A stretch of 64,000 nucleotides of DNA, taken from Candidatus Hadarchaeum sp. Lineage in GTDB: Archaea; Hadarchaeota; Hadarchaeia; Hadarchaeales; Hadarchaeaceae. Made by a program: the position numbers and the translations under genes. Positions 1 to 64,000 of the stretch are shown in pieces. A model generated the notes under the pieces. It was not told the origin of the DNA and ran no database searches. It saw only the letters and a program-made list of their open reading frames with translations. The stretch covers positions 74,731 through 138,730 of the forward strand of contig NZ_JAVZIN010000002.1 of assembly GCF_038871235.1 (NCBI RefSeq), read 5' to 3'. How positions within the stretch are numbered: the first letter of the stretch is position 1; every line of letters starts with the position of its first letter.

Positions 1-777
1 CCTGCTGATGGATCCGATTCTCTGCAACATTATCTTTCTATTTCTTAAATTTTCTTCAATAACTTTAACCAAAGCGCTGCCCACAATCGCGCCATCAGCA
101 CCTGCCTCGATAATGCTCAGGATATGCCTTGGCTCAGAAACTCCGAATCCAACCACAACTGGGACTTTGCAGTAGCCCTTGGCCTTAAATACGAGGGAGC
201 TAAGCAATGGTGAAAGATTCTTTCGGACGCCTGTGACTCCTAGCAGACTAACCAAGTAAAGGAAACCGCTTGTTGCGCTTACGATCTTCTTAAATCTTTC
301 CTCAGTAGTAACAGGTGTGGCAAGGAAGATCATATCCAAACCGCGTTTCTTGGACTCCTCCATCACCTCCCGCGCCTCCTCAACGGGAAGATCCGGGATT
401 ATCAACCCATCAACTCCACTAAGGGCACAATCGGTAATGAAACGGGATATGCCGCTCTTGAGAATGGGATTAAAATAGCTCAAGCAAATTAGCGGCACTT
501 CTACTTTCTCTCTGATTTTTTTCATTAAGGCAAAATAAATATCTGTGTTCATACCAGATTGAAGGGCTCTTGCAGCTGAGGCTTGAATTGTGGAGCCATC
601 AGCAACCGGGTCGGAAAAAGGGAGGCCCAGTTCTATCATGTCCACACCTGAGTCTTCAAGTATTTCAGCCATCTTCAATGTCAAATGCGGTGTGGGATCT
701 CCTGCCACTAAAAAAGTCACTAATGCACCTTCTTTCTTGAAACTGAGCTCCTCAAACTTTGCTGCGATTCTGCTCAC
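1..777 (-). CDS. trpA: Tryptophan synthase alpha chain (3' end truncated by window edge)
   Basis: Not in ORF track. Manual translation from GTG at 777: [28 protein letters not shown]...[18 protein letters not shown]; frame appears open to position 1; overlaps trpB stop. Confidence 0.96.
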
Positions 778-1966
778 AATCCAACCCCCTTACCTTTGCA
801 GCTACTTCTGCGTCTTTGTCACCTCGCCCGGAAAGATTCACTACGATTACTCCGCCTCTAAACTTCTTCGGCATTTTTTTGAGATAGGCAACGGCATGCG
901 CTGATTCGAGCGCAGGAATTATCCCTTCCGACTGTGAAAGAAGTTTAAATGCCTCCATGGCCTCGCTATCAGTAACGTGATCGTATTTTGCCCGACCCGC
1001 TCTCTTTAGAAAAGCGTGCTCCGGTCCCACTCCGGGATAATCCAGACCTGCGGCGATGCTGTGGGTCTGACTTATTTGTCCAAACTTGTCCTGCAAAACA
1101 TACGTAAAGCAACCATGGATCACCCCCTCGGTACCGGCACATAGTGAGGCGGCATGTTGGCCTGTTTCAATCCCTTTGCCTCCGGCTTCTACTCCATAAA
1201 GGGCTACGGGATCATCAAGAAATTCGTAGAAAATACCAATGGCGTTGCTACCTCCTCCCACGCAGGCAAGAATCGCATCTGGCAATCTTCCCTCCAGATC
1301 AACTATCTGTTTTCTTGTCTCTTTCCCAATAACACGCTGAAAATCTCGTACTATCATGGGATAAGGATGGGGGCCCACAACCGAGCCAAGTAAATAATGA
1401 GTATCTTCTACATTAGCCGACCAGTCACGAAGGGCCTCATTTATCGCATCCTTGAGCGTCCCTGACCCACTTTTCACAGGAATCACTTTTGCGCCGAGCA
1501 TTCGCATTCGAAAGACGTTAAGCCTCTGGCGCTTGACGTCCAACGAACCCATATAGATTTCACATCGAAGCCCCAGCATGGCCGCGGCCGTGGCCGTGGC
1601 AACTCCATGCTGGCCGGCTCCGGTTTCTGCGATGAGTCTGGTTTTACCCATGTATCTGGCAAGAAGCGCTTGCCCCAGCGTGTTGTTAAGTTTATGCGCT
1701 CCAGTACCGAGCAAATCCTCCCTCTTCAGATAAACGTTAAATCCATATATCTGACTCAGTTTTCTAGCAGGGAAAAGAGGAGTGGGCCGGCCCCCATACT
1801 TTTTTAGAAGATCGTGAAGTTCTTGCTGAAAATTTTTATTTTTCTTAATCTTCAGGTAGTACCTCTCGAGTTCTTCAAGAGCTGGCATCAGCGTCTCCGG
1901 TACAAACCTTCCCCCATATGGGCCGAAATATCCATGCTTATCAGGATATCTACCAACGAACTTCAT
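752..1966 (-). CDS. trpB: Tryptophan synthase beta chain (TrpB1 type)
   Basis: [16 protein letters not shown] lysine, [36 protein letters not shown] 1966 preferred over GTG 1981. Confidence 0.97.
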
Positions 1967-2022
1967 TCTGATTACCCGCACGTAAGAATAAACTGAAAAT
2001 TACGTGGTTACCCAGCGTGTTC

Positions 2023-2679
2023 TCAGCTCCGTTCGGCTTTCCTCACCGCTTCTAAAAACTCCTGCATGAGCTTGGGATCCTTTCGTCTTGGACTCGACTC
2101 CACTCCTGTAGCTACGTCGACCCCATACGGCCTAACTATTTTTATCGCCTGTGCTACGTTGGTGGGGGTAAGACCGCCAGCGAGAAAAACTGGCCTTTTC
2201 ACAACTTTTCTTATGCTGGCGCTCAGGTTCCAGTTGTGAGGGAGGCCAGTTCCCCCTCCAGAGGGCCCTTCAGTATCTATTAATAGAAAATCGGCGCCTT
2301 CTGAGAACAACAAGGCTTTATGGATAATTTCCTCGAAGTTCCCAATCTTTTGAGGAACCGAAACAACCGTCATCACCCGAGCATCAAGTTCTTTCCTTAA
2401 TTTAAGAAGTTCTTCTGTTGAGAAAGTAAGTTGGAACTGGAGAATATCCGGTCTTAATTTTTCATAAATATTTTTTACATCATCGGCACATCGAGGCAAA
2501 AAAACCGCCACTCTCGCGACACCTTGATCGACTTTGTCAAAAATCTTGGAGGCTTGGTCAATATTCACGTGACGCGAGGATTGTGGGATGAGAATAACTC
2601 CCACCATATCAACGCCCAGCCTGCACGCGATTTTTACATCCCCAACTCGAGTGAACCCACAAATTTTAATTTTTGTCAT
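2023..2679 (-). CDS. trpF: Phosphoribosylanthranilate isomerase
   Basis: KIKICG, GGTG, LAGGL, GVDVATGVE motifs; trp operon context. Confidence 0.95.
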   Translation of the reverse strand: MTKIKICGFTRVGDVKIACRLGVDMVGVILIPQSSRHVNIDQASKIFDKVDQGVARVAVFLPRCADDVKNIYEKLRPDILQFQLTFSTEELLKLRKELDARVMTVVSVPQKIGNFEEIIHKALLFSEGADFLLIDTEGPSGGGTGLPHNWNLSASIRKVVKRPVFLAGGLTPTNVAQAIKIVRPYGVDVATGVESSPRRKDPKLMQEFLEAVRKAERS

Positions 2680-2682
2680 GTT

Positions 2683-3453
2683 TTACCTCGCGTTCACCAA
2701 TGATCTAACCTTCTGCTCAATATTTCTAGATGTCATCAACGCTGTGCCCACCAGAACCGCATCCGCTCCAGCATCAAGCATACTTCTCACGTCAGCTGCT
2801 GTGAATATTCCACTCTCGCTCACCAGGGTTACATCTTCAGGTATATCAGGTGCAAGGTCAACTGTACGCTGCAAATTTACCTTTAAAGTTTCTAAGTCTC
2901 TATTATTTATCCCAATTAACTGAGCCCCAGCTAAAACCGCCAACTTGATCTCTCTCTTGTTCGTGACTTCAACCAAACTTTCCATTCCAAGCTCTTCAGC
3001 CAAGAGCATAAAATCGCGCAGGCGGGGGCCAAGCAACTTGACTATTAGCAGTACTACGTCCGCCCCTAGCCTTGCTGCCTCTAAAATCTGATACTCATCA
3101 ACGATGAAATTCTTATAGATTAAGGGGACATCAACTTTATTTCGCAACTCACCAAGAAAGATTGGGTCACCTTTAAAATATTTGGACTCGGTAATAACGG
3201 AAAGCGACACAGCTCCACCACGAACCATTGCATACGCCACCTCGATTACATTTGCTTCCAGTCTGATGTCTCCTACAGATGGCGAGGCACGTTTTATCTC
3301 GGCAATTATTGGTACTCTCTCTGCCTCCTCTATAGCTCCTATCAAGCTTAATCTCTTGACTTTTGGAATTTTTGAACATAGAATTTGATTGACACGAGCC
3401 CTACGCTGCACCTCTTTCCGAACCTCCTGAACTATGTTTGTTAAAAAGTTCAT
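2683..3453 (-). CDS. trpC: Indole-3-glycerol phosphate synthase
   Basis: IIAEIKRASPS, GINNRDL, VSESGI, LVGTALM. Confidence 0.96.
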   Translation of the reverse strand: MNFLTNIVQEVRKEVQRRARVNQILCSKIPKVKRLSLIGAIEEAERVPIIAEIKRASPSVGDIRLEANVIEVAYAMVRGGAVSLSVITESKYFKGDPIFLGELRNKVDVPLIYKNFIVDEYQILEAARLGADVVLLIVKLLGPRLRDFMLLAEELGMESLVEVTNKREIKLAVLAGAQLIGINNRDLETLKVNLQRTVDLAPDIPEDVTLVSESGIFTAADVRSMLDAGADAVLVGTALMTSRNIEQKVRSLVNAR

Positions 3454-4505
3454 TAAACAGCCTCCAATCTTTCTAACTTTTGAAGATCGCCTCCAGTTGC
3501 TTTTATTAATTGCAACATCTTTTCATAGGCTCGTCCGGAATCAATGGAGTCTTCGGCGATGGCCACCGCTTCACGTAAGTTATCAGCTTTACCTGCAACC
3601 ACTATTGCCGCAGCCGCGTTCAAAAGCACGATTTCTCTCTTTGGCCCTCGTTCTCCTTTTAGAACCTCCAATAAGATACGCGCGTTTTTCTCAACGTCGC
3701 CACCAACTATTGAATCTGGATCTACGCGAGGTATTCCAAATTGTTCTGGATAAACCGTGTAAGTCGCAATTTCGCCATCGATAAGTTCTGATATTTGCGT
3801 TCCACCCAATATCGATATTTCATCTAAACCATCAAGCCCATGAACAACCATCGCCCGTTTGCATCCAAGCTTTTCGAGTATGCATGCCATTTTTTCCGTT
3901 AAAACCGCATCAAAAGTTCCAACAACTTGTGCTTGAGCGCCAGCGGGATTTGTCAGTGGACCCAAAAGGTTAAAAACAGTCGGGATTTTTATCTCCCTTC
4001 TAGGTCTCATCACATGCTTCATCGCTCTATGGAAACTTGGAGCAAACATGAAACCTAAGCCTATTCTCTCGATACAGCGCTCAACCTCCTGAGGCGGTAA
4101 ATCTATTTTCACACCGATCGACTCAATTACATCCGCACTTCCCGATTTGCTTGTCTGTGACCTGTTACCGTGTTTTGCTATAACCACGCCTGCCCCTGCA
4201 GCGACAAACATTGCGACGGTGCTAACATTGAACGTTTTTATCTTATCTCCTCCAGTTCCGCAGATATCGACCAGCAACCCATTGACTCTCGGATTTATCC
4301 TTATAGCAAATCGACGCATCGCGCTCGCAAAAGCGGCAATCTCCTCCGCAGTTTCTCCCTTCATTCTGAGCGCTGTGAGAACGGACCCTATCTGTGCCTC
4401 AGTTGCCTCGCCAAACATTATTTCTTTCATTGCTTCCTCTGCTTCATGCCAAGTAAGATCTCTATATTGAACCAGCTTTTTAATCGCATCTTGAACCGAG
4501 TTCAA
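3453..4505 (-). CDS. trpD: Anthranilate phosphoribosyltransferase
   Basis: DICGTGGD, TFNVST, KHGNRS, GSADV, FNLLGPLTNP, GLDEIS. Confidence 0.97.
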   Translation of the reverse strand: MNSVQDAIKKLVQYRDLTWHEAEEAMKEIMFGEATEAQIGSVLTALRMKGETAEEIAAFASAMRRFAIRINPRVNGLLVDICGTGGDKIKTFNVSTVAMFVAAGAGVVIAKHGNRSQTSKSGSADVIESIGVKIDLPPQEVERCIERIGLGFMFAPSFHRAMKHVMRPRREIKIPTVFNLLGPLTNPAGAQAQVVGTFDAVLTEKMACILEKLGCKRAMVVHGLDGLDEISILGGTQISELIDGEIATYTVYPEQFGIPRVDPDSIVGGDVEKNARILLEVLKGERGPKREIVLLNAAAAIVVAGKADNLREAVAIAEDSIDSGRAYEKMLQLIKATGGDLQKLERLEAV

Positions 4506-5077
4506 AACAGTCCCTCCGTAAAATTTTTAATCAACGTTTTGCCATGCTTTGTGAGAATAGATTCTGGATGAAATTGAACCCCAAAGATCGGCAATTTCCG
4601 GTGCTGAAGCCCCATTATTTCTTTATCTTGGTCAAGCGTCACCGCGGTCACGCGCAAACAACTTGGCAAACTTGCTTGATTAACTGCAAGTGAGTGATAA
4701 CGAGTTGCTTCGAAAGGGCTTGGAATGCCCCGAAAAAGTACGCTTCCATTATGTATGATTTGAGACACTTTACCATGCATAAGCATTTTCGCGTGCACTA
4801 CTCGCCCACCGAAAGCACAGGCAATCGCTTGATGCCCTAAGCAGACGCCCAAAATAGGAACTTTTTCCCCAAATCTTTTAATAACCTCAATCGAGATGCC
4901 TGCATCCTTTGGTTTACCCGGCCCAGGGGAGATAATAATTCTCTCCGGATCAACGTCGGCAATTCTCTCAAGTGATACATCGTTCAAGAATACAACTGGC
5001 TCTGCACCTAGCTCACCTATATAATGAACTAAGTTGTAGGTGAAGCTATCATAATTATCAATAACTACAACTTTCAT
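4502..5077 (-). CDS. trpG: Anthranilate synthase component II (glutamine amidotransferase)
   Basis: IDNYDSFTYN, SPGPG, GVCLGHQ, RYHSL, QFHPES. Confidence 0.96.
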   Translation of the reverse strand: MKVVVIDNYDSFTYNLVHYIGELGAEPVVFLNDVSLERIADVDPERIIISPGPGKPKDAGISIEVIKRFGEKVPILGVCLGHQAIACAFGGRVVHAKMLMHGKVSQIIHNGSVLFRGIPSPFEATRYHSLAVNQASLPSCLRVTAVTLDQDKEIMGLQHRKLPIFGVQFHPESILTKHGKTLIKNFTEGLF

Positions 5078-5094
5078 CCTAACCTCACCTCGTT

Positions 5095-6576
5095 TTAACC
5101 ACTTCTCAGCCCAGCCGCCATAAGCAACGCCCGCGCCTTATTTTCTGTCTCATAATACTCCTTCCACGGTACAGAGTCAGCGACTATCCCTGCGCCGACC
5201 TGCACGTAAGCTTTTGACTTCTCACACACCAATGTCCGTATAGTTATCGCAAAATCTGCATCTCCTATGTAGCTGAAAGTTCCGATTGCTCCTGCGTAAA
5301 TACCTCTTCTCACTGGCTCAAGTTCCTCTATTATCTCCATTGCTCTCAATTTCGGTGCTCCAGTCACCGTGCCCGCAGGAAAAGCCGCCCGGAAAGCATC
5401 TAGCGCATCGGCATCTTCCCGTAGTTCCCCCTCTATATTTGACACCAGATGCTGAACCTGACTATATTTCTCCACTTTCATGAAACTCGTTACTTTAATT
5501 GAACCAAACTTAGAGACCCGACCCAAATCGTTTCTGCCAAGATCAACCAACATGGTGTGCTCCGCTCGCTCTTTTTCATCAGCGCACAGGTCCTGTTCCA
5601 TAGCATCATCGTCTTCTCTATCCGTCCCCCGTCGCCTAGTACCAGCGATGGGGCGGGTTATCACCTTGCGGCCACATACTCTTAACAAGATCTCTGGGCT
5701 GGAACCAACGATACAACGCTCGGGAAAATCTAAGAAAAACATATAGGGCGATGGGTTGATTTTTCTTAAATTGAGAAAGAAATGCTCTAAAGGCGGTGGA
5801 GAATTAAACTCAATTCTTCTTGAAAGAACTACCTGAATTATGTCTCCACTGCGGATATACTCCTTCGCGCGATTAACTTGTCTTTCATATTCTTCCCGAG
5901 TGAAATTTGATCTGATCGAAATGGGGCCAAGATTTTCAATTTTAGGGTCGTTTTCTTTTATTGTAACTAAATCCTCCAACTTTGACTTGGCTCGCGCAAA
6001 TGCTAACTGCGGATCCGATGTATCTGACAACGCCAACAAGGAACAATAGTGGGTTTTATGTGCGAAATGATCGATTATCACCATTCGCTCCGGCAACATG
6101 AGTTCAAGTTGAGGTTGTTTCAAATCATCCGCCGCGTTCATTCCTACGTTAAACATAGTTCTAACATAATCATAGCTAATGTACCCAACTATCCCCAACA
6201 TATACCGCGAAGCGCCCTTCGGAAATCTCATTTTTTTCAGCAACATTATCCGCTCAAAAATTTTCAGAGGATCTTCATTCTCACGTATTGGAAAGCGCCT
6301 CACCATATCAACAAAATCCTGCCGGCCCAAAATCTGACATTTGCCCGTCTTGACCTTTAGATAAAGCAATGGATCGCACCCTAACACGGAATAACGTGAT
6401 ATCTCGCCTTGTCCTCTTGCCGACTCCAACAAATAGGAAAGTGATGACCTGCGTCTCAGGCCAAAGTAAAGCTTTGCCGGGTCAGGGCATTTATCGGCTG
6501 TGTACACTAATGGAAGCAGACCAGGCCGATCAATTTCTTCCGCCAGTTTCAACCCATTTCGGTAGTTAATCTCCAA
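5095..6576 (-). CDS. trpE: Anthranilate synthase component I
   Basis: LLES and NPSPYM feedback motifs, PIAGTRRRG, EHTMLVDLGRND, FPAGTVTGAPK. Confidence 0.96.
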   Translation of the reverse strand: MEINYRNGLKLAEEIDRPGLLPLVYTADKCPDPAKLYFGLRRRSSLSYLLESARGQGEISRYSVLGCDPLLYLKVKTGKCQILGRQDFVDMVRRFPIRENEDPLKIFERIMLLKKMRFPKGASRYMLGIVGYISYDYVRTMFNVGMNAADDLKQPQLELMLPERMVIIDHFAHKTHYCSLLALSDTSDPQLAFARAKSKLEDLVTIKENDPKIENLGPISIRSNFTREEYERQVNRAKEYIRSGDIIQVVLSRRIEFNSPPPLEHFFLNLRKINPSPYMFFLDFPERCIVGSSPEILLRVCGRKVITRPIAGTRRRGTDREDDDAMEQDLCADEKERAEHTMLVDLGRNDLGRVSKFGSIKVTSFMKVEKYSQVQHLVSNIEGELREDADALDAFRAAFPAGTVTGAPKLRAMEIIEELEPVRRGIYAGAIGTFSYIGDADFAITIRTLVCEKSKAYVQVGAGIVADSVPWKEYYETENKARALLMAAGLRSG

Positions 6577-6602
6577 TTTCTCAACCGCGTTTTTTTCTAT
6601 TT

Positions 6603-6638
6603 TGTACTATTTAAGACTTTAGTGTACAATTTTGTTCA
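6603..6638. promoter_or_regulatory. TRP-box-like operator array overlapping a trpE TATA box
   Basis: TGTACT 6603-6608, TGTACA 6623-6628, TGTTCA 6633-6638 in 10-bp phase; minus-strand TTAAATA ~30 bp upstream of the trpE start. Confidence 0.65.
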
Positions 6639-6698
6639 AAATACAAAAGAATGATTTTTCTTATATAAAAAGGTTGCCCCCAACAATCAGCTGAAAAC

Positions 6699-6998
6699 TT
6701 GGGGGGTGAAAATATAGCAAAAAATTTTGGAAAAATGGAACCAACTAAGGAAATTTCAACACTGAGGATCGTGGCCAAGCGTGAAGACAGAGAACCCTAT
6801 ACAGTGAATATTCCGGTCAAGGGGGACGTTTTCTCCTTAGTATTACCGAGCGGCTATATAAACTGGCCTGAAGGTAAGCCCTATCCTGACTCAATTAAAA
6901 TAGCTATCGACGACGACCGGAGCCTTTGGGTTAACTTCGGCGTTTCCAAGGAATATGGTTTTTACACATCGCTGAGAATTGGAAAAGCCAGCGAGTAA
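6699..6998 (+). CDS. Hypothetical protein divergent from trpE
   Basis: 99-aa ORF (alternative ATG at 6735) filling the gap, preceded by TTATATAAAA; no family recognised. Confidence 0.55.
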   Translation: MGGENIAKNFGKMEPTKEISTLRIVAKREDREPYTVNIPVKGDVFSLVLPSGYINWPEGKPYPDSIKIAIDDDRSLWVNFGVSKEYGFYTSLRIGKASE

Positions 6999-7032
6999 AA
7001 ATACAGACACCATTTGATTTCAAGACCAACCG

Positions 7033-8583
7033 CTATTTCCTGCCGGCAAAATATCTGTTGATACCATTGACCATGGCCTCGACACTGGCTAACACAACAT
7101 CCTCACGAACACCCTTTGCTCTGTAGAGATTACCCTGTTCATCTTCAAGCTCAACCGTCACCTCGGCAAGTGCATCGCTTCCGCCGGTTATCGCGTCAAG
7201 ATGGTACTTCTTTAACCTGAGCTTTGAAATTTCACCCATCGCTGCCCTAATTGCCGCTATCGCTGCATCGACTGGGCCCACCCCGATCGCAGAACTTACC
7301 CTATCCTCACCACGAATGCTCAAACGTACCGAAGCTGTTGGGGTGATGGTGCTGCCTGTCGTGACCGTGACCTCCTTTAACTCAACTATTTTCTCTTCCT
7401 TTGGCAACGCACCGATTACGCTTTCGGCAATTACCCGCAGATCGGCATCAGTAACCTGCTTACCCTTATCTCCCAGTGCCTTGACCTGACGCGTGATCTC
7501 AATGAGCTGCCGTTTGTTGGCCTTTACTCCTATGCTACGCAGTTGCTTTTCAACGGAATGTCTGCCTGTGAGCTTGCCGAGTTCCAAACGGCGGTGGTGA
7601 CCGACCAGTTCTGGAGAGAAAGGCTCATAGGTACCCGGGAACTCTATGACTCCGTGAGCGTGAATTCCAGAAACGTGCGCAAAGGCATTATCGCCAACGA
7701 TGGCCTTATTGGGCGGCACAGAGATGCCCGTGATACGTTCAACTAAATCTGAGGTCTCTGTGAGCAACTCTGTTTTAATGCGCAATTTTATGCCGTATAG
7801 CGTCTTGAGTGCCATAACGATTTCCTCCAACGAAGCGTTGCCAGCCCGCTCGCCTAAACCATTCACTGTCACCTGAACCTGTTGGGCCCCTGCTTCCACA
7901 GCAGCAAGGGAATTAGCCACCGCCAATCCAAGATCATCATGGCAGTGTACACTTATTGGCACATTTATGTGCGGCTTGAGTTGTGATATAAGATAATACA
8001 TGGCGCGAGGAGTTATCGCGCCGATAGTGTCCGGTACATTAATTCTGTCCGCGCCCGCCTCAATGACGGCTTTATAAGTCTCCCTCAGAAATTCTAGATC
8101 CGTCCGAGTAGCGTCCATCGCCGAAAATTCAACTTTGACTCCATGATCCTTAGCATATTCTACAAACTTCACCGCCTGTCTCACCACTTGTTCGCGCGAC
8201 ATCTTTAGCGCGTGTTTGAGGTGAAGATCCGATGTGCTGATGAAAATGTGGACGCAGTCAACGCCGCAGTTGATTGCGGCGTCAACGTCCTCCTTGAGCG
8301 GCCGCGCCAGCGCACATATCTCCGCCTTTAGCCCCGCCTTAGCTATTGCAGCAACTGCCTTACGTTCCCCATCTGAAGAAACCGGTGTTCCGGCCTCAAT
8401 CGTGTCAACGCCGAGCCGATCCAGCTGACGGGCGATGAGCATTTTTTGATCGGGAGTAAAGGAAACACCCGGGGTCTGATCACCATCCCTAAGTGTGGTA
8501 TCGAAAATCCTGACCTTCTTGGGCAACCTGATCTCGCGATTGACCAGTCTCGCGTAGTCACTTATGAAAACGTTTTTCTGCAT
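7033..8583 (-). CDS. leuA: 2-isopropylmalate synthase-like DRE-TIM enzyme (MJ1195-like) with C-terminal regulatory domain
   Basis: DTTLRDG.Q, PRAMYYLI, HCH.DLGLAVAN, NGLGERAGNA, GVGPVDA; several active-site substitutions (see findings). Confidence 0.8.
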   Translation of the reverse strand: MQKNVFISDYARLVNREIRLPKKVRIFDTTLRDGDQTPGVSFTPDQKMLIARQLDRLGVDTIEAGTPVSSDGERKAVAAIAKAGLKAEICALARPLKEDVDAAINCGVDCVHIFISTSDLHLKHALKMSREQVVRQAVKFVEYAKDHGVKVEFSAMDATRTDLEFLRETYKAVIEAGADRINVPDTIGAITPRAMYYLISQLKPHINVPISVHCHDDLGLAVANSLAAVEAGAQQVQVTVNGLGERAGNASLEEIVMALKTLYGIKLRIKTELLTETSDLVERITGISVPPNKAIVGDNAFAHVSGIHAHGVIEFPGTYEPFSPELVGHHRRLELGKLTGRHSVEKQLRSIGVKANKRQLIEITRQVKALGDKGKQVTDADLRVIAESVIGALPKEEKIVELKEVTVTTGSTITPTASVRLSIRGEDRVSSAIGVGPVDAAIAAIRAAMGEISKLRLKKYHLDAITGGSDALAEVTVELEDEQGNLYRAKGVREDVVLASVEAMVNGINRYFAGRK

Positions 8584-8651
8584 TTGAACCACCATCAATT
8601 ACTTTAGCCATTAATATAATGTTCACCTATATAGCAAAAGGGGACCCCGAT

Positions 8652-10154
8652 ATGGCGAGGCGCAGGATAAAGGTACTGGATACAACCCTGAGGGACGGAG
8701 AACAAACGCCAGGAGTAGCGCTGACTCCAGAACAAAAATTAGAAATAGCAAGAGCCCTCGATGATCTGGGCGTGGACATCTTGGAAGCTGGAGCTGCAAT
8801 ATCATCAGAAGGAGAAAGAAAAGCCATAAAGATGATTTCAAGGGCGGGATTAAATGCTGAAATATGCAGCTTCGTCAGGGCCGCCAAGGAAGATATCGAC
8901 GCTGCGCTTGCCTGCGACGTCGACAGCGTCCACATGGTTGTCCCAACCTCTGACATTCATCTGAAATACAAGTTAAAGAAAACGAAAAAAGAAGTCAAGG
9001 AAATGGCCCTAAATGCAGCCCGGTACGCGCTTGACCATGGATTGATAGTTGAATTCTCTTCCGAGGACGCGAGCAGAACTGAACCATCGTTTTTGTTGGA
9101 TATTCTCTCTGCGGCGGTTGAGGAGGGGGTCCAGAGGGTCTGCATATGCGACACGGTTGGAGTTTTAACTTATGAAAAATCACGAGAACTTTTTTCGAAC
9201 CTAACTGCAAAACTGAAGGTGCCTGTTTCCGCCCATTGCCACAATGACTTTGGCATGGCCACGGCGAATACCGTGGCCGCTGTAATGGGTGGGGCCAGCG
9301 AAGTTCACGTAACCATCAATGGCTTGGGCGAAAGAGGTGGAAACGCGGCGTTGGAAGAAGTAGTTCTCGCCCTTTCACAATTCTACGATATCTCTACTGG
9401 AATCAAGCTGAAACTACTCTACAGTGTTTCCAATTTGGTCGAAAAAATCACCGGTATGCCGGTCTCGCCGACAAAACCGATTGTAGGTGAAAATGCGTTT
9501 ACCCATGGGGCCGGAATCCACACCCATGGTGTACTTGCCGAACCATCAACATACGAACCGATACCGCCAGAGCTGGTGGGCCAACATCGCAGGCTGGTCT
9601 TCGGAAAGCTATCCGGATCTCACGCGATTGAAAGCGAGCTGAAGAAGATGGGTCTTAAGCCCACTAAAAAACAGATCGAAGAGATATTCAACCAAGTGAA
9701 ACAGCTAGGTGATCGTGGCAAAATAGTCACCGACACCGAACTTCGGGCCATTGTAGACTCGGTCCTAGGACGAGGATTCAAGGAAACCCTCAAGCTCGAA
9801 GAACTTACTGTGGTGAGCGGAAACCGCGTCACTCCCACCTCCTCCGTCAGAATAAAGTTTGGCGATAAGGAGTTCGTCGAATCGGGGGTGGGTATTGGAC
9901 CAGTGGACGCAGCCATGAACGCCATTAGGAAAGTGGTGGAGGGAACTGCCAATGTGAGGCTGGTGGAGTATCACGTCGATGCCATCTCCGGAGGCACCGA
10001 CGCCATGGTAAGTGTAGTGGTAAAGCTAACGGACGGTAAGAGGATGGTCACCGCGAGAGGTACTAGTGGGGACATCATCATGGCTAGCGTTCAAGCTATG
10101 CTTAATGGCGTCAACCGCCTATTATGGGACAAGCAGCTGAGGGTGAAAGAATGA
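8652..10154 (+). CDS. cimA: (R)-citramalate synthase (MJ1392-like)
   Basis: [40 protein letters not shown]; resembles methanogen CimA more than LeuA. Confidence 0.8.
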
Positions 10155-10447
10155 CGACTCAACCGAACAACGAAGAACTTGAACGAGTGAGAATGCCGAG
10201 AACCGGCGAAGTCCTTGGTGTGGTGGAGCAGATGTATGGATTTGACCGCCTTCGGGTACGTTGCCGGGACGGCTTCACGAGGAACTGCAGAATCCCTGGG
10301 AGAATCCGCAAACGCCTGTGGGTCCGAGAAGGTGATGTCGTCATCGTCCGCCCGTGGGCCGTCCAAGGGAAAGAAAAAGGTGACATCATTCACCGCTATA
10401 CTGCCGCTCAGCTTGACGCCTTGAGAAGAAAAGGTCTTTGGGAATAG
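10151..10447 (+). CDS. eif1a: Translation initiation factor aIF-1A
   Basis: [40 protein letters not shown]; ATGA overlap with cimA stop. Confidence 0.96.
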
Positions 10448-10456
10448 GCTGGTAAT

Positions 10457-11221
10457 TTGGAAGAGGATTTTGAGTCCATTCTATCCAAACTCGATCGAAA
10501 AAAGATTGAGCGACTGGAAAAAGACTCAGAAATATACAAGATAATGGCCCGTGTCTTTGACACGTCGACCTTGCTCACCCTTTACCGCCTCATCAATCGT
10601 GGAGTCTTCGATGTCTTTTATGGGAACATCTCCGCTGGAAAGGAGGCAAACATTTACTGCGCGCTGGATAAAAATGGAAACTACGTAGCCGCCAAGATCT
10701 ACCGTATTGCAACATCGGATTTCAAAAACATGCACCGCTATTTGGTAGGAGACACCCGTTTCAAGCGCGTTCCTGAGGACCGCCGTGGGATAATCTACAC
10801 TTGGACCTCCCGGGAGTTCAAAAACTTGCAGCAGGCCTACGCTGCTGGAGTTCCTGTCCCCCGACCAATTGACCATGAAAAAAACGTGCTAGCAATGGAA
10901 TTTATCGGTGAAGATGGGGTCCCCTATCCGCTCTTGAAAGACGTGAAACCAAAAAACCCAAAAAAAACTTTCGAGATATTGGTTGATTCGGTGAAAAAAC
11001 TTTATCAAGAGGCGGAAATCGTCCACTCTGATCTTAGCGAATACAATGTTATGTTAACGCCCGACCCTGTTCTGATAGATTTTTCCATGGGCACCGATAT
11101 TAAAAACCCCATGGCCGAGCAGCTGCTGATGCGCGACATCCAAAACTTGGTCAGATATTTTAGAAAGCTCGGCATGAAAACTCCCGAGCCATCCGGCATC
11201 TTTGCTGAAATTGTTAAATGA
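10457..11221 (+). CDS. rio1: RIO1 family Ser/Thr kinase
   Basis: ISAGKEANIY, AAKIYR, VHSDLSEYN, IDFS. Confidence 0.95.
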   Translation: MEEDFESILSKLDRKKIERLEKDSEIYKIMARVFDTSTLLTLYRLINRGVFDVFYGNISAGKEANIYCALDKNGNYVAAKIYRIATSDFKNMHRYLVGDTRFKRVPEDRRGIIYTWTSREFKNLQQAYAAGVPVPRPIDHEKNVLAMEFIGEDGVPYPLLKDVKPKNPKKTFEILVDSVKKLYQEAEIVHSDLSEYNVMLTPDPVLIDFSMGTDIKNPMAEQLLMRDIQNLVRYFRKLGMKTPEPSGIFAEIVK

Positions 11222-11233
11222 ATGTGTTTTCGA

Positions 11234-11542
11234 TCAGGTTTTTAGCTCTATAGCTATAGAGACTTCCTCAGGCACCTGAACCCTCATGATCTGACGCAAG
11301 GCACGCTCATCAGCTTGCATGTCAATCAATCGTTTGTGGATCCGGAGTTCCCACCGGTCCCAAGTAATGGTCCCCTCACCGTCCGGTGCTTTTTTGGTTG
11401 GAATCACTATTCTACGTGTGGGTAATGGTACTGGACCTGAGATTTTAACGCCGACCCTCTCAGCTATACCCAATATCTGCTTGCACACTTCCTCCAGCTT
11501 CTTAGGATCCACGCTGGCCAGCCTTATGCGTGCCTTCTGCAA
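11234..11542 (-). CDS. rps10: 30S ribosomal protein uS10
   Basis: [30 protein letters not shown]. Confidence 0.97.
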
Positions 11543-11590
11543 ACTGACCCCTCTACCCTAAAAGACGCAGGAGCCTATAAAAGATTTGGT

Positions 11591-12853
11591 CTACTTGGCT
11601 TTCACCAGATCCACACATACGCCCGCTGCAATTGTCATACCCATGTCACGAATAGCAAAGCGGCTGAGCTGCGGTATTTCGGAAGCCTTCTCCAGCACCA
11701 TCGGTTTTGTCGGTACCACCTTAATCGTGGCCATGTCTCCTTTCTTTATGAACTCTGGCTTTTCTTGAACGACCGCGCCTGTCTTGGGATCTATTTTTTG
11801 AGTAATCTCAGTAATGGTGCAGGCAACTTGAGCCGTGTGCGCGTGAAAGACTGGTGTGTAGCCAGCGGCTATCGCTGTTGGGTGTTGCAACACCGCAATT
11901 CTCGCGGTGAACTCCTTGACCACTGTTGGTGGTGATTTGGTGTGTCCGGCCACATCTCCCCGTTTAATCGCTGTCTTTTCAATACCACGAACGTTAAAAC
12001 CTATGTTATCTCCTGGCTCTGCCTGGGGAATTGACTCATGGTGCATCTCAATCGATTTCACTTCACCGCTTACTCCTGCGGGCTCGAAAACGATGGTATC
12101 CCCGACCTTCATCACTCCGGTCTCCACTCTTCCCACAGGGACCGTGCCCACGCCAGTTATCGAATAAACATCCTGTACAGGGATCCTGAGCGGTTTCTCG
12201 ATTGGCTTGGGGGGAACCACGAAGGTGTCAAGCGCTTCATAGAAAACCGGTCCGGTATACCACTTCATATTTTCGCTGCGTTTAACCACATTTTCCCCAT
12301 GGAAGGATGCTGTGGGAACGAAGACGAACTTTTCAGGGTTTCTGTAGCCAACCGTTCTCAGCAGCTCTATTATCTCGGCCTTTAACTTGTTGTAAACTTC
12401 CTCCTTATAGTTCACCAAGTCCATTTTGTTTATAACCACTACGAGCTGCCCGACACCAAGAGTAAAAGCAAGTGCCGCATGCTCACGGGTCTGCGGCATA
12501 ATCCCATCATCAGCGGCCACAACCAGCACTGCCGCGTCGGCTTGGCTCGCGCCCGTGATCATGTTTTTGACGAAGTCGCGGTGGCCCGGGGCGTCGATTA
12601 TGGTAAAGTAGTATTTGTCCGTCTCAAACTTCTTGTGCGCGAGGTCGATAGTCAACCCTCTCTCACGTTCTTCCTTAAGGGCATCCAACACCCAAGCGAA
12701 CTTGAACGTCTTACCCTTGTCACCCATCGCTTCAAATTTTTTTATGTCCTCTTCCCTAACCAAGCCTTTATCAAAAAACAATCTGCCAAGCGTCGTTGAC
12801 TTGCCGTGGTCAACATGCCCTATTGTTATCAGATTCAAATGCGGTTTCGCCAT
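11591..12853 (-). CDS. tuf: Elongation factor 1-alpha
   Basis: [37 protein letters not shown]. Confidence 0.98.
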
Positions 12854-12907
12854 ATTATAACCTCCTTTAACTATTTCCTTTTAACCTATTTATTTAATAA
12901 GCTTTAC

Positions 12908-13513
12908 TCACCTCGCGCCCTTGGCGATCCTCTCCATCTCCTCCTTTCTGGCCACGGCAAAACTCTTAGTATCATTGTTGGCTGCGAGTATCAACTCCTC
13001 AGCCAAACAGTCGACTATGTTCTTTTTCCCAGTAAAGGCTGCGGCGAAAGCCCCTGCAGCCAAATTTTTCAGGGCAATGTCCAGCCTCCTTTGTGGGGAA
13101 GAATCTACCGCAATATAATAGGTAATGCCTCCATAGCTGATACGTGTGGTCTCCTCTCGTGGAGCTGCATTCTGAATGGCATCAACCAAGACCTGCACGG
13201 GATTCTTATTGGTCCTCTGCGCAATTATCTTAAAGGCATCTCGAACAATGTTGTAGGCCTTATGTTTTTTGCCTGTCGCCCCAGCTCCCCGTATGGTCCT
13301 GCCACCAAGCTTCCGGGCCCCAGGACCAGATCTCATTATCTTGTTGATCAAACGTTCTACAACTGAAACGTTAGCTTTTCCAAACTGCTTGCTGGCGTGC
13401 CTCCCCCCAGTGTGAAGAACGAAAGGAGCTTCCAAACGTAGATATTGCTTTATTCCCGGATCCTTAACCTCAATATTTTCGATGTCCCATTCTCCGAAAT
13501 ATTTGAAGCCCAA
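12908..13513 (-). CDS. rps7: 30S ribosomal protein uS7
   Basis: VVERLINK, NAAPREETTRI, VDSSPQRRLD. Confidence 0.97.
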   Translation of the reverse strand: MGFKYFGEWDIENIEVKDPGIKQYLRLEAPFVLHTGGRHASKQFGKANVSVVERLINKIMRSGPGARKLGGRTIRGAGATGKKHKAYNIVRDAFKIIAQRTNKNPVQVLVDAIQNAAPREETTRISYGGITYYIAVDSSPQRRLDIALKNLAAGAFAAAFTGKKNIVDCLAEELILAANNDTKSFAVARKEEMERIAKGAR

Positions 13514-13517
13514 AAGA

Positions 13518-13952
13518 TCACCTAGTTGGTTTTTCCTTGCGTCCTTTAACTAGCTCTTTGAGAGAAATTCCATTTACCTTAACGACCTTATAACGAACCC
13601 CCGGAATATCACCGTAGGCTCCCCCCTTAGCCCCACCTATCCCTTCGACAATGACCTCATCATGCTCATCGATAAAACCAATAGCGCCGTCTCCGGGTGC
13701 AAAGGCGGTTATCTGTCTGCCATTTTTAATCAGCTGGACCCTAACACATTTCCTGATGGCTGAGTTGGGCTGTTTGGCCTCAATTCCAACTTTCTCCAAG
13801 ACGATGCCCCTGGCTTGGGGAGCTCCCTCTAACGGGTCGGCTTTTTCATCTAACTTCAGCACGCGACGTTTATACTGAGCACTCTTCCACCTAAAATGCT
13901 GCCTAGTGTCACGCAGCTTCCTTGCCGCAAACTCCCCTCTGGGCGCTTTCAT
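13518..13952 (-). CDS. rps12: 30S ribosomal protein uS12
   Basis: [27 protein letters not shown]. Confidence 0.98.
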
Positions 13953-13995
13953 ATTTCATCACTTATATCAGTAGTTAGTGTTGAGGTTTTATAAA

Positions 13996-14420
13996 TCATA
14001 TAAGTATTACGTCGCTGATGCCGTGATGTCTTTCAGCAAGTTTTTTCGCTATTTGAATTTTTTTGCCACCGCGTCCTACGGCTAACCCTTTATCCTGCAA
14101 CTCCACACTGACCAAAGCTACTTTCTTTTCCCCTTTCTCTACTATCTTAACGCTCTGTACTCTCGCCGGCAATAACGCGTTTTTCAAGAACTCCACCGGA
14201 TCTTCCGAGTACTCGATCACTTCAATGCCCCTCCCAATCAAACGTCTTGCCCTTTTAACTTTGTCTCCGCCTCGCCCAACTGCCATTCCAAAATCTCCTT
14301 TATTAACGACAAACGTCACGTTTCCGCCGAAATCGTTTATGATGCAATCGCGCACCCGTGCCCCGGTCAAGCCTTCAAAACTTGCTATGTAGCGCATCTC
14401 CTCCGCTGTGAATTTTATGG

Positions 14421-14424
<4 letters not shown>
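13996..14424 (-). CDS. nusA: Archaeal NusA (KH domains)
   Basis: AVGRGG twice, IEYSED; position between eL30 and uS12. Confidence 0.95.
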
Positions 14425-18523
<4,099 letters not shown>

Positions 18524-18532
18524 CTTGATCAC

Positions 18533-21500
18533 CTAGGCTCTGTCCCTCAGCCTTATTCTCGGCGACATACAGAGGGATTTCAGTTCGTCCATCATGAGCT
18601 TGAATGCATACGATATCTGAACTCCGTAAATCTCCGAATCCTCGTCACAGAGGGGGCAATAGGCCCTGTCGCTGCGACGATCGTATACGGCGAATGATCC
18701 ACATTTTCCGCAGATTAATCCCGTATACCTGTCAGATGCATCGAGAAGACGTTCATTAAGTAACATCGCTGCTCCGTGGCCGATCAAACAATCCCGCTCC
18801 ATCTCACCAAAGCGCAACCCACCTTCCCTCGCCCTGCCCTCAGTGGGTTGATGGGTTAACACCTGAACTGGACCTCGCGAACGCGCGTGAATCTTATCTG
18901 CGACCATGTGGTGGAGCTTCTGATAGTAACAGACCCCAACAAAAATATCGACCGGTATCATCTCACCAGTGATTCCATTGTACAGGACTTCCTTGCCTGT
19001 GTGTTTGAAGCCAAAGGACTTCATCGCTTCCCGGATTTCTTTTTCAGACATCCCGGAAAAGGCCGTTCCATCTATTCTTCGCCCCATACATGCTCCGACC
19101 TTGCCAGCAATCATTTCAAGAAGCTGCCCCACCGACATACGAGAAGGAATAGCATGTGGATTAATTATGATATCGGGAGTTATTCCATCCTCGGTGAAGG
19201 GCATATCGGCTCCAGCCATGGTAATCCCGATGACTCCCTTCTGACCGTGCCTTGACGCTAGCTTGTCACCAATTTCTGGTATCCTGAGATCCCTGACTCG
19301 GACTCTGACAAACTTATTGCCCTCTGAGGTCATGCTCACCAGCACCAGATCAACAATTCCCTCTTCGCTGGGTCTTACTCTGATGGAGCTTTCTCGACGG
19401 CCGTGTTCAACCGCCAGCCCGAACTCATCTATTTCCTCCAAAAATCTAGGCGGACTGGTGCGCCCGATCAAAACATCCTCGCCTCTGACTACTGACTCAA
19501 CCTCAGTTATACCGTCTTCACCCAAATTTCGGTAGAGGCTCGCGTCCGCATAGCCCCTAATCTCCTCGCTTGGTATCTCAAATTTGTCCTCCTGACCACC
19601 CGGATATCGCGCCTCCTCAGCCTCATATATCCGATAAAAGGTTGTCCGCCCCATCCCGCGATCAATGGAAGCGCTATTAACTATTAGCGCGTCCTCCATG
19701 TTGTAGCCGCCGTAAGTGGCTATGGCAACAACAAGATTCTGCCCTGCCGGCCTCCGGTCAAAACCGACGGCATCCATGACTCTGGTCTTAACCAAGGGGA
19801 CCTGCGGGTAGTGCAAGAAATGACCGCGTGTGTCCACCCGTTTATGTATGGAGGTCGTTGTCAGTCCCAGCGCCTGTTTGGCCATGTTAGCACCATAGGT
19901 ATTCCGCGGCGATTGGTTGTGTTCTGCGTAGGGAACCAGCGCCGCACTTATGCCAAGTATCGCCAACGGATGCAATTCAAGATGGGTGTGCTCAGGCGTC
20001 AACTGATTCTCATAGACCGCGATGTAAACGTTTTCTTCTTCCTCGGCATCAAGGTACTCTACAATGCCTGCTTGGACCAGATCCCGCCAAGTCATTTTAC
20101 CTTCTTTAACCATCTCTATGACTTCCGGTGTTAGCTTGGATTTCCCTCCTTCCACTACAACAACGGGCCGACGCACCCTCCCCGCGTCGGTATTAATCCT
20201 GACCTCATTAGTATCCTCCCTGAAAGCCACATTAACCTGTTCATCCAAGTTCCCTTGCCGGCGATGTCGCTTCAGCTCATCAACGAGAGTTTTACCGTTT
20301 TCAGTTGTGCCGACCAATCTGCCGTTTATATAAACAGCCGCCTTTCCCTTCCTCTCGCTACCTTTAGTTATTCTATTTACACCCAACTTGAAGACCAGAC
20401 GCTCCACCTTACTTTCATCGGTGCCCGTTGAAATCTCTGCCATTAGCGCGAGGTTTTTAACCAATCCGCAGTTTGGCCCTTCTGGCGTTTCACAGGGGCA
20501 GATCCTCCCCCAATGGGTTGGATGCAGATCACGGGCCTCAAAGTGAGGCTGGCTCCTGCTCAGAGGAGAAACCACGCGCCTGAGGTGGGATATCGCCGCA
20601 ATGTAGTTAGTTCTATCCAGAAGCTGACTGACCCCGGTTCTCCCCCCCGGCCAGTTGCCAGTGGCCAAAGCATGTCTTATTCTCTCAGTCAGAACATCCG
20701 CACGGGCGGCAGTTCTGAGGTTCATCTCACGGCCCCTGGCGTAGGCCCGCTCCAATTGATACTTTATATCCCTGGTCAGGTTGAGAAACGCCAGTCTGAA
20801 GACATTTTCTAACAGGTCGCCGGCAAGCTTCAACCTTTTATTTCCATAGTGGTCCTTATCATCCACGTCCCTTCGACCCAGCGCCAGTTCGATAACCTGC
20901 TCGGCCATGCTGCCCAAGTAGTAGCCCTTAGCTATTCGATCCTCGGGCCTCGAGCCTATGTGCGGCAACAGGTACTTGTCAAGAACTTCCTGAGCCCGTT
21001 GCAATCGATACTCCCGGGTTTGTCCAATAGCAACCCTTTTGCCAATGATGTCCAGAGCATCCTCTTTAGTCTTTACATCAATCGCTTCCTGTAGGTTTTC
21101 AAAAAGTTCCCTGATAATCTCGGGATCCTCGGAAACAGCGCTGACAATTTCCTTGTCGCTCTCAATCCCGAGGGCGCGCATGATTACTACTAGCGGGACT
21201 TGACCAGGTACTGCGGGAAATGCCACGCGCAGGAGGCCGTCACGCTTTCTCTCGACCACCACCAAAGACCGGAAGCCACGGTGTGTGGAAAAAACCTTGG
21301 CGACTTCTGTGCCCATATGCTCGTCACGTTCAACTAAAATTGCATTTGAAGCTAGATCTTCCTGAGTGACGATAACGCGCTCTGAGCCATTAATGATGAA
21401 ATAACCACCGGGATCCAAGGGATCCTCGCCGACGCTTATGAGCTGCTGCTCATCCAGTCCGTAAAGCCTGCAAATTTTTGACTTCAGCATCACAGGCAGC

Positions 21501-21835
21501 TCACCGATATAGACCTCCTCCGGAGCTTGCTCCCTTCCATTTTTAACCAGCTTCATCTCAAGTTTGATGGGGGCAGTATAGCTCAGATTTCTCAGTCTTG
21601 CCTCGCTAGGGAACATGGGGGGGCGGGAACCGTCAGTTTCCTTTGTGGACGGCGGATCGAGATGTATTTTACCAAACTTTACCTTCACTCCCTCGATGTC
21701 AAGATCTATGCCGCCTATCTCATCAATAACCTGTTGCAATCCACGATCAATAAAATCGTTATAGGAATCTAGATGTTGTCTGACCAATCCTTTTTCTTTG
21801 AAAAATGCTTCAACAAGCGGCCAAGTGTCCTGCAA
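18533..21835 (-). CDS. rpoB: RNA polymerase subunit Rpo2 (B), unsplit
   Basis: [33 protein letters not shown] in a single 1100-aa ORF. Confidence 0.98.
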
Positions 21836-21843
21836 CCAATCAC

Positions 21844-22086
21844 CTATCCCTCGACCACATACCTATACGCAACCGCCTTTCCAGCAGTTGGGCTATTTCT
21901 AATAATCTTGATCACATCCCCTGGCTTACCACCTATCTCCCTTACCGCCGGGTCTGAACTTTTTATTAGAGGTAGTTGATGAAGGGTTATCTTGTAACGA
22001 TCGAGTAACTCTTCTACTTTATCCTTGGGCAGAATTTCATGCTTTGGCACCAGCACGTGCCTTCCAACTTGGAACTCTTCCGGCAT
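21844..22086 (-). CDS. rpoH: RNA polymerase subunit Rpo5 (H)
   Basis: [25 protein letters not shown]...YRYV. Confidence 0.96.
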
Positions 22087-22110
22087 TTTTTCACCAACCG
22101 CATTCACAGG

Positions 22111-22185
22111 CGGGCCCGGAGGGATTCGAACCCTCGACTGCCGGCTTAAAAGGCCGGTACGCTAACCAGACTGCGCTACGGGCCC
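22111..22185 (-). tRNA. tRNA-Lys(UUU)
   Basis: GGGCCCG acceptor stem, CCGGC-CT TTT AA-GCCGG anticodon arm, GAGGG-TTCGAAT-CCCTC T arm; CCA not encoded. Confidence 0.95.
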
Positions 22186-22229
22186 CAGAAAGCGGTTAGA
22201 ATCCTATTTATCCATTTCGCCATTAAAGT

Positions 22230-22952
22230 TCATCTCATTTCCTTTTTAAGGTTTTCGAGTCTCGGTTCGGATCCCAACCTTTCACTCCCAACTGCTTTTT
22301 TGACACTCCTTCTGAGAAGCCTGATGTTTCTAGCTATTTCACCTTTACCGTAAACCGAATACCCCGCTACCAAGATGTTCGCCCCAGCCTCAACAACCAG
22401 AGGAACGTTCTCCTCATTCAGACCACCATCAACCTCTATTTCAGTACCCAAGCCGTGGCTCTCCACCATCTCCTTGGCTTTTCTTATCTTGGGCAGTATG
22501 GAAGGAAGAAACCTCTGGCCCCCGAACCCTGGATTGACCGACATGATCAATATAAAATCGAGTTCATCCAAGACAAACTCAACCATGTTTAAAGGTGTGG
22601 CAGGATTAAGTGCCACCCCGGCCTTAGCACCCAAGTCCTTAACATGATGAATGGTGCGCTGTAGATGAACGCATGTCTCAGCGTGCACCGATAGCATGTT
22701 CGCCCCGGCCTCAACGAAGGCCTCCAAAAAATTATCTGGTTTTTCAATCATGAGATGAACATCGAAGGGTAACTTGGTCATTTCTCTCAGCTTTTTGACC
22801 ACCGGCGGCCCGAAAGTAATGTTCGGCACGAAATGTCCGTCCATTATATCCCAGTGGATGAGATCTGCTCCTGCCTTCTCCGTCTTTTTTATCTCCGAAC
22901 CCAGCTGGCTGAAGTCAGCTGAGAGCAAGGAGGGGGCAATTTTTATCTTCAT
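22230..22952 (-). CDS. rpe: Ribulose-phosphate 3-epimerase
   Basis: IAPSLLSADF, H.D.MDGHFVPN, DVHLM, MSVNPGFGGQ, EVDGG. Confidence 0.97.
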   Translation of the reverse strand: MKIKIAPSLLSADFSQLGSEIKKTEKAGADLIHWDIMDGHFVPNITFGPPVVKKLREMTKLPFDVHLMIEKPDNFLEAFVEAGANMLSVHAETCVHLQRTIHHVKDLGAKAGVALNPATPLNMVEFVLDELDFILIMSVNPGFGGQRFLPSILPKIRKAKEMVESHGLGTEIEVDGGLNEENVPLVVEAGANILVAGYSVYGKGEIARNIRLLRRSVKKAVGSERLGSEPRLENLKKEMR

Positions 22953-23917
22953 CTGCCTTTCCTCTCCAAGACTTTTTCTGCAGCTTTAACTATATCAGAA
23001 CTTGTCAGCCCATATTTGGCAAAAAGTTCTCTCCATGATCCCGACTCAGCATAGGTGTCATTTATGCCCACCCTGACCATAGGCACGGGATTCTCCTCAA
23101 CAAGAACCTCAGCTACAGCACCGCCTAACCCGCCGAGGACATTGTGCTCCTCCGCTGTTACGATGGCAGCGGTACTCGATGCTGCACGCAAGATCGCCTC
23201 TTTATCAAGTGGTTTAATAGTGTGAAAGTTTATGACCTCGGCTTGGATGCCCCTTTTCGCCAATTCCTGCGCCGCCAGCAAAGACTCAGCAACCATAACT
23301 CCAGTGGCGATGATAGTGACGTCTTTTCCCTCCCTCAGCGTGATGCTCTTGCCTATTTCAAACTTCAGCTCCTCGCCTTGGAATCTGTAACCCTCCGCAT
23401 AAATCAAGGGGGTTTTGGGACGGCTCAATCTCATGTAAACAGGGCCAAATTTCTCAGCTATGGCTCTGGTAGCAGCTCTTGTCTCGGCCGCGTCCGCGGG
23501 AATAATAACCGTTACATTAGGCAAAGCCCGCATAACGGCTATGTCTTCTATACAGAAGTGAGATGATCCATCCTCGCCCACACTTATGCCGCCATGCGTA
23601 GTTACTAGCTTAACGTTCAAGTTTGGATATGCCACCGATTGCTTGAACTGATTCAGTCCTTTCTCCACACCGAAGACAGAAAAAGTGCTAGCAAAGGCAA
23701 TCTTGCCCGCTGAGGCCAATCCTGCCGCCATGGAAATTAAGTTCGCCTCAGCCACGCCCACATCAAAAAATCTCTCCGGAAATTCTTGGGCAAATAGGAT
23801 CGTCCTTGTGGAAGGTGAGAGATCTGCGTCCAAAACCACTATATTTTTGTTCACTCGGCCTAGCTCAACAAGAGTTTCACCGTACGCATCTCGAGTTCCT
23901 GCCAACTTTTCAAACAT
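22949..23917 (-). CDS. tktB: Transketolase, C-terminal subunit
   Basis: GVAEAN, GEDGSSH, EEHNVLGGLG. Confidence 0.92.
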   Translation of the reverse strand: MFEKLAGTRDAYGETLVELGRVNKNIVVLDADLSPSTRTILFAQEFPERFFDVGVAEANLISMAAGLASAGKIAFASTFSVFGVEKGLNQFKQSVAYPNLNVKLVTTHGGISVGEDGSSHFCIEDIAVMRALPNVTVIIPADAAETRAATRAIAEKFGPVYMRLSRPKTPLIYAEGYRFQGEELKFEIGKSITLREGKDVTIIATGVMVAESLLAAQELAKRGIQAEVINFHTIKPLDKEAILRAASSTAAIVTAEEHNVLGGLGGAVAEVLVEENPVPMVRVGINDTYAESGSWRELFAKYGLTSSDIVKAAEKVLERKGR

Positions 23918-24776
23918 ACAATTCCTCCAGCGCCTTGGTCAGCTCCGCCTCGCTCAGCGGAGTGCCATGATACTTACAATCACCAGCAAGGAATGATTTT
24001 TCCAACATTGGGACCCCCTTGCCCTTTACCGTGTAGGCTATGATAACGGTTGGCTTTCCTCTTACCAGCTCCGCCTCATCCAAGGCATCCAAAATCTGCT
24101 TTATGTCGTGGCCATTAATCTTGATGACGTGCCAACCAAAAGCAACCCACTTCTCAGCAATCGGTTCAAGGCTCATTATTCTCTCGGTACATCCGCTGAG
24201 TTGCTGACGATTATAATCAACTATTGCGGTCAGATTATCTATTTTGTAGTGTGAGGCCGACATCGCTGCCTCCCAGACCTGTCCTTCATCCAGTTCCCCA
24301 TCGCCCAACAAAACGAAGACCCGGCTCGATTTTTTATCCAACCTGAAAGCCAAGGCCATTCCGATACCTATCGACAGACCCTGCCCCAGTGTCCCGGTAG
24401 AAGCGTCCACGCCAGGGGTCTTTCTCATGTCCGGATGCCCTTGCAGGATGCTGCCAATCTTTCTCAGCTTCCAAAGCTCCTCAACAGGAAAAAAACCTGC
24501 CATGGCTAAGGCTGCATAAAGGGCTGGAGCCGCATGTCCCTTGGATAGAATGAATCTGTCTCGTTCCTCCCAATCTGGCCTTTGGGGATCATACCGCAAC
24601 TGATGAAAATAGATGGCGGAAAGGATGTCAGCGCAAGAGAGAGAGCCTCCGGGGTGCCCCGAACCAGACTTTGTGGTCATTATCAGAGAATGTCTCCTGA
24701 TTATCAGCGCTATTTCGGAAAGCCTCTTTATCAGTTCTGAGTCATGTGGAGCCATCTTTTTGTTAAACGGTGCCAT
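23910..24776 (-). CDS. tktA: Transketolase, N-terminal subunit
   Basis: SGHPGGSLS, RDRFILSKGH, LQGHP, GDGELDEG TPP motif. Confidence 0.93.
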   Translation of the reverse strand: MAPFNKKMAPHDSELIKRLSEIALIIRRHSLIMTTKSGSGHPGGSLSCADILSAIYFHQLRYDPQRPDWEERDRFILSKGHAAPALYAALAMAGFFPVEELWKLRKIGSILQGHPDMRKTPGVDASTGTLGQGLSIGIGMALAFRLDKKSSRVFVLLGDGELDEGQVWEAAMSASHYKIDNLTAIVDYNRQQLSGCTERIMSLEPIAEKWVAFGWHVIKINGHDIKQILDALDEAELVRGKPTVIIAYTVKGKGVPMLEKSFLAGDCKYHGTPLSEAELTKALEELYV

Positions 24777-25008
24777 TTTATAGCCACGCCCATCTCTGAT
24801 TGTTCAAGACTAATTTCGCCTTTAATTTAACATTTTTGGTGTAAAACAACAATTTTGACGATATGATCTAACTACTGTCGCCTGTTGCTTTTCCTTAAAA
24901 TATCATCTGGACAAAGCGAATAATTTGGCGTTCTCAAAAATTTAGGCTCATCCAAAAACAACACAAAAGTCATTTTAATTCGTTAATTGATTAGTAGATG
25001 GATTCGGT

Positions 25009-25926
25009 ATGAAGATATTTATTGATACTGCGAAACTATGCGAAATTAAAGAAGCCATCTCGTGGGGAATAATCGATGGTGTCACGACTAATCCCAGCTT
25101 GATCTGGGAAGCTGTGGAGGAAGAAAAGGAAAAAGGAAGGGATATCGATCTTACCAGCTACATTGAAGAAATCTGCCGCACTGCTGGAGAAGAAAGGCCC
25201 GTTAGTCTTGAGGTGATAAGCCAAGAGGCCGACAGGATGGTGAAAGAAGCCAAGTTCCTATATCAGAAATTTAATCCCATTGCTAACAATGTCGTTGTGA
25301 AAATTCCAATCACCACCTACACTGAAGAAAAGGGCGCCGACTACGAGGGGCTAATCGCCATCAACAAGTTGGAAAAAGAAGGCATCCCCACCAATGTCAC
25401 TTTAGTCATGACGCCTGAACAAGCACTTTTGGCGGCGAAGGCGGGAGCCACCTATGTTAGTCCCTTCGCTGGAAGAATCGATGACCATATCAGAAAAAAT
25501 CTAGGTATCAAATTTAACAAGAATGACTACTTTGACTCTGAGCTGATACAAGAGATCTTTAGGTGTAGATTGGGTGAACAATTGAAAATGACCACCGAAG
25601 AAAAAATTTCCGACCTTTACCATGACAGCAGGATAAAACATCTGCGGGGCAATGGAAATGATCACGGAATAACGAGTGGTGTTGAATGCGTTAGAAAAAT
25701 TGTGCACATGTTTAAAAAATATAACATGCCTACAAAGATTATCGCCGCCAGCGTCAGAAACGCAAGACAGGTGCGAGAACTGGCCGAAACTGGGTGTGAC
25801 ATTTGCACGGCACCGATTTCGGTCATCAGGGAGATGCTAAGACATCCAAAAACTGAAGAAGGCGTTAAGCGGTTTTATTCCGACGCCGTTAACGCGGGAT
25901 ATGCCGAGCTGTTCAAATCGCTATGA
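25009..25926 (+). CDS. tal: Transaldolase (TalC/FSA-type) with insertions
   Basis: IFIDTA, GVTTNPSL, SLEV, VVKIP Schiff-base Lys, YVSPFAGR, IIAASVR. Confidence 0.92.
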   Translation: MKIFIDTAKLCEIKEAISWGIIDGVTTNPSLIWEAVEEEKEKGRDIDLTSYIEEICRTAGEERPVSLEVISQEADRMVKEAKFLYQKFNPIANNVVVKIPITTYTEEKGADYEGLIAINKLEKEGIPTNVTLVMTPEQALLAAKAGATYVSPFAGRIDDHIRKNLGIKFNKNDYFDSELIQEIFRCRLGEQLKMTTEEKISDLYHDSRIKHLRGNGNDHGITSGVECVRKIVHMFKKYNMPTKIIAASVRNARQVRELAETGCDICTAPISVIREMLRHPKTEEGVKRFYSDAVNAGYAELFKSL

Positions 25927-25982
25927 AAACTTCTGGTATTTTTGGTACTGGCTAGCAACTCGTTAACCGTATTGAACCCAGT

Positions 25983-26372
25983 TTACACGCGCCGTCCGCG
26001 GCGTCCTCCTTTCTTACGACAGCCATCATGGGGGACCGGTGTGGCATCCTCTATGCGGCCTATCTTGAGTCCGGCTCTGGCGAGGGCCCTGATCGCTGCC
26101 TGCGCCCCTGGTCCTGGGCTTTTTGGACCGCTGCCCCCAGGCGCTCGAACCTTAATGTGAACTCCAACGAACCCTTTCTCCATAGCTTCCTCTGCTGCAC
26201 GAGTCGCCGCTTGCATGGCGGCATAAGGTGAAGATTCTTCCCTATCAGCCTTCACTATCATGCCACCAGAGTACCTAGCAACCGTTTCAGCTCCAGTCAA
26301 ATCAGTTATGTGAATTATTGTGTTGTTAAAAGAGGAGTAGATGTGGGCTATGCCCCATTTTCCTTCCGTCAA
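25983..26372 (-). CDS. rps11: 30S ribosomal protein uS11
   Basis: [34 protein letters not shown]. Confidence 0.98.
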
Positions 26373-26956
26373 TTTTCTCCCTCCCCGGTCGGTTCGTTTG
26401 CCCCATTTCTCTCTGGTGCTGCTCCTGTCTCTTCAGGCGCCTTCACAGGCTCGGATGGCTCTGGACTTCCCACCTTGCTCCCGGCAAAGGTCTTACCAGA
26501 TACATAACCAATTAGAGGTTCTTCCTTAACTGGAACAAGATAACTGGGAACGTTAACACATCTGCCAGCTATGGCTATATGACCATGGACAATCAACTGC
26601 CTAGCTTGCAACATAGACTGCGCCAGCCCCTTTCTATGAACTATTGACTGAAGGCGTCTCTCCAGAATCTTGTCAACGGTCAGGCCCAAGACATCGTCCA
26701 GGGTGGCATTTTCACCAACTAGACCCAAACACTGTAATCTGCTGATAAGTTGTCTTGTCTCCCTCTCGGCTTGGGGCCCCGAAGCTGCTAAAAGATTTCT
26801 GGCCTGACTGCGGAAATTTCTCAATAAAGTCTGTGCCCGCCATATCTCTTCCTTTCTCCGCAATCCAAACTTTGACAGCATTGCGTCTTCGGCATCCATG
26901 CGACTCTTTTCCCAGGGATGTGAGGGCCTGAGATACTTCTTTCTCTGGCGTTTCAT
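26369..26956 (-). CDS. rps4: 30S ribosomal protein uS4
   Basis: [26 protein letters not shown]. Confidence 0.97.
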
Positions 26957-26971
26957 TTTGCATCACCGAGC

Positions 26972-27508
26972 TTAGGCTTTCTTAGCTCCTGCTTTTTCCG
27001 CTGGCGCGGCTTCGGCCTTTTCCTTCTTCGCTTTGGCTGGCTTGGCAGCTTCCTCCCGCATCCTAGCTTCCTTTCTCTTTACTCCTACTGTCAGACCTTT
27101 CCTACCGGTGGTTCTCGTACGCTGGCCCCGGACAGGTAAACCGAGCTCATGCCTTATTCCGCGCCGGCTACGGATGCGACGCTCCCTACCTATATCTGAA
27201 CGAACGGCCATGTCAAAATCCGGACCGATCAGGTGGATATCCTTGCCTGTATCATAATCCTTTCTTCTGTTTAGCATCCAACTGGGAAAACCGTACTGGG
27301 TGGGGTTCTTGATGATACTCTCCAGCTGCTCCACTTGGTCTTTGGTAAGATCACCAAGCTTCATCGACGGGTCAATGCCTGCCACTAGCGCTGCTGCTCT
27401 AGCATAGGCAAAGCTGACGCCCTTGATGTCGGTCAGCGCCAGCTGGACCTTTTTTTCGCCAGACAGGTCCTTCCCTGCCATCCGCACTATGTGCTTGAAC
27501 TCAGGCAT
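26972..27508 (-). CDS. rps13: 30S ribosomal protein uS13
   Basis: PSWMLNRRKD, RGIRHELGLPVRGQRTRTTGR. Confidence 0.97.
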   Translation of the reverse strand: MPEFKHIVRMAGKDLSGEKKVQLALTDIKGVSFAYARAAALVAGIDPSMKLGDLTKDQVEQLESIIKNPTQYGFPSWMLNRRKDYDTGKDIHLIGPDFDMAVRSDIGRERRIRSRRGIRHELGLPVRGQRTRTTGRKGLTVGVKRKEARMREEAAKPAKAKKEKAEAAPAEKAGAKKA

Positions 27509-27629
27509 TTTTCCCACGCCTTTTGCCATAGACCTTTCGCACAACTGCCTATTTAATTATTGATAACAGCAGTTTTTAGCTGTTCAGTTACTATAGTCAA
27601 CTTTTGGTTAAAAGCCTTAGGTTTGGGTT

Positions 27630-27730
27630 TGGCGCCGGGGAGGGGATTTGAACCCCTGCGGCCCGTGAGGACCACGAGCTATCCATCATCGGCTCCAGGC
27701 TCGCGCGTTACCTGGCTACGCTACCCCGGC
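27630..27730 (-). tRNA. tRNA-Ser(GGA) with 12-nt intron at 37/38 (27681-27692)
   Basis: GCCGGGG acceptor, CGAGC-CT GGA G[CCGATGATGGAT]A-GCTCG, long variable arm, G73 and encoded CCA. Confidence 0.92.
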
Positions 27731-27805
27731 ACCCAATGAAAATGTGTTTTTGGCTTTAAATGTCATTCAACCACGTCTTCAATAATGGCAACAGATGGGG
27801 AGAAC

Positions 27806-28798
27806 TCATTTCCACTTTTTAGGATAGGTCCCGGGACTCATCACTATTCTTTCAGGTTTAGCCACAATTCCGTGATCGGTCTCGTAAATTTCCTTTGACC
27901 CCATCGTCGCGTGCGCCAGACCTATTAGTTCTCCTTTTAAGGTCAAAATAGCGACCAGATCTCCAGCCGATATTCCTGTCTCCACTGAAATTACTCCTGG
28001 CGCTGCTAAACTGGCCCCATGACATATGGCGTCGACAGCTCCGTCCCGCACCACTATCTTCGGCAAATGCTGCACTGAAATTTCCACGGGCAATATCGCA
28101 CTGCGTAAGGGCTCCTCCCGGCCCTCCTCCTGCCAGAACGCGTAGGCATCAGAAAGATCATGTAACTTAATTGAATCCTTCTCCATGAAAGGACCTGTCC
28201 TAGTTCGTCTCAGCTCACTCATGTGTGCTCCGCATCCCAAAGCCTCCCCTATGTCTGACATCAGCTTACGCATATATGTCCCAGCTTCGCAGCCCACTCG
28301 CATAAGAACCTCCCTACCATCTCGCTCAAGAAGCTCAATATAATAGACATTTCTGACGCGAAGTTGCCGCTTAACCGCTGCTCGCATGGGTGGACGTTGA
28401 TATATCTCTCCCTGAAAATCCAACAAAACCTGCTCTAGCCGGTGTTGCGGCACTTCATCATGAAGGTGCATTACTCCCACGTATTCTTTCCCTGAAAGCA
28501 ACAGCGTCCGAGTCACCTTAGTGGCATCCTCTAAAGCCACCGGTAGGACCCCGCTAACTCCTGGATCTAGAGTTCCACCGTGGCCTGCTCTCTGCAGATG
28601 GAGCAAGAGCTTGACCCAAGCCACGACCTCGTGGGAGGTAGGTCCCCTTGGCTTATCTAGATTAATCATGCCCAACCTGATGTGCTCCTGAATCGGCCTC
28701 TTGAACGGGTCACAACCGTACTCCGGATCGGTAGTGTCATGAGCCTTGACGAGTGTCTCACGTTTGATATCTCCAAGCAACTTTCCCAAGTGGAACAC
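27806..28798 (-). CDS. cbf5: H/ACA RNA-guided pseudouridine synthase Cbf5
   Basis: DKPRGPTSHEV, GHGGTLDP, GTYMRKL, C-terminal PUA domain. Confidence 0.96.
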   Translation of the reverse strand: MFHLGKLLGDIKRETLVKAHDTTDPEYGCDPFKRPIQEHIRLGMINLDKPRGPTSHEVVAWVKLLLHLQRAGHGGTLDPGVSGVLPVALEDATKVTRTLLLSGKEYVGVMHLHDEVPQHRLEQVLLDFQGEIYQRPPMRAAVKRQLRVRNVYYIELLERDGREVLMRVGCEAGTYMRKLMSDIGEALGCGAHMSELRRTRTGPFMEKDSIKLHDLSDAYAFWQEEGREEPLRSAILPVEISVQHLPKIVVRDGAVDAICHGASLAAPGVISVETGISAGDLVAILTLKGELIGLAHATMGSKEIYETDHGIVAKPERIVMSPGTYPKKWK

Positions 28799-29026
28799 CT
28801 AAGATAACCCTGCCGCCTCCAAGGCCCGCTTTACCTCTTCGTCGGAGGCACCCTTTTGAATCTCAAGCTTTTTATCGGTGGGTTCAAGATGAGCAAGGTT
28901 ACAACGCCTGCGCTTGACTCCCGCACCAGTCACCACGACAAAGGTATCGTCCAGCTTCTCCACGATCACGCAAAGCCTTCCAGCTTCGTGACCTGCAATC
29001 TTTACACAGACCCGTCCTACTTCCAT
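28799..29026 (-). CDS. rpl14e: 50S ribosomal protein eL14
   Basis: GRVCVKIAGHEAG..CVIV, VKRRRCNLAHLEPT. Confidence 0.95.
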   Translation of the reverse strand: MEVGRVCVKIAGHEAGRLCVIVEKLDDTFVVVTGAGVKRRRCNLAHLEPTDKKLEIQKGASDEEVKRALEAAGLS

Positions 29027-29034
29027 CACCACTT

Positions 29035-29574
29035 CTAACGCCTCCTCTTCATGACCGCCTCAATTGCCGCGGCAAGTATCTTGGTCGTCTCCGCGATCGA
29101 CAACCTCTCCGTGTTCACCACGATGTCAAAAATTGAATAATCGTTAATATCAATGTTGTACAGTTTTTTAAATCTTTTTGCCTCACTTTTTTCCCTTTTG
29201 ACCGTCTCATCGTAAACATCGCGATATCTTCGTCCTTCTCTTTGAGCAATCCTTTTCACCCTCACTTTTATCGGGGCTGTGAGGAATATTTTGAGGTCCG
29301 CTTTTTTAGCCATCCACCCGGCCAACCTTGCATCTATCAGAACCTTGCCACCTCTTGCAGCATCGGCAATCTTCCTGTCGATCATTTGGTCAATAGAAGG
29401 GTGACGCTCAGCATACCTCTGACCTTCTTTCAAGGTCATGCCCTTTTCCTTGATCAGCTCTCTGAAGATATCTCCGGCGCAGAGATATCGCAGGCTTCGA
29501 AACCTCTTTGCCAGAGCTTTAGCCGTTGTTGATTTCCCGGCACCGTGTAGGCCGCTGATGGCAACGGCTACCAT
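29035..29574 (-). CDS. cmk: Cytidylate kinase (archaeal type)
   Basis: ISGLHGAGKST P-loop, ARLAGW, RFKKLYNIDI; conserved position. Confidence 0.92.
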   Translation of the reverse strand: MVAVAISGLHGAGKSTTAKALAKRFRSLRYLCAGDIFRELIKEKGMTLKEGQRYAERHPSIDQMIDRKIADAARGGKVLIDARLAGWMAKKADLKIFLTAPIKVRVKRIAQREGRRYRDVYDETVKREKSEAKRFKKLYNIDINDYSIFDIVVNTERLSIAETTKILAAAIEAVMKRRR

Positions 29575-29578
29575 ACTC

Positions 29579-29845
29579 TCAGGTCCTAGCTTTTTCTATC
29601 AGTGCTCTTCGGGAACAGGCAACACATAGATAACCGCCGAAGGCCCGGTTCGGCATCCTCAGACTGCGAGGAAGACTCCTCAGTATGCCCCCCTGTATCC
29701 TAGGTACGCCACTAAGTGGTCGGCCACAGGAAGCGCATTTTGCGGCGGCTTTTCTCTTCTCCCGGTAGTGTTTCGACACTCTTCCTCCTGGTGTGCGAAC
29801 CTGTCTCTTTTTGTAGGTATTAGATCTGTGTCTCCGCGCGGGCAA
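29579..29845 (-). CDS. rpl34e: 50S ribosomal protein eL34
   Basis: RTPGG, CASC, PNRAFGGYLCVAC. Confidence 0.95.
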   Translation of the reverse strand: MPARRHRSNTYKKRQVRTPGGRVSKHYREKRKAAAKCASCGRPLSGVPRIQGGILRSLPRSLRMPNRAFGGYLCVACSRRALIEKART

Positions 29846-30664
29846 CTAATCACCTATCATAATTTTTCTAAATATCTGGGAAAATCCGAGGTAGGTAATG
29901 AAATACCACCAACCCACCCCGAAAACGACCAGCGGGCCAATAAAGGGAAGGTCTATTCTGATAAACGGCAACCAAGCCACCACCCATCCTTTAAAGTAAC
30001 CGCTCAGCGTGATCCACAGGATAAAAAGCGGGATCATATAGATGATGGACGGCTTCAAGGTTTGCGACGTGTTCTGCATCATCAGCTTGTTTATCTCGGG
30101 CTGCTGCAATTGAAGTTTGTGCACCAGTTTCATGTCCCTCTTCTTCATCGCCTCACGGTATTCCTTCTGGAAAGCAGCTATTTTCTCTTTGTTCTGCTTC
30201 ACCAACTCCCAGTTCACCATTTTCTTAGTTATTATATTCACAATAAATGATGCCACAACACTGATGCCCAGAATTATAAAGAGAGAATATTCAAAAATTG
30301 GCGACAGATGAACCCCCACCAGCGAAGCCGCTCTGGAGATATCTGATCGCAAAGAGAGGATATCGGTTTCAGTTGGTGTCTGAGAAACTGCTGCGAACTT
30401 GACCTTAATTTGCTCGTCAAGGGAGGAATCTGCTCCCGCCACGCTGGAGCTGAAACTAAACAGATAGCCCTCATAGGCCTGCGCAAGATGGCTTTTGGCC
30501 GAGTCGCTGTCGCCCCGGCGCAAGGATGCCGCTGAGGTGTCTAAGTTATTAATGATGCTGAAAAGATCGTCGCTATTTCCTTGCCCTTGGGCCCGAGCTA
30601 ATCCTGAAAGAATTATAGCAGATGTCAGCACCAGAGCCAGCAGAATCGGCATCTTTCTTGGCAT
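29846..30664 (-). CDS. DUF106/EMC3-TMCO1 (Oxa1-superfamily) membrane insertase with N-terminal signal peptide and extra domain
   Basis: C-terminal TM, coiled coil, KPSIIYMIP and WWYF..F...RK typical of DUF106; position between secY and eL34; ~120 extra N-terminal residues. Confidence 0.88.
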   Translation of the reverse strand: MPRKMPILLALVLTSAIILSGLARAQGQGNSDDLFSIINNLDTSAASLRRGDSDSAKSHLAQAYEGYLFSFSSSVAGADSSLDEQIKVKFAAVSQTPTETDILSLRSDISRAASLVGVHLSPIFEYSLFIILGISVVASFIVNIITKKMVNWELVKQNKEKIAAFQKEYREAMKKRDMKLVHKLQLQQPEINKLMMQNTSQTLKPSIIYMIPLFILWITLSGYFKGWVVAWLPFIRIDLPFIGPLVVFGVGWWYFITYLGFSQIFRKIMIGD

Positions 30665-30870
30665 AAATTCACCTTAGCGCTGAGACTATATTATCCACTG
30701 CTTTTTAAACCCTTTATCAATATTCTGAAAACAAACCGAAGCCCTGAAACTGGTGGACAGAAAATCCCAACATCGCAATCCGGCTGCTGGCGTTTCGATA
30801 GCCCAACTAGCTTGCTCAAACTATGCATAGTTGCCTCACTGACCAGTCTTTCTGCAACTCGATCGTGTTC

Positions 30871-32340
30871 TCACTCGCCAAAGAGTTTCCTAACGGCTGG
30901 GAACATTTCCGCCACTTGTTCTTTGGCTATCTCCTGATACAAGCTGTACATGATACCAACAGTCAACAGGATGCCTGTCCCGCTACCTAGTGCGCCCAAA
31001 AAGTCCGCCCCGGCCGAGAGGAACCCTACAAAGGCACCACCGAGTAGAGCCGCGGTTATGATGTAACGACTCAGTACCCACTCCATGACTCTCACATCAC
31101 GCCTAAATCCTGGAATCAACATGCCGGACTCATCCAGTTGTCTCGCCACATCTCCTGGGCCCATCCCAGTCATGTGCACCCAGAGGTAAGCGAAGCCCAT
31201 GCTGGCGAGAACTAATATCGCCATATAGATGACGGCCCGAATTGGATCGGCGGCTACTTGGGCCAGTCCATTTGGGGCATCTGTGAAGTAGGAAAGCCAC
31301 GGCGCATGAAGAAGGGCGGCAAATATCTTCAGATTGGCAAAAACCGTCATGGCCAAGATGACCGGAATATTTGAAGTGTAGAGGAACCTTATCGGGTAGC
31401 GTCCCCTGACCCCGCCAAACCGACCGTATGCCAGCGGAATCTCTATTCTCATGCTTTCGGCATAAACTACTATGAAAAATATAAGAATTGTCGCTATCAG
31501 TCCCATCATATTAGGCAAATGGGGTCTGAAGAACTCACTGATGACATCACCGCTGCTGAGTACCGTGCCTATCAAATTAGGGATGACGCCGGTGGCTGGG
31601 TTTAGGGCCTCCCAGACCACCGTCATGGCAACACCGCCAGCTATAAACAAACTGACCCCGCTACCGAAGCCGTATTTTGAGACCACTTCATCCAGATAGA
31701 TCACCACGATGGCCCCTAGGGTTAGTTGCAGAACAAGCAGAATTCCCGCTGGGCTCAACAACCCCACACTCTTGCCATAGTTACCTGCCAGTACCAGCAT
31801 CGCGCCCTCAAAAACAGCCATAATGATTGCTAAAAATTTCTGAATCCCGGTGAAGAGGGCACGGTCTTCACTCTCCGACAAATTTAAACCTATTATCTTG
31901 CTGCCCACCAAGAGCTGCATTACTATTCCCGCCGTAACAATTGGGCCAATACCTAACTCCATCAAACTGCCGGCATGACTTGCCAGAACGTATCTAAGCT
32001 GACCGAAGAAATTTTGGGCCCCGGCATCCCAGACGCCGTTATGATTCAAATCAGTATAAGGTTCTAAAGCGGTTTCACCAGGGTCCATCACCCCGTTACC
32101 ATTGGCATCAATAAAGTCAAAGACTCCGTTACCGTTAGTGTCCACGAACGGCTCCCGCTGGGCTATGCCGTAGAGCGGAATCTGAGACATCAAGAAGAAA
32201 ACAATCAGGGCCACTCCAGTCCAGATGAACCTCTCCTTAAAAGGAACCCTTCTTTTGGGAACTGCAACTTCGGGCAAACGACGAACAATTGAATCTAATG
32301 CATAAAGCTTCGAGCGCGGCTTCTCCATTTCCCCATCCAT
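30871..32340 (-). CDS. secY: Preprotein translocase SecY with repeat insertion
   Basis: ELGIGPIVTAGIVMQLL, GFGSGVSLFI, YTSNIPVIL, IPGFRRD, SGTGILLTV. Confidence 0.97.
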   Translation of the reverse strand: MDGEMEKPRSKLYALDSIVRRLPEVAVPKRRVPFKERFIWTGVALIVFFLMSQIPLYGIAQREPFVDTNGNGVFDFIDANGNGVMDPGETALEPYTDLNHNGVWDAGAQNFFGQLRYVLASHAGSLMELGIGPIVTAGIVMQLLVGSKIIGLNLSESEDRALFTGIQKFLAIIMAVFEGAMLVLAGNYGKSVGLLSPAGILLVLQLTLGAIVVIYLDEVVSKYGFGSGVSLFIAGGVAMTVVWEALNPATGVIPNLIGTVLSSGDVISEFFRPHLPNMMGLIATILIFFIVVYAESMRIEIPLAYGRFGGVRGRYPIRFLYTSNIPVILAMTVFANLKIFAALLHAPWLSYFTDAPNGLAQVAADPIRAVIYMAILVLASMGFAYLWVHMTGMGPGDVARQLDESGMLIPGFRRDVRVMEWVLSRYIITAALLGGAFVGFLSAGADFLGALGSGTGILLTVGIMYSLYQEIAKEQVAEMFPAVRKLFGE

Positions 32341-32345
32341 CGCTT

Positions 32346-32786
32346 TCACCCAGCGATAGCCTTGCCACCAGCTTCCTCAAGCTTTCGTTTAGCCGATTCA
32401 ACAAATGATTTTGCCACAACCTCAAGCGGACGAGTCACGCGGCCACCGCCTAGGACCTTGTCGACTCCGAGCTTGTTCAAATCCACCAGAAATCTATCCC
32501 CCTCCTTCTTGGCCACTCCCATCCCAACTAACCTATCCAAATTTTCGTCGATTTCACCGACGTTGATGGCGGTTACCCCCCGACGCACAGCCTCCGGTCG
32601 TGTGAAGCCGTGTTTGCCGAAATAATCAGGCATGTATCTAATGATGTACGACCACTTGTGTTTGTGTCCACCGCTCATTCCCGTGCCGCCACGCTCGCCA
32701 CTACCCCTTCCTCTCTTAGAGCATCCACGGCCATAGGTGCGCCTACCTCGCTGTTTTCTAACCTTTCTACCCCTGCGAACGGTCAT
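32346..32786 (-). CDS. rpl15: 50S ribosomal protein uL15
   Basis: RTYGRG, FGKHGF, KVLGGG, AKRKLEEAGG. Confidence 0.96.
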   Translation of the reverse strand: MTVRRGRKVRKQRGRRTYGRGCSKRGRGSGERGGTGMSGGHKHKWSYIIRYMPDYFGKHGFTRPEAVRRGVTAINVGEIDENLDRLVGMGVAKKEGDRFLVDLNKLGVDKVLGGGRVTRPLEVVAKSFVESAKRKLEEAGGKAIAG

Positions 32787-32791
32787 AGATC

Positions 32792-33256
32792 TCACATCAT
32801 CCGCATAATCAACTCGTTAATCTTTTCACCGCGGTAGCCCAAATCTCCGAGGTCCCTCACCGGGCGTTTAGTCGATTTGTAACCCCCTGAAGGCGGGTGG
32901 AGTCTGAAAACCTTTTTGATGCCAATCTCATCCAATTTCACGCTACCGTTTGTAATCGCCGCCGCCAGATCCGCCAAGCTCTGAAAGTTTAGTCTGTTCT
33001 TAATCACCTCATCGGTCAATTTCTTGTTGCCGATGAGCCTGCCTCTCTTTGCCAACAATTGTTCTACAACATCGGCTCTTACTTCACCCCACGTAACATA
33101 GTCCTTAACTTTTCTTACCATCCCTAAGATAGATTCATTATCATCAACTAGGACGCAATGATTGACCCGAGTCAGTCCCAACATCTTTAATGTATCCTTG
33201 ACCTCCCGTCTAGCGTTGATATCGCTCCTGATCTTGATCACCGCAAGTTTAGCCAC
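32792..33256 (-). CDS. rpl30: 50S ribosomal protein uL30
   Basis: VKDYVTWGE, FRLHPP.GG, GDLGYRG. Confidence 0.96.
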   Translation of the reverse strand: MAKLAVIKIRSDINARREVKDTLKMLGLTRVNHCVLVDDNESILGMVRKVKDYVTWGEVRADVVEQLLAKRGRLIGNKKLTDEVIKNRLNFQSLADLAAAITNGSVKLDEIGIKKVFRLHPPSGGYKSTKRPVRDLGDLGYRGEKINELIMRMM

Positions 33257-33926
33257 TCACGACACCCGCCTTGCCTAGAACCACGCGCTCTCGGTATCGG
33301 TCGCTCATGACCACTTTGGTCGTTTGCTTCAAAGCCTCCATCACCGCCATTGAGAGATTGAGCGTCGTGCGTGTCTCCCCCTCGGTCCTCGTCCAAGCAT
33401 CAAGTATTCCTGCCATGCGAAGAATGGTTTTTGGAATCTCAGCTGACGCCAGCCCGAGCCCACGCGGTGCCGGCTTTATAAAAACTTTGACGCTGCCGCT
33501 CTTCCCGGAAACTTCAAATGGAACGGAGTGACTTCGCCCGCAACCGCACTCCCAGCTACCACAGCCCCTAGCCACTTCAATGACATTTAACTTTGCCACG
33601 TTAACGGCTTTTTTAATGGAGGAACCTATGTCCCTAGCGCTGGCGTGACCAACTCCAACGATGCCATCCCTGTTCCCGACCACGGCCACTACCCTGTATT
33701 TCACCCTGCGACCTGACTTGTGCATTCTTTGAACCAGCGTAACTTCGAGAATCTCCTCTTGGATGTTCGGGACTAAGGCGTCAACTATTTCGCTTTCCTT
33801 GATCGGCTTTCCAGCCCGCAGTATCTGCGAAATATCGGTGATTTTTCCCTCCTTGACCTGTCTGCCCAAGCTGGTGCGCGGCTGCCAATGCTCGATGTTA
33901 AATTCCTCTGCTCTTTGTCTTCTCAT
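33249..33926 (-). CDS. rps5: 30S ribosomal protein uS5
   Basis: WQPRTSLG, RGCGSWEC, PAPRGLGL. Confidence 0.97.
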   Translation of the reverse strand: MRRQRAEEFNIEHWQPRTSLGRQVKEGKITDISQILRAGKPIKESEIVDALVPNIQEEILEVTLVQRMHKSGRRVKYRVVAVVGNRDGIVGVGHASARDIGSSIKKAVNVAKLNVIEVARGCGSWECGCGRSHSVPFEVSGKSGSVKVFIKPAPRGLGLASAEIPKTILRMAGILDAWTRTEGETRTTLNLSMAVMEALKQTTKVVMSDRYRERVVLGKAGVVSG

Positions 33927-33927
33927 C

Positions 33928-34524
33928 TTAACCACCGAACTGCCTGACTATCTCTTGCTTTACTGAATTAAAGTGATCAGGTATTTGTTCAGGAAGCAAC
34001 CCCTTTGATAAATAACTTGAGAACCTCGCCATGTATGTTCTTTCATCCTCTTTTTTCAAACTCTCCGCATACGCCGATATATCTTCGCCGCTTATCCTTT
34101 CATCCGACGGTAAAATCTCTTCTTGATGTGGTATCTGCAGACCTGCGTCCAAGGCTCCCTTCAGCACGGCGAAAACTTTAGCACCCTTGGTGGGGTGTCT
34201 CATACCAATATCAAGTACCGCTTCCTTCACCCCAGCTTTTACGGCGCGATATCCGCAAAGTAAACCAACAAGGTAAGCTGCTGGTAGGTTGGATGTCCCG
34301 TCCTTCCAGCCAAACTTCTCCAGCTGTTTAGAATGAGCGGAGACCAAGACCAAATCTCCGGTGGGGGAAAATTTCATAATCTGGGCTGAAATATGCCTCA
34401 GCGAAACTCTGACGACTAGCCTCAGCTTTCTGGACCTCAACAGCTTGAGCCTGTACCTGTAATCCGTCCTTCCCTCCCTCTTTCGCCTGAACTCAACCTT
34501 GAACCGTGGACCAGATGTCTTCAT
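33928..34524 (-). CDS. rpl18: 50S ribosomal protein uL18
   Basis: RRKREGRTDY, NLPAAYLVG, GALDAGL. Confidence 0.96.
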   Translation of the reverse strand: MKTSGPRFKVEFRRKREGRTDYRYRLKLLRSRKLRLVVRVSLRHISAQIMKFSPTGDLVLVSAHSKQLEKFGWKDGTSNLPAAYLVGLLCGYRAVKAGVKEAVLDIGMRHPTKGAKVFAVLKGALDAGLQIPHQEEILPSDERISGEDISAYAESLKKEDERTYMARFSSYLSKGLLPEQIPDHFNSVKQEIVRQFGG

Positions 34525-34530
34525 TTTAAA

Positions 34531-34977
34531 TCACTTCAAGATACCTCTTTCCTTCAGGTAAAGATTCAAGTGCGCCTTGCTCCGGAAATAGCCGCCTTTT
34601 ACCATCCTGTAGAGCTTCCGATATTCTCCGTGGTCAATCAAACCTTCCTTTCTCAGTTCCCTCAGCCTAACCCGTAAAGGCCGAACCGTCTTTACCCAGT
34701 TGGCCTTTCTGGGCGCCCTCGCGCCGCTTGCACCCTTCCTTGACCCCATCCCGCGGCGTCTGCCTGCCCTGCGCTTTAACCTCCTCGTCCTCAGCCTGCC
34801 CCGGCTGATCCCCGTCTCTGGCTTTGCCCTGATAGCGCCCTGTTTGATAAGCCGTTTAATATCATCACGAGTGATGGCGGCAGAAACATCCGCTATGCGA
34901 CTAGGATCTATCCAGACCCTGTTCACACCAACCTTGAGGATATCAGCTGCCAGTCTTTTCTTCATGTCCAGCTTCAT
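34531..34977 (-). CDS. rpl19e: 50S ribosomal protein eL19
   Basis: KRLAADILKVG..RVW, GSRKG, YRMVKGG.F. Confidence 0.96.
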   Translation of the reverse strand: MKLDMKKRLAADILKVGVNRVWIDPSRIADVSAAITRDDIKRLIKQGAIRAKPETGISRGRLRTRRLKRRAGRRRGMGSRKGASGARAPRKANWVKTVRPLRVRLRELRKEGLIDHGEYRKLYRMVKGGYFRSKAHLNLYLKERGILK

Positions 34978-35326
34978 CCTTCCTCACCCCCAGATTAAGC
35001 ACCTTTATCTTCAGCTCTTCAGCTCTTTTCAAGATCTGTTCCCTTTTTTTCCTTCCCACATTTGCAGCTATTCTGATCGCCTGTCTGGCCGCGTCAATTT
35101 TCTCAAGATCGGATAAGTTCTTTACCAGCACCTCAGTAAAGCCAGAGGGATGAAGATCCCTAACTGTCTTAGGAACCCGATAACCAATAGAAACTAGGTG
35201 CCCCTTACCGCTAACCCTAAGGCGAAGCTTACTGTCCCGTCCTCTGGGCTTACGCCATTTCTCCCCAAGCCTCTTGAACCTGAACCATTCCTGACGTCTG
35301 AACTTTGGTAGTCGTTTCTTCTCCAT
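34943..35326 (-). CDS. rpl32e: 50S ribosomal protein eL32
   Basis: PKFRRQE, WRKPRG, LHPSG. Confidence 0.96.
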   Translation of the reverse strand: MEKKRLPKFRRQEWFRFKRLGEKWRKPRGRDSKLRLRVSGKGHLVSIGYRVPKTVRDLHPSGFTEVLVKNLSDLEKIDAARQAIRIAANVGRKKREQILKRAEELKIKVLNLGVRKDEAGHEEKTGS

Positions 35327-35331
35327 CGAAA

Positions 35332-35862
35332 TCACGACCTTTCAACGATGTAACAACCGTCTTGGAAAATCCTGCGATCCCTGTACTTCACAGAAGTTGC
35401 CTGCTCGATGTTAAAAGCTGTTTGTCCTACATCATCTTTGTTTATCCCCCTGACGATAATTTCATCACCATTGACCTCCACCGAGACGTCGCCGACTATC
35501 TCCGCGACCCGAGGCGATTTCTCACCCAAAAAGTTATGAATAGTCACGCGTTTTCCCTCGACCTTCACCGTAATTGGAAAATGTGAATATACGGTGCGAA
35601 GTTTATAGACAAAACCTTCGGTGACCCCTTTGATCATGTTCATTAAATGTGCTTTAAAAACTCCAAGCGCGGCCTTGTCCCTGCGGCGCAAAGAGGAGAT
35701 CGTCCCGATGATAACGCGGCCCTGAATCTTTATCTCTAGGCCTGGAAAATCAAATTCACGTGAGAGAGCTCCCTTTTTCCCGCTCACCTCGACTCTCTTG
35801 CCCTCGACCTTGACTTCCACGCCATCTGGTAATTCTATTTTCTCTTCCATTATCCGCGACAT
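35332..35862 (-). CDS. rpl6: 50S ribosomal protein uL6
   Basis: YSHFPI, NFLGEK, DRRIFQDG.Y; true start ATG 35862 (track start 36114 over-extends into uS8). Confidence 0.96.
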   Translation of the reverse strand: MSRIMEEKIELPDGVEVKVEGKRVEVSGKKGALSREFDFPGLEIKIQGRVIIGTISSLRRRDKAALGVFKAHLMNMIKGVTEGFVYKLRTVYSHFPITVKVEGKRVTIHNFLGEKSPRVAEIVGDVSVEVNGDEIIVRGINKDDVGQTAFNIEQATSVKYRDRRIFQDGCYIVERS

Positions 35863-35933
35863 ACTCAACCCTTTTTTTGTCCCGTCTACTCTCCGTTTTT
35901 CTCCATTAAAAGCGTGAGGTCGGCCCTGCGGGA

Positions 35934-36323
35934 TCAATAAACGTAGGCAATCAGCCTTCCGCCCAAACCCAGCTCCTTCGCCTTGGTATGGGCCATCACT
36001 CCCTTTGGTGTTGAAACAATAAGCAGCCCAAAACCGGCGGCTAAAAGATAGCGCTTTTCCCACTTCTCGTACTCGGTCACCTTTGTCGCGAACCTCGGCT
36101 TTATCGCCCCGCACCTATTAATCTTCCCTTTCAACTCAACCCTAAACTTTCCAGACTTTCCATCATCGATGAACTCAAAGGCGCCGATATAACCCTCATC
36201 CTGCATTATCTGGAAGACCTCCCGGATCAGTTTGGAAGCTGGGGCAATGACAACCTCTTTCTTTCTAGCCCGCTCATAATTGTTGACCTTTGAAAGGGCA
36301 TTAGCTAATGGATCCAACAACAT
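35934..36323 (-). CDS. rps8: 30S ribosomal protein uS8
   Basis: [34 protein letters not shown]. Confidence 0.97.
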
Positions 36324-36332
36324 AAACATGCC

Positions 36333-36479
36333 TCAGCTGTATTTGGTAAAACCGATCTTAGGAGCCAGCTCCCTGAAGCATCTCCGGCAGAGCCTTAGCC
36401 CATGTTGTTGATAAACATGACCATAGCTACCGCAGTGCATACACCTGTGAGCTCCCTTTCCAAACTTTTTCTTCGTCAT
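36333..36479 (-). CDS. rps14: 30S ribosomal protein uS14 (Zn-binding)
   Basis: Not in ORF track. [48 protein letters not shown] (48 aa), between uL5 and uS8. Confidence 0.95.
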
Positions 36480-36985
36480 TGTAACACCTCAACCCCAAAA
36501 TTGGTAATCATGAAATTTATCGCTTCCTCCCTGGTGACTCGGTGACCTCTTGGAACGGGTCTCCGAAGTAGGTTTCTCCTTTTTATCCGGTATCCCGGTC
36601 GTTCCAGAGCTATCGAAACGTCCATGCCAAACATTCCGATCTCAGGGTCGTATGAAATCCCTGGAATATCGATGTGCTCCTTGATGCCGAAGGAAACATT
36701 ACCGTTCTCATCAAATGAAGTTGCCTTAATCTTATTGTCCACCGCTTCGAGGAGCTTTTTTAATACCTTAATGGCTCTCTCTCCACGCAGAGTAACCTTA
36801 CAGCCTATTGGCTCCCCCTTCTTTATCCTCCAATCCCGCACCGACTTCCTAGCGTGGGTCCTCGCCGGCCTTTGGCCTGCAATCATCTCCAGCACCTTTT
36901 CTGCCTTGGCAAGCCTATCACCGCCCTCGCCGACACCGATGTTCAACACTACCTTTTCCACGCGGATCTGTCGCATTGGGTTCAT
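36476..36985 (-). CDS. rpl5: 50S ribosomal protein uL5
   Basis: [24 protein letters not shown]. Confidence 0.97.
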
Positions 36986-37710
36986 CCACTCACCTGCAAA
37001 CTAATAGCGGGCTTTTCCTTGCCCAACACAAAAATGTAGTGCTCTGGAGCTTGGAAGGTCAAACCACCATCTTCCAGAGTAACTATATTCGGCTGAGTTC
37101 CGATGATTGTCTTTATTTCAGTAATTTTGCCAACCCTGCCCACGTTGCTACCAGCAGTAACCATCGCAATGCTGCCAACTTCAAAAGGAAGCCGTTCTAA
37201 AATACTCTGCTCCGGCAATGATATTTTCACAACGTCCCCTGGTTTATAATCCAAGAAATCTCCCACCACATTTCTGCCATCATGGAGGGTGAGCTGTATC
37301 TTTTTACCCCTCACATATTGCTTTCTGATGATTTTACATAATTTAAACGAGGCCTCGGATGAAAGCGTTTTAACGGGCACCAGCCGGCCCAAATGATCGA
37401 GCAAAATCCTGTAGTTGGTGTCAAGTGCTGGCAATCTAACTACATCCATAAAACCAACGGGAAAATCAGGAGAACGCCTGACCTTTCCATCGACAAATAC
37501 TTCTCCCCTATTTATCACCCCGTCGGCCTCCCGCGCGGTTCTAGCTATCGAGAGATAATCCCGCAATAAAATTCGAAGTGGTATCGCTCTATCCGCCGGA
37601 TGCGGTCCGGGAGATGGCTTCATCGTCCAGACCACAGACTTACGAGGCAACTTCAATGACCGCGGTGCCGCGTAACGCTTTAAGTGCCTGCTGCTGCCTT
37701 TTTTAGCCAC
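36982..37710 (-). CDS. rps4e: 30S ribosomal protein eS4
   Basis: HLKRYAAP, PSPGPH, PVGFMDVV, LHDGRN. Confidence 0.96.
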   Translation of the reverse strand: MAKKGSSRHLKRYAAPRSLKLPRKSVVWTMKPSPGPHPADRAIPLRILLRDYLSIARTAREADGVINRGEVFVDGKVRRSPDFPVGFMDVVRLPALDTNYRILLDHLGRLVPVKTLSSEASFKLCKIIRKQYVRGKKIQLTLHDGRNVVGDFLDYKPGDVVKISLPEQSILERLPFEVGSIAMVTAGSNVGRVGKITEIKTIIGTQPNIVTLEDGGLTFQAPEHYIFVLGKEKPAISLQVSG

Positions 37711-38065
37711 TCTCTGACCTCCCCGTTAACTTTCCTATGCGTTCTTTATCCTCAACTAGTTTCAACAGCATAACGTTGGAGGGGTGGATTGGTCGGTTGA
37801 CCTGCGAGCCATCGCTCTTAGTTATGGTAGCTCCCTGCACAGTAATCGTCTGCTTTTTGGGGTTTACCTCTAAGACCTCCCCTTCCAGTTTCTTAAAATC
37901 CCCTCGCAAAATCTTCACCCGGTCACCCTTTCTCACCGGAAGTGATTTGATTTTATATTTTTCACGCAATTCTTTGCTGAGCCTCGCAGACATCAACTTG
38001 TTCCTCCTGTGTACCGGTGTTGAGTAAAGCCTCGCTCGTTGCTTTCTCGGCTGACGCGACACCAT
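37703..38065 (-). CDS. rpl24: 50S ribosomal protein uL24
   Basis: SRQPRKQR, VRKGDRVKILRG, IHPSNV. Confidence 0.96.
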   Translation of the reverse strand: MVSRQPRKQRARLYSTPVHRRNKLMSARLSKELREKYKIKSLPVRKGDRVKILRGDFKKLEGEVLEVNPKKQTITVQGATITKSDGSQVNRPIHPSNVMLLKLVEDKERIGKLTGRSESG

Positions 38066-38068
38066 AGC

Positions 38069-38494
38069 TCACACCACTATTGAGGCTATTCCTGCTACTT
38101 TCGGCCATCTCTCGGCAGCTTCTCTAGCAATCGGCCCTTTAATCTCCGACCCTCTGGGTGCAGCCTCGGGAGTTATCAAGACTGCAGCGTTGTCCTCAAA
38201 CATTACCCGCATACCATCAAGACGCCGGTACTCCTTTCTCTGCCGCACCACCACCGCTTGGACCAATTGCTTTCTGAGTTCCGGCGTGCCTCTTTTCACC
38301 GAGGCCACTATCCTATCACCTACGCCGGCTTTACCCATCGCCCGGCGCCTTCCCTTGTACCCCATGACACTTACTATCTGGATCTCCCGAGCCCCAGTGT
38401 TGTCGGTGACTACCAGTCTAGCCCCAACTGGAAGCACGCGAACCGGAGTAACCGCGCTCACGCCTATTGCTGTTCCCGCTCCCTTCTTTCCCAT
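38069..38494 (-). CDS. rpl14: 50S ribosomal protein uL14
   Basis: [28 protein letters not shown]. Confidence 0.97.
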
Positions 38495-38498
38495 GACA

Positions 38499-38813
38499 TC
38501 ACCCTAACTTCTGAACGACCACAAAGGCCTTCGTCTTACTTAGTCTTCTGCACTCCATTATCTTTACCCTGTCCCCCAACTTCGCTGAGATGCAAGGTGG
38601 ATTGTGGGCATGATATTTTGAGGTCCTCCTTTCATATCTTTCATACTTAGCTATTCTATGCATGCGTTCAAGCTCAACCGTAACCGTCCGGGTCATCTTA
38701 TCGCTGACGACGATTCCCTCCAGTGCCTTTCCTCTGACCGAAAGTTTGCCATGAAAAGGACACTTAGGGTCAGAACACTTCTCCTTGGGTGGTTCAATTC
38801 CCATTCCAACCAT
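38499..38813 (-). CDS. rps17: 30S ribosomal protein uS17
   Basis: [20 protein letters not shown]. Confidence 0.96.
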
Positions 38814-38818
38814 CAGTA

Positions 38819-39091
38819 TCACCTCTTCCGCCTAACTCTTTCCTCGGGCCGCCCGACCAGCCTCCTACCTTCTATTACCACAGTCTGACCATCAGGCAGT
38901 TTTATCTCGAATGATGAGCCAGATTTTGGCACTATTTTCGCGGCTGACATGTGTTCAATCACCAGCATATCCCGTGTTTCATCCAGAATCTTGCCGTAGA
39001 CGCCCAAAAGATTAGGATCAGAACTGCTCACGACCTGCGCCTCGAGCCCAATAAGCTCGTGCTGCAATATGTTTCTTTTAGTCAACGGCAT
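38819..39091 (-). CDS. rnp1: Ribonuclease P protein Rpp29
   Basis: HELIGL, G.ILDETR, GRPEER; ATG 39091 with AGGTG SD. Confidence 0.93.
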
Positions 39092-39099
39092 AACGCCAC

Positions 39100-39408
39100 C
39101 TATCTCATGTTTATCATCTCGGGGGTGAACCCAAGACTCACGAGCACTTCCTTTACTCGCTGTTCGTGGTGCCCCTGTAGCTCTATGCGCCCATCCTTCC
39201 AAGTTCCACCGCAGGCAAGCTCGGATTTCAGTTTCTTAGTCAGGTCTTTGATGCTGACTTGTTTGTCATCGAGACCTTCTATGACCGTGACGACCTTGCC
39301 GAACTTTCGCTTGATGACATATACGTTTATCCGTTGCTGCTCTCGAGCTATCTCTTCGCAGACGCAGAGTTCCTTGGGCAGACCACAAACTTTACATATC
39401 TCTTGCAG
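39100..39408 (-). CDS. sui1: Translation initiation factor aIF-1 (SUI1), apparent CTG start
   Basis: Not in ORF track. (L/M)QEICKVCGLPKELCVCEEIAREQQ...RKFGKVVTVIEG...LKSELACGGT...IELQGHH; conserved position between uL29 and Rpp29. Confidence 0.93.
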   Translation of the reverse strand: MQEICKVCGLPKELCVCEEIAREQQRINVYVIKRKFGKVVTVIEGLDDKQVSIKDLTKKLKSELACGGTWKDGRIELQGHHEQRVKEVLVSLGFTPEMINMR

Positions 39409-39411
39409 TGC

Positions 39412-39621
39412 TCATCCACCTCCTCGCTGTTTTTCCCTTATAATAGTGAGTATTCTGGCTATCGCCCGCTTGAGTTCCCGGATTTTCGCCGGATTTTCCA
39501 GCGAGCCGCCCGCAGCCGCTGTAGCCCTAGCTCTGGCCAGCTCTGATCTCAGCTCCTTCAATTTCTGCACCATCTCATCAAAATTCATTGACCTTATTTC
39601 CTCAGGCCTGAGCGTCGCCAT
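39412..39621 (-). CDS. rpl29: 50S ribosomal protein uL29
   Basis: LRPEEIRSM, ENPAKIRELKRAIARILT. Confidence 0.95.
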   Translation of the reverse strand: MATLRPEEIRSMNFDEMVQKLKELRSELARARATAAAGGSLENPAKIRELKRAIARILTIIREKQRGGG

Positions 39622-40297
39622 CGCCAACACCCTCCTCAGGGGCCTTCTTGACCTTAGTTTCCTCGACCTTTTCACCAGCTGGCTGTTTTTCGGTCCCGGT
39701 CGTTTCTTCCGCGATCTTTATCTCTCCCGGCAAGGGGACATCCGGGGGCATTATGCTCACCTTTATACCCACGATGCCGGGCTTCAATTTTGCCACCGCT
39801 TTTCCGTGGCTGACCAGTTTCTGAGCCGGCTCTCCAGCCTTGCTCAAATATCCCTCATAAAATCGCATGCTCCTCGACCGCTCTCCGGCAATCCTGCCGG
39901 AAATCACTATCTCCACTCCTCTGGCTCCAGCTCCCATTATCGTCCTAACCATGCTCTGACCGACTCTACGAACGCTCAAGCCACGCTCCAAAGCGAAGGC
40001 GATGTGCTTGGCCATAATCGGTCCCGACAGCTCTGGCTTAGGTATTTCCACAACCTCAACCTGTGGTTTTTCGAGGCCGAACTTTTGTTCCAAATCGTCG
40101 GTCAGCTGCTTGATGCTCTTACCCTTCTTGCCGATCACCATTCCCGGCCTCTCTACATAAATAGTAACTCTGGTACCCGTGAGAACTCTTTTTATATCCA
40201 CGCCGCCGTATCCGGCCTTCGAAAGCTCGTTCTGAAGATAGGTTTCTAGCTGAACTCGTTTGATTCCCTGCTTGATGAAGTGTTTTTCTACTGGCAT
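39602..40297 (-). CDS. rps3: 30S ribosomal protein uS3
   Basis: RPGMVIGKKG, GARGVEIVISG, GIVGIKV. Confidence 0.97.
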   Translation of the reverse strand: MPVEKHFIKQGIKRVQLETYLQNELSKAGYGGVDIKRVLTGTRVTIYVERPGMVIGKKGKSIKQLTDDLEQKFGLEKPQVEVVEIPKPELSGPIMAKHIAFALERGLSVRRVGQSMVRTIMGAGARGVEIVISGRIAGERSRSMRFYEGYLSKAGEPAQKLVSHGKAVAKLKPGIVGIKVSIMPPDVPLPGEIKIAEETTGTEKQPAGEKVEETKVKKAPEEGVGDGDAQA

Positions 40298-40301
40298 TTC
40301 C

Positions 40302-40745
40302 TCACCCTTTCAGAATTATTTCAATGTTTGTCAGTGGTGATATCGCCGGTGATGAGCGGCCAAAAGCACGCGGCAAGAAACCGGGAATAGCTGTCCCCTT
40401 GTAGGCAGCGGCGTGAACCACTTTAAGTTTTTCCACATCCAGTCCCTTGTAAATCGCGTTGGCCTCCGCGTTCTTCAGCACCTTCAGGATCTCTCTCGCC
40501 GCTTTCACCGGATACTGACCGCTGCCCTTGGGACCACGATGGGCAACCTTTTTTCTGTGCCGCAAAATAGGCACTGCTTTTTTCTTCTGCTGAACGGCTT
40601 CAAGATATTCTTTGGCGGCGCTCAGACTCATCCCCCTTATAGCTCTGCAGACCTCCATGGCCTGCTTGGGAGAGATCCTCCTCTCCTTACCCAAAGCCCT
40701 TGCCACTGGTTCCTCAATTTCAGCAGAGTAACCGAACTTAGGCAT
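40302..40745 (-). CDS. rpl22: 50S ribosomal protein uL22
   Basis: ISPK, YPVKAA, NAEANA, PRAFGR. Confidence 0.96.
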   Translation of the reverse strand: MPKFGYSAEIEEPVARALGKERRISPKQAMEVCRAIRGMSLSAAKEYLEAVQQKKKAVPILRHRKKVAHRGPKGSGQYPVKAAREILKVLKNAEANAIYKGLDVEKLKVVHAAAYKGTAIPGFLPRAFGRSSPAISPLTNIEIILKG

Positions 40746-40750
40746 TACCA

Positions 40751-41146
40751 TCACTTCAGCGGGACGTACATGGAGCTTCTGGTAGCGCCGATACCAGGAG
40801 TTCCATGAATGACTCTCTTTCTCGTTAGCGCAAATTCCCCAAGACGGTGGCCAATCATCTCCGGCTTAATTTCTACTACTAAAAACTCCTTACCATTATG
40901 AACTGCAAACTTTAGCCCTACCATCTCCGGAATTATCACCATATCTCGACAGTGTGTCCTGATGGGGGCATCATTACCTGAAGCCCTAGCTTTCCTGATT
41001 TTTTCTATTAATTTTTTCTGTTTCGGTGTGAACCCTCTCAACAATGATCTCCGCTGACGAGACGGTAAAAGCATGGCAAAATCATCTAAAGGTAACTTCT
41101 GGAGTTCTTCTAACGTATAACCACGATAAGTGAATTTCTTCGGCAT
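40751..41146 (-). CDS. rps19: 30S ribosomal protein uS19
   Basis: [26 protein letters not shown]. Confidence 0.97.
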
Positions 41147-41150
41147 GCCC

Positions 41151-41858
41151 TCACCTCTTGCCTGTTCTCCTAGCCGCTATTAACCCTACTTTCTGACCAG
41201 GCGGAGCTCCACGTGCCACCGTTTTCGGTCTTCCGGCATTTTTACCCCTTCCACCACCGAAGGGGTGATCTACCACGTTCATAGCCACCGCACGAGTCCG
41301 TGGATAATGCTTGCCCTTTGCGATCATGATGTGATGCCGTTTGCCTGCTTTAACTAACGGTTTTTCCAAGCGTCCTCCGCCCGCCACCACTCCCACCGTT
41401 GCACGACACCTAGGATCCATTTCCTTTATCTCCCCCGAGGGAAGTTGAACGCTAACACGATCTCCCTCGTGTCCGATCACCACCGCGTAAGAACCTGCCG
41501 CCCTTACTAATTTTCCACCATCTCCTGGTTTGGTCTCTATATTGAAGACAGGCGTGCCTTCTGGTATTTCAGATAAAGTTAGAACATTTCCCGGCTTTGC
41601 TTCACCAGCAGTTCCGATCATAATTCGGTCACCAACTTTGAGTCCTTCGGGAGCCAGCATCAGATGTTCTTGCCCATCCTCACATCTAATCATCGCTACA
41701 GGCGCATTTCTGCCACGATCGTGAAGTATATCCACTACCACTGCTTCGCCTGTTTTCTGTGGAGAAGGTAGCTCTATCTTTCCCAGCCTCCTCCAACTCT
41801 TTGCCCGGTAGGTCGGAGAACCGTCGCCTATCCTTTGTGCTCTTAAGCGCTTACCCAT
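41151..41858 (-). CDS. rpl2: 50S ribosomal protein uL2
   Basis: [30 protein letters not shown]. Confidence 0.97.
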
Positions 41859-42121
41859 CAGATCATCCCCAGCTTAGCTGCTATTTCATCAGCCATAAAC
41901 TCAGGAGCTAGCTTTACATAAGCACGCTTTTTCCCGTCAGGGGTTATTTCGGTTGATACTTTTTTCACTTTGACTTCAAAAAGCGTCTCTACAGCTCTTT
42001 TGATATCTGCCTTGCTTGCGGCATTATCAACTACGAAAATCAACTTATTTTCGGACTCCATCATTTTCACCGATTTCTCGGTGGCGAGGGGATAGAGAAT
42101 TACTGAGTGCGGATCTTTCAT
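41858..42121 (-). CDS. rpl23: 50S ribosomal protein uL23
   Basis: P..TEK, NKLIF, KRAYVKL. Confidence 0.96.
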
Positions 42122-42900
42122 GAGTACAATCCCTCCGCAAGTTTCTGAATGGCAGAGGTACTCCAAACAGATACTCTGCCCGGTACCCCTCCCGGTGCTA
42201 GAACCTCGGCATTCAGTTCGTTGACTTTGGCCACGCTCACCCCAGGGAGATTTCTGGCCCCCAACTTTATCCCTTTGTCTTGAGCTATCACTATTAAAGG
42301 TCCGACTGCTTTCTTATACCTCCGGCCTCTCATCTTACCAACGCCTGCTCGGATGCGTATTCCCTTAGAGGTTCTTTCTAGCTCCTTATCCAACCCTAAC
42401 TTCACCAAAGTTGCCCTTATATCTGCAGTTTTTCTCAGACTTTCTATCTCATCGGTAACGACAATAGGAAGTGCTGGAACATTTTCAATCAAATGGCCCC
42501 TTGCAGCGGCTAATTTCTTATCCTTTAACGCGGCAATAGCTGATCTTATGGCCAACCGTCGTTCCTTTTTATTTATTCTCTCTAAAATTATCTTCTCGAC
42601 CTTAGGAGGATGAGCTCTCCTACCGCCGACCGCATGTGGCGCAAAAGCACCCATTCCTGCTGCTGGATGCTTGGTGCCTTTGACTCTTCTAATTCTAGAA
42701 ACACCAAATCCCTTCCCCCATGTTTCGGCCGATGTTCTCTTCCCCGCCATAGGATCCGATCCCCACGGTTGAATTCTGGCCGACTGTGCAGCCAGCACGG
42801 CCCGTCTTATCACGTCTGGCCGGATCTCAGTCTCAAAGATTTCCGGAAGTTCTATTTCCTCTACTGGCTTAGCATCAAGGGAAAAAACAGGAACCTTCAT
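42118..42900 (-). CDS. rpl4: 50S ribosomal protein uL4
   Basis: [32 protein letters not shown]. Confidence 0.97.
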
Positions 42901-42902
42901 AA

Positions 42903-43913
42903 TCACGCCCCCTGTTGGGAAGCGGTGCTTATATAGGTAATAGAGGGCACCGTAGTCGCGACTTTATGATGTAATCTTATCGGGCGTCTCAATTGAATTA
43001 ATCGTTTGGTAGGTCCAGGAACCGAACCGGCAAGGACGATATAATCTCCTCTGATCGGTCCATAACGGAGGAAGCCCCCACTCGGCGTGACCTCCTTACC
43101 ATCGTTTCCTATCTTCAAAATTCTCTTGTTGAACTCGGTGCGCTGGTGGTATCCCATCTGGCCTGCCGCTGGAACTGTCCACAGAATTCTGGGCGGAGAC
43201 CATGGGCCGAGGGTACCGACCTGTCTTCGTCCCTCCTCGCTCTTTCGTGGCAAAATCTTGACGCCCCATCTTTTAACCGGACCTTGGAACCCTTTGCCCT
43301 TTGTGATCGCCAGAACATCGACGAACTCGCCCTCCTTAAAAACATCCGTCGGGCGAACCTGTTTGCCCAGTAAACCCTTGGCATAGTTCCAGCGCTCCTC
43401 AATGGAGCTGCCGCTGACACGGATCTCCACTAAATCCGGCTTTTTCTTTGGCACACCGGTGACTCTGGGTTGGGTACAGGCTAAAACGCGGATCTCATTA
43501 ACTTTACCAGCCTTAACCAATGCCTCGGCCTCTGCAAGGTCTTTTTGAACATCGTATTTTTTGGGCTTTCGAATCAGGCGATAGAGGTCCTTAGGAACCT
43601 CACCTGACCAGACTTCATCCACAGCCTTTAGTCCCTTAGAGCCTTCTCGATAGAGCCTAATCGCACAGACAATCATCGGCGGTGCCTCGATCACGGTGGC
43701 CGGAACACAAATCTCCTGTCCCTTAGTCATGGACCCCTTGTGATCATCGATCATGAAGAGGCTTACCATCCCGGCCTTATAACCTGCAAATCCCTGTAAA
43801 CCCAACCTAGCTTCCGCTGGCCAAGCCCTCACATGAGCCACGGGGCTCTTGGCCCTTACCCTTGGCATATAGGCCAATGATCCCCGTCTAGGATGATGTG
43901 CCCGCTTTCCCAT
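42903..43913 (-). CDS. rpl3: 50S ribosomal protein uL3
   Basis: PRRGSL, GYKAGM, TKGKGFQG.VKRWG, GQMGYHQRT. Confidence 0.97.
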   Translation of the reverse strand: MGKRAHHPRRGSLAYMPRVRAKSPVAHVRAWPAEARLGLQGFAGYKAGMVSLFMIDDHKGSMTKGQEICVPATVIEAPPMIVCAIRLYREGSKGLKAVDEVWSGEVPKDLYRLIRKPKKYDVQKDLAEAEALVKAGKVNEIRVLACTQPRVTGVPKKKPDLVEIRVSGSSIEERWNYAKGLLGKQVRPTDVFKEGEFVDVLAITKGKGFQGPVKRWGVKILPRKSEEGRRQVGTLGPWSPPRILWTVPAAGQMGYHQRTEFNKRILKIGNDGKEVTPSGGFLRYGPIRGDYIVLAGSVPGPTKRLIQLRRPIRLHHKVATTVPSITYISTASQQGA

Positions 43914-43916
43914 TTT

Positions 43917-44762
43917 CTATCCCTCTATGAGCGCATTCAGCAGCGAGAGCGTGGCGATGAGTGCCTCCTCGGTCCGAACCGTGGCCGTGCCTTGGTTTGG
44001 TACTGCGTTCACAATGACGTCGAACAGAGCCGAGGCTTCGACGCCCTGTCGCCGGCATATCTCGAAGAGCCCAGCATAAGGCCCCCCGAAAGCCACCGCC
44101 ATACTGCGAGGTTTGCTACTCTTTATCGCCTGCACGGTCTCATATAAATTTTGCCCTCGCCTCGATGTACCAATGTAGTAATCGGATTTAACTGCTTTTA
44201 AGCCCTCCGCGAGGCTTTTGGCGCGTGAAATTTTGAAACCCCAATACTCATGAATCTCCTCACGAGGGACCGGTGTCACTTGGACGAAATCCCCCTCTCG
44301 ATTACCAAGTCTCACCGTCAACCGCTGCTTCAGGGGCAACTCTCCATGGTAGATTCCCTTCATCGGCAGACCTATTTCCAAAACGCTTTTTTTTCCCGAC
44401 TCAATGACGACTCCATCGCGATAGTCTCCCTTTTGATTCCTCTCACCCTGGAGCGGATGATTCGGTGTTCGCAGCGGAGAAAGCAAACCGGCATATCTAA
44501 GTTCACCAGTATGGGGGAAAAGGAGCTTGCGCAAATACTGCGGAGTTTCAAGATAACTCAATAAGGTCTCAATCGTCTTGGCTTGGATCTCTTGGTCACG
44601 GACATTGGGATCATCGTCATTGTAGATACATACCCTGACAACGCGGAAGATTGCCAGTGCCCGCCCCACTATGCCTACTTTAAAAGTCACCTGTTGAAGG
44701 TCTGAGGAATCAGCCACCAAAGAAGCTGGTAATAAGACTGAAATTTCTGGGTTAGAAAGCAT
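43917..44762 (-). CDS. SPOUT-family putative RNA methyltransferase (MTH1/DUF171-like)
   Basis: YLETPQYLRK, YAGLL.PL, PNQGTATVRTEEA; conserved position upstream of uL3. Confidence 0.9.
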   Translation of the reverse strand: MLSNPEISVLLPASLVADSSDLQQVTFKVGIVGRALAIFRVVRVCIYNDDDPNVRDQEIQAKTIETLLSYLETPQYLRKLLFPHTGELRYAGLLSPLRTPNHPLQGERNQKGDYRDGVVIESGKKSVLEIGLPMKGIYHGELPLKQRLTVRLGNREGDFVQVTPVPREEIHEYWGFKISRAKSLAEGLKAVKSDYYIGTSRRGQNLYETVQAIKSSKPRSMAVAFGGPYAGLFEICRRQGVEASALFDVIVNAVPNQGTATVRTEEALIATLSLLNALIEG

Positions 44763-44768
44763 TATCAA

Positions 44769-46250
44769 TCAGCCTTTGGCGACTCCTATTGGCACCAGCC
44801 TTGCAACTTTCTTAGCTATGCCGGCTCGGTGGGTTATGTCAACCACCCTATCGATGTCCTTGTAGGCTTCCGGTGCCTCCTCAGCGATTACCGAAATCTT
44901 GGCGGCCCTGACGACCTTTCCCTCTGACTCTAGCTTGCGCTTGATGTCCTCTCCCCTGAAGTGCTTCAGCGCTGCGGTTCGGCTCATGTGCCGTCCAGCG
45001 CCGTGGGCAGTGGAGCCGAAGGTCTCCCTGTAACCCTGTTGGGTACCGACCATCACATAGGAAGCCGTTCCCATATCCCCTGGAATCAGCACCGGCTGGC
45101 CCACATCACGGTATATTGGTGGCACTTCAGGATGTCCAGCAGGGAAGGCCCTTGTGGCGCCCTTTCTGTGAACGCAAAGTTTTTTCTTTTCACCGTTCAC
45201 CTCATGCTCCTCGATCTTGGCAATGTTGTGCGCAACATCATAGACAATGTGCAGGCCCAACGATTCGGCGTCCTTCTTCATGACCTCCTCAAATGACTGC
45301 CTCACCCAGTGGACTATCATTTGTCGGTTAGCCCAGGCGAAATTGGCGGCGCATCTCATCGCCGAAAGATATGCCTGCCCCTCGGGAGAGTTTACGGGAA
45401 CGTTCACCAGTTCACGGTCGGGCAGGAAGATGTTATACCTTTTCACGGCACGCTCCATGGTGCGGAGGTAATCGGAGCAAACCTGGTGCCCCAGACCTCG
45501 GGAACCGGTGTGGATCATCACCGTTACTTGGCCCTCGTGGTCTATGCCGAACCTCCGGGCTACCTCAGGGTCAAATATCTTATCAACCGTCTGAACTTCG
45601 AGAAAGTGATTTCCGCTGCCCAAGCTGCCGAGCTGGGGATAACCCCGCCTCTTGGCCTCGGTGCTAACATCCTTGGCAGAAGCCCCGGGCATCCCGCCCC
45701 TTTCCTCAAGCCGATCTAGGTCCTCTTCCCAACCATATCCATTCTCCACGGCCCATCTCGCTCCCATCTCCAGAACTTGGTCGAGCTGAGACTGAGTCAC
45801 CTTAACTTTGCCCTCACTACCCAACCCTGAGGGAACGTTCCTAAACAGTGAATCCACGAGCTCTCGAAGTTTTGGTATTACATCATCTTTGTCGAGTCCC
45901 GTGCGCAGAAGACGAACGCCACAGTTGATATCATAGCCTACGCCTCCTGGGCTGATAACGCCGGTCCCAACATCCGTAGCGGCCACTCCTCCAATTGGAA
46001 AGCCGTAGCCCTGATGACCGTCAGGAAGTGTTATCGAGTAGCGGCAGATCCCCTGAAGTGAGGAAACGTTGGCGGCCTGTTCCAGCGTGAGGTCCCGCCT
46101 CATCTCGTTGAGCATCTCCTCGTCTGCATAGATTCTGGCGGGAACGCGCATCCAGTGCTTGTAATCTTTAGGTATCTCCCATCTCAACTCATCTATCTTC
46201 CTTATCGTCCCCTTCCACGGACCCGCGGCTGAAACAGCGCCTTCTTCCAC
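44769..46250 (-). CDS. rtcB: RNA-splicing ligase RtcB (no intein)
   Basis: [47 protein letters not shown]. Confidence 0.97.
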
Positions 46251-46311
46251 AATTACACCCAGTAGACATAGCTGAAGCCGTTAAATTAACTTTTGCTTTA
46301 AAATGGCCCGA

Positions 46312-46737
46312 TCAGATATCAACCACGGCTTGGACATAGGTGCCATCTTTCCCCTGCCCCACTTCCATCAGGTGATAGGTGACCGCTTTCACTGCCGTCC
46401 GCTCCGGATGCTTGGCTGGATCAAATTTCTCACCCCAGACCTGGGCCGAAAGCTTGAGTTCTCTCCGCGTTTTTTCTATCCCCGCCGTGAACCTTGAAAA
46501 GACCAAATTTTCCGAGTCATGAAAATAGATTAATCTGTCCAGCCAGTCATAAAGGAGCGCCAGCTCATCTTCCGCCGCCAGCTCCACATCCCGTCTTTCC
46601 TTGGGATCGACCTTGCTGGTGTCGACCATGATTTCGAAAAGTGCCAGTGCCGCGTTCTCGAAGGCCTCGGCTAGATCGCGGCCGTATGCCCTGAAGCCTA
46701 TGTCGCTGGGATGTTCTATCCAATCGAATTTTTTCAT
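46312..46737 (-). CDS. Archease (RtcB cofactor)
   Basis: EHPSDIG, VKAVTYH, C-terminal VDI; adjacent to rtcB. Confidence 0.95.
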   Translation of the reverse strand: MKKFDWIEHPSDIGFRAYGRDLAEAFENAALALFEIMVDTSKVDPKERRDVELAAEDELALLYDWLDRLIYFHDSENLVFSRFTAGIEKTRRELKLSAQVWGEKFDPAKHPERTAVKAVTYHLMEVGQGKDGTYVQAVVDI

Positions 46738-46793
46738 CAGACGCACCAACCCAAGACTGATTGGAAGAGCTCACAAATAACTGGGTGCCTTCG

Positions 46794-49349
46794 TTAAATA
46801 TCCTTTTTAATAGCGTCGGGTTTCAGTGCCTTAAAGACCTCAAACCACACCACGCTCACCAAACCCGCTACCAAACAGAGGAGCAGTTCAACGGGCTGAA
46901 TGGTAGCGAGCTTGAAAACTGCCTGAAGCGCCGGGACATAAAGCAGAAACAGGATGAAAATGGAGGTGCCGCCCAAAATCAGCCAGAGTGGAAGGTTCCT
47001 CTTACCGATGGAGCCGAACATGCTCCTCGACCAAGAAAGGTTAGTCAGGATAAGACAAACATTAGCTATGATGAGAGTGATGAAGGTAAGCGCCCGCGCC
47101 TTTTCCACTCCCATTCCGCTGTAGTGGGAAAACAAGAAGACGGAAAGGACAACGAGGAGTACCACTAGTCCCTGAAGGATGCCGAGGCCAAGTGTTCTTC
47201 TGGTAAACAGCTTCACCTTTGGATCTCTAGGGGGGCGCCTCATGACGTCTGGTTCTTCAGGTTGTGCCTCGAAGACCACCGAACAAGCAGGGTCGATTAT
47301 CAGCTCGAGAAGGGCGACATGGACGGGCAGAAGGACCAAGGGCAGATTCAGCAGGACTGGTATTAAAGTGATCCCGGCTATCGGGACGTGGATGGTAAAG
47401 ATGTAGACCATTGCCTTCTTAATGTTGTCATAAATCCTCCGGCCGAGTCTTACGGCCTGAACTATGGAAGAAAAATTATCATCGGTTAGGACGAGCGAGG
47501 CAGCTTCTCGAGCGACATCGGTTCCCCTCTCTCCCATGGCCACACCTATGTTCGCTGCCTTCAGAGCTGGCGCGTCGTTGACCCCATCCCCAGTCATGGC
47601 CACCACCTCGCCATTGGCCTTGAGAGCCCTCACTATCCTCAGCTTCTGCTCGGGCGTCACCCTAGCATAAACGTTTGAACTTCTCACGCACTCACCGAGC
47701 TCCTCGTCGCTCATTTTTTCCAAGTCGTTACCCGTCACAATCCCTCCATCGCATTTCAATCCGACTTCCTTGGCCACATGTAACGCCGTTCCGGGATAAT
47801 CTCCAGTGATCATCACGACCCTGATTCCGGCGCTGTAACACTCCTCTATCGCCTCCTTGACCTCAAGCCTCGGGGGGTCCTTAAATCCCAACAGGCCGAT
47901 GAAGTCGAACCTGAAATCATGCTGCTCGACCGGAAGGTCTATCTTCTTGAAATATGCCTTGGCAACCCCGATCACACGCAACCCCTCGTCGGCCATCCTC
48001 GCCACAGCCTTCGAGATCTCCTCCGATCTCTCCTCGATGAGGTGACAGAGGTCGAAAACGGCCTCGGGAGCTCCCTTGGCCGCGATCACGTATTCTTCAC
48101 CATCAGGGGAGCTCCAGACCTGTGACATGGCCAGCAGCTCCCTTGATAGCAGGTATTCCCTGACCAGCGTCCAGTCGCCGTGCACATGCTCGGTGTTCGC
48201 GATGTGTCTCTCGGACAATTGGCTTATCGCCCTCTCTATCGGGTCAACGGCGTCTCTTCTGCTGGCGAGAACGGCGAACTCCAGCAGTCCGTGAAACTTT
48301 TCCGGCAGCGGTCTACTTTCATCGACATCATAGAACTCGCCGTCAACGAACATCTTCTTAAGCGTCATCCGGTTCTGGGTTAAAGTTCCAGTCTTATCGA
48401 CACAGAGCACCGTTGCCGCACCCAGCGTTTCCAAAGCCGCGACCCGACGCGTAAGCACCCTCTGTTTAGATATCCGCCAAGCACCGAGGGCTAGGAAGAC
48501 CGTCAAGATAACTGGGAACTCTTCCGGGATGATCGCCATCGCAAGAGTAAGACCGGCCAGTATTCCATGAAACCAATCCAACCTAGTAATACTGTAAACT
48601 AGGATGACAATGATGCTGAGAAGAAGTCCGAGAAGTGCGATGTTTCGGACGAGCCTCCTGGTCTCCCTCTGCAGGGAGGTATCCTCGGGCTTGAGACCCT
48701 CCAGCGACCTGCCTATCTTCCCCATCTCGGTGTTTAAACCGGTGGTGACGACCCTAGCATATCCGTAACCTTGGACCACCAAAGTACCCGAGTAAACGAA
48801 CGGCTGATCATCCCCTCCCGGTCTTCCGATCCTAGCAACCCCATCCCATGCCTTTTTCCTCACCGGGGCTGATTCTCCCGTCAGCAGCGACTCATCAACG
48901 AGAAGGTGCATCGAGTCTAGGACAATGGCGTCGGCGGGCACTCGATCGCCCTCCCTAAGCAAGAGCAAGTCCTCCCGAACCACCTCCCGACCTGGAATCC
49001 TGACCAGCTCTCTGCCTCGGATGACTAGGGCACGCGGACTGGAGAGGTTCCTCAAAGTCTCAAGCGCGCTTTCCGTCTTCCTCTCCTGATAAATGGTTAT
49101 ACCGATGATCACGAAAACGAAGCTCATCAGGACAAATGCTTCCTCCAAATCCCCTAGGATCATGTAGAGCGTTCCGATGGTGATCAGAAGAAGAAACATC
49201 GGCTCCTTGAGAACTCCGATAATTATCCTCAGGGCACCTCTCTTCTCGCCGCGTGGCAGCTCGTTGTATCCTTCTTCTCTAAGCCTTCTAGCGGCCTCCT
49301 CTTCAGACAATCCTTGGAGGCCAGCCAAATGGTTAAAATTATTTCCCAT
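46794..49349 (-). CDS. Cation-transporting P-type ATPase (P2-type)
   Basis: TGES, PEEFP, DKTGTLT, KGAPE, MITGD, TGDGVNDAP. Confidence 0.93.
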   Translation of the reverse strand: MGNNFNHLAGLQGLSEEEAARRLREEGYNELPRGEKRGALRIIIGVLKEPMFLLLITIGTLYMILGDLEEAFVLMSFVFVIIGITIYQERKTESALETLRNLSSPRALVIRGRELVRIPGREVVREDLLLLREGDRVPADAIVLDSMHLLVDESLLTGESAPVRKKAWDGVARIGRPGGDDQPFVYSGTLVVQGYGYARVVTTGLNTEMGKIGRSLEGLKPEDTSLQRETRRLVRNIALLGLLLSIIVILVYSITRLDWFHGILAGLTLAMAIIPEEFPVILTVFLALGAWRISKQRVLTRRVAALETLGAATVLCVDKTGTLTQNRMTLKKMFVDGEFYDVDESRPLPEKFHGLLEFAVLASRRDAVDPIERAISQLSERHIANTEHVHGDWTLVREYLLSRELLAMSQVWSSPDGEEYVIAAKGAPEAVFDLCHLIEERSEEISKAVARMADEGLRVIGVAKAYFKKIDLPVEQHDFRFDFIGLLGFKDPPRLEVKEAIEECYSAGIRVVMITGDYPGTALHVAKEVGLKCDGGIVTGNDLEKMSDEELGECVRSSNVYARVTPEQKLRIVRALKANGEVVAMTGDGVNDAPALKAANIGVAMGERGTDVAREAASLVLTDDNFSSIVQAVRLGRRIYDNIKKAMVYIFTIHVPIAGITLIPVLLNLPLVLLPVHVALLELIIDPACSVVFEAQPEEPDVMRRPPRDPKVKLFTRRTLGLGILQGLVVLLVVLSVFLFSHYSGMGVEKARALTFITLIIANVCLILTNLSWSRSMFGSIGKRNLPLWLILGGTSIFILFLLYVPALQAVFKLATIQPVELLLCLVAGLVSVVWFEVFKALKPDAIKKDI

Positions 49350-49481
49350 TTCTTGATAGTAGTGCGCTGTTTGCTTTTAAGGATATTGAAACCTTCAGCG
49401 TGGTTTTGAATCATCGAGCACTACCTAATTGGGGAAAACTGTTGTCAAAGTGGAGTTTTGTTCCGATTCATTAGCTCAAGG

Positions 49482-49566
49482 CGCCGGGGAGGGGATTTGA
49501 ACCCCTGCGGCCCGATGGGCCATACGCTCTCAAGGCGTACGCCTTACCTGGCTTGGCTACCCCGGC
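49482..49566 (-). tRNA. tRNA-Ser(UGA)
   Basis: GCCGGGG acceptor, TACGC-CT TGA GA-GCGTA, long variable arm, G73; no intron. Confidence 0.94.
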
Positions 49567-49620
49567 CCACTAACTACTGAAAATATCTTGGATAAATTCT
49601 TACCTGAGCCGAGGCCCGTT

Positions 49621-50211
49621 TCACTTCGTCTTTATCGAGAAAAAGGCCGCCGTCAGAAGGATAAATGAAATCCAGATGAGCAGAAAGCCGACCACCACTA
49701 TGGTCAAGATAGCACCTATCAACATGATCGTCCCGGCGGTGGCGAACAGCTGGACATTCGTCTTGTCGCTCAAGATATTCAGCGTCCTTCTGAAATATAT
49801 CACGGCAATAAGGAAGCAGACGAAGATCACGGCCAGCGCGGCCACGATACCGGCTAAGAAGGGCCAAAAGCCGGGAGTTAACACGCCCATAAACATGCGG
49901 CCCATTCCAGTCCAATTGGGATTGAGGATATCAATTCCAACTTGAGAGAAGAACCGCAGCGCCGTCAAAATCACGATGACCAGCGCGACCACCACACCCA
50001 CGACGGCAATCACAAACCCGTAAAGCGCATTGCTGAATATTTTCTTCTCCCTAAAATCCCTCGCCATGCCACTCAGGGCAATGAGTAACAGCACTAGTCC
50101 TACCAGTCCAAGCACCCCTGCTGCCGCACCCATCGCTATGGGGGACAAAACTACCAACAGGGCCCCCACGCCGCCCAAGTTCTTGTGAGATTCAAGCGTC
50201 ATCACTGCCAA
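49621..50211 (-). CDS. DUF996-like membrane protein
   Basis: K.LGGVGALL, IF.NAL, F.TAG....IGAILTIVVVG...AFF pattern; multiple TM helices. Confidence 0.75.
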   Translation of the reverse strand: MAVMTLESHKNLGGVGALLVVLSPIAMGAAAGVLGLVGLVLLLIALSGMARDFREKKIFSNALYGFVIAVVGVVVALVIVILTALRFFSQVGIDILNPNWTGMGRMFMGVLTPGFWPFLAGIVAALAVIFVCFLIAVIYFRRTLNILSDKTNVQLFATAGTIMLIGAILTIVVVGFLLIWISFILLTAAFFSIKTK

Positions 50212-50354
50212 CTTAGTTTACCTGAAAATAAAGGTTTCCACGACCAAAAGATTTTTGACTTGGATGAGGAAAAGTGATTCTGAAAAAAGCGCCGAGGTTA
50301 AATGCCGGTGGACAAACTCCTTTACTTTGTTGATTGGACTAGCTGGTGTGGGAG

Positions 50355-50885
50355 ATGTATATCCGAATACCTGTAGATAGAATTGGGGCCGCCATCGGGC
50401 CTAATGGCGAGATAAAGAAGGAAATCGAGCGCCGCACCTCCGCCAAGCTAACCTTCGACAGCGAGTCGGGCTGCGTGAAAATTGAGGCCGGGAATGATCC
50501 GTTAGGCGCATTAAAAGCCGAGAACGTCCTCAAGGCGATTGCCCGAGGGTTCAGCTCGCAGCGGGCTTTCAGGCTGTTCGATGACGATCAGCTCCTAGAG
50601 ATTGTGGACATCACCGATTTCGCCGGGGACTCGGAACGCGCCATCGCCCGGTTGAAAGGCAGGGTCATTGGCGAAAAGGGAAAGACCCGAGAGACTATTG
50701 AGCGCCTGACCGACACTTACATTTCAATTTACGGAAAAACAGTTGCCGCCATCGGGAACGCCGAACAGGTGGCGGTGGCTCGAGAGGCCATTGAGATGCT
50801 GCTGAGCGGGAGGGAACACGCAACCGTCTACAGATTCCTGGAGAAAAAACGTCGAAAGAACCAGAGGGGACCGCCGCAGTTCTGA
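50355..50885 (+). CDS. dim2: KH-domain pre-rRNA processing protein (Dim2/Pno1)
   Basis: IP.DRIG..IG..G, AIARGFS, KGRVIGEKGKTR, H.TVY.FL. Confidence 0.93.
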   Translation: MYIRIPVDRIGAAIGPNGEIKKEIERRTSAKLTFDSESGCVKIEAGNDPLGALKAENVLKAIARGFSSQRAFRLFDDDQLLEIVDITDFAGDSERAIARLKGRVIGEKGKTRETIERLTDTYISIYGKTVAAIGNAEQVAVAREAIEMLLSGREHATVYRFLEKKRRKNQRGPPQF

Positions 50886-50912
50886 GGCCCGAGTCTGGGA
50901 TAACACTTTTAT

Positions 50913-50969
50913 AGTAACTTTAACAACTTTACTATGATGAGTAAAGATACTAAAAACACTAAAGTTACT
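50913..50969. promoter_or_regulatory. Nested inverted repeats around the RHH gene start (putative operator)
   Basis: AGTAACTTTA (50913) / TAAAGTTACT (50960) perfect inverted pair; inner CTTTACT / AGTAAAG pair flanking ATGATG; TTTTATA just upstream. Confidence 0.5.
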
Positions 50970-51095
50970 CTCAAGGTGGACGACGACACGCACCGAAAGC
51001 TGCTCGAGGTGGTCTCGAAGCTTCAGATCAAGAAGGGCAGAAGGGTCACCATGGACGAGGCGATTAAGGAGCTGATAAACCATGCTGGATATTAG
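50934..51095 (+). CDS. Small ribbon-helix-helix-like (CopG/VapB-type) DNA-binding protein
   Basis: Not in ORF track. MMSKDTKNTKVTLKVDDDTHRKLLEVVSKLQIKKGRRVTMDEAIKELINHAGY (53 aa): beta strand, helix, T.DEAI..L helix. Confidence 0.75.
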   Translation: MMSKDTKNTKVTLKVDDDTHRKLLEVVSKLQIKKGRRVTMDEAIKELINHAGY

Positions 51096-51206
51096 GTTGT
51101 GCTGCGGGGAGCGAACACGGGCTTCATGGTGGAGAATAGTTTCAGCGCCCCCACGCCCAAACTCGTTTATACAGGGCGGGGAAAATGGGGCTCCGGTGGC
51201 GGATCC

Positions 51207-52775
51207 ATGAAGAGCCTTGCCGACGAACTTTTCGCCGATTTCAGGGAGCACAGCGTCAGCGAATTTTTCCGCAGAAACGCTGCCATGCTCGGCTATACCG
51301 GCAAGATTCGCTCGCTGACGACGATCGTCCACGAAGGCGTGACCAACGCAATCGATGCGGCTGAAGAGGCCGGAATTTTGCCCAAAGTGACTGTTATGAT
51401 AAAAAGGGTGAACGATGAACCTGAACATTTCAGGATCGTCATCGAGGACAACGCCTCAGGCATCCCGGAACAATATATTCCCGACGTTTTCGGCAAGATG
51501 CTCGCCGGAACCAAGCTGCACCGAGCCATGCAGCAGCGCGGACAGCAGGGCATAGGTATTTCCGGCTGCGTGATGTTCGGACAGATAACCTCAGGCAAGC
51601 CGGCGACGGTTGTCACCTCCACCGGCAATGGCGAGGTCGTTCGTGCGGATGTCATGATCGACGTCGACAGGAACCAAGGTAAGATCATCAACAAGGAGAA
51701 GTTCAAGGAGAAGTGGCGGGGCACTAGAGTTGAGATCGAGGCGAAAGAAGTGGCTTACATGCGCTCCCGCTACGGTCCCTTCAACTACCTGCGCATGACC
51801 GCTATCGCCAATCCTCACGTGAGGATAACCTTCATTGAACCCGACGGCACCCTCACCATCTTCGAAAATGCCACCGACAAGATCCCGGAGCGACCCAAGC
51901 CCATGCCCCTGCACCCTTGGGGGATAATGTCCGACGATCTGCTGGTGCTGGCCAAGCGCACCAAGGCCCGAACCGTATCCGGACTTCTCTCCACGGAACT
52001 CTCCCGGGTGAGCAAGCAGAAGGCGGACGAGGTTTGCCGGCTCGCCAACGTCTCACCTGAAAAGAAGCCATCAGAACTGACCTGGGAGGAGGCCGAGAGA
52101 ATCGTCTCCGCCTTCAAACAGGTTAAACTTCTGGCCCCGCCGACTTCCGGGCTCAGGCCGATAGGCGCGGCCGAGCTGGAGAACGGCATGCGCCAGATAT
52201 TGAACCCCGAGTTCGTCTACACGCTCACCCGACCGCCGAAGGTGTACCGGGGTGGCCTGCCCTTCATCGTCGAAGTCGGAATCGCCTACGGCGGCAATGC
52301 CGGGAAGTCGCTCGAGAGCAAGGGCGACAATGAAAGCACCGAGGGAGAGGTGGGGATGGACCTCATCAGGTTTGCCAACCGGGCTCCGCTCATCTTTGAC
52401 CAGGGGGGTTGCGCCATCACGGCCGCCGCCCGGAGCATCGACTGGCGCCGCTACGGTGTGGATATTACCAATGCCCCGCTGACGCTCTTCGTCAACATCT
52501 CCTCGGCCTATGTCCCCTACACCTCGGCGGGTAAACAATCCATCGCTGACGAGCCCGAAATCGTGAACGAGATCAGGACGGCGGTAATGGAGGCCGCCCG
52601 CGAGCTGAAAAAATTCCTCTACCGAAGGCTCAAGGCCAAGGAGAGGCAGGAGCGGGCGGGCATCTTCGAAAGGTTCCTACCGGTGGTCGCCCGAAAGGCC
52701 GCGAGGCTGGCCAGTGTGGAGGAGCCCGACATCAAACCCCTGCTGAAGAAAATCGCGGGTGTTGACCATGACTAA
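51207..52775 (+). CDS. top6B: DNA topoisomerase VI subunit B
   Basis: [38 protein letters not shown]. Confidence 0.97.
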
Positions 52776-53877
52776 AGACGCCACCTCCCTGGAGCCAAAA
52801 CACCGCAAGAAGGCGCTGCAGGCCCTAGCCGAGCTGGGCCGGAAAATTGTCGAGGATATCAGAAATGTCCAACCGCCGAAGCTGAAGATTCCATCCAGGA
52901 GCACCTCAAACATCATCTACGACAAGAAGAACCGCTATTTTGTCCTCGGGCCCAGATATGGGATCAGGTCGGCGGGAAGCATGAAGCAAATCAAGAAGGT
53001 GGCGCAGCTCCTCTGCACGGCCGACTTCGCCCGGGAACTCATCGAGAGCGGCAAGTTCGCCACGCTCCGGGAGATGTACTACACGGCCGAGGGATGGGAG
53101 GCCGGCCCCTTCCACGACCAGAGCGAGTCTGATGCTATCATCGAAGACCTTGAGGCGACGTTCGGATTGAAGAGGGAGAGCCTTGGACTGATGCCGGAGG
53201 AAGATGGTGCCGCCGTTTACGGCCAGATCGTCTTTCGCGAGGGTGATGTGACCATTGACGCCACCAAGGCCGGTAGGGGCGGTTACACCATTCCGCCCAC
53301 AATCGATGACGTCGAGTTCGTCAAGTGCCGGGCCAAGCGGATCATCGCGGTGGAGACAATGGGTATGTATCACCGGCTCATCCAAGAAGAGGCCTGGAAG
53401 AAATTTGATGCCTTGATCGTGGGACTTAAAGGACAAGCTGCCCGGGCCACGAGGAGGTTCTTGAAGAGGGCGAACGAGGAACTCGGCCTGCCCGTCTACC
53501 TCAACTGCGACGGTGATCCCTTCGGCTACCACATCGGCATGGTCATCATCTCAGGCAGCGCCAACCTGGCCTACATCAACCACGAGCTGGCCGTTCCCGA
53601 CGCCAAGTACATCGGCGTCACCGCCAGCGACATCGTCAACTACAAGCTGCCCACGGACAAGCTGCGCGAACTCGACATCGCCCGGCTGAAGCAGCTGCTG
53701 AAGGACCCAAGGTACAATACTGAGTTCTGGCAGTATGAGATCAAGAAGATGCTCGAGATCGGGAGGAAGGCCGAGCAGCAGGCGTTTGCCAAGTATGGGC
53801 TGGCCTACGTCGTCAACGAGTATCTGCCCGCCAAGCTGAAGGAAGTTGAGGGGCAGCGGTTCTTGGGAAAGACGTGA
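52768..53877 (+). CDS. top6A: DNA topoisomerase VI subunit A
   Basis: [38 protein letters not shown]. Confidence 0.97.
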
Positions 53878-53901
53878 ATCGTATAAATTTTAGCCTTAAT
53901 A

Positions 53902-54761
53902 TTATCGAAACCCAACTTCTCTTTTTAATTTATTATCTTCGATCTGGATGTCGTAAACATTTTTTATTTTTTCTACCGTCATCGTTTTAACTCGTTCACT
54001 TATTTCATGAAAAGCCCCGCCCAGAAGCTGATGTATCTTTAGCAAATCTTTTTTCTCTGAAATTATGAAAATATTGCTATTCCAAAGGTCAAGTGCGTGC
54101 TTTAATTTTGCAAGAGCCTGACACAAATTTCCCCCTATTTGTACCTCGAAAACATATGTAGGAACACTAGCCGCCACTTTTCTCCAAACCACATCGAGCC
54201 GCTCACCAGTATCTGGAAATGGATACTCTTTTTCAGCAATATAATTCTCCATCTTGCCCAGTTCTAGAAGCATTTCTTTAACTCGGTCGTGCAAGTTAAC
54301 TTCCTCTTTCTTGACTATCTTCACCAAGGGCTCTAACAATCTAGATAATTCTGTGTTCCAAGTCTGATCCATTTTTTGTAAAAGCTGTTGGATCGATCCT
54401 TTGTCCTTTACTGAACTCAAACCGGACATCACACTAATTTTAAACCCTGCGGTGCCCACTTTTCTATTTATCCAGTCCGTCCTAGGAAGAACGTATTCAA
54501 CTTTAAACTCAAAGCGGTACTACCAAATAACTTATTTTTTTCACGTTCTTCGGGCCATAAAGGTTTATCTTGTATGACTTTGTTATCGATCTTTGCGACG
54601 CCGATGATTCCGCTCACGGGGGAGGTCGCATAAAATAATAAAAGGTCTCCCTTCTGCAACTTTTCCCAAAGGTTCTTTTGTCTCTCTTTAACTCCCCAAA
54701 TGTTGCCTGAAATTGCGGTTTCCCAATTTTCGACTTTACCTACACATATCCAAACTTGCAC
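53902..54761 (-). pseudogene. EVE domain + PD-(D/E)xK nuclease-like fusion, disrupted by a frameshift and an in-frame TAG
   Basis: EVE-like N-terminus (NW...WG...KGDLLLFY...GIIG); shifted frame reads VIW*YRFEFKVEY and is continuous with the 53902-54459 ORF (LDVVW...FEVQ). Confidence 0.75.
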
Positions 54762-54961
54762 GAATAAAGATTCCTGACTAAAGTCTTAAACGTTTCTTTT
54801 CCAGCAATTTTCTTGCGAGACTATCTCCTTGTGTATTAAAATTAAGACTCGCAAAATTTCTTCGAGTTCGTTATCCAATAGACCCATTTAACCTTTGCGC
54901 TGGGGTTCCTTTAAAGCGAAGACTTAAGTTACCAGCCGTTGCTCGTTAATCAGTTGACCCC

Positions 54962-55438
54962 ATGAAAATTCTCGTAGCCTGTTATTCAAGAACCGGCACC
55001 ACCAAAGCGGTGGGCGAAGCTATTGCTCGGGAACTCGGAGCTGATTTCGAACACATCATTGACCTAAAGAGGAGAACCGGCCTGCCACCATTCCGCTTTC
55101 TGATCGCGGGCAGAGATGCCATGAGAAAAAGAACGACGAACATCAAATTTGAGAAATCGGCGGAAGACTACGACCTGATCGTCATCGGCACGCCAGTTTG
55201 GGCAGGGAACATCACCCCTGCGGTGAGAACTTATCTCAACATCCAGAAGCTGGAGGGCAAGAGGGTGGCCTTCTTCTGCACGGACGGCGGCGGGCATGAA
55301 AAGGTGTTCGCTGAGATGAGGGCGCTGGTGCCGAAGTCGGCAGTAGTGGGCACGCTCGGGATACCATCAAAGGAAGTCAAGGCTGGCGCCCAATCTGAGA
55401 AAATGAAGTCATTCACCGAGAGCCTGAAAAAGAACTGA
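54962..55438 (+). CDS. Flavodoxin-like protein
   Basis: YSRTGTT, YDLIVIGTPVWAG, AFFCT. Confidence 0.88.
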   Translation: MKILVACYSRTGTTKAVGEAIARELGADFEHIIDLKRRTGLPPFRFLIAGRDAMRKRTTNIKFEKSAEDYDLIVIGTPVWAGNITPAVRTYLNIQKLEGKRVAFFCTDGGGHEKVFAEMRALVPKSAVVGTLGIPSKEVKAGAQSEKMKSFTESLKKN

Positions 55439-55519
55439 TATCGCGAAAAATAATTTGTCAGATCGGTATTCGGCGATGGATTTTTATAAAGAGGTAATTT
55501 TAGGGCCAAAACCGGCTCT

Positions 55520-55675
55520 TTAAGCAGCTTGTCCGAGCGTTGACACTTTGCCCGAAGAGATTGGCGCCTCGGCTGCTGTAATGGCTGGCTCGTGTTTCCG
55601 CTTCCACTTTTTCTGCCTCTTCTTCTTCCTCTCGCGCCAGTCGGGCTTCTTCCAGCGATATTTTCTCAGACTCAT
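55520..55675 (-). CDS. Small basic protein, eS32/eL41-like N-terminus
   Basis: Not in ORF track. MSLRKYRWKKPDWRERKKKRQKKWKRKHEPAITAAEAPISSGKVSTLGQAA (51 aa); GGTGG SD and TTTAATA upstream. Confidence 0.55.
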   Translation of the reverse strand: MSLRKYRWKKPDWRERKKKRQKKWKRKHEPAITAAEAPISSGKVSTLGQAA

Positions 55676-55808
55676 CCAACCACCGATGAACTCAACCTAA
55701 CCTGCCCAAGATATTAAACCCCCCACCCTATTAAATCGATTTTCAACGCTTCAAAACCACAGCCCAGCTAAAGTTAATACGCCGCTCAATAGATAGTCAA
55801 TCGAGATC

Positions 55809-56660
55809 ATGGAGAAAATCACCACGATCAAGATCAGGGAGATGAAGGACAGCGGGGAAAAAATAGTCATGCTGGCGACCTACGACTACCTAACGGCGAA
55901 AATGGTCGACGAAGCCGGCGCCGACGCCGTCTTGGTGGGCGACTCGCTGGCCAATGTGGTCCTGGGACACCGTGACACCCTTTCGGTCGGAATGGAGGAG
56001 ATGCTCCACCACACCAAGGCCGTGGCCACCGGGGTTAAACGGGCGCTGGTGGTCGGCGACATGCCCTTCATGTCCTACCAGGCGAGCACCGAGGACGCCA
56101 TCCGGAACGCAGGCCGTTTTCTGAAGGAAGGACACGCCGAAGCCGTCAAGGTCGAGGGCGGTCGCAAGATGATAAGAAAGATCGAGGCCATCATCGACTC
56201 CGGGGTTCCGGTGATGGGCCACCTCGGCCTGACCCCACAGTGGGTGCACCAGTTCGGCGGCTACCGCGTTCGGGGCAAGACTTGGTCCGCCGCCCGCGCC
56301 ATCCTCGAGGATGCCAAAAGGTTGGAGCAGGCCGGCGTCTTCAGCCTAGTGCTCGAGGCCATGCCCTGGCAGCTGGCCAAGCTGATCACCGAAAAGCTGG
56401 AGATCCCAACCATTGGAATCGGCGCCGGACCTTACTGCGACGGTCAAGTTCTGGTGCTGCACGACCTCATCGGCTTAACCGGGCCAAACCTCCCCAAGTT
56501 CGTCAGGCGCTACGCCGAGGTCGATAAAGAGATCATGAAGGCGCTGGAGAGCTTCAAGAGGGACGTCAAGTCGGGCAAGTTCCCGACGCTGGCGCAGAGC
56601 TACGAGATGCCTCCCGAGGAGATGCGCAAGTTAATCCGGGGTTTCAGGCAGAAAAGATGA
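55809..56660 (+). CDS. panB: 3-methyl-2-oxobutanoate hydroxymethyltransferase
   Basis: LVGDSLA, DMPFMSY, VKVEGG, GHLGLTPQ, IGIGAG..CDGQVLV. Confidence 0.96.
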   Translation: MEKITTIKIREMKDSGEKIVMLATYDYLTAKMVDEAGADAVLVGDSLANVVLGHRDTLSVGMEEMLHHTKAVATGVKRALVVGDMPFMSYQASTEDAIRNAGRFLKEGHAEAVKVEGGRKMIRKIEAIIDSGVPVMGHLGLTPQWVHQFGGYRVRGKTWSAARAILEDAKRLEQAGVFSLVLEAMPWQLAKLITEKLEIPTIGIGAGPYCDGQVLVLHDLIGLTGPNLPKFVRRYAEVDKEIMKALESFKRDVKSGKFPTLAQSYEMPPEEMRKLIRGFRQKR

Positions 56661-56722
56661 GTTCTAAGCACCTTTAAATATTGAAAATAAGAGGATAAAA
56701 GCGACTGAACGGAGGTGTAAAA

Positions 56723-56887
56723 ATGGCTTATATAGTTAAGTCCGCGGTGAGGGAGCTCCTCAAGGGAATGAGGGCCAGCGACGACTTCTTCAAAGCACTG
56801 GACGCGGTAGTGGCCGCAAGCTGCAAAAAGGCAATCGAGCGTGCCAAGGGCAACGGCAGGAAGACCCTCAGAGGAATAGACCTCTAA
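56723..56887 (+). CDS. Short histone-fold protein with truncated alpha-3
   Basis: Not in ORF track. MAYIVKSAVRELLKGMRASDDFFKALDAVVAASCKKAIERAKGNGRKTLRGIDL (54 aa); GGAGGTG SD, TTTAAATA promoter. Confidence 0.88.
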   Translation: MAYIVKSAVRELLKGMRASDDFFKALDAVVAASCKKAIERAKGNGRKTLRGIDL

Positions 56888-56900
56888 GCCGAAAATTTTT

Positions 56901-56934
56901 GGTGGCGGCCGAGGCTGCCACTGTTTTTAATTTT
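56901..56934 (+). terminator. GC-rich hairpin plus T-tract between the histone gene and aIF-5A
   Basis: GGTGGCGGC-CGAG-GCTGCCACT followed by GTTTTTAATTTT. Confidence 0.55.
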
Positions 56935-56936
56935 GT

Positions 56937-57326
56937 TCAACCTTTTACTCTATCTATCTTTCTTCTTCCCAGCGCCTGCAGATACTCCACCTCAACGCCT
57001 TCCTTGACATCGCCGCGGAGGTTGATAGGTATGGGCAGCTCGAAGGTCTCGTAGGTGTTGAGGTCCATCAGCTGAGCGTTGTTCGAGACAATCGCCAGAA
57101 CCTGGGCGCTGCCCCTTTCGATTATCGGCACCTCGATTTTAGCGCTGGTCGGTTTCACGATGGTGCGCTTCTGTCCGTCAAAAAGCCCGATGGCATCAAT
57201 CTTGGCCTTGGCGTGGCCGTGCTTTCCCGGAGCCGAGGTGGAAAAGCCGACGATGCGGCAGGGCTCATCGTCAACGATGATGAAGCGGCCCTCCTTGAGC
57301 TTGCCGACTTCAGTGACCTCTTTCAT
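56937..57326 (-). CDS. eif5a: Translation factor aIF-5A
   Basis: SAPGKHGHAK hypusination motif. Confidence 0.97.
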   Translation of the reverse strand: MKEVTEVGKLKEGRFIIVDDEPCRIVGFSTSAPGKHGHAKAKIDAIGLFDGQKRTIVKPTSAKIEVPIIERGSAQVLAIVSNNAQLMDLNTYETFELPIPINLRGDVKEGVEVEYLQALGRRKIDRVKG

Positions 57327-57411
57327 TGTTATCCCGTAGAAATTCTCCTGACTTCCTTAAAAGCTTGGCGCAAGGTTTAATCTTCAAAGGAAGAATCGAA
57401 TCTGTGGAAAC

Positions 57412-58215
57412 TTGAGAATCGGAATCGTCGCCAGAACAGATGGCCACTCGGACCTTGAGATGGTAGCCAAGATCATCAGACACCTGAAGGGAGAGGAAGT
57501 TGTCCTTGAGCCAGCACTGGCGAAGAGGATCGGTAGAAGCCCAGGTAAAGCTCAAAGCTTCAACAGCTGTGATGCCATCGTGACGGTGGGTGGAGATGGT
57601 ACCGTGCTCCATGCCCAGAAGCTAGCGCCGGATGTGCCTATTCTGGGGATAAACTTGGGGAGGAGGGGATTTCTCGCCGAAGTTAACCCCAACGACGCGC
57701 TGAAGGCGCTGAGGATGCTCAGAGAGGGTAAGCTCCGCGTCGTAGAACGGTCGCGCCTAGCGGCAACCGTGAAGGGAAAATCACTGCCCGAGGCCCTGAA
57801 CGATGTCGTCATCGGCTCAAGCGTCGCCGGAAAGACCGCCAGCCTTGAGGTAATGATTGACGGCCAAGAGGCACTCGATTTCCGCTGCGATGGAATAATC
57901 GTTGCCACGCCAACCGGCAGTACAGCCTACACTCACGCTGCGGGTGGACCGGTGGTTGACCCAAGGTTGAAATCCATCGTGATCACACCCATTTGCCCGA
58001 CCCACCCCCGACAATGCTCCATCGTCATCCCTCCGGAGAGCCTAGTGCAGGTGGCGCCGACTAGACCCGGCCGAGATGCCCTAGTGATCGTTGACGGCGA
58101 CCCGGTGACCAAGGTGAGCCAAGGGGAAAAGGTGGAAGTGAGGCTCTCTCGAAATTGTGCCCGGTTCTTTGAGTGGGAGAGTTTTTATCGTAAGGTGAAG
58201 GAGAGGCTATTGTGA
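57412..58215 (+). CDS. nadK: NAD(+) kinase
   Basis: GGDGT, GINLG..GFL, ALND, DGIIVATPTGSTAY..AAGGP. Confidence 0.94.
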   Translation: MRIGIVARTDGHSDLEMVAKIIRHLKGEEVVLEPALAKRIGRSPGKAQSFNSCDAIVTVGGDGTVLHAQKLAPDVPILGINLGRRGFLAEVNPNDALKALRMLREGKLRVVERSRLAATVKGKSLPEALNDVVIGSSVAGKTASLEVMIDGQEALDFRCDGIIVATPTGSTAYTHAAGGPVVDPRLKSIVITPICPTHPRQCSIVIPPESLVQVAPTRPGRDALVIVDGDPVTKVSQGEKVEVRLSRNCARFFEWESFYRKVKERLL

Positions 58216-58700
58216 CGCGCAGCGTTCTGATTCTTGACACCTCCGCTGTCATCGCTGGTCTAGCCCCGGGGCTGCTTGAAGCTGAGCAGGTAACGGTGCC
58301 CGAGGTGCTAGAAGAGGCCCGCGACCTCTGCTCAAAGCTGAAGCTAGAGACCGCGGTGTTGATGGGCAAGGTCAGGGTTATGGAACCATCAAGGAAATCT
58401 CTAGAAAATGTGCGGGGCAAGGTGGAGCACAGCGGGGACACCGTTTCCGAAACCGATATAAAACTGCTCGCGCTGGCACTGGACCTCAGGGACAGAAGCG
58501 CGGAAATCGTTACCGACGACTATGCCATCCAGAACTTGGCCACCATGTTCCGCCTTCCCTACCGCCGCGTCGCCATGCCGGGGATAAAGGAGGTGCTGCG
58601 CTGGGAGGCCGTCTGTCCTGCCTGCGAGAGCAAGTTCCCGCCCACGGCAACGGTCTGTCTCATCTGCGGCTCAAAGTTGAAAAAGCAGGCGAGAAGGTAG
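58212..58700 (+). CDS. nob1: Nob1-like endoribonuclease (PIN + Zn ribbon)
   Basis: ILDTSA, SETD..LLALAL, TDDYAIQN, CPAC...CLICG. Confidence 0.92.
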   Translation: MTRSVLILDTSAVIAGLAPGLLEAEQVTVPEVLEEARDLCSKLKLETAVLMGKVRVMEPSRKSLENVRGKVEHSGDTVSETDIKLLALALDLRDRSAEIVTDDYAIQNLATMFRLPYRRVAMPGIKEVLRWEAVCPACESKFPPTATVCLICGSKLKKQARR

Positions 58701-58742
58701 CGTTTTAAAAAATGCGGAAGATATTGCAACGAAGGTGACGGG

Positions 58743-59450
58743 TTGGAGGTCTTCTCAATTTCCATCATTGGCGGCGGAAAGGAACAGCTGGCCTTTGAAA
58801 TTTTAAAAAAGAACGCCAAAGCCGTCACCGGTGTGGTTAAAAAGTTTGAGGATGTCATCACTGCCTACTTCTCCGACCTAGATTTCGACCGGGCTGAAAA
58901 GCTGGGCCGGGAGCTATCGAAGCTGGAAACTGCGGCTGACAAGGGAAAGAGGGAGTTCATGAAAGTGCTCAGCGGCGGCGCCTTTTTGCCCGCCTTTCGC
59001 GCCGACCTTGCCTGGCTGGCCGAACGCTTGGACACCGTCGCCGACACGGCCGAGGGAGCCATGCGTGTGCTCCTGCTGAGAAAACAGCTGATGGAAGCCT
59101 TGATCAGGAGCGAGAAGAAAAATAAGGACCTCAGGGAGTGGCGGCTCAGGTTCACCAAGATGGCCAGGATCACGACCCAGACGGTGCAAATTCTCGAGGA
59201 GGCCATCGGGGCGCTTTCGACCGACGTGGACGAGGCCACCAGAAAGGCCAACGATGTCGACCTTCTGGAACACGAGATCGACCTGATAGAGCACAGCCTG
59301 ATGAACGACCTCTACAACTTCGAGAAACTGCTTGATCCCGTCAGCATCATCCAGCTCGCCGACGTCATCCGCAGGTCGGCCAACGTGAGCGATCGGGCCG
59401 AGGACATGAGCGACACCGTAATCATACTCGGCTTCACGCTCACGGGCTGA
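58743..59450 (+). CDS. DUF47/PhoU-like phosphate transport regulator
   Basis: LE..AD...R, FLP..R.D, LEHEID, SDRAED. Confidence 0.88.
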   Translation: MEVFSISIIGGGKEQLAFEILKKNAKAVTGVVKKFEDVITAYFSDLDFDRAEKLGRELSKLETAADKGKREFMKVLSGGAFLPAFRADLAWLAERLDTVADTAEGAMRVLLLRKQLMEALIRSEKKNKDLREWRLRFTKMARITTQTVQILEEAIGALSTDVDEATRKANDVDLLEHEIDLIEHSLMNDLYNFEKLLDPVSIIQLADVIRRSANVSDRAEDMSDTVIILGFTLTG

Positions 59451-60440
59451 TTAAATCCCGAGCACCAAAACCACGACAAAGGAAAGAAGGCCGACCGCAG
59501 CCGGTGTGATCACCAAGGTCAACACGATTTTTCCCAGCCTTTGCCGGCTCACCGCGGTCGTACCCTTGAAAAGCCCGGCTCCGGCCACCCCACCGACAAT
59601 GGCCTCTGATGTCGACACCGGCATGCCGAACTGCACGAAGGACCAGACGGTGAGGGCGGCCCCCAACTGTGCGGCGAGGGCGGTGGTGGGTCCGATTTTA
59701 GCGATACCTGAACCTACCGTGGTCATTACCCTTCTACTGAAGGTCAGGGTCCCAACCGCCAGCGCCAGAGATCCGAAGAGGGCAATCAGCTGGGGCGAGC
59801 CACCGAAAAATGCGTAAACGACACCTAAGGAGGCCCCGACATCGTTGGCGCCAAGCACGTAAGCGCTGTAGGCCGAGGCAACCAAGACGAGGGCTTTCAG
59901 GACTGAGTTGAACAGCAGTAAATTTTTGATTCGACGCAGGCTCGCGGTGACAATCTGATAGATGAAGAACGACAGGAGGGCTGAAAAAACGGGGTTCAGC
60001 GCCCAAGAAATGATTATCGCCCAGATCCTGGAGGAGTGCAGGCCAAAGATGAGATCGGGATGGATGAAGTTCAGCGCCAAGCCCGCTCCGACCACGGCAC
60101 TGACCATAGAAAGGGAAACCGACATCGGGAAGCCAAAAAAGGTGGTGGCGAACATCCACGCGGCGGCGGCGATTAGGCTGGCCAGTGCCGCCCGAGGAAA
60201 CAGGAAAAAGGGATTTACTCCTGAAGAAGTTGGAAGGATAATCCCCTCGCCCACCGTCCTCATGTTTCTCCAGCCCTCAAGAACCGCACCCACAATGACA
60301 AAAACGATCACGATCAAGATCGCCCGACGGTATCCCAGAACTCCGCCACCGACCGAGACCCCGATGCAGTTGGCAGTGTTATTTGCGCCCACGTTCCAAG
60401 CCAGAAAAAAAGCAACGACCAGAACCATTATCTCGATCAA
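59451..60440 (-). CDS. Inorganic phosphate transporter, PiT family
   Basis: GANN.AN and GANDV signature repeats, G.PVSTS..IVG. Confidence 0.92.
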   Translation of the reverse strand: MIEIMVLVVAFFLAWNVGANNTANCIGVSVGGGVLGYRRAILIVIVFVIVGAVLEGWRNMRTVGEGIILPTSSGVNPFFLFPRAALASLIAAAAWMFATTFFGFPMSVSLSMVSAVVGAGLALNFIHPDLIFGLHSSRIWAIIISWALNPVFSALLSFFIYQIVTASLRRIKNLLLFNSVLKALVLVASAYSAYVLGANDVGASLGVVYAFFGGSPQLIALFGSLALAVGTLTFSRRVMTTVGSGIAKIGPTTALAAQLGAALTVWSFVQFGMPVSTSEAIVGGVAGAGLFKGTTAVSRQRLGKIVLTLVITPAAVGLLSFVVVLVLGI

Positions 60441-60482
60441 AGAGCTCGCCCAATCGAGTTATCTCCTGAGGTTAATAATTCC

Positions 60483-60977
60483 CTACAGTTCGACTATCCT
60501 CACGCGCAGCCGGTCCAGGTCAAGGACGGCCACGGTCTCCCTTCCCGTCAGGTAGCCGCAGACCTCGCCCGGGTTGACCACCAGTGGTTTCTTGCCAAAC
60601 ACCTTTGCTCGGTGGGTGTGGCCCCTGACCACAACATGGTACCTGCCGGACCTGATGACCGTCTCCACTATTTCCGGGTGGGTGCCATGAAGCAGGGCGA
60701 TCCTCCGGCCGCCCAAGCGCAACGAGGCAAAGTTCTGTGGCGGCGGCAGTCCTAGCTCATCGAATCTGGCGGCTATCGTCTCCCGGTCGCCATCGTTGTT
60801 TCCCCACACGTAATGTAGCCTTGCCCTCAGCTTCGAAAATTTGGGAACCACAAAAGGGGAGTTTAGGTCTCCGGCGTGGAGAACGTGGGTGACCTTGGCC
60901 TGGTTAAAAAACTCTATAGCCCGCTCGACCGCGTCCAGCTTGTCGTGAGTATCCGACATCAGGCCAATTACTGTCAA
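60483..60977 (-). CDS. Metallophosphoesterase (MJ0936/YfcE family)
   Basis: SDTHD, HAGD, GNND, HG, GHTH, NPGE. Confidence 0.92.
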   Translation of the reverse strand: MTVIGLMSDTHDKLDAVERAIEFFNQAKVTHVLHAGDLNSPFVVPKFSKLRARLHYVWGNNDGDRETIAARFDELGLPPPQNFASLRLGGRRIALLHGTHPEIVETVIRSGRYHVVVRGHTHRAKVFGKKPLVVNPGEVCGYLTGRETVAVLDLDRLRVRIVEL

Positions 60978-61006
60978 GGAACTCCGAGACTACTCAGCGA
61001 CTAAGT

Positions 61007-62173
61007 TTAAATCGCTTTAAGGAATTCCAGCACCACGGCCCCAGCTCTCTCGATGGTCTCAGCGTTGATGTGGTCGGGAAGGTCATCGTAGCTATGGAGA
61101 TGACGGTAGCCTCTAACCCTTGCGTTCGGCAGCCTAAAGAACCTCGCGAGCCTCTGGCCGAGCTTGTCTGCGCCTGCTGTGTCGAAGGTAAATGTGGTGG
61201 CCTGGATGCCAGCGCGAAGCAGCGGGATGTGGTCATGTCCAGCCAGAGCAGCCCACCAGAGCTTTGGTTTGAGGCCGAGATTGTGAATAACAGCAAGCAA
61301 CTTCTGATTTAAAGCCTCCGATGTCCTCGTTCTCCTGATGAGCCCATTGCCCTCGACCACATAGGGCTGGGTACTGGCTCCAACCATATCCAAGTTCAGA
61401 ACCATTGTGTCCTTCGGGAGCAAGTTTTCCCTGACGAGTTTCTTTGAGCCGATCAGCCCCTGCTCCTCGCCACCAAAGGCGATGAAGAATACTGTGGTTT
61501 CCGGGAGCGGTTGCTCAGCAATGACGCGGGCCGACTCAAGCATCACGGCCACCCCGGAAGCGTTGTCCTCGGCGCCCGGGGAGACACGTCGACTGCTGGC
61601 CGCTATGAAGCTAGCTCCACAGACGGGGAGAAAGAAAATCGCTGTCACTGCCCACACCACAGACCACTCGGGAACCCGACCCACCAGCCTCAACAGCAAT
61701 AAAGCCGTGACCAAGAAGATCAGCGGTAGAAAAGTGAACCTGACAAGGACGTTAAGTCTGAAGCTGATCGTGCAGGGAGCGGAATCATAGTGAGCTGTTA
61801 AGGCAGCCCGCTTCTTTGGCGCCTCGACCTCCTTGACCGCAATTATGTTTTGGCTGACGCGTTTGGGTAACAACCTACCTAAAGAGCGCCATAGCACAAT
61901 CGCGACTAGCCAGACTAGAAATGAAAACTCCGAAGATAAAAAAAAGGAGAGGACAAAAGCCGAGGTCAGCAGGACCGCCGCAACCTTAGCCCGGGCCGAG
62001 CGACTGACAAACTTGAACTCCTGCACTCTCACCTTGAGCCCGAAGCTCTCCAGCTGCTTGCGAATGTAATCGGCGGCCTGCCGGTCACCCCGGCTTCCCG
62101 CCAGACGGGGACCAATCTCGTAGGCGAGCTTGTCAATATGCTCAAAGGCCCGTCGCGATTCAAACTCAGCCAT
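61007..62173 (-). CDS. Membrane-embedded M28 family metallopeptidase
   Basis: GPRLAGS, AHYDS, GAEDNASG, GEEQGL.GS, NLDMVG, DH; four TM helices inserted. Confidence 0.88.
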   Translation of the reverse strand: MAEFESRRAFEHIDKLAYEIGPRLAGSRGDRQAADYIRKQLESFGLKVRVQEFKFVSRSARAKVAAVLLTSAFVLSFFLSSEFSFLVWLVAIVLWRSLGRLLPKRVSQNIIAVKEVEAPKKRAALTAHYDSAPCTISFRLNVLVRFTFLPLIFLVTALLLLRLVGRVPEWSVVWAVTAIFFLPVCGASFIAASSRRVSPGAEDNASGVAVMLESARVIAEQPLPETTVFFIAFGGEEQGLIGSKKLVRENLLPKDTMVLNLDMVGASTQPYVVEGNGLIRRTRTSEALNQKLLAVIHNLGLKPKLWWAALAGHDHIPLLRAGIQATTFTFDTAGADKLGQRLARFFRLPNARVRGYRHLHSYDDLPDHINAETIERAGAVVLEFLKAI

Positions 62174-62217
62174 ATTCCCCCGCATATTTAATTACCCCAT
62201 AACAAAAACTCTTTACT

Positions 62218-62338
62218 GCGGGGGTAGCCAAGCCAGGTCAACGGCGCCAGACGGGTGGACGCAACTCAAGATCTGGTTTGGTCAGGAGAGATCTGGTCTC
62301 TTAGGAGTTCGGGGGTTCAAATCCCCTCCCCCGCACCA
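62218..62338 (+). tRNA. tRNA-Leu(CAA) with two introns (~62251-62263 and ~62271-62290)
   Basis: Removing 13 nt and 20 nt gives a canonical 88-nt tRNA: GCGGGGG acceptor, CCAGA-CT CAA GA-TCTGG, variable arm, A73 and CCA. Confidence 0.88.
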
Positions 62339-62522
62339 TAGGGATCACGAATCTCCTTGGCATTTTTTGAGAAGCTTTGGGTCACAGCTTTGCTGAACTT
62401 TTAAAGAATCTAGGCATGAACTCTCAATATTGATATACCAAAAAATGATAGTCAATTCCAACGGTCATTTCTGCGTCTTATAAAAGGATTTACATACACA
62501 TATCGTGCGAAAAAGTGGAAAA

Positions 62523-63956
62523 ATGGTAAAAAGGACTAGCCTCATAGTAATGACAGTAATTACGATAATGATAGCGACAGCAGCAGTTTATTTTACAGTT
62601 CGCACAACTCGACCCAAAACTTCGCAGACTTCAACGCTCGCGCCACCAGTATATTCGCCATTATTCAACCTGAATGAAAGGCTTGGTCGCCACCCATATC
62701 CAAGGCTCTTCGTTCAACTACAGCATTATGCCCCGAGCGAAGAGATGATAAACGAGGCCGCCAATTGGGACTTATTGGTTTTAGATGCGGAGGTTATTCT
62801 CAATCGACCCGAATTTCTCGGGAGCAACGGGACAATCCTTCAGATTAACCCACACGCAGTGGTTCTGTCTTATTTTTCCTCCTCAGATGTACTTCCTGGG
62901 CATAGGGAGACCACGACTATAAATGGTATTTTTATTTCGGGTTTAGATGACGGCTGGTACATGAAAGACGTGAATGGATCGCGTTACTTGTTGCTTCAGC
63001 TCCCAGACGGCAATTGGTCTGAAATGTTAAACTTGACAACCGAAGTTAACTTCTACATGGCTGACTACCTAAACAAGGCCGTGATTTCAACTGGACTGAC
63101 GGACGGGATCTTCTATGATTGGGTCATGGAGAATATCTCATGGTTAAATTACAGAACCAATAATCCTAATGCTCCGCTCGATATAAACAACGATGGTTTA
63201 GCCGACTTAGACGATAAACTCAATTCCCTGTGGAAAAATGGAACAAAAACTTTGCTCAATAACAGCCGCAACATCTTTCCCTCCGGTACGTTGGTGGTGG
63301 GTAATGGCGGCACGATTTTTGATAACACGTATAAAAATGTGCTGAATGGACGAATGCTAGAGGGCTTCTTAGAAGGCGAGGCATGGGGGTTTGGCTGGCT
63401 GGAGGTGATGCGCGGACATTATCTCATGCATCTAGTTTCAGTTGAACCCAAAGTCTCTTTGATCATGGCTAATGGGCATCAAAACGATTTCAAGAAGATG
63501 CGGTTTGCCCTCGCCTCTACGTTAATGTTTGATGGATATTTCTGTTATACAAATTACGGGGCCTACCAAGCCACATGGTGGTACGATGAATATTCGGTGG
63601 ATATTTCGACAGGTGCAGCGGTAAAATCCTTAAAATATAAAGGCTATCTAGGTTCTCCTCTCTCGGAAGCTTATAATGTTGACGACAGAGACGAATTCTT
63701 AGGTATTTCTCTAATTAGCGGTGAAGCTGCCGTTGAAGAAAAAGTCTGGAGACGGGATTTCAAAAATGGGATTGTTTTGGTAAATCCTTCAAATTCTGAA
63801 AAAGTTGTTGAGCTAAATGGTGAGTATAAAAAAATCAAAGGAATCTACGACCCTTTTTTTAATGACGGTCGAATATTAAGCAGAATCGTCCTAGAACCTA
63901 AAAGTGGAGTGGTGCTTTTAAGAGCGTGGAATAATCAGACCCAGAAAAGTTTTTGA
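62523..63956 (+). CDS. Membrane-anchored putative glycoside hydrolase (GHL15-like TIM barrel)
   Basis: N-terminal TM, WDLLVLD, DGIFYD, NGRMLE.F, MRFALAS.LM.DG, WWYDEY, WRRDF.NG.VLVNP. Confidence 0.65.
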   Translation: MVKRTSLIVMTVITIMIATAAVYFTVRTTRPKTSQTSTLAPPVYSPLFNLNERLGRHPYPRLFVQLQHYAPSEEMINEAANWDLLVLDAEVILNRPEFLGSNGTILQINPHAVVLSYFSSSDVLPGHRETTTINGIFISGLDDGWYMKDVNGSRYLLLQLPDGNWSEMLNLTTEVNFYMADYLNKAVISTGLTDGIFYDWVMENISWLNYRTNNPNAPLDINNDGLADLDDKLNSLWKNGTKTLLNNSRNIFPSGTLVVGNGGTIFDNTYKNVLNGRMLEGFLEGEAWGFGWLEVMRGHYLMHLVSVEPKVSLIMANGHQNDFKKMRFALASTLMFDGYFCYTNYGAYQATWWYDEYSVDISTGAAVKSLKYKGYLGSPLSEAYNVDDRDEFLGISLISGEAAVEEKVWRRDFKNGIVLVNPSNSEKVVELNGEYKKIKGIYDPFFNDGRILSRIVLEPKSGVVLLRAWNNQTQKSF

Positions 63957-64000
63957 GAAATACAAAATTTCTCCTCGAAACAGGAGTTTAATTTTTGTGG

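Follow-up and report, generated by a model that had tools for sequence, protein, structure and literature searches.

Introduction

Few membrane proteins are as conserved as SecY, and in the archaeal SecY proteins surveyed here the spacing between TM1 and the plug hardly varies. In the archaeal SecY/Sec61-alpha proteins of M. jannaschii (PDB codes: 1rhz and 1rh5) and P. furiosus (PDB code: 3mp7), the loop from TM1 to the plug is short and of constant length. The SecY protein of Candidatus Hadarchaeum sp. encoded in the window, the whole stretch of 64,000 nucleotides analysed here, shares with them full-length homology, the ten-helix fold, the plug and the ribosomal-operon context, whereas it has 45–46 more residues in this loop. 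The original prediction was that three DxNxNG repeats of a Ca2+-binding type are inserted just before the plug. The reading that we favor, with somewhat better than even confidence, is that the insert is a maintained accessory module of EF-hand-type repeats, probably Ca2+-bound, with a structural role at the hinge of the sole SecY.

The secY gene and its product

The secY gene (30871..32349, minus strand) has a GTG start and encodes 492 residues. It sits in the canonical operon uL18-uS5-uL30-uL15-secY, with uL18-uS5-uL30-uL15 upstream, and gives the only SecY match in the source genome (G000), which is 94.75% complete. As a single gene in a ribosomal-protein operon, it is the housekeeping copy. 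The protein matches the Pfam SecY family (PF00344; E = 1.1e-69, 235.6 bits against a cut-off of 32.2), the NCBIfam equivalog NF006341 (383.1 bits; cut-off 300) and TIGR00967 (308.6 bits; cut-off 253.6), and aligns with P. furiosus SecY (3mp7) with an E value of 1.8e-115. The AlphaFold2 (AF2) model of the whole protein has a mean pLDDT of 83.6 and superimposes on 1rh5_A with a Z score of 41.2 and an rmsd of 2.8 over 392 residues; the target-normalised Foldseek TM-scores of its best Sec61/SecY matches are 0.78–0.84.

TM1 (residues 37–56; 32182..32241, minus strand) is a helix over exactly these residues in the AF2 model and aligns with TM1 of 3mp7 and 1rhz. It ends on the extracytoplasmic side and is followed by IPLYGI. 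The plug segment FFGQLRYVLAS (residues 114–124; 31978..32010, minus strand), with a short helix at residues 118–121 in the model, aligns with the IFEFWQTITAS stretch of M. jannaschii SecY, which we take to be the plug of 1rhz. The Plug_translocon model (PF10559) scores 30.1 bits (cut-off 22.1) over profile positions 1–16 of 35 only (residues 49–64); the match is partial because the insert splits the model.

Position and composition of the insert

The insert consists of residues 66–111 (EPFVD...WDAGA; 32017..32154, minus strand). In the alignment with 3mp7, residues 15–65 of the query correspond to residues 7–54 of the chain and residues 112–491 to residues 56–467, leaving 46 query residues opposite a single residue of the solved protein; the translated reading frame here is ...IPLYGIAQR-EPFVDTNGNGVFDFIDANGNGVMDPGETALEPYTDLNHNGVWDAG-AQNFFGQLRYVLAS... 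The predicted interval, 32020..32154, equals residues 66–110 exactly, and the placement of three DxNxNG repeats before the plug is borne out. The shortness of the loop elsewhere, which had also been claimed, holds as well: the solved SecY proteins have a single residue in place of the insert, and the spacing from IPLYG to AS.RG is 17 in 53 and 18 in one of 55 other archaeal SecY proteins from metagenome loci, the last of the 55 rows being a mis-anchored regular-expression match, compared with 62 here.

The insert, 45–46 residues long between TM1 and the plug helix, joins 3–5 residues upstream of this helix and contains three D-x-N-x-N-G-V-x-D loops with 9-residue cores at D70–D78, D81–D89 and D100–D108. 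Loop unit 1 (D70-T-N-G-N-G-V-F-D78; 32116..32142, minus strand) has D81 at position 12, a residue that is also position 1 of unit 2, and a DNA repeat copy lies within unit 1 at 32116–32136. Loop unit 2 (D81-A-N-G-N-G-V-M-D89; 32083..32109, minus strand) has E92 at position 12 and is, in the alignment, the extra unit of the three-unit form, which has 11 + 4 more residues than the two-unit forms. Loop unit 3 (D100-L-N-H-N-G-V-W-D108; 32026..32052, minus strand) has A111, which is not acidic, at position 12. The strict motif D.N.NG[VILM].D occurs three times in 7181 six-frame open reading frames of at least 60 residues from the 1.2-Mb genome, always in the SecY insert. Since composition predicts 0.027 occurrences in 921,176 residues, the cluster of motifs is beyond chance. 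In the AF2 model of the whole protein, residues 61–110 have pLDDT values of 75–85 and there is no helix between residues 57 and 117; a model of the insert by itself (67 residues, 7-sequence alignment) has a mean pLDDT of 47 and is unusable.

Putative Ca2+-binding motif

Among 53 units from 21 SecY clusters, D1 is conserved in 53, N3 in 52, N5 in 50, G6 in 49 and D9 in 50, and positions 2, 4, 7, 8 and 10 vary. These conserved positions correspond to ligand positions 1, 3, 5, 6 and 9 of an EF-hand. The predicted Ca2+-binding type of the motif is therefore upheld at the level of the motif, and it is at this level that Ca2+ binding by the insert appears probable. A 12-residue EF-hand loop with ligands at positions 1, 3, 5, 9 and 12 and Gly at position 6 is found in unit 1 (D70..D81) and unit 2 (D81..E92); unit 3 is without the acid at position 12. 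The Pfam models EF-hand_1/5/6 reach 12–16 bits on unit 2 of the insert, below their cut-offs of 25–26, and canonical EF-hand flanking helices are not seen beside the loops in the AF2 model (residues 57–117). The putative loops may have low Ca2+ affinity, because only two or three of the ligands in each are acidic, with Asn at positions 3 and 5, and because position 12 of unit 3 is Ala.

Translation, selection and assembly

The insert is translated and under purifying selection. Its dN/dS ratios (NG86, 48 codons; genus-g1 pairs with estimable dS) are 0.010–0.082, compared with 0.013–0.043 for the rest of the gene, and the inserts of genomes G001 and G002 differ by 26 synonymous and no non-synonymous changes. 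Besides 12 of 66 Hadarchaeota genomes, the insert is present in contigs of a second hot-spring study, one of which spans 31958–32160 with 27 substitutions and no gaps. At the contig level, neither joints nor indels are reported over the parts that the contigs cover. All 12 sequencing runs listed are labelled hot springs metagenome.

These data bear on the explanation that the insert is tolerated junk or an artefact, namely a neutral product of slippage in a permissive loop, an error of assembly or a stretch excised either before or after translation. Repeated loss of the loop would fit such an origin, as would the tolerance of plug-region deletions by M. jannaschii SecY as far as the structure entries 2yxq and 2yxr describe it. 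However, the low dN/dS ratios, the invariance of the ligand positions and the occurrence of the insert at unchanged length in 12 independent genomes as well as in the contigs of the second study make this explanation scarcely credible. In particular, misassembly, which the original prediction had named as a way in which it could fail, is refuted by this occurrence.

Distribution and evolutionary history

Alignment with archaeal SecY proteins, as had been proposed, also maps the distribution of the insert. It is missing in 100 of 121 related SecY clusters aligned, one of the 100 being a fragment without the region. Related genera have two units in the insert rather than three, and in the clade P0009–P0013 ligand residues are gone from the middle unit, in alignments that leave out four SecY loci (G012, G017, G041 and G042) whose gene the reading-frame pattern missed. 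The insert is patchily distributed on the SecY tree: well-supported branches force at least six gains or losses, monophyly of the carriers is rejected (p-AU = 2e-59), and the insert-less proteins P0015, P0016 and P0020 are nested inside the three-unit clade. P0030, with an ancestral-type loop, and the two-unit P0019 are identical at 416 of 433 positions (96%) outside the loop. The patchy tree and these near-identical alleles with and without the insert indicate that it is evolutionarily dispensable, yet it is conserved wherever it is retained. The original prediction had allowed that the insert might prove already widespread and dispensable; it is dispensable, as 96%-identical SecY proteins differ in it, but it is not widespread among SecY proteins.

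The inserts of P0019 and P0024 are identical at 34 of 38 positions and their backbones at 329 of 426, which is suggestive, though no more, of lateral exchange of the cassette. A comparison of uL15 and SecY identities in genus g9 gives a mild discordance that is not conclusive. The SecY columns that co-vary most with insert presence, uncorrected for phylogeny, are the conservative swaps S/T128 and K/R476, to which we attach no weight. When a genome collection is scanned for EPFVDTNG and for M[ST]Q[IV]P[LI]YGI, two patterns biased toward the three-unit form, only seven Hadarchaeum/Hadarchaeota records match over the full length. A word-indexed search with SecY residues 50–125, which needs shared 5-mers, returns nine proteins; eight are Hadarchaeota-type SecY proteins and the ninth is a repeat protein, with no SecY of other origin among them.

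The same pattern of change raises the possibility of biotic pressure, whereby presence or absence of the exposed loop masks or unmasks a site for viruses or secreted toxins. The number of well-supported state changes, the rejection of monophyly and the pair of alleles that differ in the cassette are in keeping with this idea. The selection on the insert in its carriers, however, is purifying and not diversifying, and archaeal SecY is not known to be exploited by any virus or toxin. We regard biotic pressure as very improbable.

The 15-residue repeat family

The SecY insert is not specific to SecY: by its sequence, it is made of 2–3 units of a widespread 15-residue repeat. The repeat unit D-x-N-G-N-G-x-[WYF]-D-x-G-E-P-F-x holds a full 12-residue loop of the EF-hand type. 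A two-unit core profile that was itself derived from the SecY and DUF106 modules matches 3820 representative proteins at E <= 1e-3 and 791 at E <= 1e-10, with up to 44 matched stretches per protein. The 1898 units examined have a modal period of 15 and the consensus D (100%) x N (85%) G N (81%) G (83%) x [WYF] D (89%) x G E (62%) P F. Among the carriers are COX2, with the repeat array placed between its cupredoxin and cytochrome c domains, as well as LRR proteins and pilus proteins of the TadE-like type. Many carriers are apparently secreted: a crude test finds an N-terminal hydrophobic segment in 70 of 135 carriers starting with M, compared with 116 of 650 long open reading frames of the source genome.

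No Pfam or NCBIfam model corresponds to the repeat in the insert and the repeat-rich proteins, where GEVED, DUF7151, EF-hand, SdrD_B and CglD give sub-threshold matches. At E <= 10, neither thrombospondin type 3 nor any other named Ca2+ repeat is listed for the insert or for three repeat-rich proteins, in a search whose HMMER filters discard many weak matches. A search of the ESM Atlas for look-alikes of SecY residues 62–114 gives no usable match. Five weak matches to the module, with E values of 0.048–0.48, occur in other Hadarchaeota open reading frames. A large repeat family is thus exposed in which each 15-residue unit is predicted to be an EF-hand-type loop. It has cultured carriers, the TadE-like proteins of Sphingomonas, in which Ca2+ binding would be easy to test.

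The same module in a neighboring insertase

A 272-residue EMC3/TMCO1-like membrane protein (DUF106, archaeal YidC/Oxa1-like; PF01956, E = 4.5e-17) is encoded at 29846..30664 on the minus strand and lacks the module. In the sister genome G052, the orthologous insertase has a two-unit module in its extracytoplasmic N-terminal domain, and the SecY of G052 has no insert. The two insertases are 38% identical, with a gap opposite the G052 module, which is a clean 30-residue insertion in one of 17 aligned orthologues and is 77% identical over 30 residues to the SecY module of G044. P0027, of the same clade as the G052 SecY, bears the module in SecY. Identities of 56–60% overall and 37–40% at third positions do not support a recent transfer of DNA between the insertase module of G052 and those in SecY.

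The near-identity of the module in two membrane-protein biogenesis machines of related lineages could point to a docking handle that recruits a common extracytoplasmic partner to their exit, for which the S-layer, a protease or chaperone, signal peptidase, oligosaccharyltransferase or the insertase itself are candidates. Sec channels cooperate with Oxa1-family insertases in bacteria and eukaryotes, to the extent covered by the excerpts used here, and such cooperation would suit a shared handle. The insertase case, however, is one cluster with one member on one contig against 16 other orthologues without the module, and the module is also found in the unrelated COX2 and TadE-like proteins, seemingly as a spacer. 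We therefore consider a docking handle unlikely.

Proposed mechanism and significance

We infer Ca2+ binding, a fold and a stabilising role for the accessory module. The insert lies in the outward-facing hinge from TM1 to the plug helix as three repeat copies, each with an EF-hand-type loop that has no flanking helices. Each loop would take one Ca2+ from the external medium, with D1, N3, N5, the backbone oxygen of position 7 and D9 as ligands, joined in units 1 and 2 by an acidic residue at position 12. The position-8 aromatics may pack with the P-F linkers, thereby making the 45 residues a small rigid knob at the outer rim of the channel funnel. Its ends would reunite at the site of the ancestral 8–10-residue loop, so that the plug would still be mobile. 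The module behaves like an exchangeable cassette that has been gained, grown from two to three units, degraded and lost among close relatives. Our best guess for its role is structural, a hinge or outer vestibule stiffened by Ca2+, useful but non-essential in a hot spring.

A dedicated Ca2+ switch is less likely. In such a Ca2+-dependent gate, the boldest of the roles offered with the original prediction, occupancy of the loops would set the position or mobility of the plug, and translocation or ion leak would respond to external Ca2+. The attachment so close to the plug helix and the strong conservation of the module are compatible with gating, and eukaryotic Sec61 offers a parallel in its Ca2+ control via the trans-acting EF-hand partners Sec62 and, as proposed, TRAP-alpha (excerpt of PMC7276530). 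However, close relatives work without the module, the same repeat is generic to many secreted proteins, and external Ca2+ in a hot spring is no obvious signal, leaving the gate improbable. A bolder and distinctly unlikely alternative makes the module a working component of archaeal membrane-protein biogenesis, as a Ca2+-loaded element that acts in cis at the plug hinge. It would either keep the plug closed, as a metal-dependent seal in a hot and leaky membrane, or be a shared docking handle, placed on SecY or on the Oxa1-type insertase, for one and the same outer-face partner. If this were true, no translocon before it would have had a metal-binding domain for regulation or docking built in.

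A natural, selected module of 30–45 residues in the hinge of a sole SecY means that the hinge tolerates a presumably folded domain, and structural and biophysical studies of the plug gain a natural handle in it. Close alleles with and without the insert offer a ready comparison for the part of the hinge in sealing and stability at high temperature.

Comparison with known systems

The insert is like the unnamed EPFxDxNGNGxxDxG repeat in unit, period and consensus. Elsewhere, however, this repeat forms arrays of up to 44 matched stretches as linkers or stalks, whereas in SecY it lies inside a loop of a polytopic channel.

A search of PDB sequences with the module profile gives nothing significant, with five rows at E <= 10. 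The best of them (E = 0.12, not significant) is DLNGNGIIDNGAE of the FrpC self-processing module (PDB code: 6sjw), whose stretch D462–E474 is an EF-hand-like Ca2+ site (excerpt of PMC7078468). The FrpC core D-L-N-G-N-G-[IV]-x-D-x-G-x-E differs little from the SecY units, and the FrpC module folds when it binds Ca2+ according to the same excerpt. It is, however, a self-cleaving domain of 177 residues, and the likeness extends over the motif only; we claim no homology.

The Dx[DN]xDG class has Asp at position 1, Asp or Asn at position 3, Asp at position 5 and Gly at position 6, with Asn allowed in the structural search, in the excerpt of Rigden et al. 2011 used here (PMC3123361). The three units conform to its sequence rule as D-x-N-x-N-G and share D1, [DN]3, G6 and the post-motif backbone oxygen, whereas position 5, Asp in the class as excerpted, is Asn in 50 of 53 SecY units. 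The tandem, helix-free context with a 15-residue period lies outside the contexts described in that excerpt. The excerpt does hold one precedent, a subtilisin from a thermophilic archaeon with an irregular Ca2+-loop insertion that Ca2+ stabilises.

Ca2+-binding translocon elements are also found among the accessory factors of eukaryotic Sec61, namely the EF-hand of Sec62 and the proposed EF-hand of TRAP-alpha (excerpt of PMC7276530). These, as described there, are separate proteins acting in trans, Sec62 on the cytosolic side, whereas the putative Ca2+ element of the Hadarchaeum SecY is part of the channel subunit itself, on its outer face.

Position and Motif of the SecY Insert

The secY gene (window 30871..32349, minus strand) has a GTG start and encodes a 492-residue product identified as SecY by Pfam PF00344 (1.1e-69), by NCBIfam equivalogs with scores above their cut-offs, and by sequence matches to the solved SecY proteins 3mp7 (1.8e-115) and 1rhz (2e-98). 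In agreement with this, its AF2 model (mean pLDDT 83.6) aligns to 1rh5_A with a Z of 41.2 and an rmsd of 2.8 over 392 residues, and Foldseek agrees with the SecY fold. The gene lies in the usual uL18–uS5–uL30–uL15–secY operon and gives the only SecY match in the whole 1.2-Mb, 94.75%-complete genome.

Residues 66–111 form an insert that follows the TM1 end (IPLYGI) and precedes the plug segment (FFGQLRYVLAS). The translated ORF bears out the original prediction of three D-x-N-x-N-G-V-x-D units at this place: the stretch it had assigned to them encodes exactly SecY residues 66–110, and the cores are D70–D78, D81–D89 and D100–D108. The loop is short elsewhere, as had been claimed: the TM1-to-plug spacing is 62 residues here, 17 in 53 of 55 other archaeal SecY proteins from metagenome contigs and 18 in one, the last row being a regex mis-anchor. 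The alignment sets 46 insert residues against a single residue of P. furiosus SecY, and the insert residues split the Pfam plug model. Across the 7181 six-frame ORFs of the genome, the strict motif has three occurrences, all of them in the SecY insert; the number expected from composition is 0.027. Position 12 of the loop is D81 in unit 1, doubling as position 1 of unit 2, E92 in unit 2 and Ala in unit 3. In the whole-SecY AF2 model the insert has a pLDDT of 75–85 and is helix-free with a few isolated bridges; folded alone by AF2, it gave no usable model.

The putative ligand positions are near-invariant in 53 SecY units and the intervening positions are variable. Excerpts of one paper (PMC3123361) define a Dx[DN]xDG class, in which ligand positions may be Asn, and report a thermophilic archaeal subtilisin with a loop insertion that Ca2+ stabilises. 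The insert is thus a putative Ca2+-binding element at the motif level.

Distribution and Constraint

Searches with a 67-residue query spanning the insert find insert-bearing SecY in 12 of 66 species-level genomes of the phylum Hadarchaeota: all eight of genus g1 (three units), the single genome of genus g4 (two units) and three of six in genus g9 (two units), the remaining three g9 SecY proteins being matched with the insert skipped. The insert is present in 21 of 121 related protein clusters (13 of three-unit and 8 of two-unit length), and the 67-residue region is 97% identical in the closest named record, a Candidatus Hadarchaeum MAG. Among genus-g1 pairs with estimable dS, dN/dS is 0.010–0.082 for the 48 insert codons and 0.013–0.043 for the rest of the gene, and one pair has 26 synonymous and no non-synonymous differences in the insert. 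A second hot-spring study yielded a contig that spans 31958–32160 with 27 substitutions and neither gaps nor joints; all 12 runs listed carry the hot-springs label. The insert is translated and constrained. Therefore, a non-coding element, neutral junk and misassembly are ruled out; the last had been raised in the original prediction and is also countered by the presence of the insert in 12 genomes. Junk or an artefact of any kind is barely credible.

Gain, Loss and Probable Exchange of the Insert

A SecY tree was built with the insert columns removed from 70 rows, comprising 32 genome-derived SecY proteins and the protein clusters P0003–P0032, P0036–P0039, P0043, P0050, P0052 and P0053, the remaining clusters being omitted for size. 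Insert presence requires nine changes on this tree, at least six forced by well-supported branches, and a tree that keeps the 30 insert-bearing rows monophyletic is worse by 438 log-likelihood units (p-AU 2e-59). The insert-less P0015, P0016 and P0020 are nested inside the three-unit clade, and their shortened ITR/AGDF junction looks like a deletion product. P0019, with two units, and P0030, with the ancestral-type loop IPKGQQVS, are identical at 416 of 433 positions outside the loop; loop replacement through recombination is likely, because a simple deletion would not restore IPKGQQVS. Compared with the two-unit form, the three-unit form has 4 extra residues besides an extra 11-residue unit (alignment A2); the DNA copies of the units, at 67–76% identity, are old. 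On these comparisons the insert behaves as an exchangeable, dispensable cassette. Exchange would also suit surface variation under biotic pressure, a very improbable reading beside the constrained codons. A true Ca2+ gate would suit candidate Ca2+ loops next to the plug; beside natural insert-less alleles it is improbable, if somewhat less so.

In a second clade of three-unit length (P0009–P0013, residues ~62–114), the ligand residues of the middle unit are lost (e.g., DKNGDRKVQ) and units 1 and 3 are intact. uL15 unites the g9 genomes (loci L010, L041, L043 and L044) at 76–88% identity, with 63–67% to genus g11; the insert-less g9 SecY backbones show 74–76% to g11 and 69–76% to insert-bearing g9. 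This discordance could reflect recombination or faster SecY change after insert gain.

The Repeat Family behind the Insert

With the insert alone, Pfam gave sub-threshold matches only (GEVED, DUF7151, EF-hand_1/5/6 and SdrD_B) and NCBIfam none. A profile built from alignment A2 of the two-unit core, run against 1.84 billion representative proteins, retrieves 3820 at E <= 1e-3, of which 791 reach E <= 1e-10; many of the retrieved proteins hold large tandem arrays, with as many as 44 stretches. In 1898 units from the best 150 of the 3820 proteins, the modal period is 15 and the consensus is D-x-N-G-N-G-x-[WYF]-D-x-G-E-P-F-x (D1 100%, N3 85%, N5 81%, G6 83%, D9 89%, E12 62%). Each unit therefore holds a full 12-residue EF-hand-type loop, with P-F-x as the link to the following unit.

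A Pfam family was absent from 11 of 15 carriers scanned, three repeat-rich carriers gave nothing relevant at E <= 10, and source names for 10 clusters were 'hypothetical protein' and one beta-propeller label. The 15-residue family (P0122–P0271 among its carriers) is without a Pfam or NCBIfam model. Carriers include LRR and TadE-like proteins, and a crude test found an N-terminal hydrophobic segment in 70 of 135 carriers and in 116 of 650 control ORFs. The module is thus a generic extracytoplasmic repeat rather than a translocon invention. In a COX2 protein (P0276), a ~200-residue array (~205–400) joins a cupredoxin domain (120–203) to a C-terminal cytochrome c domain (409–508). A TadE-like pilus-assembly protein of Sphingomonas leidyi DSM 4733 (L152 1918..3276, plus strand) carries the two-unit module EPFVDTNGNGVRDPGECYTDVNGNGQWD; this cultured species offers a possible experimental stand-in for Ca2+-binding work.

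The Module on a Neighbouring Insertase

The next gene downstream of secY encodes an EMC3/TMCO1-like DUF106 protein (29846..30664, minus strand), of a family described in part of PMC6098224 as archaeal YidC-like insertases; the two genes are directly successive, with a gap at 30665..30870. Hadarchaeota homologues have a signal-peptide-like start and a ~125-residue N-terminal extension ahead of the PF01956 core, which matches residues 129–269. In genome G052 (genus g8, 56% complete) SecY is insert-less, and the extracytoplasmic N-terminal domain of the DUF106/EMC3 orthologue (L042 976..1884, minus strand) bears a two-unit module, GEPFTDSNGNGRYDEGEPFDDLNGNGVWD. Its 30 residues are cleanly inserted; the 16 other aligned orthologues do not have them, and the insertion is seen in one cluster on one contig. 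P0027, a SecY of the same clade as that of G052, has the module in SecY. Sequence comparison rejected recent DNA copying between the insertase module and the sampled SecY modules. A 192-residue nucleotide-kinase-like gene (AAA_17; L042 1889..2467), probably adenylate kinase, lies between secY and DUF106 in G052. The case for a role in the biogenesis machinery draws mainly on the insertase-borne module, which comes from one genome; a docking handle common to SecY and the insertase is unlikely, although the least so of the alternatives.

Putative Role and Relation to Known Systems

We lean slightly towards a structural role, in which the insert, loaded with Ca2+, would sit at the plug hinge as a rigid knob on the channel's outer rim. 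The knob may stiffen or stabilise this region in the hot-spring setting and be retained for that reason, as an accessory rather than essential element. In a hinge that otherwise hardly varies, the insert stands out as a clear exception kept by selection, and natural alleles with and without it are available for testing; weighing against its significance, it is built of a common repeat, is dispensable and has a putative role.

No solved protein was matched significantly by the repeat profile; the best likeness, below significance at E = 0.12, is to DLNGNGIIDNGAE in FrpC's self-processing module. This stretch, D462–E474, is an EF-hand-like Ca2+ site, and Ca2+ binding leads to folding of its domain (PMC7078468, in part). 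A full-text literature search, read at the level of titles and abstracts, found no Ca2+-loop insert built into a SecY or Sec61. Ca2+-linked control of eukaryotic Sec61 acts via separate proteins, according to part of PMC7276530, whereas the candidate Ca2+ loops here lie inside SecY itself.

Follow-up and report, generated by a model that had tools for sequence, protein, structure and literature searches.

A probable CUG start codon conserved on the gene for initiation factor aIF1 in the archaeal family Hadarchaeaceae

Main

The gene for the translation initiation factor aIF1 (SUI1) in a Candidatus Hadarchaeum genome has no canonical start codon at its 5′ end, and a CTG stands at the position of the initiator methionine. 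Comparison across the Hadarchaeaceae, a family of hot-spring archaea, strongly supports initiation at this CUG. We propose that aIF1 of this family is translated from CUG with the help of a Shine–Dalgarno sequence and probable coupling to the upstream uL29 gene, and that its own product would exert negative feedback on its synthesis; taken as a whole, this is the account that we consider probable. The window analysed here is a stretch of 64,000 nucleotides (contig NZ_JAVZIN010000002.1, positions 74,731 to 138,730) from a genome (G000) of 1.2 Mb in 16 contigs with 50% G+C. Coordinates below are those of the window unless stated otherwise.

The uL29–aIF1 junction

On the minus strand, the junction reads ...CAG CGA GGA GGT GGA TGA GCA CTG CAA GAG ATA TGT AAA GTT TGT.... 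The uL29 (rpl29) gene (39412..39621, minus strand; PF00831, E = 1.6e-19) ends at a TGA (39412–39414) that lies in the aIF1 frame, and its final codons, GGA GGT GGA, contain the Shine–Dalgarno sequence of aIF1. A single codon, GCA, separates this stop from the CTG (39406–39408, minus strand), the putative start codon, which thus lies 3 nt past the uL29 stop. From the CTG, the aIF1 coding sequence (39100..39408, minus strand) runs for 102 codons to a TAG (39100–39102), within a stop-to-stop frame of 39100–39411. The product contains the SUI1 domain (PF01253, E = 5.7e-20; score 72 bits, cut-off 25.5), matched over profile positions 1–76 of 77 in the Pfam profile. Its translation has an N-terminal Zn knuckle of the form CxxC...CxC (39358..39396, minus strand), which is kept in all of the loci parsed. 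The next gene encodes the RNase P component p29 (Rpp29; 38819..39091, minus strand; PF01868, E = 3.3e-23) and opens with an ATG at 39089–39091. Both the archaeal Zn knuckle and the gene order uL29–aIF1–Rpp29 are therefore present here, and the same order is found in the loci of relatives.

Between the uL29 stop and the Zn knuckle there is no in-frame ATG, GTG or TTG. One has to read 87 codons past the CTG to reach a canonical start, which is why aIF1 is absent from the default list of open reading frames. The CTG occupies the slot in which other archaea carry the methionine of M-x-E-I-C. An ATG at 39413–39415 overlaps the uL29 stop (ATGA) and opens an out-of-frame mini-ORF, MSTARDM* (39392..39415, minus strand). 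The initial annotation had described this arrangement of CTG, in-frame uL29 stop, missing canonical start and mini-ORF, and every element that it observed is correct.

The gene is under purifying selection. It is single-copy, with one match in the genome of the window. Of the 45 family genomes, 42 have an intact open reading frame of 102 codons, and invariant residues all show synonymous variation in their codons, which identifies the gene as functional.

Two further features of this region were observed. The uS3 and uL29 genes overlap by 20 nt (39602–39621, minus strand), with the uL29 ATG at 39619–39621 and the uS3 TGA at 39602–39604, making another tightly packed junction of the operon. On the plus strand, opposite uS3, uL29 and aIF1, a frame of 432 codons stays open (38951–40249); the codon usage of these minus-strand genes most likely accounts for it.

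Start codons across the family and other archaea

To place the junction in context, we compared the 46 species genomes of the Hadarchaeaceae (family f1). The aIF1 gene was found and parsed in 45 of them, the remaining genome being 56% complete. CTG stands at the methionine position in 34 of the 45 genomes, representing 10 of the 12 genera, and in 7 of the 8 genomes of the window's own genus. Among the others, three (all in genus g12) have GTG at this position and five have an in-frame ATG upstream, namely four species of genus g9 and one of g11. The four g9 species have a spacer that is 1 nt shorter, which puts the ATG of the ATGA in frame (ATG AGC GCG CAG GAG...). Two genomes (G005 and G015) offer only an in-frame ATA, which overlaps a TAA stop (ATAA), and in one (G024) the start is ambiguous, as its only in-frame GTG falls inside the Shine–Dalgarno sequence. 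Of the 34 genomes with CTG, 31 have an in-frame stop separated from it by a single codon and one has the stop directly adjacent (TGA TAG CTG), and in none of the 34 does an in-frame canonical start occur between the nearest upstream stop and the CTG.

Outside the family, the homologous codon is nearly always ATG in the archaea sampled. It is ATG in all 19 readable genomes of other Hadarchaeota families (one more runs off its contig), against CTG in 34 of 45 genomes within the family. Relatives thus do not all have ATG, and the non-AUG start is conserved across most of the family. Further archaeal loci, labelled Woesearchaeota, Thermoplasmatota and others, have ATG in 66 of 66 cases, or in 65 of 65 without L078, whose genome is flagged as unpublished. 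An even sample of a second phylum gave ATG in 26 of 30 loci, GTG in three and CTG in one, and a third phylum gave ATG in all 28 parsed loci, with three loci not parsed by the motif. A few loci belong to more than one of these outside-family sets.

Two observations from the wider sample concern other lineages. Locus L184 (G073, another phylum) has CTG at the methionine position (GTG ACG ACA CTG CCT GAG ATC TGT); an in-frame GTG stands three codons upstream of it, within an AGGTGA motif, and the order-mates L173 and L191 have ATG. L184 may be an independent, ambiguous case. Loci L167, L187 and L189 are the three of the 30 sampled in the second phylum with GTG at the methionine position; aIF1 may carry the weaker canonical starts more often than one would expect.

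Selection on the CTG codon

Codon usage distinguishes a start codon from a leucine codon. Across the 34 CTG genomes we counted 35 columns with an invariant residue (Met and Trp excluded), of which 34 show 2–6 synonymous codons and the start column alone shows one, a count that is partly circular because the group was picked by its CTG. The non-circular version takes all 45 genomes: the start column then holds CTG in 34, GTG in 3, TCG in 4 and GCG in 4, and CTA, CTC, CTT, TTA and TTG occur in none. The seven other leucine columns of aIF1 each use five or six leucine codons over the same 45 genomes, and TTG makes up 46 of the 125 CTG and TTG codons at those columns compared with 0 at the start column. 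A single transition turns CTG into TTG, which is a common start in the genome of the window: by a crude estimate it accounts for 42 of 156 first starts preceded by a Shine–Dalgarno sequence (ATG, 101; GTG, 13).

All eight genomes with GCG or TCG in the start column have an in-frame ATG (5), ATA (2) or GTG (1) upstream. CTG thus persists only in genomes that offer no other candidate start, and it is never swapped for a synonymous leucine codon nor upgraded to TTG. These tallies run over related species, and hence we attach no formal probability to them. The absence of any synonymous leucine codon and of TTG, together with the decay of CTG once an upstream ATG or ATA has arisen, indicates that CTG is selected as a start and not as leucine. 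Together, these comparisons strongly support initiation of aIF1 at CUG.

Possible origin of the CTG state

The sister families suggest how the state arose. In these, CTA, CTG or TTA precedes the ATG (TAA CAG CTA ATG CCT GAA, compared with TAA CAG CTG CCA GAA in the family). The family junction equals that of the outgroup minus one codon, and therefore looks like the product of a 3-nt deletion in CTR-ATG that left CTG. Both a tree of locus DNA and a tree of six ribosomal proteins (669 columns, aIF1 excluded) nest the ATG families f3 and f4 within f1, beside the GTG genus g12 (SH-aLRT 91–100) and at odds with the family labels (L014, L018 and L026 versus the f1 loci). An approximately unbiased (AU) test did not reject f1 as a single clade (p = 0.24). 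Two histories are compatible with these results: ATG was lost once at the base of f1, or it was lost deeper and regained in f3 and f4.

Probable delivery of ribosomes to the CUG

The 16S rRNA ends in ...GATCACCTCCT, and AGGAGGTG at 39417..39424 (minus strand) is therefore a perfect 8-nt complement of its 3′ end. The Shine–Dalgarno sequence (GGAGGTG, part of AGGAGGTG) ends 8 nt before the CTG. The genome has 178 long open reading frames with a Shine–Dalgarno sequence of 6 nt or more. Their commonest aligned spacing is 5 nt (53 frames), in line with what the initial annotation had gauged from several other genes, and 8 nt occurs in 10. The spacing at aIF1 is usable but longer than optimal. GGAGGTG or a longer match, in the register that places CTG 8 nt downstream, is present in 30 of the 34 CTG genomes, and the other four are degenerate. 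In 12 of 16 cases from the sister families, 11 nt separate this register from the ATG. Compared with the mode of 5 nt in the genome of the window, that spacing is itself long, and the ancestral theme of the junction may therefore be simple attenuation.

On this sequence evidence, the strong 8-nt Shine–Dalgarno sequence within the last uL29 codons would deliver ribosomes to the CUG 8 nt downstream. Ribosomes probably also arrive by terminating at the uL29 stop 3 nt upstream and reinitiating. A stop-to-start distance of −8 to +10 nt is treated as predictive of termination–reinitiation in archaea (PMC10666635), and the +3 nt between uL29 and aIF1 falls inside this range, making translational coupling of the pair probable.

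It could be argued that virtually all aIF1 comes from ribosomes that have terminated at the uL29 stop and restart 3 nt on, such that proximity matters more than codon identity and the Shine–Dalgarno sequence is a by-product of the Gly-Gly C terminus of uL29. The uL29 stop does lie within a few nucleotides of the CTG in all 34 CTG genomes, and coupling over such distances was shown in Haloferax volcanii (PMC10666635). In the four g9 species, moreover, the aIF1 ATG overlaps the uL29 stop and lies only 1 nt past the Shine–Dalgarno sequence; this is too close for placement guided by that sequence, so coupling must operate in those species. Against an exclusive role of reinitiation stands the strict conservation of both CTG and its 8-nt register, which shows that codon identity and spacing are each under selection. 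We regard reinitiation as the only route as doubtful; this account and our preferred one, in which both routes would contribute, are compatible and do not exclude each other.

Little else at the RNA level sets the site apart. RNAalifold found no conserved structure at the aIF1 start (26 sequences, −1.37 kcal/mol, 0 covarying pairs), and the start region folds more weakly than shuffled sequences (z = +1.88). A scan with bacterial consensus sequences, which omits archaeal promoters, found no promoter or terminator near the junction on the minus strand.

Pairing of the CUG with the CAU anticodon of ordinary initiator Met-tRNA would involve one mismatch. Initiator-type tRNA genes with a CAU anticodon in a GGG/CCC stem and with several introns are present in three CTG species. 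We also considered a special initiator tRNA that reads CUG and saw none, the initiator-type genes of these three species all carrying CAU. A search of the window's own assembly, which is 95% complete, did not find an initiator tRNA.

The initiator-type tRNA genes of the Hadarchaeaceae (L150:1431-1558, L151:1431-1558 and L156:1431-1558, plus strand; L160, minus strand, around the motif match) have an AGCGGGG... 5′ end and the anticodon arm GGGCTCATAACCC, are seemingly interrupted by several introns (D-arm and T-arm), and are missed or weakly scored by ARAGORN and Rfam. Detection of tRNA genes in the genome of the window gave only 34–36, and in many of these the introns sit at non-canonical positions.

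We also scanned this genome for reading frames of at least 80 codons that open with a non-canonical codon behind a Shine–Dalgarno sequence of 6 nt or more, a search that sees only genes with strong Shine–Dalgarno sequences. CTG starts are not enriched in it (7 of 251 positions, not above other codons), and aIF1 is the only position that combines an 8-nt Shine–Dalgarno sequence, an adjacent stop and a real protein. One other case is credible: an ACG, 7 nt past GGAGGTG, that would open a gene for a LivK-like binding protein of 411 codons (L143:1464-1466; contig C6, minus strand, outside the window). A Lys-rich hydrophobic signal anchor precedes the first ATG, GTG or TTG of this gene, which comes 36 codons on, and a search of the family at E = 1e-40 gave no orthologue. 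The ACG is possibly a second near-cognate start in this genome, or else a T-to-C error.

Proposed feedback and the fixed-start alternative

The proposed feedback builds on the biochemistry of aIF1. The factor destabilizes initiation complexes on non-AUG mRNA in Saccharolobus (Sulfolobus) solfataricus, according to PMC6237735, PMC4705826 and PMC8211752; the published discrimination data concern AUU, a codon other than CUG, in an archaeon distant from the Hadarchaeaceae. In Pyrococcus abyssi, aIF1 proofreads erroneous complexes (PMC6237735). If aIF1 acts likewise in the Hadarchaeaceae, it would reject the initiation complex on its own CUG, and more aIF1 should therefore mean less initiation there. 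On these statements, and by analogy with IF3 and eIF1, it is plausible that aIF1 represses its own CUG initiation in this way. The CUG is not indispensable: GTG in three family species and an in-frame ATG in five have replaced the weak start.

The main rival reading accepts the CUG as the real start and holds it to be a fixed attenuator or a frozen accident, with any feedback lacking physiological weight. A 3-nt deletion would have taken the ATG from CTR-ATG, and the neighbouring CUG would have given enough aIF1, for which demand is lower than for the ribosomal proteins encoded in this highly expressed operon. Several observations fit. The sister families have CTA ATG or CTG ATG at 11 nt (12 of 16), compared with CTG at 8 nt, one codon shorter, in the family; several lineages later swapped to GTG or ATG with no visible consequence; and the aIF1 protein has no residues specific to the family when conservation of 90% or more is required, which leaves the start codon as the sole mark of a special regulatory state.

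Against a fixed or accidental start, TTG, a frequent start one transition away, has never replaced CTG. As CTG and TTG interchange freely at the other leucine columns, this argues that the weakness itself is kept. Some feedback would, in addition, be an automatic consequence if aIF1 rejects near-cognate codons, as published work states. We judge a fixed or accidental start of this kind to be unlikely.

A bolder form of the feedback reading is that selection in the Hadarchaeaceae keeps CUG over UUG, GUG and AUG as the sensor of a stringency-feedback loop, and that the three domains of life have independently wired IF3, eIF1 and aIF1 to weak starts. We hold this to be a serious possibility that falls somewhat short of probable. 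If it is correct, the family would show such a loop being rebuilt or abandoned, by capture of the ATGA through a 1-nt deletion, by an AUA derivative and by a swap to GUG.

The out-of-frame mini-ORF

The initial annotation had further proposed that the ATGA mini-ORF acts as a decoy for reinitiating ribosomes, and this part does not survive the comparison as a conserved feature. The out-of-frame ATG is present in only 20 of the 34 CTG genomes, is GTG in 4 and is absent from 10, in which the stop is TAA; where the mini-ORF exists, it has 7, 24, 33, 45 or 72 codons. This lack of conservation makes the decoy idea weak. The ATG lies 1 nt past the Shine–Dalgarno sequence, so a 30S subunit guided by that sequence could hardly use it, and only ribosomes terminating on uL29 could do so. 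The ATGA start of the g9 species can evidently work when in frame, and a decoy role is therefore possible in some species, without being a conserved part of the system.

A stricter version, in which initiation occurs at the out-of-frame ATGA and a +1 shift leads into the aIF1 frame, or in which the mini-ORF is an obligatory decoy, is highly improbable. It can draw on the overlap of the ATG with the uL29 stop in 20 of the 34 genomes and on the four g9 species, in which a spacer shorter by 1 nt brings the ATG into frame. The alignment of the start region contains no slippery or conserved shift site, the ATG is absent from 10 genomes and replaced by GTG in 4, the length of the mini-ORF varies from 7 to 72 codons, and species whose TAA stop provides no ATG have an intact aIF1 gene.

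Sequence integrity

The initial annotation had raised an indel at 39400–39420 as the first thing to check. We examined Logan contigs, not raw reads, of four runs from two studies (one of the runs may be the source of the assembly) and found no indel and no change over this interval. The contigs show no difference across 39392–39444; one run has six substitutions, none of them beyond 39391. A search for RNA runs containing the locus returned none. The genomes of 33 other species, each assembled independently, have this junction too, and its recurrence is stronger evidence against error than the Logan contigs.

A sequencing or assembly error, a pseudogene, a readthrough fusion of uL29 and aIF1, or a start at the ATA or GTG codon before the first Cys is next to impossible on these comparative data, which already contradict each variant: the shared frame of the uL29 stop would suit an artefact or readthrough, and some public gene calls do begin before the first Cys or within the Zn knuckle (99 and 93 amino acids), but assemblies of 34 species share the junction, as do the contigs of four runs, with no indel. 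The aIF1 reading frame is intact, single-copy and under purifying selection. The uL29 stop can be TGA, TAA or TAG; one species has two stops in a row, and in two species the stop is not in the aIF1 frame. TGA also ends uS3 in the same operon, and the codon before the Cys varies among ATA, ATC, ATT, GTG, GTA and GTC and sits 17 nt from the Shine–Dalgarno sequence.

Annotation and significance

The CTG start is already called by public pipelines, inconsistently. A public protein collection holds 102-amino-acid versions of aIF1 that start with M-Q-E-I-C or M-P-E-V-C, which are CTG calls, together with 99-amino-acid versions that begin at the codon before the first Cys and 93-amino-acid versions that begin inside the Zn knuckle. 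The names that the sources give to these entries range from 'translation initiation factor' to 'stress response translation initiation inhibitor YciH'. A CUG start would explain why aIF1 is called at three lengths, or missed, in annotations of Hadarchaeota.

The initial annotation knew of no account of such a system in Archaea, and this agrees with our full-text literature searches, which found no description of a non-AUG start on archaeal aIF1 or of its autoregulation in the papers covered. PMC6237735 treats eIF1 autoregulation as a eukaryotic parallel only. If our model is right, a thermostat for start-codon stringency that is built on a factor's own weak start would exist in Archaea as well as in Bacteria and Eukarya, and would here have originated by a simple, traceable event, the loss of AUG from CTR-AUG. 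It would also supply a natural CUG-initiated mRNA for measuring discrimination by aIF1, for example in the reconstituted systems of P. abyssi or S. solfataricus.

Comparison with known systems

By its distribution (CTG in 34 of 45 and ATA in 2 of 45 family genomes, compared with ATG in the sister families), the aIF1 start is both suboptimal and conserved, and we view it as a variant, new for archaea, of the weak-start logic that IF3 and eIF1 exemplify, with feedback as a plausible part of the analogy. The AUU start of infC is widespread in bacteria. As PMC3326321 recounts (citing Butler 1987 and Sacerdot 1996), infC encodes IF3 and has a near-cognate codon, AUU, as its own start, against which IF3 discriminates. 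Like infC, the aIF1 gene encodes a start-fidelity factor and carries a conserved near-cognate start. The two proteins are unrelated, however, and the codon is CUG (AUA in two species) and not AUU. Unlike the infC case, moreover, the CUG state is confined to one archaeal family, aIF1 sits inside a ribosomal-protein operon 3 nt after uL29, and the feedback is here proposed by analogy.

The autoregulation of eIF1 through an AUG in poor context, as described in PMC3326321 and PMC6237735, is the second precedent. Here the protein is homologous (PF01253) and the logic of a suboptimal start on its own gene is the same, but eukaryotes keep the AUG and weaken its Kozak context in a scanning system, whereas in the Hadarchaeaceae the AUG is gone and placement would depend on the Shine–Dalgarno sequence, on termination–reinitiation or on both. 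With the coupled gene pairs of H. volcanii, the uL29–aIF1 pair shares a short stop-to-start distance, and four species of the family have the ATGA overlap form. It differs from them in its start codon: the described cases (PMC10666635) use canonical starts, with no restart at CUG among them.
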